DNA of 63,920 nucleotides, filler included, from Octopus bimaculoides (Eukaryota): assembly GCF_001194135.2 (NCBI RefSeq). It is 6 parts of 6 records of this genome, joined end to end, with 100 filler letters (N's around TTAATTAATTAA, not from the genome) between each part and the next. Parts side by side here need not be neighbours in the genome. Positions count along the whole stretch, not along the records: positions 25,269 to 40,920 come from NC_068992.1; 5 more parts are not named here. One strand, 5' to 3'. The notes under the pieces are model-generated. The model was given only the letters and a program-made list of their open reading frames with translations. It had not been told where the DNA came from and did no database searches. This document shows, piece by piece, positions 1-63,920 of the stretch. Position numbers and translations under genes: made by a program. Positions within the stretch are counted from its first letter, which is position 1; every line of letters starts with the position of its first letter.

Positions 1-49
<49 letters not shown>

Positions 50-508
50 CTATTATTATTAATTTTGTCTTTGGTCAGTAAGTGTTATTTCCTATTTGTT
101 TTTATCTCGAAATGAAAGGAAACGACTACTATTCCCTTCAAACTTTGCTTTTGTGACCTGGACATCAATATTTTGAAACTGAACCGTTTTCCATTACATT
201 TCACACAGATTCAGTGCTGAGTTGCTGAAGCAGAAATATCGTTACAGTCAATATTCTACTCAATACCACAGATTTGCTTGTCAGTTGCTTGACTTTAACC
301 TGTTGAGACTATCGCTTCGTGGCTGACAATATGTACACTTCTGATGATGAGCAGGAGCAGCGAGGGAGCATGATAGCCATGCGTTGAGAGGGATTCTCTG
401 GAGTTAGAATAAACATTTGAATAAAATACTAGCCATTTTCAATGCTTTCTAGTGATAAGCAAATAGGGAATAACAGTTGTTACCCAAGAACAAAAACGAT
501 GTTAGACA

Positions 509-713
509 GTTTCAAATTTTGGCACATGTCGATAATTTCGGGGAAGGGGGTTAAGTTGATTACATGAAGCCCAGTATTCAACTGGTACTATTTTATCAAC
601 TCTGAAAGCATGAAATGCATAGTTGACCTCGGTGGAATTTGAACGTAAAGACGGACGAAATGCCGCCAAGAATTTTATCCGGCGAGCTAACGTTTCTACC
701 AGTTGGCCACCTT
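509..713 (-). mobile_element. Short tRNA-derived SINE, family B (about 200 bp)
   Basis: Reverse complement reads head-...gttcaaattccaccgaggtcaac...tttcatgctttcagagttgataaaatagtaccag...; the same core recurs at 7.6k, 31.8k, 33.6k, 47.9k, 48.8k and 58.8k. Confidence 0.75.
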
Positions 714-1701
714 AAATAAAACTAAACTATAAGTAACCGACCTGCAAATCGTGGGTGAAAAAGACCTCCGGAGAGAAAAATCGAAGGCTGGTCGTGTAGT
801 TGTATCTATTTCGAGTTCTGTTGTTTTCAAAAATGCGAATTATTTCACGTTTCTCGAAGTTTCTATTTTCCTATGATATATAGAAAATATATTATTTAGA
901 AGTGAATAAAACTGTCACGATCTTTAGTATTTTAGTATTTTTCGCTTTTATTTATTTGCCCCCAAGACATGATAGTTCATTGGTATAACAGTATACTAGA
1001 CTTTTACCATAATATTTTTGCCTTTCTACTGTGTATCTGTCATAACACAAATATAATTATCCACTTCTATAACCAATTGTAATTTTCCATTGAGATTTAA
1101 AGTCATAATACAATGACGATGAAACCGTGAAGTTGAAAAAATATACGCAACTGGAATTGTAATTTTTATTGAGAAAATAAGAGTTAGATTTCACCATTGC
1201 ATTTGGTGTATATTTGGAGAAATGATTCCAGTAAATTTTTCGATATGTTTTCGTATTCATGGGTGGTAAGGGATTAGTGACGTATTTAATCGGGACCTTA
1301 AGTCGCTAGCTATTCGCTGGTGTGTTGTTTTAGTCAGTATTATTGTAATCAAGCAACAAAGAAGCATGCCGAACATAGACTATTAGATAACATCTCACTG
1401 AAGACGTCAAGACACACAAGTATGGCGTTTCTAAGCATTACCGGATAAATTCAGTTTGTGGAAGTTTGTCACGCAATCAAGCTGTAGGTGTTGATTAGAT
1501 AGACTGTCTGTGTTTTATTTTCTCAGACTCGATATACAACACATGGTGATATCACCTTCATTAGTTACGCATACCTACACGGGTGTTTGTAATTGGTGCC
1601 GACAAAATCTGTAGTATGTAAACAAAATTTGTAGTTAATCACGCCTCGTGGATGTTGAAACTATATGTGCGAGTACGAAAGACTGTTTTTTTTTTTCAAA
1701 T

Positions 1702-1882
1702 TTATTCTTTTCCTAGTTTCAGTCATTTGACTGCGGCCTTACTGGAGCACCGCCTTGAAGTCGAACAAATCGACTCTAGGAGTAATGTTTTTTTAAGCCT
1801 TATTCTATCGGTCTCTTTTTGCCGAACCGCTAAGTTATGGTGACGTAAAGTAACCAACACCGGTTGTCAAGCAGTGAGGGTG

Positions 1883-1915
<33 letters not shown>

Positions 1916-2033
1916 ATGACAGTATTCTTTCAGTTTCTGTCTAACAAATCCAATCACAAAGATTTATTCAGCCCGAGGCTGAACCCGGAACCATGTGGTT
2001 TGGAAGCAAACTTCTTACCACACAGCCACGCCC
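1702..2033 (-). mobile_element. tRNA-derived SINE, family A (head + CORE-like segment + internal (CA)n + LINE-like tail)
   Basis: Minus strand has head gtggctgtgtggtaagaag...ggttccgggttca, an internal microsatellite, and tail ...gcggttcggcaaaaagagaccgatagaataag...gccgcagtcaaatgactgaaac. More than 10 similar copies in the window. Confidence 0.85.
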
Positions 2034-2174
2034 GAGCCTCGTCAATTTCTAAATTGTTTTATTGAACGATACCTGTCTTTATTCGTGCATATCTAACTGT
2101 CGGTTATGATATAGGTAACGTATGCAAATATTAGCTAACCTGATGCAATATTTAAATATATGTTAATATATATA

Positions 2175-2501
2175 GGAGGGAGCATTAACGGTTACGATGA
2201 TAAGGGTTCCAGTTGATCCGATCAACAGAACAGCCTGATCGTGAAATTAATGTGCAAGTGGCTGAGCACTCCACAGACACGTGTACCTTTAATGTATTTC
2301 TAAGGGAGATTCAGCGTGACACATAGTGTAACAAAGCTGGCCCTTTCAAATACAGGTACTACTCATTTTTGCCAGCTGAGTGGACTGGAGCAACGTGAAA
2401 ATAAAGTGTCTTGCTGAAGGACACAACGCGTGGCTGGGAATTAACTTATGACCTTTCGATCGAAAGCCGAATGCCCTAACCGCTAAGCCATGAAGCTTCA
2501 C
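2175..2501 (-). mobile_element. tRNA-derived SINE, family C
   Basis: Minus strand A box TGGCTTAGCGG and B-box-like region, then ccttcagcaagacactttattttcacgttgctccagtccactcagctggcaaaaatgagt, shared with the copy at 18467-18730. Confidence 0.75.
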
Positions 2502-3860
2502 AGGAAGGAGCATTAAACTGTGAACAAAAAATATGTTCGGTTTTAGAAATGGACAGAAAAGTATTGAGGGAAACACCTTGCTACGATAGGAGCTCCACCT
2601 GTTAACAAGTTTACACTCTACACTTTGTCTTACTCATATCCGGTGATGGGAAACCTTGTTCAGGAGCCCAAACTGGATACTGTTAACCGGAACCAGAGGA
2701 GCTCAGGACTCATATGAAGCCAGGTCGTTACATCTTGAAGAATTGGCAGAAACCAATAGACACAGGGTTAACTGTTGAAATATTTAATGCATGAGATATT
2801 AAGAAGCTAAACAGAAATTATTTGTTGAGTTAAAAAAAAAATTGAAACAACTAGTAGTTGACTACTATATGTTCCAGTTTCATTATGAGCTCATCATCGA
2901 AGCATAGACTTGTCTGCATCTGCCAATTTAGTGATAAACGAATCACTAAATAAATGCTCAAGATTGTACACGGTTTGGTATGGACAGATATAATTGTTTA
3001 TAGAATAAATCATTCGTCGCAGTCTGGTTGACTGGATGGAGCGGAAGCAGCAACTATTGAATAAATAGACAGAATACGAATATTTTGATTGGATGAACAC
3101 TGCGTTTAGTTATGTATTAGATAAACATAGACTGCAAACAGAATATAGATTCTGACTGCATGAAGTCAGTTAAAAGACATTTTGCCTAATATATATACAC
3201 TGGGATGTGCATGTTGGTTATACGAGATTATCTGTAAATATTGATTAGATTAGTTGTATGAATGAATGTTGGTAAGTTTGATAAATTATTTAAGCGTAGA
3301 ATGGTGGAGAATTTGCAAGCTGTCCATGTTAACTAAATTGATAAAATGTGTATGTAATCGTTGAATGGAAAGACAAAACTTGCTAAGTATGGATTGTATA
3401 TATATATATATGTATATATATATATGTAATTTTGTATGCTTACGTAAAATACTAAAAGTGAATATAGTAGAAACTCGGTTTCGAACGACTCTGATCAGGA
3501 ATAAATCATGCGTGTTTTATATCTATATACATATATATATATATATATANNNNNNNNNNNNNNNNNNNNNNNNNNNNNNNNNNNNNNNNNNNNNNNNNNN
3601 NNNNNNNNNNNNNNNNNNNNNNNNNNNNNNNNNNNNNNNNNNNNNNNNNNNNNNNNNNNNNNNNNNNNNNNNNNNNNNNNNNNNNNNNNNNNNNNNNNNN
3701 NNNNNNNNNNNNNNNNNNNNNNNNNNNNNNNNNNNNNNNNNNNNNNNNNNNNNNNNNNNNNNNNNNNNNNNNNNNNNNNNNNNNNNNNNNNNNNNNNNNN
3801 NNNNNNNNNNNNNNNNNNNNNNNNNNNNNNNNNNNNNNNNNNNNNNNNNNNNNNNNNNNN

Positions 3861-3900
<40 letters not shown>

Positions 3901-4946
3901 TATTGATTCTGTCTCAGTCTTTATTTCTTCAGCTCATTAACTGTGTCCCTATCTACCAATTTTAGTATATATGCATAAACGCTAACACTAAATTCACATA
4001 TATGTATACACTCCTACCTTCTTTACATCGCTCTTCAGGCGCCAAGGCTACGACCTTACTCCAGCACCGAGTTTTGAGTTTAATATATAGGCGAGGCGTG
4101 CAAGTATACAATACACACACACGCACGCACACACCTAACACACACACATGCACGCATAGAGGAATAGACACATACAAAGAAGTTTTATGACCGCGTGTTT
4201 CGTGTTTATACATTCACACATACACACAGAGATTTGTACATATATATGTATGTGTGTAGGTGCGTTTGCACGTACAAAAAGATGTATAAACGTAGATATA
4301 TGTACGTATATATATATATATATNNNNNNNNNNNNNNNNNNNNNNNNNNNNNNNNNNNNNNNNNNNNNNNNNNNNNNNNNNNNNNNNNNNNNNNNNNNNN
4401 NNNNNNNNNNNNNNNNNNNNNNNNNNNNNNNNNNNNNNNNNNNNNNNNNNNNNNNNNNNNNNNNNNNNNNNNNNNNNNNNNNNNNNNNNNNNNNNNNNNN
4501 NNNNNNNNNNNNNNNNNNNNNNNNNNNNNNNNNNNNNNNNNNNNNNNNNNNNNNNNNNNNNNNNNNNNNNNNNNNNNNNNNNNNNNNNNNNNNNNNNNNN
4601 NNNNNNNNNNNNNNNNNNNNNNNNNNNNNNNNNNNNNNNNNNNNNNNNNNNNNNNNNNNNNNNNNNNNNNNNNNNNNNNNNNNNNNNNNNNNNNNNNNNN
4701 NNNNNNNNNNNNNNNNNNNNNNNNNNNNNNNNNNNNNNNNNNNNNNNNNNNNNNNNNNNNNNNNNNNNNNNNNNNNNNNNNNNNNNNNNNNNNNNNNNNN
4801 NNNNNNNNNNNNNNNNNNNNNNNNNNNNNNNNNNNNNNNNNNNNNNNNNNNNNNNNNNNNNNNNNNNNNNNNNNNNNNNNNNNNNNNNNNNNNNNNNNNN
4901 NNNNNNNNNNNNNNNNNNNNNNNNNNNNNNNNNNNNNNNNNNNNNN

Positions 4947-4997
<51 letters not shown>

Positions 4998-5415
4998 CAT
5001 AAACATGAATGCATATATGTGTGTGTGTATATGTGTGTCTATGCATATATGTATGTATCTACCTAAGGATGTATCATTATATCACACGTTAGTTTCAGCG
5101 GGCTGGTTGGGGTAATGGCGTGTGCACAACACAACAGAGCATATTTTCGTCACACAGAAAAACCATCTAACAAAGCATTGCACAGAATCTACTGCACGAC
5201 TCTGATTTAGCACGATCCAGCTAACTGTGAATGGAGAGTTCGTGCCTCACTGTTGACATTTCAGAAAATGTCAACTAACTTTGGTTTTTGTCTTCTTCTG
5301 ATATAGACGGTTTCTCTAGTTTTCGTTGGTGTTGTTGCTGTTCTTGTTGTTGTTGCTTTCTCTGGAGTTTTAGTTTTTGTTGTTTATACATTTGCTAACT
5401 GTGACTGCTCGATTG

Positions 5416-5447
<32 letters not shown>

Positions 5448-6149
5448 CTTCTTCTCCGTCTCTTACTCGTCCCATCTCCTACTCCCCNNNNNNNNNNNNN
5501 NNNNNNNNNNNNNNNNNNNNNNNNNNNNNNNNNNNNNNNNNNNNNNNNNNNNNNNNNNNNNNNNNNNNNNNNNNNNNNNNNNNNNNNNNNNNNNNNNNNN
5601 NNNNNNNNNNNNNNNNNNNNNNNNNNNNNNNNNNNNNNNNNNNNNNNNNNNNNNNNNNNNNNNNNNNNNNNNNNNNNNNNNNNNNNNNNNNNNNNNNNNN
5701 NNNNNNNNNNNNNNNNNNNNNNNNNNNNNNNNNNNNNNNNNNNNNNNNNNNNNNNNNNNNNNNNNNNNNNNNNNNNNNNNNNNNNNNNNNNNNNNNNNNN
5801 NNNNNNNNNNNNNNNNNNNNNNNNNNNNNNNNNNNNNNNNNNNNNNNNNNNNNNNNNNNNNNNNNNNNNNNNNNNNNNNNNNNNNNNNNNNNNNNNNNNN
5901 NNNNNNNNNNNNNNNNNNNNNNNNNNNNNNNNNNNNNNNNNNNNNNNNNNNNNNNNNNNNNNNNNNNNNNNNNNNNNNNNNNNNNNNNNNNNNNNNNNNN
6001 NNNNNNNNNNNNNNNNNNNNNNNNNNNNNNNNNNNNNNNNNNCATCACTACCACCACCACCACCACCACCACCACCACCACCACTGCCACCGCCACCACC
6101 ACTGCCACTTCCACCATCATACCACCCTGATCACAAACCACCATCTACT

Positions 6150-6388
6150 CAGAAAGCTTTTGCTCAGACCGGTGCTATAGTAGAAAACACCTGTCCAAGG
6201 TGCCACGTAATGGCATCGAACCCGTAACATCGTGGTTGGGAACTAAGCTTCTACTGTGAAGTGGTAAAATGCAAAGTCTAGTTCGGTGGAATTTGAACCG
6301 AGCAGGTGATGAATCGGAAGAATACTGCCATGTTTATTTTTCGTTTATGTTTTTTTTCCGGCGCATTAACGATTCTGCCAACATGGCG
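6150..6388 (-). mobile_element. Adjacent fragments of SINE family A (head) and family B
   Basis: gctatagtagaaaacacctgtccaaggtgccacg...gaacccg matches the family A head on the minus strand; ggtggaatttgaacc...ccggcgcattaacgattctgcca matches family B. Confidence 0.55.
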
Positions 6389-6682
6389 CATGTTTTCATT
6401 GATTGTTTAAGAGAATATTAGTTTATCACATGATGTTGAACGGGGCAATATCTGACTGTATACATGACGTGGATGGTGATATTTACGTACCCTCGAAACA
6501 AACAGCAATAGAATTTTGTAATTTATTTAATAGCAGCAAATGTAACAATAAACACAGTAAACACAACACAGTTGGTTTTATCTTTACGTGGGATTACGAC
6601 ACGTTTTACAAAACGAGAAAATTTATTTGCTTTAAAAATCGATACTCAGGACTACCAGGGGTGAAGTTTTCTTTAGGAAGGC

Positions 6683-6925
6683 ATCATTGACTTATTCGCC
6701 AACAAAATTTATGCGCCCATTCTCAAACAATGAACAATGTAATAAAGTCGCTAAGAAAATGCATTAAACTTCATGGAAACAAACTAAGGGATTAGGCAAT
6801 AGAGAATTTAAAGAAATTTTGAAACACCTAGAAGCGGAATATGGCGATTTATTGTACCATTGCGAGGTTTCCTGGCTAAACAAAGGGCGTACACTCGATC
6901 GTTTCTATGAGTTGAGGAACGAAAT
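6683..6925 (+). pseudogene. hAT (Charlie/SPIN/GTF2IRD2-like) transposase fragment
   Basis: Translates TKGLGNREFKEILKHLEAEYGDLLYHCEVSWLNKGRTLDRFYELRNEMK, matching the family motif EYGDLLYHxEVRWLSRGxxLxRF as I recall it; upstream is frameshifted. Confidence 0.75.
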
Positions 6926-7554
6926 GAAATACAGCAGGCTTGTTAAAGGTGTCCACTTTATGAAATTGGAAAACGGTGTTCATTTTTCTTTTGTTTTTTT
7001 TTTTTTGATATTACTAGCGAGTTGAAAATTTCACGAGAGACCAAATTAACTTCAGAAACTTTCAATAAATTGCTGGTAACTATTCAGTAGAAACACGCTG
7101 TAGAAGATTTTCCAACACTGAACGAACAAAACCGAGAATTAATTGTAAAGTATGTTACAATATGATTATGAATTTGTTTTGCAAGTTTCCTGATGTGAAA
7201 TCGTGTGTTGAGACAGATTTTATTATATTTCGGGATGGTCATGTCATTTTTTTTTATTCTTGCTAAATAAACCCACGCACTATATATCATATATTCGTTC
7301 TTCACTCGTTTATTAATGTTCTTATCTTATGTCCATTGTCTGGAAATCTTTCATCACACATCTGTAACTTCTTCAGCGACACTTCCATCCACGTGTTTTC
7401 TCCTGTTCTGTTTAGGCCTCTTTGCCTTTCTATGATGAGAGTCAAAATAAAAACATAAGTAGATAAACAAAATGACGGTCCTGAAATATAACAATATATT
7501 ACAGTATCTTTTGTATAAATGTACATTTTTGTTTTACTTTCTGTAATGCATACC

Positions 7555-7745
7555 AGGCCTGATATTTTGCTGGGAGTTGCTAGTCGATAACCTCGGACCC
7601 AGTGCTCAGCTGGTGCTTCTTTTATCGACCCCTAAAGGATGAAAGGCAAAGTCGACCACGGCATCATTTGAATTCACCACATAAAGAGTCGAAAGAAATG
7701 CCGCTAAGCATTTTCTGCGGTGGGTTAACGATCCTGCCTTCTCGC
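7555..7745 (-). mobile_element. SINE family B copy
   Basis: gctggtgcttcttttatcgacccctaaaggatgaaaggcaaagtcgacc is the reverse complement of the family B core. Confidence 0.75.
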
Positions 7746-8400
7746 CTGCTTTCCTTTCTACATAAAAAAAAAAAAAACTTAGCCATTTTCGAGGAAACGC
7801 ACACTCAGAATAACACAACTGTTTCCCAACACTAACCGACTTTTGTTCGGTTTGAAATGACATTTAACTAAGAAACAATCGTCTGCCAGACTTACAGATA
7901 ATAATATTACACACAATGAGTTGTCACATACTCAGTCATCTCTAACACTTTTCAGCTTTTCCAGACAGAGCAGGACCAGCCCTTTCATTAATATGCAATG
8001 TAAGAAATTTCATTAATTTAAAACATTAAACTCTATGCTGTGATTGGCGCCTCGGTACTTCAGGACTTAAAGTGTTATAACTATTTGATTAATAAAATGA
8101 AATAGTGTATATGTATGTACATACATACACACACATCATATTATATTATGTTACGTATTAATTGTGGAGTGTTGTTTTGGCACTTTACTCTTAAAAGAAA
8201 TTATTAAAGCACCAGTGCAATGTTGATTACGCGTATTAATCAGACACACACGTACGTACACACATACGCGCACACACACATTATTAATACATACTCAATA
8301 TATGAATTTCTTTGCTATGGAATTGGATTTCGAAGTACATATAAAGCTATAGATAACAGCATGTAAATATTGGGTTGAAAATCTTTTTTGGATAGGAATA

Positions 8401-8479
8401 GTCGAAGTCTGCTCGTTGGATTCGAACCTACAACTCCTCTAGACATGACAAGCGTTCTAGCATTGTACCAACGCATTCC
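8401..8479 (-). mobile_element. tRNA-like SINE head or tRNA pseudogene
   Basis: Minus strand ggaatgcgttggtacaatgctagaacgc...ggttcgaatcc contains A- and B-box-like motifs; no complete cloverleaf seen. Confidence 0.4.
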
Positions 8480-8903
8480 TTCGAATTTCTTGGCTTGGTA
8501 TATCCTTTACTTTCTGCTATTGTTAGAATGACGCTTGCATTTCTCCAAGATTTTCCACTTGATATAACCCGGCAAAAATAATTCTCCGAGAAATATTCAC
8601 ATAAGACACTTAGTGGGTGGTTGTATAATGTTATTTTATGAAGTGGCTGAGAGAGAAGAGAACATATGAACATGTATGGGAGATTGTGAGCCACGAAAGA
8701 GCTTGAGTATTCTCTGGCAGGATCAACGCTGACCAACGCTGCTCAAAACCACTGGAAGAATGATGGCTGTTGGAAGGGGTCGAAATCTCTTTCCATGTGG
8801 GTGTGTGAGTGAGTGTGTGCGTGTGTGCGCGTGCCCACCCGCGTAAGTGTATCTCCCTTGACAATTGTTTGATCAGTTTCGGTTTCACTATTACATGCAT
8901 GCT

Positions 8904-9186
8904 AAAAGAAGCCTGTCGTATATATATGTATATATGTATGTGAGTGTATATGTTTGTGTGTCTGTGTTTGTCCCCCCCCCCTCTACAACATCGCTTGAAA
9001 ACCGATGCTGGTGTATTTAAGTCCCTGTAACATAGCGGTTCGGGCAAAAGAGACTGATAGAATAAGTACTAGGCTTACAAAGAATAAGTCCTGGGGTCTA
9101 TTTGCTCGACTAAAAGGCGGTGCTCTAGCATGGCCGCAGTCAAATGACTGAAACAAGTAAAAGAGAGTAAAAGAGAGTAAAAGAGA
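8904..9186 (+). mobile_element. SINE family A, 3' half
   Basis: catcgcttgaaaaccgatgctggtg...ggcggtgctctagcatggccgcagtcaaatgactgaaacaagtaaaaga with a repeated aagagagtaa tail. Confidence 0.85.
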
Positions 9187-10100
9187 ATATACACATACAT
9201 ACTTACATACACGTATATATNNNNNNNNNNNNNNNNNNNNNNNNNNNNNNNNNNNNNNNNNNNNNNNNNNNNNNNNNNNNNNNNNNNNNNNNNNNNNNNN
9301 NNNNNNNNNNNNNNNNNNNNNNNNNNNNNNNNNNNNNNNNNNNNNNNNNNNNNNNNNNNNNNNNNNNNNNNNNNNNNNNNNNNNNNNNNNNNNNNNNNNN
9401 NNNNNNNNNNNNNNNNNNNNNNNNNNNNNNNNNNNNNNNNNNNNNNNNNNNNNNNNNNNNNNNNNNNNNNNNNNNNNNNNNNNNNNNNNNNNNNNNNNNN
9501 NNNNNNNNNNNNNNNNNNNNNNNNNNNNNNNNNNNNNNNNNNNNNNNNNNNNNNNNNNNNNNNNNNNNNNNNNNNNNNNNNNNNNATATATATATATATA
9601 ATACATTCACACACATACACGTGACTGTGTACATTGGAAGTTCTAGCTAGTTCTAGTTTGATTAATCTACTCTACAGTCTATAACGAAAGCTGAAGTTTG
9701 TTTAATGGAATATCTACGTGAGCTACATAACATTTTCCAAGTAATGTACTGGTGACACTAGTCTGCATATAACGGTTTATTGTTGGTTTTTGTTGCTTGT
9801 GCTGGTGGTTGGCGTTCTCAGCGAGAGGCGACGTTGACCGCGTGGTTGGCTGCAAGATCTTGCAGCGAAGCGTGGCGGCGAGCGTGGTGTAGGTGGCGTT
9901 TGAAATTCGCAGCGATGAGCGGTGGTGATTATGACACAGACATCGCCTCCAGTGAAACGTGGAGGTGACCGCGTTGGTGCCCTGGATCTTCCTGTAATCT
10001 GTATGTAATGTATGCATTGGTGTATGTGTATATGAGTGTATGTGTGTATAAGTGGGTTTGTGGGATTATATCTCTGACTCTGTCTACGTACGTATGTATG

Positions 10101-10131
<31 letters not shown>

Positions 10132-11005
10132 GTATGTATGTATGTATGTATGATTGTGTTCTTATGAACATTTGTGCTGTCCCGCTTATATCCGTGTTTA
10201 AATACATACGTGACTGTATGTGACTGTATCCAACCATATATTCATACATACATACATACATACATACGTACACGCACATATATACATCTATACATACGTA
10301 CGTAGACATAATACGTATNNNNNNNNNNNNNNNNNNNNNNNNNNNNNNNNNNNNNNNNNNNNNNNNNNNNNNNNNNNNNNNNNNNNNNNNNNNNNNNNNN
10401 NNNNNNNNNNNNNNNNNNNNNNNNNNNNNNNNNNNNNNNNNNNNNNNNNNNNNNNNNNNNNNNNNNNNNNNNNNNNNNNNNNNNNNNNNNNNNNNNNNNN
10501 NNNNNNNNNNNNNNNNNNNNNNNNNNNNNNNNNNNNNNNNNNNNNNNNNNNNNNNNNNNNNNNNNNNNNNNNNNNNNNNNNNNNNNNNNNNNNNNNNNNN
10601 NNNNNNNNNNNNNNNNNNNNNNNNNNNNNNNNNNNNNNNNNNNNNNNNNNNNNNNNNNNNNNNNNNNNNNNNNNNNNNNNNNNNNNNNNNNNNNNNNNNN
10701 NNNNNNNNNNNNNNNNNNNNNNNNNNNNNNNNNNNNNNNNNNNNNNNNNNNNNNNNNNNNNNNNNNNNNNNNNNNNNNNNNNNNNNNNNNNNNNNNNNNN
10801 NNNNNNNNNNNNNNNNNNNNNNNNNNNNNNNNNNNNNNNNNNNNNNNNNNNNNNNNNNNNNNNNNNNNNNNNNNNNNNNNNNNNNNNNNNNNNNNNNNNN
10901 NNNNNNNNNNNNNNNNNNNNNNNNNNNNNNNNNNNNNNNNNNNNNNNNNNNNNNNNNNNNNNNNNNNNNNNNNNNNNNNNNNNNNNNNNNNNNNNNNNNN
11001 NNNNN

Positions 11006-11790
11006 TAGCACATTTTCGGGGGTTACGCTCGTGACAGGTCTTCGAGTTCGCTCATCGTCTTCCAGGAACTTTCCTTCGCTTTTGAAGCGATCGTGCCACT
11101 TAAAACATTGCGTACGACCCATTGCCTCATCGCCGTAAGCTTGCCGAAAAATGCTCAATGTCTGTGCAACAGACTTCCAACGTTTAACGCAAACTTTCAC
11201 GTCGGTTCTTTGTCCCTATCCATAACAAAATCGCAGGCTACAGCATAGGTGTGGTCACAACTTCGCTCATCGTCTTCCAGGAATGTTCCTTCGCTTTTGA
11301 AACGACCGTATTACTTAAAACATTGCGTACGACCCATTGCCTTGCCGAAAAATGCTCAATGTCTGTGTAACAGACTTCCCATGTTTAACACAAAATTTCA
11401 CGTCCGCTCTTTGTTCTTATCCATAACAAAATCGCAGGCTACAACATAGGTGTGGTCACAACTTCGCTCATCGTCTTCCAGGAATGTTCCTTCGCCTTTG
11501 AAGCGACCGTATTACTTAAAACATTGCGTACTACCCATTGCCTTGCCGAAAAATGCTCAATGTCTGTGTACCAGACTTCCCACGTTTAACGCAAAATTTC
11601 ACGTCGGCTCTTTGTTCTTATCCATAACAAAATCGCAGGCTACAGCATACGTGTGATCACAACTTGCGAAGAAAACACAGCGATGTTACTCGGCATACTG
11701 CCACATGAAGAAGGTCACCGCTAGGTGTGCTACCGTCTGTTGGCGCGCTACAGATCAAATCCGAGAACTTTTTTGATAAGTGTAGGTGTA
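11006..11790 (-). mobile_element. Mariner element 5' portion with a tandemly triplicated N-terminal segment
   Basis: Minus strand encodes KVCVKRWKSVAQTLSIFRQAYGDEAMGRTQCFKWHDRFKSEGKFLEDDERTRRP (mariner HTH region). TIR-like end at about 11760-11790. The remainder runs into the gap at 10319-11005. Confidence 0.85.
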
Positions 11791-12356
11791 TATAAACACT
11801 AGAAAGTTTATTTGTGTGCATAAGCGCTAAGACACGTCTGGAGGTTAGTATGTATTAACACACGTTCAGTTTAACATTATATTGTAAATACATGAAAATC
11901 TCCGCTGATTCATCATAAAAAAACATAATATGCTTATAAGCTAAATTCAGACAGTATGATTTTGTTTTATAACACTTTAATATTCATATCCAAAAATCAC
12001 TTTAAGAACCTGCTCACTGAACCAAAGATAATGACTATCAGAGAGCAAGTAAGTATTTTATAAAACATTGTTCACCATCTTCCCACAATAAATAAACAGT
12101 AAACATTCAATCACGTATAATATACATATATATTTATATTTACATACACGTATCTGCTTACCCCTGTATACATGTATTATGTATGAATGTATGTGTATAT
12201 AAATATATATAGAGAGAGCTTTTTCTCTCTTTCTTTCTCTCCTCCTCCCTCCCATCTTCCACACGCTCTCCCTATATATANNNNNNNNNNNNNNNNNNNN
12301 NNNNNNNNNNNNNNNNNNNNNNNNNNNNNNNNNNNNNNNNNNNNNNNNNNNNNNNN

Positions 12357-12388
<32 letters not shown>

Positions 12389-12599
12389 GGACATACATGC
12401 ATACACACACAAACACACACACACATTCACATACAGACCACTCTGCTTTTATTAAAATCCGGGAATGAAAATATCAAAGCATTTTAAGAGCAAGATCACC
12501 GAACTATATCACTCTATCGCATGACAATCACCGACCTAGACAATCCCCCATCCTCCAAAATTATATATATATATGTATACGCACGTACGCGCACACACG

Positions 12600-12651
<52 letters not shown>

Positions 12652-25594: not shown

Positions 25595-26885
25595 CATAGA
25601 GAGAGTGAGAGAGAGAGAGAGAGAGAGATGGGCGGTTGGAGGGAGGAAGAGAGTGAGGGATGGTGTTATACATGCACATATACATATATGTGTGACACTG
25701 ATTGCTGTAGAAAACTGTGCACGTCGTGTGTGTGTCTGTGTGCGCCTGTTTGTATGTGTGTGTGTGTATGTGTACAGGCATTTATACGTGCATGTATATA
25801 ACTAAAAGTACGAGAACAACGTTCTAGTGTTATAAATATATATTTGTTAGTTTTCCGTATGATCAATTTACCATTCATTTCATAATGACAGTCCAGTATG
25901 GACAAAACCGCCTACCAGATAATTAATGAGAAAAGATGTTATTGGTGTAAGAATTATAAACATTACGTTTAAATACGTTTATATGATATATAACGTATGT
26001 ATTTAGAATGTGAACATTATATCAGTTGTACATTTCTAAACACGTGTTTTTGTATAGAAGTAAATATATATACATATATATATATACATTTATATATNNN
26101 NNNNNNNNNNNNNNNNNNNNNNNNNNNNNNNNNNNNNNNNNNNNNNNNNNNNNNNNNNNNNNNNNNNNNNNNNNNNNNNNNNNNNNNNNNNNNNNNNNNN
26201 NNNNNNNNNNNNNNNNNNNNNNNNNNNNNNNNNNNNNNNNNNNNNNNNNNNNNNNNNNNNNNNNNNNNNNNNNNNNNNNNNNNNNNNNNNNNNNNNNNNN
26301 NNNNNNNNNNNNNNNNNNNNNNNNNNNNNNNNNNNNNNNNNNNNNNNNNNNNNNNNNNNNNNNNNNNNNNNNNNNNNNNNNNNNNNNNNNNNNNNNNNNN
26401 NNNNNNNNNNNNNNNNNNNATATATATATATATACATGTATATAAATGTTCATATATACATAACAATTCAAAAGAAAGTAAGAACATGGCATTTAATAAA
26501 AGTTTATTATCTGCTAGAATCAAACATAGTCCCTTACAGGTGTTTCGATTAAGCCTACCAGATTAAATAGCAACTATTAAAATCATTATATTAGGTAACA
26601 TCTCTTCAGAAGAGTAGAAAAATATGTATCGTTACGCTTTTTTATGTGTTGTATTGTAGGTTGTTTTAGTGGGCAATGGATAACTATGTGAATATAATTA
26701 GGGTTAGAAATAGGTAAATAAATAGAGGTTGAATAGTAATTTACAGTGAAGTAGAATATCATATGAATGAGGAGATAAAATAAATACTTAGGTAAGTTGT
26801 TTATAAGACTGAGAGAATCTTATATAAAAATGATATATAAACATATATTAACACCGGTCAAAAGACATTCGTCTTTAGTTTATGC

Positions 26886-26928
<43 letters not shown>

Positions 26929-26946
26929 TAGATATATGCATCTATC

Positions 26947-27007
<61 letters not shown>

Positions 27008-27829
27008 ACATATACATATATACACACACACAAACAATAGATACAAATATGTACGCAAATATGCTCGCATACATGGGGATACATGTATGTGCACCAATTC
27101 AGGTAAATGAATACATATAAAGAACAGCATACACATACGTATGTATATATATATATATATATATAAATATGTATATANNNNNNNNNNNNNNNNNNNNNNN
27201 NNNNNNNNNNNNNNNNNNNNNNNNNNNNNNNNNNNNNNNNNNNNNNNNNNNNNNNNNNNNNNNNNNNNNNNNNNNNNNNNNNNNNNNNNNNNNNNNNNNN
27301 NNNNNNNNNNNNNNNNNNNNNNNNNNNNNNNNNNNNNNNNNNNNNNNNNNNNNNNNNNNNNNNNNNNNNNNNNNNNNNNNNNNNNNNNNNNNNNNNNNNN
27401 NNNNNNNNNNNNNNNNNNNNNNNNNNNNNNNNNNNNNNNNNNNNNNNNNNNNNNNNNNNNNNNNNNNNNNNNNNNNNNNNNNNNNNNNNNNNNNNNNNNN
27501 NNNNNNNNNNNNNNNNNNNNNNNNNNNNNNNNNNNNNNNNNNNNNNNNNNNNNNNNNNNNNNNNNNNNNNNNNNNNNNNNNNNNNNNNNNNNNNNNNNNN
27601 NNNNNNNNNNNNNNNNNNNNNNNNNNNNNNNNNNNNNNNNNNNNNNNNNNNNNNNNNNNNNNNNNNNNNNNNNNNNNNNNNNNNNNNNNNNNNNNATATA
27701 TATATATATATATATATACACGTTAATATTTCTATGTGATAATAGCAAAATTTTACATTAACCTGGTCGATTGATCGATACTTTTGCTAAAGTGCAATTT
27801 TATTATTCATTAACAAGATTACTATTGAC

Positions 27830-28100
27830 AATCATTTTCATGTTTCAGCCAGATAAGTTATCATCGGACTGTGCTACGTTTGTATTTTCTGTTTTGAGTT
27901 AAAATTTTTCTAGGTAAGCTGAGCTCTCTTGAATGATAATTAGGTTCTATGGCAGGTTGTGTTATTGAAACGTGCGGAGAATTTTTATCGATTAAATTTT
28001 GATTTCTGTTATAGTTCAGAATCTATTCATGCTCAGAGAACTTTTCAATCAAGTGTATCTCAGTTCACGTGGGTTCATAAAGACTAGTTTGGGGGAATGT
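27830..28100 (-). mobile_element. Possible very degenerate Penelope-like 3' region
   Basis: Minus strand shows scattered GIY-YIG-like words (RFNN...ELS) followed by CCGAUGA..GAAACAUG hammerhead-like spacing. Weak. Confidence 0.3.
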
Positions 28101-28907
28101 GCTTGGAGTTCAACACACTTGTTACTACGTATAGTTGTTGCCGTTTCTATTTGAATACTACTAGGATGTTTAATCTTTGCTTAGAGAATGAGAAAGTTGA
28201 GACTTAGAATCCTGTCCAGCATTTAAAGGCTTGTAAATATGGTGTGTCAGTTTTTATTTTATGGAATTTTTAAAGCTTCACCTAAGAATGTAAGCAGGGA
28301 GCAACTTTTTGTTGCTGGACGGGCATCCTTAGCTTTTGTCGATGCTATATATGGTTATTTATCTCTTTCGCTTTTGAAGGCTGCTGATGATCACTTAAAC
28401 ATGTAATGGTGTTATACGTGTTAGAAATAGGTTATTCTTATGTGTTAATGTTCACAAGAGGATTTAGGCATGTATATATATATATATATATATTGATGGC
28501 CAACATATTCATCTCGAGGAGATTATAGAGGTTTTTTTTTCCAGTTGTTTAGTATTTCAGCATTTTAACCTTCCTGTGAGATAAAGTTTCTGGCATTTTT
28601 ATAAACATTTCTATTATTCTGTTACAAACACGGGTATTTTATAATATATTATTTTTGATATAAGAATATGAGCAAAATAGAAAGGCATTAGAAATTGTGT
28701 GAAAATAATCGAAGTTATTCTCTATTTCCTTTGCATATCAGTAAGTGTGTGTCTGTAGATGTGTGCCCTAATTCTCAGCAATTCTGTTAGGGTATTTAAA
28801 TATTTTCTGCAACACTTGTATACTCTAGGGTTGTAATATTATATATATATATATATATGTGTACGATATAGATAATTTAGGAATGAGGTATATATATATA
28901 TATATAC

Positions 28908-28940
<33 letters not shown>

Positions 28941-29276
28941 TACAAAGGTACACTCACATATATATGCATATATATAGGAACGCATAATAAATATACGTAT
29001 AATACATATATACGTAGATATATAATATATATACACACACATGCTAATAGACGAAACACTCAGTCCCTGAGTCACTCTGTAGCTTCTTCCAATTATTAGA
29101 AAAAAACACATATATATATACTCAGGTTTTCATTTGTATTGCGCTTTCTCCAGCATCGAATACATACACACGCATATTTTCACACACAGCCCGAGCAGAC
29201 ATTCACTATTATACACCCACACAGATACATACATACATACATATATATATATACATATTTGTGTGTGAGTACGTGT

Positions 29277-29369
<93 letters not shown>

Positions 29370-31817
29370 CACATATATATGAATTGTAGCGTAATCTATG
29401 ATTTTCAAACAACCATTTGTTTATTTCTCTCATCTAATAACCTGTCTGACACATAAATGTCTCTAATGTTTATAAAACTGTACTGATTTCGCTTGTATTT
29501 GCGAAGTGTATCTATTTATATATCTCAGAGCATGTATGTACTTTAGTATGTGTGTTTTACGTAGGTTTGTGTGTATATTTATTCATGTGATCATATATGT
29601 GTGTTTATGTAAGCCTATGATTGATTTCTCTATTTTTCTTGATGTTCTTGGTGTTAAATTGAAATAACAACAACAGCCTCATGTCTGTTCAATAATTGAT
29701 TGGAATTATGAATTCGTTCACATTTTCTAATCAGTTGCATCTGTCGATAGGTCGTCAATATTATGACCTTACCAAAATTCTGGAAACAAATTTCAACAGC
29801 ATCATTCCCTCGTAGACATAATGCAATATATCATGTAATGCATCGTAGAAATACTGTATAGTAATCGTATTACTCATTAAAAAAAGATTTCTTACTATGT
29901 ATTCGTGAGTAATAACGTCGATATTTTTAGGTTTGTAATAGTGCAAGTGTTGCTTCTTTCCATGTTCGCTAATGACGTTCTGTGTATATGGTATTTGTCA
30001 CATATCTCGTTAGTTCAAATCGCTCTGATGACAGGTTTCTGAAGGATGTTCTTTCCGGATTTTCAAATTTCATGTAAAGAATCTGGCCCACTTTCTGTGT
30101 CCATACATATAGGCTATTCGAAACCTTTCGTGGAGGAAATGGTAGTGTGTCCTTACGGATTTTCTCACTTTTTACGACACTTCTTTAAATTGTTATTATG
30201 TGTGAATTCGACTTCACCACCAGTTACAGTAGTTATTACCAAGTCCCAAATTTATAAAATATTGTTTTAGATTTATGGAACACGAGATTCATGGAAACGT
30301 AAATGTCTATGAGCAATTAGACAAAAGAATGACCTACCAATAACCACTCAATTCCCCGTTATTGTGTATTATTTTCTTATATTTCAAAAGGGAATTTTTC
30401 CGAAATATTTTAGCATCAAAGGCTAGTATAATATCTTTCATTGACAATCTCTCTGATTTCTTCATAATTTTTTTTTTGCAAATGATTATTCAATTGCAGG
30501 TGTTTAGAAGCCATTTAAAAACACACAAAAACCGTTAGATCCACTCCAACATTTAAATTTAATTTGTCAAAATATTTTCGTTGCTTTGAGACCGCAATCA
30601 GGTCGCTTGCTATGCAAGTGCATCTCCGTAAATGATTATTCAATTATATTGTAACACGTCAAGTAAAGTACATTACTCTTTTAAACACTATTCTTTTGTT
30701 AGTGTCCTTCACAAATATTAACTTGTGTGTATAGTTATAAGAAATTGTGCATATATGTTAAGAAATACTGTAAAACGTTTGTTTTGGTGGTTATTTTGCT
30801 CAACAATGATCGAACATGCTATGGCGAAAGAATTGCACATCTCGTCTTGTAATACATAATTGCATTATGTTTCTGCCTTTCTTTCAGATTTGATGGGAAT
30901 CTAGTTGTTATTTCTAGATGGTTGAGAAATTGCGGAAATATTCATGCAGTAACATATTAATTTTGTCACAGGGAAATGCATTTGGCAGAGTATATTTCTA
31001 ACGTTTCTTTCTATCTTCATTTGTAATATCTCGGTAAATCAAAATCTAACTTGAATTCGAATTGAGAACAACATAGGGTGTCATTCATAAACAAAGTGTT
31101 GGCAAGGCAAATTTGAACGAAGCATCAGAATGTTGTTTAATATACATTGCAGTAATTTTTCTGCGTTTTCTGGCTCCGAAATCAAATTGCACCGTGTTAA
31201 TTTTGCTTTGTTGCCTTTAATCCTTTCAGTATTGCATTTTATAGTACAAGTCACGAACAGGGGTCAATTTCATTCTCCTTCTTTCCCTTTCTCATACTAT
31301 CTCTCATAAAATCGTCTATGTTGCATTGTGGGAAAGGATATTGGAGAACACTCAAAGAGAATGGTTTTAATAAGAATTAGAATTTTTTTTCTTGTAGTAA
31401 AACCTAGTGTGATACTGAAGGCAGCCAATGGAATATAGAAATGCAACACATCAGGAAAGCGACATCCAAGACCGGGAAAAATAAAGATAACGTAAGTCGT
31501 TTTTTTCTCTCAGAGTCAGAGTTAGCTTCATGTTGGCTTCGTTTATAATCATATCATGTATAGCGTAAACTTCGATAAGTTTGCATGCGGTGTCGTATAA
31601 GTGACAGGCATGGTATTTCTCTTCAGAGAAAGAAACATGTTTATTTGCTATTTTTCTGTTAACGATAAACCTCGCTTTCTGAAACAGCAGAACTCTCCTA
31701 GTACTCACAATACAAGAATTTATGTATGAATTATATTTGATGCTGCCTTAGTCTCAGACTATTTCTTACTTATTACCCGTAATATCAATACAGCATATTC
31801 ATGTAAGTTGTTATACA

Positions 31818-32028
31818 GGCTGCGGGCTGGCAGAATGGTTAGCACGCCGGGCTAAATGTTCAACGAAACTTCGTCCGTCTTTACATTCTGAGATCAAATA
31901 TCACTGAGGTCGATTTTACTTTTCATTCTTTCGAAGCCTGTAAAATAAGTACCAGATGGGCACCGGGATCAATGTAATCGAATTTTCCCCTCCCACCTAA
32001 TTGCTGGCATTGTACCAACATTTCAAAC
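31818..32028 (+). mobile_element. SINE family B copy
   Basis: ggctggcagaatggttagcacgccgggc...gaggtcgattttacttttcattctttcgaagcctgtaaaataagtaccag. Confidence 0.8.
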
Positions 32029-33570
32029 AAATCTACGTTGTTATATGAATAATAAGCATGACGTTTTTAGGATATCATTTGTTATATTAAATAAATAACA
32101 AATGTCGATTAAAATTTATATCCTCTTCCTTTATAATTTTGATTTTAATCTTCATTTTGTTTTAACCAGTTACATGGAATTTACTTAAGGGACAAATGGA
32201 AACCATCACTTATTGCTTGTTATCAATCGTTAATTGCAAAAGAAAAATATATACCATTTTAGTAATGTCGAAATTAAATTTAATTTCGAATGTTTGCGTT
32301 AAAAGAGAAATCGATAATATTGTTTTTCGAAAGCTGAATGTTTTTGCTTTAGTAAGAATATTTTAATTTAAGTTCAATAACTTCTGTAGATATTGGTTAT
32401 AGAATATAGGGCTCTTCAAAGCCGATCTTGTTTTCCCTTGAAAGGTTTTTCAATTCAATTGCACTGCATCTTAAGTCCGGCAGTCTGGTCCAGCAACAAT
32501 TTTTCAATGTTTCTTGCTGCCATTTCGTGCTTAACTTTACGGAGTACTCAGCCAGGAAGTTTTGTGCTCTGAAACTTGAAAATGAATTATCCAGGTTAAT
32601 TGAAAATGTTTGCCATTTGATAGGAATCTGTGGAAGCTATATGAAAATTTAAATTTCTTTCATACTTTTACATTCTTTTACATTTTGGAAGATTCAATAT
32701 TGTAAAGAAGACATCTGGTGCGTTAACCGAAGCTAAATCCTAAAAAGAATTGTTTCACCTTCTGAAAAGACAAATAACCTATGTCAATTGTCAAATAAAG
32801 TATAGATGTAAAGTGAGAATATGTCGATAATTATATAACCCCGCATAAGCTCTGGTCAAAAAGACTTAAGAGGGTAATTTCAGTGGTCACTAAAATGTCT
32901 AGACTCACATCACTCACACGTGCTAGTGATAAAATACAGCTCTGTAAGTCGTTTTACATGGTCAGGCCTAAAGAGAATACACACATGTATTACGTTCTGA
33001 TTAGGAGAACCGCTTGTCTCAATATCTGGGAAATGGTTGGCTGAAAGAGTCAACAAGTATCCAGCACTCACCCAGAAGCATAAATATTTCCAGGTCAATA
33101 TCCGTGATACAAGAAATGGCAGACAGAAACCAATATCGAAGTCTATACTTGATATTGTGTTAAAATACGTCTTTTATTTTAGCATATCCCAAAGGACAAA
33201 ACAGTACATTAATTTTCAAATTCTATGTGCATATATTCTCTTATATTCCAACGCACTTAGGAGTTGTATCAATCCAGACTTAGAGGCAATAACACTTCAT
33301 ATAGTATATTTGAATAACTTAAGAATTAACTTTGCGTTAGCTTATAGGAATTGTTATACAAATATATTCTTTAGTTATATTCATATCGATAATGTTATAA
33401 ATGAATGATGGCAGTGAAGTATTGTGTTTGATAATGATGACAAATCTCCTATAGCAATATCGAACAGCATGCATCATTATGCAGCAATGTGGAAAATGCT
33501 TACGGCAGAAATAGTTTGCTGCAGTGCTGACGAAGTTTTCTTTCAATAGAATAAGTACAAACATCATTGT

Positions 33571-33760
33571 TAGGTCGCCGTGCGAAATGCTTAGCGGCAT
33601 TTCGTCCGTCTTCAGGTCCTGATTCAAATTCCGCCGAGGTCGACTTTGCCTTTCATTCTTTCGAGGTCGATAAAATAAATACCAGTTAAACACTGGCGTC
33701 GATGTAATCGACTTACCCTCTCCCCAAAGGTCATCCCTTGTGTCTAGAGTCGAAAGGATT
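33571..33760 (+). mobile_element. SINE family B copy
   Basis: gcgaaatgcttagcggcatttcgtccgtc...gattcaaattccgccgaggtcgactttgcctttcattctttcgaggtcgataaaataaataccag. Confidence 0.8.
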
Positions 33761-34058
33761 ATTATTATTATCAAGTTATTTATTTATTATAATTATTATT
33801 AATGATAATACGGATAATAATAGCATCGATAACAACATTAACAATGATGATAATAATAATAATAATGATGATTTTTTTTTATTGGCCACAAAGGCCTCAA
33901 ACATGAAGGACAACATCGAAGGACGAGTTACAACACAAAAAGATTGCAAAATCAAAAGCATGTCGGGTTAACTTCAATCAAGGGGAGATACCACCACATG
34001 AAAGGATATACTAGAGGATATATAATAGAAAGTAGAGAAATGAATAATAATAAATAAA

Positions 34059-34345
34059 TACATTATTTACATTATTTACAATTGACGGATATTTCTTCTC
34101 ATTTTGTTTGTTGTTAACACGACGTTTCGGCTGATATACCCTCCAGCCTTCATCAGGTGTCTTGGGGGAAATTCTGAACCTGGATTCTCATTCCTAAGGT
34201 ATTTTTCGATGTTGTTGTTATTATCATTATTATTATCATTATTATTATTATTATTATTATCATTATTAGTCAGGTCACTGCCTGGAATCGAACTCGAAAT
34301 ATTGGGGTTAGTAGCCCGCGCTCTTAACCACTACGCCATATGCCC
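34059..34345 (-). mobile_element. tRNA-headed non-autonomous element with a hammerhead-containing 3' region
   Basis: Minus strand order: A box TGGCGTAGTGG (34328-34338), B box GAGTTCGATTCC (34284-34295), (AAT)n linker, HHR (34116-34161), AT-rich tail with aatgtaaat repeats. Confidence 0.75.
34116..34161 (-). ncRNA. Minimal type I hammerhead ribozyme, family 1
   Basis: GACAC-CUGAUGA-A-GGCUG[GAGGGUAUAU]CAGCC-GAA-ACGU-C-GUGUU. Stem I 5 bp, stem II 5 bp, palindromic stem III ACGU, GUC cleavage triplet; one extra A after A9. Confidence 0.8.
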
Positions 34346-34350
34346 GTAGT

Positions 34351-34520
34351 GCATATGGCGTAGGAATGAAAACCTATGTTCGAAATTTCTCGAAGACACC
34401 TGATGAGGGTATATCAGCCGAAACGTTGTGTTAACAACAAACAAGATGAGGACAAATATCTGTCAATTGTAAATAATGTAAATATTGTACATAATTCCTC
34501 ATTTCTCTTAAATATAGAAC
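34351..34520 (+). mobile_element. Inverted, internally deleted second copy of the tRNA-HHR element
   Basis: gcatatggcgtag joined directly to gaatga..., then gacacctgatgagggtatatcagccgaaacgttgtgttaacaacaaacaagatgagg..., the reverse complement of 34059-34195. Confidence 0.8.
34395..34432 (+). ncRNA. Hammerhead family 1 copy with shortened stem II
   Basis: GACAC-CUGAUGA-GGGUAUAUCAGCC-GAA-ACGU-U-GUGUU. An 8-nt deletion removes the 5' arm of stem II, leaving about 2 bp. Confidence 0.55.
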
Positions 34521-34701
34521 AATAGATAAATAGATAGAATCCCCAATAGCGAGGTGGTCCATTCAAAGTAATCCGGGATAAATCCCACACAAAAATCCAG
34601 TTTCTTTCCTCCTGCTCAGAAAAGCATGTTTAGAGTAGATTCATTCAATCTCACTAGTTTTGCCACTGTTGATCACCTTTTGATAAACACACTAGAAGGA
34701 A

Positions 34702-34802
34702 GAAAGCTATTGGCTGGTCCAAATTCACCAGTGCCCCTCCAATACCCGATCTATCCCCGACCCGTTCTACAACGTATGGCATGAGGTGGAGATTGCCGTG
34801 GA
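34702..34802 (-). pseudogene. L1/Tx1-clade reverse transcriptase fragment
   Basis: Translates FHGNLHLMPYVVERVGDRSGIGGALVNLDQPIAF, resembling the Tx1-type DNLHLMRY...GALxxLDQxKAF RT motif. Confidence 0.6.
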
Positions 34803-35152
34803 AGAGGAAACCTCTCTTATTGTTTTCGATTTGACCCTACTAATACATTCCCTGCTTTTAGGTCACTTTAAACAGAACCCTTGATTCAATAACACTGTGT
34901 ATCAACTCTTATTTGGAATGACCAATTTCAAAACTGTTGGATTTTACTGATAGGGTATTGGAATCTTAATAATGGATTTACAAATGCAATGACCAATCTT
35001 AAAGATTATTGGATTTTACTCACAAGGTATTGGAATCTTATAAGTATACCATTCTGCCTAAAAAATGGATTTACAAATACAATATTCCCTACATTCACTC
35101 TCTATTTCCTATCTTATCTAAACTAATTATTGCTTAACCATCCTCTCACACC

Positions 35153-35174
35153 GTCTCCGATGAAGGGATATAAT
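35153..35174 (+). ncRNA. 5' half of a hammerhead family 2 motif, truncated by a gap
   Basis: accgtctccgatgaagggata matches the start of 35765-35813 exactly, then N10. Confidence 0.5.
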
Positions 35175-35391
35175 NNNNNNNNNNTATAGGTTATGAAGGG
35201 TATTGGATTCAACCAAACCCAAAGATACAGGTAATACCGAGTAAGTGCTGTATACCGGCTAGTTTGCCCCTGTCGTTGTATAAACACGAGTTGGGAATAT
35301 AACATAGGTCGTGTATTAGCGTGTGTATGTTTAAAGAGAGAAAAAGATAAAGAGACCAATGGCAAAGTTAGAAATATATTTTATGGATAAA

Positions 35392-35440
35392 GTCTTACAG
35401 CTGTTTCAGGGAAAATTCAATGTATCCCTTCATCGGAGAC
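35392..35440 (-). ncRNA. Minimal type I hammerhead ribozyme, family 2
   Basis: GUCU-CCGAUGA-AGGGA[UACAUUGAAUUU]UCCCU-GAA-ACAGCUGU-A-AGAC. Stem I 4 bp, stem II 5 bp, palindromic stem III ACAGCUGU, GUA triplet; core has C at position 4. Confidence 0.75.
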
Positions 35441-35764
35441 GGTAATAGTAGAGGAATGGATTATTACATCTATAATAGGAGATTTGTTGTAAGAAGTAAG
35501 AGCGATGCGCCGAAAAAAGAACAAAGAAGAGACAGTACTTGGAGTGTAGCTTCATTCCATATACGATATGATATATATCCACCTTTGCTACCACAATTAT
35601 CTCCGGAAAATACCCACAAGGATTCTTTATATGGATGTTTACTGCTGGAATGAAGCTACACTCCAAGTATTGTTTCTTCTTTGTTCTTTTGTCAGCGCAT
35701 CGCTCTCACTTCTTACTACAAATCTCCTCTTATAGATATAATAATTCATTACCCTACTATTACC

Positions 35765-35813
35765 GTCTCCGATGAAGGGATACATTGGATTTTCCCTGAA
35801 ACAGCTGTAAGAC
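35765..35813 (+). ncRNA. Minimal type I hammerhead ribozyme, family 2
   Basis: GUCU-CCGAUGA-AGGGA[UACAUUGGAUUU]UCCCU-GAA-ACAGCUGU-A-AGAC; predicted cleavage after 35809. Confidence 0.75.
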
Positions 35814-36373
35814 TTTATCCATAAAATATATTTCTAACTTTGCCATTGGTCTCTTTATATTTTTCTCTCTTTATATATATATATATATATATATNNNNNN
35901 NNNNNNNNNNNNNNNNNNNNNNNNNNNNNNNNNNNNNNNNNNNNNNNNNNNNNNNNNNNNNNNNNNNNNNNNNNNNNNNNNNNNNNNNNNNNNNNNNNNN
36001 NNNNNNNNNNNNNNNNNNNNNNNNNNNNNNNNNNNNNNNNNNNNNNNNNNNNNNNNNNNNNNNNNNNNNNNNNNNNNNNNNNNNNNNNNNNNNNNNNNNN
36101 NNNNNNNNNNNNNNNNNNNNNNNNNNNNNNNNNNNNNNNNNNNNNNNNNNNNNNNNNNNNNNNNNNNNNNNNNNNNNNNNNNNNNNNNNNNNNNNNNNNN
36201 NNNNNNNNNNNNNNNNNNNNNNNNNNNNNNNNNNNNNNNNNNNNNNNNNNNNNNNNNNNNNNNNNNNNNNNNNNNNNNNNNNNNNNNNNNNNNNNNNNNN
36301 NNNNNNNNNNNNNNNNNNNNNNNNNNNNNNNNNNNNNNNNNNNNNNNNNNNNNNNNNNNNNNNNNNNNNNNNN

Positions 36374-36463
36374 AAAAATGAATATCTCAGGAGAGTAAAA
36401 ATGGTGCTAAATTCAAAACTGAACGAGGGGAAAGTATCTATGCAGTAAACACATGGGCGGTCT
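36374..36463 (+). pseudogene. R4/Dong-like LINE fragment (post-RT region)
   Basis: KNEYLRRVKMVLNSKLNEG / frameshift / YAVNTWAV, resembling the R4-clade EYxRRxxxxLxSxLNGxNxxxAINTWAV segment. Confidence 0.6.
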
Positions 36464-37050
36464 CTCCAAAATAATAAGGTCGACTTTACCTTTCAATGAA
36501 ATAAATACCAATTGAACGATGGGTTCTTGTAATCCCCTCCCTCCTGAAAATGTCAGGCTTTTTGCTTAGAATAGAATTTGTATTAGCTGTTAGCTTTCTC
36601 TCTTTTTCATGTTTGCATATATTGTGCCTAAGCAATGTTCACGTACGGCAACTGTCAGATCTATTATTTCTGCATTTAGCCTTGAGCTTTCAAGCTATTG
36701 TTAGTTAGTTTGCATGTGTGTTTGTTTATGTTTTCTCGCTTACTTCCTCTCTTCATCGAGATTTGTGGTATATCAAACATTGAATGTATTATTCTCTCCA
36801 TTTGTTTTTCATGTTTTAAACTCTATCTTGTTTTCTTCACTTTTTTAATCCTCTCAATTGTCATGTTCTTCCCTAAATCTTTTATTTCATATTTTGTGTA
36901 ATATAGTTTCCGGGTGGTGCATCGCGTTTCCATATATACAGAGAGATAAGCATTTCTTTTATCATATTTTCTTACTAAACTTGCAAACCACAAATCGTTT
37001 CTTGCCTACTATTTTTCTCGTTTCACTTATGTTATTTTGTAACGGTGACC

Positions 37051-37155
37051 GGTAAATTCCACCGCGGCAAATTCCACCATGGAAAATTCCACCAGGTAAA
37101 TTTCCCCATAGGTAAATTCCACCACGGTATATTCCCCCGTGGTAAATTTCGCCAT
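37051..37155 (+). repeat. About 15-bp tandem repeat (GGTAAATTCCACCAY) x7
   Basis: Seven units read directly; an inverted copy lies at 38577-38621. Confidence 0.85.
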
Positions 37156-37164
37156 ATTTGAAAT

Positions 37165-37559
37165 TATCATTATCATCATTATTACTATAATCATTATTAT
37201 CATCACTATTATTATTATCATTATTATTATCATCATTATTATTATTATTGTTCAGTAGTTTTATTTTTATAACGTGCTTTCACTTCACTACCGAGCGCAG
37301 CTCTGTACGCCTTGGGTATGTGCTGTGGTTTGCTGTGGTGCTCTTATGGTTACTGTATTGAAAGTGTTTTGCGTAGGATGTGTGCAGTGCCCAATAGTGC
37401 AATTTACTGTATGTTATATATATTTGTAAGTCCTGGTGTTTTTGTTATGTATTTGTCTGAATATTTTTTTATTATACCTAAGGCACCAACTATGATAGGA
37501 ATTGTTTCTGTTTTTAGATTCCACATTCGAGTTACCTCTATATCCAGGTCTTTGTATTT
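37165..37559 (-). mobile_element. R4/Dong-like LINE 3' end (RLE endonuclease C-terminus, 3' UTR, (AAT)n)
   Basis: 37350-37559 translates KYKDLDIEVTRMWNLKTETIPIIVGALGIIKKYSDKYITKTPGLTNIYNIQ*IALLGTAHILRKTLSIQ*; UTR ends ...gtgaaagcacgttataaaaataaaactactgaac(aat)n. Confidence 0.8.
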
Positions 37560-38576
37560 NNNNNNNNNNNNNNNNNNNNNNNNNNNNNNNNNNNNNNNNN
37601 NNNNNNNNNNNNNNNNNNNNNNNNNNNNNNNNNNNNNNNNNNNNNNNNNNNNNNNNNNNNNNNNNNNNNNNNNNNNNNNNNNNNNNNNNNNNNNNNNNNN
37701 NNNNNNNNNNNNNNNNNNNNNNNNNNNNNNNNNNNNNNNNNNNNNNNNNNNNNNNNNNNNNNNNNNNNNNNNNNNNNNNNNNNNNNNNNNNNNNNNNNNN
37801 NNNNNNNNNNNNNNNNNNNNNNNNNNNNNNNNNNNNNNNNNNNNNNNNNNNNNNNNNNNNNNNNNNNNNNNNNNNNNNNNNNNNNNNNNNNNNNNNNNNN
37901 NNNNNNNNNNNNNNNNNNNNNNNNNNNNNNNNNNNNNNNNNNNNNNNNNNNNNNNNNNNNNNNNNNNNNNNNNNNNNNNNNNNNNNNNNNNNNNNNNNNN
38001 NNNNNNNNNNNNNNNNNNNNNNNNNNNNNNNNNNNNNNNNNNNNNNNNNNNNNNNNNNNNNNNNNNNNNNNNNNNNNNNNNNNNNNNNNNNNNNNNNNNN
38101 NNNNNNNNNNNNNNNNNNNNNNNNNNNNNNNNNNNNNNNNNNNNNNNNNNNNNNNNNNNNNNNNNNNNNNNNNNNNNNNNNNNNNNNNNNNNNNNNNNNN
38201 NNNNNNNNNNNNNNNNNNNNNNNNNNNNNNNNNNNNNNNNNNNNNNNNNNNNNNNNNNNNNNNNNNNNNNNNNNNNNNNNNNNNNNNNNNNNNNNNNNNN
38301 NNNNNNNNNNNNNNNNNNNNNNNNNNNNNNNNNNNNNNNNNNNNNNNNNNNNNNNNNNNNNNNNNNNNNNNNNNNNNNNNNNNNNNNNNNNNNNNNNNNN
38401 NNNNNNNNNNNNNNNNNNNNNNNNNNNNNNNNNNNNNNNNNNNNNNNNNNNNNNNNNNNNNNACACTCAAGACCTGAGACACAGACAGATTAAATAACAT
38501 ATGTAGTGACCGACGTTCTAGAGAAACTGACCACAGTGATTATTAGCGGGAGAAGCTTATATTAGAAGTCTATTCA

Positions 38577-38621
38577 TGGGTGGAATTTACCATGGTGGAA
38601 TATACCGTGGTGGAATTTACC
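38577..38621 (-). repeat. Inverted copy of the 15-bp tandem repeat x3
   Basis: Reverse complement ggtaaattccaccac ggtatattccaccat ggtaaattccacc matches units 5-7 of 37051-37155. Confidence 0.8.
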
Positions 38622-40156
38622 TAGAGGATTTTATTTGCATTAGATCCTACATTACTTGAGTACAAGTCAGCTATAATCTATCTATATCAACTCTGAAATC
38701 GTGGTTTCACAACCATGTCATTAATTCCCTGATTTCTCCATCTATTGACTTTTCAATTCATTTCACATCCAGTTTATATTGAAGCTGTAATTTACAACTA
38801 GGAATGCTAGAGTATTTATACCTACTATATTATTTCTCTTATTGACTTCAGTTTTTGATATTAGTCTGACTCTTTTATAGTACTAACTCTAAACTATATC
38901 TCCCATTTCTGTCTTTATTTATCAGTTTCCTTTACATAGCACATTTGTATGGGTGCTTTTGGTTTACTTCTCTGATTTAGGCGTCTAATTTAATAATATT
39001 CTCAGCTCTAGCTAAATTACCTCTTCGTATTAGAAGTAGCTTTAGTGCATTTGTTTAATCCTCTGATCAATCGTATGATTTTACTGAATTTAAAAACAGC
39101 TTTTAGTTCTGTATTGTCCATGTAAATATATTGAAGGCAGCTATGTATACAGACGTTGATGCGCAGTTCTTTCTGTAGCGTCTATATTCAACGGTGGTTT
39201 GGTGCAACAAGTATGCTAATGGAGTCGGAACGAAGTACAAGAACAGGGGACATAATGATCCCTTCTTAAAAGATATCCCCTCTTATTTATGCAGGAACAA
39301 TTTTGATAATGTTATGCGATGATATTGTTTTTAATATCATTAATTGCCTGACATATTTCATTAGTTCCTGAGTTGTTTTATTTAGACTTGGTTTCTGTAT
39401 CTGGTTTACAACATCCTTTAAGTGAGATCGTGTGTTGAAACAAATTTTGTCTAAGGAGAGTCATTATGCCAAAATTATTAACACGCGCGCACTATTTATC
39501 AATTGGATAAATACCCAACTAATTATTTTATTGTTTGCTTATAATAGGTAAACAGTAAATAATTTGTTTTGTTTTTGTTTGTTGTTGTTGTTTCTTTATC
39601 AAAGCTGTATTGTTGCTATTTCTAACCTTTTCAGTGACTGTTTTTGTATGTGTGAATAATATTGGCATAATGACTTTCCTAGACACAACAAAATTTGTTT
39701 TGAGTTTATCCAGAATCAGAAATGAATGTTACATAAAGGCTTTCAGTATCTGCCTAGATCACACCATTTTACCGTCTCCTATTTCTACTAACTTCTATAA
39801 AGTCTCGGTTCACTATTAACTCTTCTTTACAGCCATACTTTCATTTGCCGCACCATTTCTCTAGCAATATATTATTATTCACCAGACATGTAACCCAACT
39901 TCTAATGAAGAATGGTTGTGGAAGTTCTGTGTGCTTCGTCAAGGATTCATTCACTTATAGATATGTGGGATTTTGTTATTGTGCAAAAATTAAGTCAGGA
40001 GGAGGAGGCGAGGAGGAGACATAACGATTTGAGAATGCTTATCAGGGTATTGTAAATTATTTCACCATTATTGTAAGAATTCCATCATTTTCAAGAGAAA
40101 CCCAATTTAATTAAACTTATAAACATCTTTTTTCAGCAGCATTTTTCATTCCACTG

Positions 40157-40191
<35 letters not shown>

Positions 40192-41020
40192 GTCTGTCTC
40201 GCTCTGTCCTTCTCTCTTTTTCTCTCCTGCTGTGTCTCTGTCTCTCTATTTAGTAATTATTTAACACTAGCTGAAAGTGCGCAATATCTACTAGAATGAC
40301 GTAGATAATTTAATTATTTCAGATATCAAAAAACATTCTTAATCATTTGAGTCTAACTGGAATTATCTCATATACGAGACAATTCTTTATTCCGACTCAG
40401 TCATATCTCAATGTACCTTGTAATTTTTTTATTATTTATTTCCTAATTCTTCATACGTTATGCTGTTGGCAGAGTTTGTGTAAGAAAGTATATAAGACCG
40501 TGTAAGCACAGTGTATCTAATAGTTGTAGATTGGCATTACATACGCGGTGAGAAGCATAATGAACAGGCGAAACATAAGGTAAAGGCGAACCAAGCGCGA
40601 GTCACGTTCGAATAATATCTTCCTATGAATATAATATATTTCTAATTTTTAAAATCTTATATTTTTATGTCTTTTATTCGTTTCGGTCATTTGACTTCAG
40701 TTTTGCTTGGGCACCGCTTTCACGAGGTTCTTGTCGAAGGAATCGCACGCGGCTCTTATTTTATTTACGCCTGGTTTTTATTCTATCACTACCTAAACAC
40801 ACCAACGTCCGTCGTCAAATAAACACACCAACAGGACGTAAACACATCAACACTCGTTGTCAAGTGGGAGTTAGGGACTACACAGACAATAACACAAACA
40901 CACACACATATGTGTGTGTTNNNNNNNNNNNNNNNNNNNNNNNNNNNNNNNNNNNNNNNNNNNNTTAATTAATTAANNNNNNNNNNNNNNNNNNNNNNNN
41001 NNNNNNNNNNNNNNNNNNNN

Positions 41021-41052
<32 letters not shown>

Positions 41053-41724
41053 TATATATAAAAGTCAGGGTACAATATGTACCTGTTTGCTAGAAAGAAG
41101 AAGAGTTAAAACTCTCCAAAGCCACGCATCTCTCACTAATGTTCTTTTGGAAGTCGCGGGGCCTTCAGCTGAAAAAAAAGCGCTCGGAATGGTAAATATT
41201 TTTTTAAAGGCAGTTTACGTAGTAAGCCTGGGTGATGTGCTTCAAGTGTCAATTCGGCACAGAAAGTGAAATCAATTGATACTGGGATACCTACCCTCCT
41301 CTTTGTAGTTTTACAGATGAGGACGACTGTTTTGTTTTAGTATCTTTGCTACATCCTCCGTGCGTATTTACATATAGTGAGTGATGCATGGCTTTGGAGA
41401 GTTTTAACTATTCTTTCTAGCAAACAGGTACATATACATATATACATATATACATATATATATATGTGTGTGTGTGTGTATGTATATATATATACATATA
41501 TAACGTGAGTCGCAACGTTTAGCCATGTTGTGAGAAGACATTAAACGTTATGTACTCTTACTCTGGTCATATAATTGAGTTTCTTCTACGCTTATCTAAT
41601 CGAAGTCTTTCTTCAACAATCTCAAAATGTACATACATTCGAGCACACATGCGCGTGCGCACACTCACACACACACACAAGCACACATAAGTACACACAT
41701 GCACGTGCGCATTCACATACACAT

Positions 41725-41765
<41 letters not shown>

Positions 41766-41915
41766 CACACACACACACGCATGCTTTTAACAATAATAAT
41801 GTTGACAGTGATTTCGAAGTTCCGGCTTGTTTAACCTTCATGTACCTAGATAAGTAGTGATTCTGAAAAGTAGATTTGAACGAGTGACTTCCATCGTCGT
41901 CAGTCTGTGGCTATG

Positions 41916-41967
<52 letters not shown>

Positions 41968-42027
41968 AATCATAAATATACAGGGATTAGCAGGAGCCTG
42001 CTTCTCCAACATATATCTATATATCTA

Positions 42028-42110
<83 letters not shown>

Positions 42111-42869
42111 CGATATGGAGAATTCTGTTGCAGATTTTTGATTCAAGCTACTAACAATCTATGGGTAATACTACTCCGTATTGGACACAAACCAAAGTGA
42201 AAAATGTTCACATTTTACCACAACTGTTCTACATAACCAGCACAGTATTATGGGATCGATATTGATCAATATATTGAGAAATAATAAAATGCTTTAACAT
42301 CACATTGTTGTTCAGCGAGCACCATTGTTTGTAGCCTATTTTCTAATTCTAGTCATAACTAGTTCATATGCATAATTTAGCTCCTACTGTAGAAAGACGT
42401 TTGTACGTCGCAGAAGCCTATTCCGCTTCTATGAATTTGAGACGTTGTGAACACATAAGGAATCAACTGCTACCCGAGAGATCTTTGCTCCGCTTACTAT
42501 TTCCTGTTCTAGCTATTTCCTTCCAGTAATAACTTCAGAAAGGCATCATTAGCCTCATGCTAATATTCCTGCATCTTTGAACTCAAAAGTGTAATTTTCC
42601 AATGAAGAATGTATTACTGATAAAGTAGTCAAGCGAAAAAATACAAGGATTTGAATTCTGTTCATTGCAGATGTGTGTAAATGTGTGTGTGTGNNNNNNN
42701 NNNGGGGGGGTGTAAAACAAAGTATTCATCAAAGCTTTCTTCATAAATATTACAGTTGTAAAGCACCAAAAATAGACAATGTCTGCATCCAGGTTAGGTG
42801 TTAAATTGACTAATTGATTCTCAGTTTAAAACGTACTGGAGTGAGCCTTTGCATAACCATCACCACTCA

Positions 42870-43160
42870 ATATATCATCATCATTATCATTTAAAGCCCG
42901 TTTTCCATGCTGGCATGGTTTAGACGGTTTGACAGGAATTGCACCAAGATTTCTGCGGCTGGATATTTTGCCTAACGCCAGCCACTTTACAAAGTGTAAA
43001 GTGTACTGGATGCTTTTTATGTGGAACCAACACGTGTGCTTTTTACGTGGCACCAGTGCCAACGGAATTGCAAGGTAACTTGCAAGACTAAGGTCCCATG
43101 GCTGGAAGAGGGAGTGGTATTAAGAGAGGCGGTTTTGTGTTGGTTGAGAGCTTTATGTAT
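42870..43160 (-). mobile_element. SINE/LINE-tail fragment with (GAT)n-type end (RTE-associated type)
   Basis: Minus strand ...ggcacgtaaaaagcac-like segment...aaaccatgccagcatggaaaacgggctttaaatgataatgatgatgat; tail style typical of RTE partners (inference). Confidence 0.5.
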
Positions 43161-43266
43161 AACAGAGAGACAGAGATAAGTGTCTTATTTCAGGGAAGAT
43201 ATTTGGCTACGCCAGTAGGAAAAGAAAGGAGAAAAATGAGAGATAGAGTTAGAGATAAAGATAGAA

Positions 43267-43350
<84 letters not shown>

Positions 43351-43479
43351 TGTTGGAAATGCATCGGGACATACCAACTAGGTACCAGGGGTGGGAAATA
43401 CAAATGGTGCAGTGGGAATAGAAGGAGGATGTCTCATAAGATTGTGAGGAAAATGTTTAGAGATCGGAAAGAGATGACT

Positions 43480-43790
43480 GCAGCAAGTGATGATAAAAGA
43501 AATCGGAGTGATTGAAGTGGAGTCACTATGATAGATATGTAAGTGCATGTAGAGTCTGCAGGTAGGGATCCTTTATCAATAAGGTTTTTTGATAGAGAAG
43601 AATTTTCACCGCTTAGTGAAAGAAGAAAGAGAAGCAGCTATGACTCATTTCCAGAGCCTCAGAGACTAATAGGAGTAAAGGACGAAATGAGGCCTAAGAC
43701 CCATCTAAGGGCTTTGGATGGGTCTCAGGCGACAGATAACTCTATCATTCTAGAATGCTTTCTCTCATGAACTAAACTCTCAGTTTCCAT
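43480..43790 (-). pseudogene. Old CR1/L2-group LINE C-terminal fragment
   Basis: Frameshifted words SKALRWVLGLI...IAASLSSF resemble the IQxKAxRLI...RRxVASLSLF segment of these LINEs. Confidence 0.4.
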
Positions 43791-45040
43791 CTACCAAACG
43801 TTCCTCACACAGTTTTTGTCGACATAAAGTCATGGTAGAAGACACATGCCCAGAGTAACGTGCATTGGGATTGAACATGAAGCATAGTAGGGTGGAATCA
43901 GATTTCTTAACCACACAGTCATGTCTTCACCAAAACGTCTTAATCACAGACATTACAGCTCCCATTACCGATGAATGAGATCAGTGACTCAGATGTAAAT
44001 AAGAATATTGATGAGGGTAGAACTAATAAAATTCTGATTTTAGCCGAAAGTTATTTCTTTAACAGAAAGCGTGTTTTAGTTGATAGCAATCAAACTTACG
44101 ATTTAGATTTATAAAGTGAAAAGGAGTGCTGAGGATTGTACAGAATTTTACTGACAAAGTATCTGTTTATCTTGTTCCCGCTTTTGTCCTTATTGAATAA
44201 TTAATGGAATTTAATCGATATTTTTTCCTTTTCAGAAAACTGGCTAACGTTCTTTTCCCTATCATCTAGTAGTGTTGTTAGAGACAAGTTAGTTATGGTA
44301 CGTTAATTTCTTGCTATAAAGATTGCCTCCATCAATGATGCTATATCCCAATACAGTTATACTCCAAATGTTCTTTCTTAAATAAATTGCCTAAATGAGT
44401 AGTTTTAATGTGGCGATAATATATAAATGGTTGTTAATGTTTGGCGTGTTGTTAAATTAATTCGGTTATAAGAAGCATAACAATATCGAAGTTCTTCCTT
44501 TAACATTCTTCGATTAGTTAACAGTTATTGTTGATATCGAGTAATTATTTTCTTCAATGATCTCACTGCTGCCTTCGATGTTATCGATTTCGATGCTTTT
44601 TGTGGACGCCTGTGGATTTGATAGAATTTCATCTGCTCTATATTAGTTTCTTTGTCCCTGACAACAAAATACAAAAGAAAATTTCAGGAGAATTCATATT
44701 TTCACTGAAATAGAACGTTTCACCATTACAAACACTACAATTCAGCTATAACACTATTATGACGAATAGCAGGAACGAGAAAGACAATCAAATGTTATCA
44801 AACATTTATATTTATAGCTTATATACACAATAATCATCAGCAACGGCATAGCTACCACCGACCAATACCATTATTGAAAACACGACCTAATTAAAACAAA
44901 GTTTTCTCTTGTATTGCTGCTATAATAAACACCCTTACATTAAACAACAGCAAAATTAGAAAACAGTCGTCAACAAACAACAGCGACACAAATTTAATAC
45001 AACTCTAACTATGCACTACCATCGCCATTTGGATCGATTC

Positions 45041-45601
45041 TACGAGGGTGAGTCAAAAAGTAATGCCATTTTGTTTAGGACAGGTATACTTACCAACACA
45101 GGAACATGTATCATACATCAAAATGAAGCTAGTTTCTCTGTGGATCACATCCCTACTTCTCAACATAGTCACCGTTTCTCTCAATAGCAATGTTCCACCT
45201 TCGAATGAGAGCATGTATCCCTGCCCTGTAAAATTCTGTTGACTTTTCTTTGAGCCACTTCTTCACTACCTCCACACTCACCAGATTTAGCGCCTTCAGA
45301 CTATCATCTCTTCGGCGCCACGAAAGAGGGTTTGAGAGGCAAACATTATTCCAGTGACTAGGAAGTGAAAACTGTAGTGAAAAAGTGGCTCAAAGAACAG
45401 TCAACAGAATTTTACTGGGCAGGGATACAAGCTCTCATTCGAAGGTGGAACTTTGCTATTGAGAGAAACAGTGATTATGTTGAGAAGTAGGGATGTGATC
45501 CACAGAGGACCAGTTTCATTTTGATGTATGATACATGTTCCTGTGTTGGTAATTATACCTGTCCTAAGCAAAATGGTATTACTTTTTGACTCACCCTCGT
45601 A
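45041..45601. mobile_element. Foldback mariner MITE built from two 3' ends, with TA target duplications
   Basis: TA-cgagggtgagtcaaaaagtaa...ttactttttgactcaccctcg-TA. Arms 45043-45269 and 45374-45599 are inverted. Inside: PHSPDLAPSDYHLFGATKEGLRGKHY...WLKEQSTEFYWAGIQALIRRWNFAIERNSDYVEK*. Confidence 0.92.
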
Positions 45602-46744
45602 TACTCCCTATCAACAACAGCTTTTCTACAAGCCCAAGCAACATTTCCACTATAGCTATTACCAAAACAACAACACATTGACAAAATGTTACCTATCACT
45701 TCTAATGTATGATGACAAGTTAACAAAGGAGCTGCAGCGAGCAATCAAATATAAATAATTAGCTAAACCTCTCTCATGATCCCACTATCATCTTAAAAAG
45801 GGAAAGGAGCATTCACCAACGAGTGGATTACACGCGTAGTATACATTGGTGGTTATAGTAACTGTGGTGTTTATAGTATTACATTGATGGAACGTATCAG
45901 TGTATTTCTCCATTATCAACAGGTGGAACTAGTTGGTGGTGTTATACATGAATGGGTAACATATGTAGTGACAAGCATGGTCTACATACATGGTAGGTTA
46001 AAAAGATTACGAATTAGGTGTTTGCTAGATCTATCGGCATTGGCAGTAATGCACTTCAGGAACTTGCTGCTTCTGGTCGTTGTCTTCGCAGAGTTTTCTC
46101 TGTCTAGCATCGTCTGAGTGTCACTGTAGATCAATCGAGGAGTCTTTCACCGAGAAATCACATTTGCCATACTTTTTCTTAAGGCTTTACCTGTTGATCA
46201 TAGGTAGGGCAGCTGTCATGTGCTTTGCTTTGTCCAATAGCAGCCTGTGTTTGGACCAAGACAGCTTGTTTTCATATTCACCGCTAATCTCTTTCTCCAG
46301 AGACCGTTCCTTTATCCGCTGTCTGAGATCTCTTCGAGCAGAAATTCTCTCTCTTATTGCATATCATCTGTGCTAAACTTATGTCACATACAGAGAAACG
46401 TATGCCGCTCATTCACTTAACGACAAACAACAGCGTAGATAAACGTCGAGAACTTATACAGTTTAGCTCAATCTGCTTGAAAAAAAAAGCAGTTAAATCT
46501 CCCCCCAAATAACACCCTACCATCTTAAGTAATGATATCTATAATGGAAAATGCAAACTAAAAAGATCAGATGATGACGACTGGATCGTCATTGATCCAC
46601 CTAATAAAAGCTGACGTCAATTAAACAGCTGTTCCCGTAGTCTTATTAAATAGATCTGTGAAAGTCTATATTTTTGTGATCTTGTACAGCTGTTTGTAAC
46701 AAAAACCAGCAGCAATAGCAGCACCACCAGCACTACCAGCAGTC

Positions 46745-46785
<41 letters not shown>

Positions 46786-47869
46786 AACAACAATAACAAC
46801 AGCAAGAACAATGGCCACAATAACAAACGTTAAGATAATCATTTCCATTCAGTAACACGCCTACCGTCATATCAAGAGCCATGACTGACTACCATCAATG
46901 AATGCGATCATCAGTTACAATGACAATATGCAGGAAATAATGCCAGCATTACAAAACACCTTTACTCCGGCACAACAGAGCCACCATCATCACCAACCAC
47001 CACCACCGCCACCACCAAAACCACCACCACCACCACCACCACCAAAACCACCNNNNNNNNNNNNNNNNNNNNNNNNNNNNNNNNNNNNNNNNNNNNNNNN
47101 NNNNNNNNNNNNNNNNNNNNNNNNNNNNNNNNNNNNNNNNNNNNNNNNNNNNNNNNNNNNNNNNNNNNNNNNNNNNNNNNNNNNNNNNNNNNNNNNNNNN
47201 NNNNNNNNNNNNNNNNNNNNNNNNNNNNNNNNNNNNNNNACCACCACCACCACCACCACCAGCATCATCAACACCTTGTACAATCTCCTGTGCAACAGCT
47301 TGATACCATGGAACAATCAACAGACAGATAAAAGACATGGTCTTATAATTAAGATAATGGAGTAAACAATAACAAAAAAAACAAAACAAAAAAGAACAAA
47401 ACAGTACGCTTCTGTAATCATAATTATGTCAAGCTGATCGATATTGAATTAATGAATTAATAAATGAATATATAAACACACAAACACGTAATCTCTCTTT
47501 CGCTTTCTCTCTTTCCTCCCTCACTCTCTCTCTCACACACACGCGCGTGCGCAGTGCACATGAACTTCACTCGCATATTCACGTATGAATTTTACATTGC
47601 TAGCTTTTGTACCAAAATAGACTGATCTGTCGGTGGCCTTGTTGTTGCTATTGTTGTTTAACCCCAGGTAAATCCTGTCTAAGGTGGCTTATGAATGGAA
47701 GTGTGATTGCTATGACTACGCCTTCCTTCTCTCAAATGTTGCGTATGTAGGAATACATTAATACATTATCAGATGAGCCTTTCCGCTTTCCAGACTGCAG
47801 GATGCTGTTGCTAATAGGCTGGGTGACCGTGCAGACGCTCTCGCATTGGCTCGTGTTGAATATGTTTAG

Positions 47870-48060
47870 AGTACGCTGGACGAAAGGTTTAGCAGTATTT
47901 TGCCCGTCGCTACGTTCTGAGTTCAAATTCTGCCGATGTCAACGTTGCCTTTCATCCTTTCGGAGTCGATAAATTCAGTACCAGTGAAACACTGGGGTCG
48001 ATGTAATCGACTATCTCCCCTCCCCCCAAATTTCAGGTCTTGTGCCTATAGTAGAGAGGA
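47870..48060 (+). mobile_element. SINE family B copy
   Basis: gttctgagttcaaattctgccgatgtcaacgttgcctttcatcctttcggagtcgataaattcagtaccag... Confidence 0.8.
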
Positions 48061-48766
48061 TATATATATATATATATATANNNNNNNNNNNNNNNNNNNN
48101 NNNNNNNNNNNNNNNNNNNNNNNNNNNNNNNNNNNNNNNNNNNNNNNNNNNNNNNNNNNNNNNNNNNNNNNNNNNNNNNNNNNNNNNNNNNNNNNNNNNN
48201 NNNNNNNNNNNNNNNNNNNNNNNNNNNNNNNNNNNNNNNNNNNNNNNNNNNNNNNNNNNNNNNNNNNNNNNNNNNNNNNNNNNNNNNNNNNNNNNNNNNN
48301 NNNNNNNNNNNNNNNNNNNNNNNNNNNNNNNNNNNNNNNNNNNNNNNNNNNNNNNNNNNNNNNNNNNNNNNNNNNNNNNNNNNNNNNNNNNNNNNNNNNN
48401 NNNNNNNNNNNNNNNNNNNNNNNNNNNNNNNNNNNNNNNNNNNNNNNNNNNNNNNNNNNNNNNNNNNNNNNNNNNNNNNNNNNNNNNNNNNNNNNNNNNN
48501 NNNNNNNNNNNNNNNNNNNNNNNNNNNNNNNNNNNNNNNNNNNNNNNNNNNNNNNNNNNNNNNNNNNNNNNNNNNNNNNNNNNNNNNNNNNNNNNNNNNN
48601 NNNNNNNNNNNNNATATATATATATATATATATATATAAGCGGTTAGCCGAAAACTGAATATACCTGAGAGGTATTACGGTACCCGCCTGGATAATTTAT
48701 ATACCATTGCAATATACAAAATGTTATCCTCTCGGTTCTTTGTCCGATACGCCAATCACACAATTG

Positions 48767-48975
48767 GTTTCAAACTTTGGCACAAAGCCAGCAGTTGCTG
48801 AGAAATCGATTGCATCGACCCCAGTGCTCAACAGGTGCTTATTTTGATCGACCCTGGAATGATGAAAAGCAAAGTCGACCTCAGCGGAATTTGAACTCAG
48901 AACGTAAAGGCAGACAAAATGCTGCTAAGCCTTTTACCCCAGTAGTGCTGCCGATTCTGCCAGCTAGCCACCTTA
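48767..48975 (-). mobile_element. SINE family B copy
   Basis: gatgaaaagcaaagtcgacctcagcggaatttgaactcagaacgtaaag...ccgattctgccagctagccacc. Confidence 0.8.
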
Positions 48976-49365
48976 GACGCCAATCACATAATTAAGGTGA
49001 GACATTACATGAGCCTCAAGCTCAAATCTGCTTCGGTGTTTCTTTACATTTCTGGATAGAACGTTGTATTCTTGAATCGACTATTTTGTTATCATATCAA
49101 TAAGATTTGGTAAATACTCTCAGATTAAAGTCTATCAGTGATGTTGGTTAGCTTTTTTGCATTGTATTCGAAATATAGTCCCGACAATTGGCTGCACGTA
49201 GTGGCTTGCATGAAATAGGATATTCTAATTATCGGTCATTAGTCAAACGGTATCCCGAAGAATATTTATCCGGTTCGATCAGCGCTTAAAAGACTGTACA
49301 CAAGGAGGCAAACAATATAAACCAACATTTACATACATGTATCCAGATTAAGCACAAATATATTC

Positions 49366-49732
49366 TTTCTTTTATTCTTTTATTTGTTACAGGTATTAGA
49401 CTGCGGTCATACTGGAGCACTGTCACGAAGGTTTGTTTTTTTGTTATCGATCCCAAGACTTATTTCTTAAGCCTGGTACTTATTCTATCGGCCTCTCTTG
49501 CCGAACGGCTAGGTTACGGGGACGTAAACACACCTGCACCGGTTGACAAGCAGTGTGAGGATACAAGCACAGACACACAGACACACATATATACATATAT
49601 ACGACGGGCTTCTTTCAGTTTCCGTTTACCAAATCCCCTCTCATGGTTTTGGTCGGCCAAAGTATCACGTAGTGGGACTGAACCCGGAACCATGTGTAGG
49701 GAAGCAAGCTTCTTACTACATACGCTGCCATG
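49366..49732 (-). mobile_element. SINE family A, near full length
   Basis: Tail, internal (CA)/(TA) tract and head all present, with a deletion in the CORE-like part. Confidence 0.8.
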
Positions 49733-50010
49733 CACACACACACACACACATATACACGTGTACATACAAATATGAGTGTGTATGCGTATGTGTGTGTGTG
49801 AATATATGTAAAACTGTATTATTTGTATGATTTTTAATGTAGCTATCTATCTGTCTATCAATCTATCTATCGGTCATAGCTTTTTTATTAACTAACACGC
49901 GTCACATGTATATACATATATATGTTGTGTTTGTATACATACATACATACATACATACATACATACACACATACATACATACATGCATACATACATAAAT
50001 ACATACATAC

Positions 50011-50044
<34 letters not shown>

Positions 50045-50056
50045 CACACACACGCA

Positions 50057-50109
<53 letters not shown>

Positions 50110-50119
50110 NNNNNNNNNN

Positions 50120-50194
<75 letters not shown>

Positions 50195-50275
50195 CATACA
50201 CATATATATGGGTGTGTGTATGTGTGTGCGTGTCAAATTGTATTATTAGTGGGATTTGTAATCTATCTACCTATA

Positions 50276-50344
<69 letters not shown>

Positions 50345-63910: not shown

Positions 63911-63920
63911 ATATATATAT

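What the first reader, a model, noticed from the sequence alone, without database searches (positions are those of the whole stretch)
34059..34345. tRNA-promoter element carrying a Penelope-type hammerhead ribozyme: candidate ribozyme SINE
Seen: one strand carries, in order, a tRNA-like head with A and B boxes, an (AAT)n linker, an intact minimal type I HHR (GACAC-CUGAUGA-A-GGCUG..CAGCC-GAA-ACGU-C-GUGUU) and an AT-rich tail. Known: minimal HHRs with a short palindromic stem III are hallmarks of PLE pseudo-LTRs and are thought to cleave as dimers, and SINEs usually borrow their 3' end from the autonomous partner. Inference: this is a Pol III-transcribed non-autonomous retroelement that took a PLE 3' end with its ribozyme and may be mobilised by PLE RT and GIY-YIG endonuclease. 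I do not know of such SINEs as an established class. Predicted cleavage is between 34121 and 34120.
Basis: partly seen in the sequence, partly recalled or inferred. Interest (0 to 1): 0.9.

Follow-up and report, generated by a model that had tools for sequence, protein, structure and literature searches.

The report
tRNA-headed hammerhead retroelement, inverted pair
A short mobile-DNA insertion in an invertebrate-like draft genome joins a tRNA-derived RNA polymerase III promoter to a minimal, Penelope-type hammerhead ribozyme module. It sits head-to-head with a second, broken copy, and it resembles the known ribozyme-bearing SINE-like elements of schistosomes rather than a new class.

Summary
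On the minus strand lie a tRNA-derived head with an exact A box and a 1-mismatch B box at tRNA spacing, an (AAT)17 linker, and an intact minimal type I hammerhead (34161→34116). Cleavage is predicted between 34121 and 34120, followed by an AT-rich tail. Neither motif appeared in 1000–2000 shuffles. Rfam and ARAGORN recognise neither.

- The hammerhead unit (163 nt, 34196→34034) has an inverted second copy on the plus strand (34361→34508, 80% identical). An 8-nt deletion has killed its ribozyme. It is preceded by 13 nt of the same head's 5' end.
- An unrelated inverted pair 1.1 kb away (35326–35879) carries a hammerhead-like motif, begins with the same GGAATGA and ends similarly (TTTCTCT), and has no head.
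- Ribozyme-bearing tRNA-derived SINE-like elements (Smα/Sjα) have been known since 1998.

Inverted head-to-head copies are the published signature of Penelope-type integration, so mobilisation by Penelope machinery is plausible. No further copy could be retrieved from any collection. Whether head and ribozyme unit form a propagating family or a one-off chimera therefore stays open, at roughly even odds. I rate it a new variant of a known kind, of moderate interest.

The parts
34270..34349 (-). tRNA-derived head (type 2 Pol III promoter-like). A box at 34338->34328, B box at 34294->34284.
   Evidence: The A box is exact and the B box has 1 mismatch. They start 44 nt apart, and this occurs in 0 of 2000 shuffles. 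It does not fold as a tRNA: ARAGORN and Rfam find nothing. It shares CTRCGGGC..TGGC..TGGTTA..GGGCTA with the head of another SINE at 31815.
34212..34268 (-). (AAT)n linker, read as TTA on the plus strand. A 15-nt unique joint (34197-34211) follows it.
   Evidence: TRF reports 34218-34268, period 3, 17 copies. Sequence read.
34034..34196 (-). Copy A of the 163-nt hammerhead-bearing unit (TAGGAATGA...CATTTCTCT), including the AT-rich tail.
   Evidence: Aligns with copy B over 163 columns at 79.8% identity.
34116..34161 (-). Intact minimal type I hammerhead. Helix I is 34161-34157 paired with 34120-34116. CUGAUGA is 34156-34150. The unpaired A is 34149. Helix II is 34148-34143 paired with 34134-34129. 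GAA is 34128-34126, ACGU is 34125-34122 and C17 is 34121.
   Evidence: Descriptor hit with 0 of 1000 shuffles. Coordinates.
34120..34121 (-). Predicted self-cleavage site, 3' of C17.
   Evidence: Follows from the hammerhead consensus applied to the sequence. Not tested experimentally.
34361..34508 (+). Copy B of the unit, inverted relative to copy A. Its hammerhead remnant is at 34395-34432.
   Evidence: An 8-nt deletion removes the 5' strand of helix II, and C17 has become U. The rest of the ribozyme region is identical to copy A.
34351..34363 (+). 13-nt copy of the head's 5' end (GCATATGGCGTAG), joined directly to copy B. With 34331-34343 it forms a perfect 13-nt inverted repeat separated by 7 nt.
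   Evidence: Read directly from the sequence. Weak BLAST hit.
33954..33957 (-). First T4 run downstream of the head on the sense strand, a candidate Pol III terminator about 77 nt beyond the end of the unit.
   Evidence: Only 9.9% of 312-nt windows in the piece lack a T4 run, but shuffles of the element itself lack one 42% of the time.
35326..35879 (.). Family 2, a second inverted pair. Arms are 35326-35559 (sense on the minus strand) and 35646-35879 (sense on the plus strand), 234 nt each and 93.6% identical, with an 86-nt spacer. Each arm carries GUCU-CCGAUGA-AGGGA..UCCCU-GAA-ACAGCUGU-A-AGAC. It starts with TGGAATGA, ends with TTTCTCTCTTTA, and has no head.
   Evidence: The relaxed descriptor hits both arms, against a mean of 0.003 hits per shuffle.

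Best explanation
The locus 34034-34508 is one old retrotransposition product of Penelope type. It consists of two copies of a 163-nt non-coding unit carrying a minimal hammerhead. The copies are joined head-to-head, with their 3' ends pointing outward.

Copy A is full length. It reads tRNA-derived Pol III head, then (AAT)n, then the unit. Copy B keeps only the first 13 nt of the head, fused directly to the unit. Both arms were therefore most likely copied from one composite template, head-linker-unit.

Proposed mechanism (inferred):
1. Pol III starts at the head and reads through the unit, which has no terminator, into the flank.
2. The uncleaved RNA is recognised through its Penelope-derived 3' module by a Penelope-like reverse transcriptase / GIY-YIG endonuclease acting in trans.
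3. Target-primed reverse transcription, with the Penelope-typical second inverted copy, produces the pair.

The ribozyme cannot form helix III in cis. It could cleave only as a double hammerhead with a second RNA. Cleavage would separate the promoter head from the 3' module, so the transposing RNA must be the uncleaved one.

Shown here: the motifs, their order and strand, the inverted pair, and the shared head fragment. Inferred: Pol III transcription, Penelope mobilisation, and status as a family.
For: - Both motifs are non-random.
- The features of the ribozyme match the published description of Penelope minimal hammerheads.
- Other minimal hammerheads with the same CUGAUGA-N-GGCU..AGCC-GAAACGU layout occur in low-GC, ORF-free metagenome contigs, which I take (inferred, not shown) to be invertebrate host DNA.
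- The inverted pair has a junction within about 7 nt of the head's 5' end, and the same 13 nt of head lie on both arms.
- Inverted adjacent copies are typical of Penelope-like insertions. Pairs of minimal hammerheads on opposite strands, 100-700 bp apart, have been reported.
- A second hammerhead-like inverted pair lies 1.1 kb away. This makes a generic DNA-level accident unlikely.
- There is no T4 run from the head to 77 nt beyond the unit.
- The head resembles the head of a conventional SINE in the same piece.
- Precedent exists in Sm-alpha and Sj-alpha.
Against: - Only this one locus is available. No other copy was found by DNA patterns or by translated-ORF searches.
- Family 2 begins with the same GGAATGA and ends similarly, has no head, and has T4 runs on its sense strand. 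The unit type therefore does not need a Pol III head.
- Copy B begins exactly at the unit boundary, which is what an independent unit would show.
- A microsatellite between head and body is unusual for a SINE. It would fit the tail of a separately captured RNA.
- The absence of T4 runs is not significant given the element's own composition.
- No clear target-site duplication was found.
- No Penelope ORF lies in the piece.
- The active dimer fold is not the predicted ground state: -22.9 kcal/mol against -28.4 for two monomers.
Confidence: 0.48

Rival explanations
1. The 163-nt hammerhead unit is an independent, headless, non-autonomous Penelope-type element, like family 2. It usually inserts as an inverted pair. 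Under this reading the tRNA-like head plus (AAT)n at the centre is a one-off. Either the reverse transcriptase switched template from the 5' end of the unit RNA onto a small tRNA-derived or SINE RNA with an (AAU)n tail, followed by snap-back copying that made arm B, or the head was acquired in some other single event. No head-plus-ribozyme family would then exist.
For: - Family 2 has the same architecture, begins with the same GGAATGA and ends with a similar TTTCTCT, and has no head.
- Copy B starts exactly at the unit boundary.
- The microsatellite sits where the 3' tail of a captured RNA would lie.
- A SINE with a simple-repeat tail exists in the same piece.
- Most minimal hammerheads are dispersed, headless motifs.
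- None of the 31 other minimal-hammerhead loci has A or B boxes upstream.
Against: - The head is in the promoter-competent orientation, with no terminator before the end of the unit.
- Both arms carry the head's 5' terminus. This needs an extra snap-back step if the chimera arose within a single event.
- No target-site duplication flanks the head plus linker, as a nested insertion would require.
Confidence: 0.37
2. This is a DNA-level structure, not a retrotransposition product. It is either a fold-back inverted duplication at a break next to a tRNA-like SINE, or a foldback / MITE-like DNA transposon with long terminal inverted repeats that happens to contain hammerhead-like sequence.
For: - Two arms with outward-facing ends around a unique centre is also how long-TIR elements look.
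- A direct repeat ATAGAA lies 3-5 nt outside both ends.
- Both families have outer ends beginning AGAGA.
Against: - Two independent inverted pairs within 1.5 kb both carry hammerhead-type motifs at the same relative position. That is the published signature of Penelope-like elements.
- The ATAGAA repeat is not adjacent to the ends, and the context is AT-rich.
- The symmetry centre falls within about 7 nt of the head's 5' end. A random break would do that about 2% of the time (my estimate).
Confidence: 0.1
3. This is a chance juxtaposition: hammerhead-like and tRNA-like motifs arising by chance in AT-rich repetitive DNA.
For: Rfam and ARAGORN do not recognise either part.
Against: 0 of 1000 and 0 of 2000 shuffles reproduce the two motifs. 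The ribozyme region is the best-conserved part between copies A and B.
Confidence: 0.02

Closest known systems
Sm-alpha / Sj-alpha SINE-like retroposons of Schistosoma (Ferbeyre 1998; Laha 2000; as described in PMC6765202 and PMC2770079)
   Same: A tRNA-derived, Pol III-type promoter region and a type I hammerhead in one short non-coding retroposon. Cleavage separates the promoter from part of the element, so single cleaved copies cannot propagate.
   Different: - Sm-alpha carries a canonical hammerhead recognised by the Rfam model. This one is a minimal variant that no Rfam model detects.
[quoted passage not shown] This locus is an inverted pair with no tandem repeat.
- This element has an internal (AAT)n.
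- Sequence homology to Sm-alpha was not tested.
Minimal hammerheads of Penelope-like element pseudo-LTRs (Cervera & de la Pena 2014; Lunse et al. 2017)
   Same: The core, a short helix I, an unpaired nucleotide after A9, G10.1-C11.1, and a palindromic 15.2-16.2 with no helix III, which predicts activity only as a dimer. Pairs on opposite strands a few hundred bp apart also match.
   Different: No reverse transcriptase / GIY-YIG ORF or pseudo-LTR tandem lies in the 15.6-kb piece. A tRNA-like head lies upstream on the same strand, which is not reported for these motifs.
Animal non-LTR retrozymes (Cervera & de la Pena 2020; Li, Clavereau & Pollet, bioRxiv 2026)
   Same: Short non-coding elements of 150-400 nt with a type I hammerhead, proposed to depend on Penelope-like elements.
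   Different: Retrozymes are tandem arrays that give circular RNAs, and no fixed promoter module is described for them. This locus has no tandem array, is an inverted pair, and carries a Pol III head.
Conventional tRNA-derived SINEs with a LINE-derived tail
   Same: A head with A and B boxes, a body and tail without Pol III terminators, and probable dependence on an autonomous partner through the 3' module.
   Different: The 3' module is of Penelope hammerhead type rather than LINE-derived. The integration product is an inverted pair. Copy number and target-site duplications are not established.

Membership tests
Hammerhead ribozyme, type I, Penelope-type minimal variant | Catalytic core: CUGANGA ... 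GAAA, and a cleavage nucleotide H17 that is not G. | tested here: met
   CUGAUGA is at 34156-34150, GAA-A at 34128-34125, and C17 at 34121.
Hammerhead ribozyme, type I, Penelope-type minimal variant | Open-ended helix I of 4-5 bp, and helix II closed by G10.1-C11.1. | tested here: met
   Helix I is 5 bp (GACAC/GUGUU). Helix II is 6 bp (GGCUGG/UCAGCC) with G10.1-C11.1.
Hammerhead ribozyme, type I, Penelope-type minimal variant | [quoted passage not shown] | tested here: met
   The unpaired A is at 34149. ACGU at 34125-34122 would close a 2-nt loop, which is impossible in cis. Criteria taken from PMC4209133.
Hammerhead ribozyme, type I, Penelope-type minimal variant | Covariation in helices I and II across family members. 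| tested here: inconclusive
   Only two copies are available. The stems are identical where both are present, and copy B has lost the 5' strand of helix II.
Hammerhead ribozyme, type I, Penelope-type minimal variant | Self-cleavage, as a dimer. | not testable with these tools
   The double-hammerhead fold evaluates at -22.9 kcal/mol, against -28.4 for two monomers. A bench assay is needed.
Rfam hammerhead families (Hammerhead_1, _3, _II, HH9, HH10) | A match to the covariance model. | tested here: not met
   No hit at E<=10, even on a 76-nt stretch.
tRNA-derived SINE | Internal Pol III promoter: A and B boxes at tRNA-like spacing. | tested here: met
   The A box is exact, the B box has 1 mismatch, and they start 44 nt apart. 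0 of 2000 shuffles reproduce this.
tRNA-derived SINE | No Pol III terminator (T4 or longer) inside the element. | tested here: met
   There is none from 34349 to 33958 on the sense strand. Statistical weight is weak.
tRNA-derived SINE | Many dispersed copies sharing the same head-body junction. | tested here: inconclusive
   The piece holds only this locus. Every collection I could search returned no further copy. The source genome itself was not searchable.
tRNA-derived SINE | A 3' end shared with an autonomous partner. | not testable with these tools
   No Penelope-like or LINE ORF lies in the piece, and the source genome is unavailable.
tRNA-derived SINE | Target-site duplication. | tested here: inconclusive
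   The only candidate is ATAGAA, lying 3-5 nt outside both ends in AT-rich sequence.
Penelope-like element insertion | An inverted copy adjacent at the 5' end, forming an inverted repeat. | tested here: met
   Copies A and B lie head-to-head. Criterion taken from PMC8557442.
Penelope-like element insertion | An ORF encoding reverse transcriptase plus GIY-YIG endonuclease, and a pseudo-LTR tandem. | tested here: not met
   No ORF in the piece exceeds 145 aa apart from artefacts running through N gaps. Pfam gave no hit on 10 ORFs. No tandem copy is present. At most this is a non-autonomous derivative.
Non-LTR retrozyme | Tandem repeats of hammerhead-bearing monomers. | tested here: not met
   TRF finds no such array. 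The copies are inverted, not tandem.

The most novel reading that the evidence does not exclude
A propagating SINE family outside flatworms in which a tRNA-derived Pol III head drives an RNA whose 3' module is a Penelope-type minimal-hammerhead unit, and which integrates in the Penelope manner as inverted pairs. That would be direct genomic evidence that Penelope-like reverse transcriptase / GIY-YIG machinery mobilises Pol III transcripts in trans. It would also suggest that the hammerhead-bearing 3' module serves as the recognition element rather than as a processing ribozyme.
Probability: 0.4. Interest if true: 0.65.

Novelty: new variant of a known kind. Interest (0 to 1): 0.45.

Why it matters
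How Penelope-like elements recognise their RNA is still unknown. So is what their universally conserved minimal hammerheads are for. A short Pol III-driven passenger carrying only the hammerhead-bearing 3' module would give a minimal, tractable substrate for trans-mobilisation assays. It would show that the uncleaved RNA is the transposition template. It would also link three literatures that are still treated separately: schistosome ribozyme SINEs, animal retrozymes, and dispersed minimal hammerheads. If the head turns out to be a one-off capture, the locus is simply one more dispersed Penelope-type hammerhead pair. It would then be ordinary for invertebrate genomes.

Tried and rejected
Searches for more copies. 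None retrieved another copy of this element (family 1):
- BLAST of the element against the piece found only copies A and B.
- Exact-protein look-ups of two window ORFs found nothing.
- I used a translated antisense ORF, with the microsatellite masked, as a proxy DNA search of 5.8 billion proteins. Nothing was found.
- A translated neighbouring-SINE ORF, tried in order to identify the host, found nothing.
- Four DNA-pattern scans of viral contigs gave either 7 stretches that I did not examine and presume to be chance matches, or nothing.
- One metagenome scan returned 31 loci. These belong to other minimal-hammerhead families or are GC-rich loci with long ORFs that I take to be bacterial chance hits. 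None belongs to this family and none has a tRNA head upstream.
- A literal search for sequence strings in papers found nothing.

Other tests:
- Rfam at permissive thresholds returned no tRNA and no hammerhead. Its microRNA hits lie on microsatellites and on a palindrome, so I take them to be repeat artefacts.
I replaced it with a scan of 10 ORFs, which gave no domains.
- The target-site duplication search was inconclusive.
- The absence of T4 runs is not significant against shuffles of the element.
- My first energy evaluations used a wrong register and then a pseudoknotted notation. One search corrects them.
- Two papers (Lunse 2017; Ferbeyre 1998) are not held in the library. I cite them only through reviews.

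The host organism was not identified. The SSR-rich, 32% GC, gap-ridden sequence would fit a decapod crustacean, but that is a guess.

Full report
**1. What is in the sequence**

Read on the minus strand, the region contains the following, in order:
- A tRNA-like head, 34349->34270.
- An (AAT)n array, reported by TRF at 34218-34268 with period 3 and 17 copies, followed by a 15-nt unique joint.
- A hammerhead motif: GACAC-CUGAUGA-A-GGCUGG..UCAGCC-GAA-ACGU-C-GUGUU, 34161->34116.
- An AT-rich tail.

**2. Is it more than chance?**

I wrote a strict descriptor for the minimal hammerhead. It requires:
- helix I of at least 4 bp;
- CUGANGA, followed by 0-1 unpaired nucleotide;
- helix II of at least 4 bp closed by G10.1-C11.1;
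- GAAA, a palindromic 0-6 nt insert, U16.1, and a non-G at position 17.

It hits exactly once on both strands of the 13.4 kb of non-N sequence, at this site. It hits 0 of 1000 dinucleotide shuffles.

In the head, the A box TGGCGTAGTGG (34338->34328) is exact and the B box AGTTCGATTCC (34294->34284) has one mismatch. They start 44 nt apart, which corresponds to tRNA positions 8 and 52. This pairing occurs in 0 of 2000 shuffles.

Curated tools recognise neither part. ARAGORN finds no tRNA. Rfam returns no tRNA and no hammerhead family, even at E<=10 on stretches of 76-91 nt. The head is therefore a degenerate tRNA derivative that keeps the promoter boxes. The ribozyme is of the minimal kind, which lacks the helix III that the Rfam models expect.

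**3.

The 163 nt from TAGGAATGA to CATTTCTCT (copy A, 34196->34034) recur on the plus strand at 34361->34508 (copy B). The two are 79.8% identical over 163 columns.

In copy B an 8-nt deletion removes the 5' strand of helix II, and C17 has become U. Otherwise the ribozyme region is the best-conserved part of the alignment. Copy B's ribozyme is dead or crippled.

The two copies meet head-to-head. Copy B is directly preceded by GCATATGGCGTAG (34351-34363). These are the same 13 nt that begin the head of copy A on the other strand, and the two form a perfect 13-nt inverted repeat 7 nt apart. Copy B lacks the rest of the head and the microsatellite. The join falls at a shared TAG.

**4. A second family with the same layout**

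A self-comparison of the piece shows a palindrome at 35326-35879.
- Its arms are 234 nt long and 93.6% identical, around an 86-nt spacer.
- Each arm carries GUCU-CCGAUGA-AGGGA..UCCCU-GAA-ACAGCUGU-A-AGAC. This is hammerhead-like, with C in place of U4 and a perfectly palindromic helix III.
- A descriptor relaxed to allow one core mismatch finds copy A plus both of these arms. Shuffles give a mean of 0.003 hits.
- As in family 1, the 5' ends meet at the centre, the 3' ends point outward, and the motif lies about 70-110 nt from the 3' end.
- Both families begin with (T)GGAATGA, and both end in TTTCTCT or close to it.
- Family 2 has no tRNA-like head and has three T4+ runs per arm on its sense strand.

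**5. Comparison with the literature**

Cervera & de la Pena (PMC4209133) list the following for metazoan Penelope-like minimal hammerheads:
- a short helix I (4-5 bp) and a longer helix II;
- a G10.1-C11.1 pair;
- palindromic 15.2-16.2;
- activity only as dimers, and weak in vitro.

All the sequence features are met here. The same paper reports pairs of minimal hammerheads 100-700 bp apart on opposite strands.

Craig et al. [quoted passage not shown] They also report a bias towards microsatellites. Two independent inverted pairs carrying hammerhead-type motifs within 1.5 kb therefore look like a property of the element type, not a local DNA accident.

My metagenome scan, using a pattern taken from copy A, returned 31 loci. 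Most are low-GC stretches without long ORFs; I take them, without proof, to be invertebrate host DNA. They carry the same CUGAUGA-N-GGCU..AGCC-GAAACGU layout but have different flanks. None has A or B boxes upstream.

**6. How it would work**

Helix III cannot form in cis, because ACGU would have to close a 2-nt loop.
- The predicted monomer ground state is a rod at -14.2 kcal/mol.
- The double-hammerhead dimer evaluates at -22.9 kcal/mol, against -28.4 for two monomers.

This agrees with the published low activity.

Cleavage at 34121|34120 would separate the head plus ribozyme core (about 225 nt) from the 87-nt 3' tail. Both arms contain the sequence on both sides of the cleavage site, and it is contiguous. 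The template that was reverse-transcribed was therefore uncleaved.

On the sense strand there is no T4 run from the head to 33958. The first TTTT lies at 33957-33954. A Pol III transcript could therefore span the whole element. This feature is only weakly informative: 9.9% of windows in the piece lack a T4 run, and shuffles of the element itself lack one 42% of the time.

My model is as follows. A Pol III transcript of head-linker-unit is recognised through the Penelope-derived 3' module by a Penelope-like reverse transcriptase / GIY-YIG endonuclease in trans. It is then integrated with the typical inverted second copy. These steps are inferred, not shown.

**7. Family or one-off?**

For a composite template:
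- Both arms carry the head's 5' terminus.
- The symmetry centre lies within about 7 nt of the head's start.
- Orientation and the lack of a terminator fit a promoter role.
- The head resembles that of a conventional SINE 2.3 kb away.

Against a propagating family:
- Family 2 shows that this unit type exists without a head.
- Copy B begins exactly at the unit boundary.
- The internal microsatellite looks like the tail of a separately captured small RNA.
- There is no clear target-site duplication.
- No other copy could be retrieved by any route.

I put a true SINE-like family at about 0.48, a one-off chimera or capture at about 0.37, a DNA-level foldback or long-TIR element at about 0.10, and chance at about 0.02.

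**8. Novelty**

- Sm-alpha and Sj-alpha of schistosomes are tRNA-derived, apparently Pol III-transcribed SINE-like retroposons with a hammerhead (PMC6765202; PMC2770079; PMC8490949).
- Animal non-LTR retrozymes have been called a kind of SINE and proposed as Penelope dependants (PMC7761336; bioRxiv 10.64898/2026.07.22.740005).

Three things would be new if confirmed: a tRNA head combined with a minimal Penelope-type hammerhead module; Penelope-style inverted-pair integration of such an element; and its occurrence outside flatworms.

I rate it a new variant of a known kind, with interest 0.45. The decisive test is a copy census in the source genome, which the tools here could not reach.

Noticed in passing
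window 35326-35879: A second inverted pair (family 2). Its arms are 234 nt and 93.6% identical around an 86-nt spacer. Each arm carries a hammerhead-like motif with C at core position U4 and a palindromic helix III, ACAGCUGU. It begins with the same GGAATGA as the finding's unit and ends similarly (TTTCTCT). The right arm runs into (TA)n and an assembly gap.
   Followed up: partly
window 31815-32010 (+) and 33566-33760 (+): A conventional tRNA-headed SINE of another family (A box TGGCAGAATGG; core ...GGTCGATAAAATAAGTACCAG...GTCGATGTAATCGA). A headless relative at 74% identity ends in (ATT)n. The first ~40 nt of its head resemble the head in the finding.
   Followed up: partly
window 37050-37148 and 38579-38621: Inverted arrays of a 15-nt tandem repeat (CGGTAAATTCCACCA / GGTGGAATTTACCAT) flank an assembly gap. 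They may be the subterminal repeats of another transposon.
   Followed up: no
window 26880-27060, 29211-29400, 35515-35690: Permissive Rfam hits to microRNA families (mir-297, mir-3149, mir-466, MIR529 and others) are all below their gathering scores. They lie on (TG)n and (AT)n microsatellites and on the centre of the family-2 palindrome, so I take them to be repeat artefacts, not genes.
   Followed up: yes
window 34020-34520, either strand: A read-through transcript of the inverted pair is predicted to fold into a long imperfect hairpin (-205 kcal/mol over 501 nt). This is a possible source of small RNAs against the element.
   Followed up: no
L009, L012, L013, L015, L025, L035-L038 and other loci among L008-L038: Metagenome contigs with low GC and no long ORFs, which I take (not verified) to be invertebrate host DNA. 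They carry other minimal-hammerhead families with the same CUGAUGA-N-GGYU..AGCC-GAAACGU layout and complementary helix I arms, for example UUUAUUC / GAAUAAA. None has a tRNA head upstream.
   Followed up: partly
window 34914-35040 and 39438-39700: Short additional repeats: a direct pair at 34914-34968 / 34985-35040 (84% identical) and an inverted pair at 39438-39484 / 39650-39700 (83% identical). Their nature is unknown.
   Followed up: no
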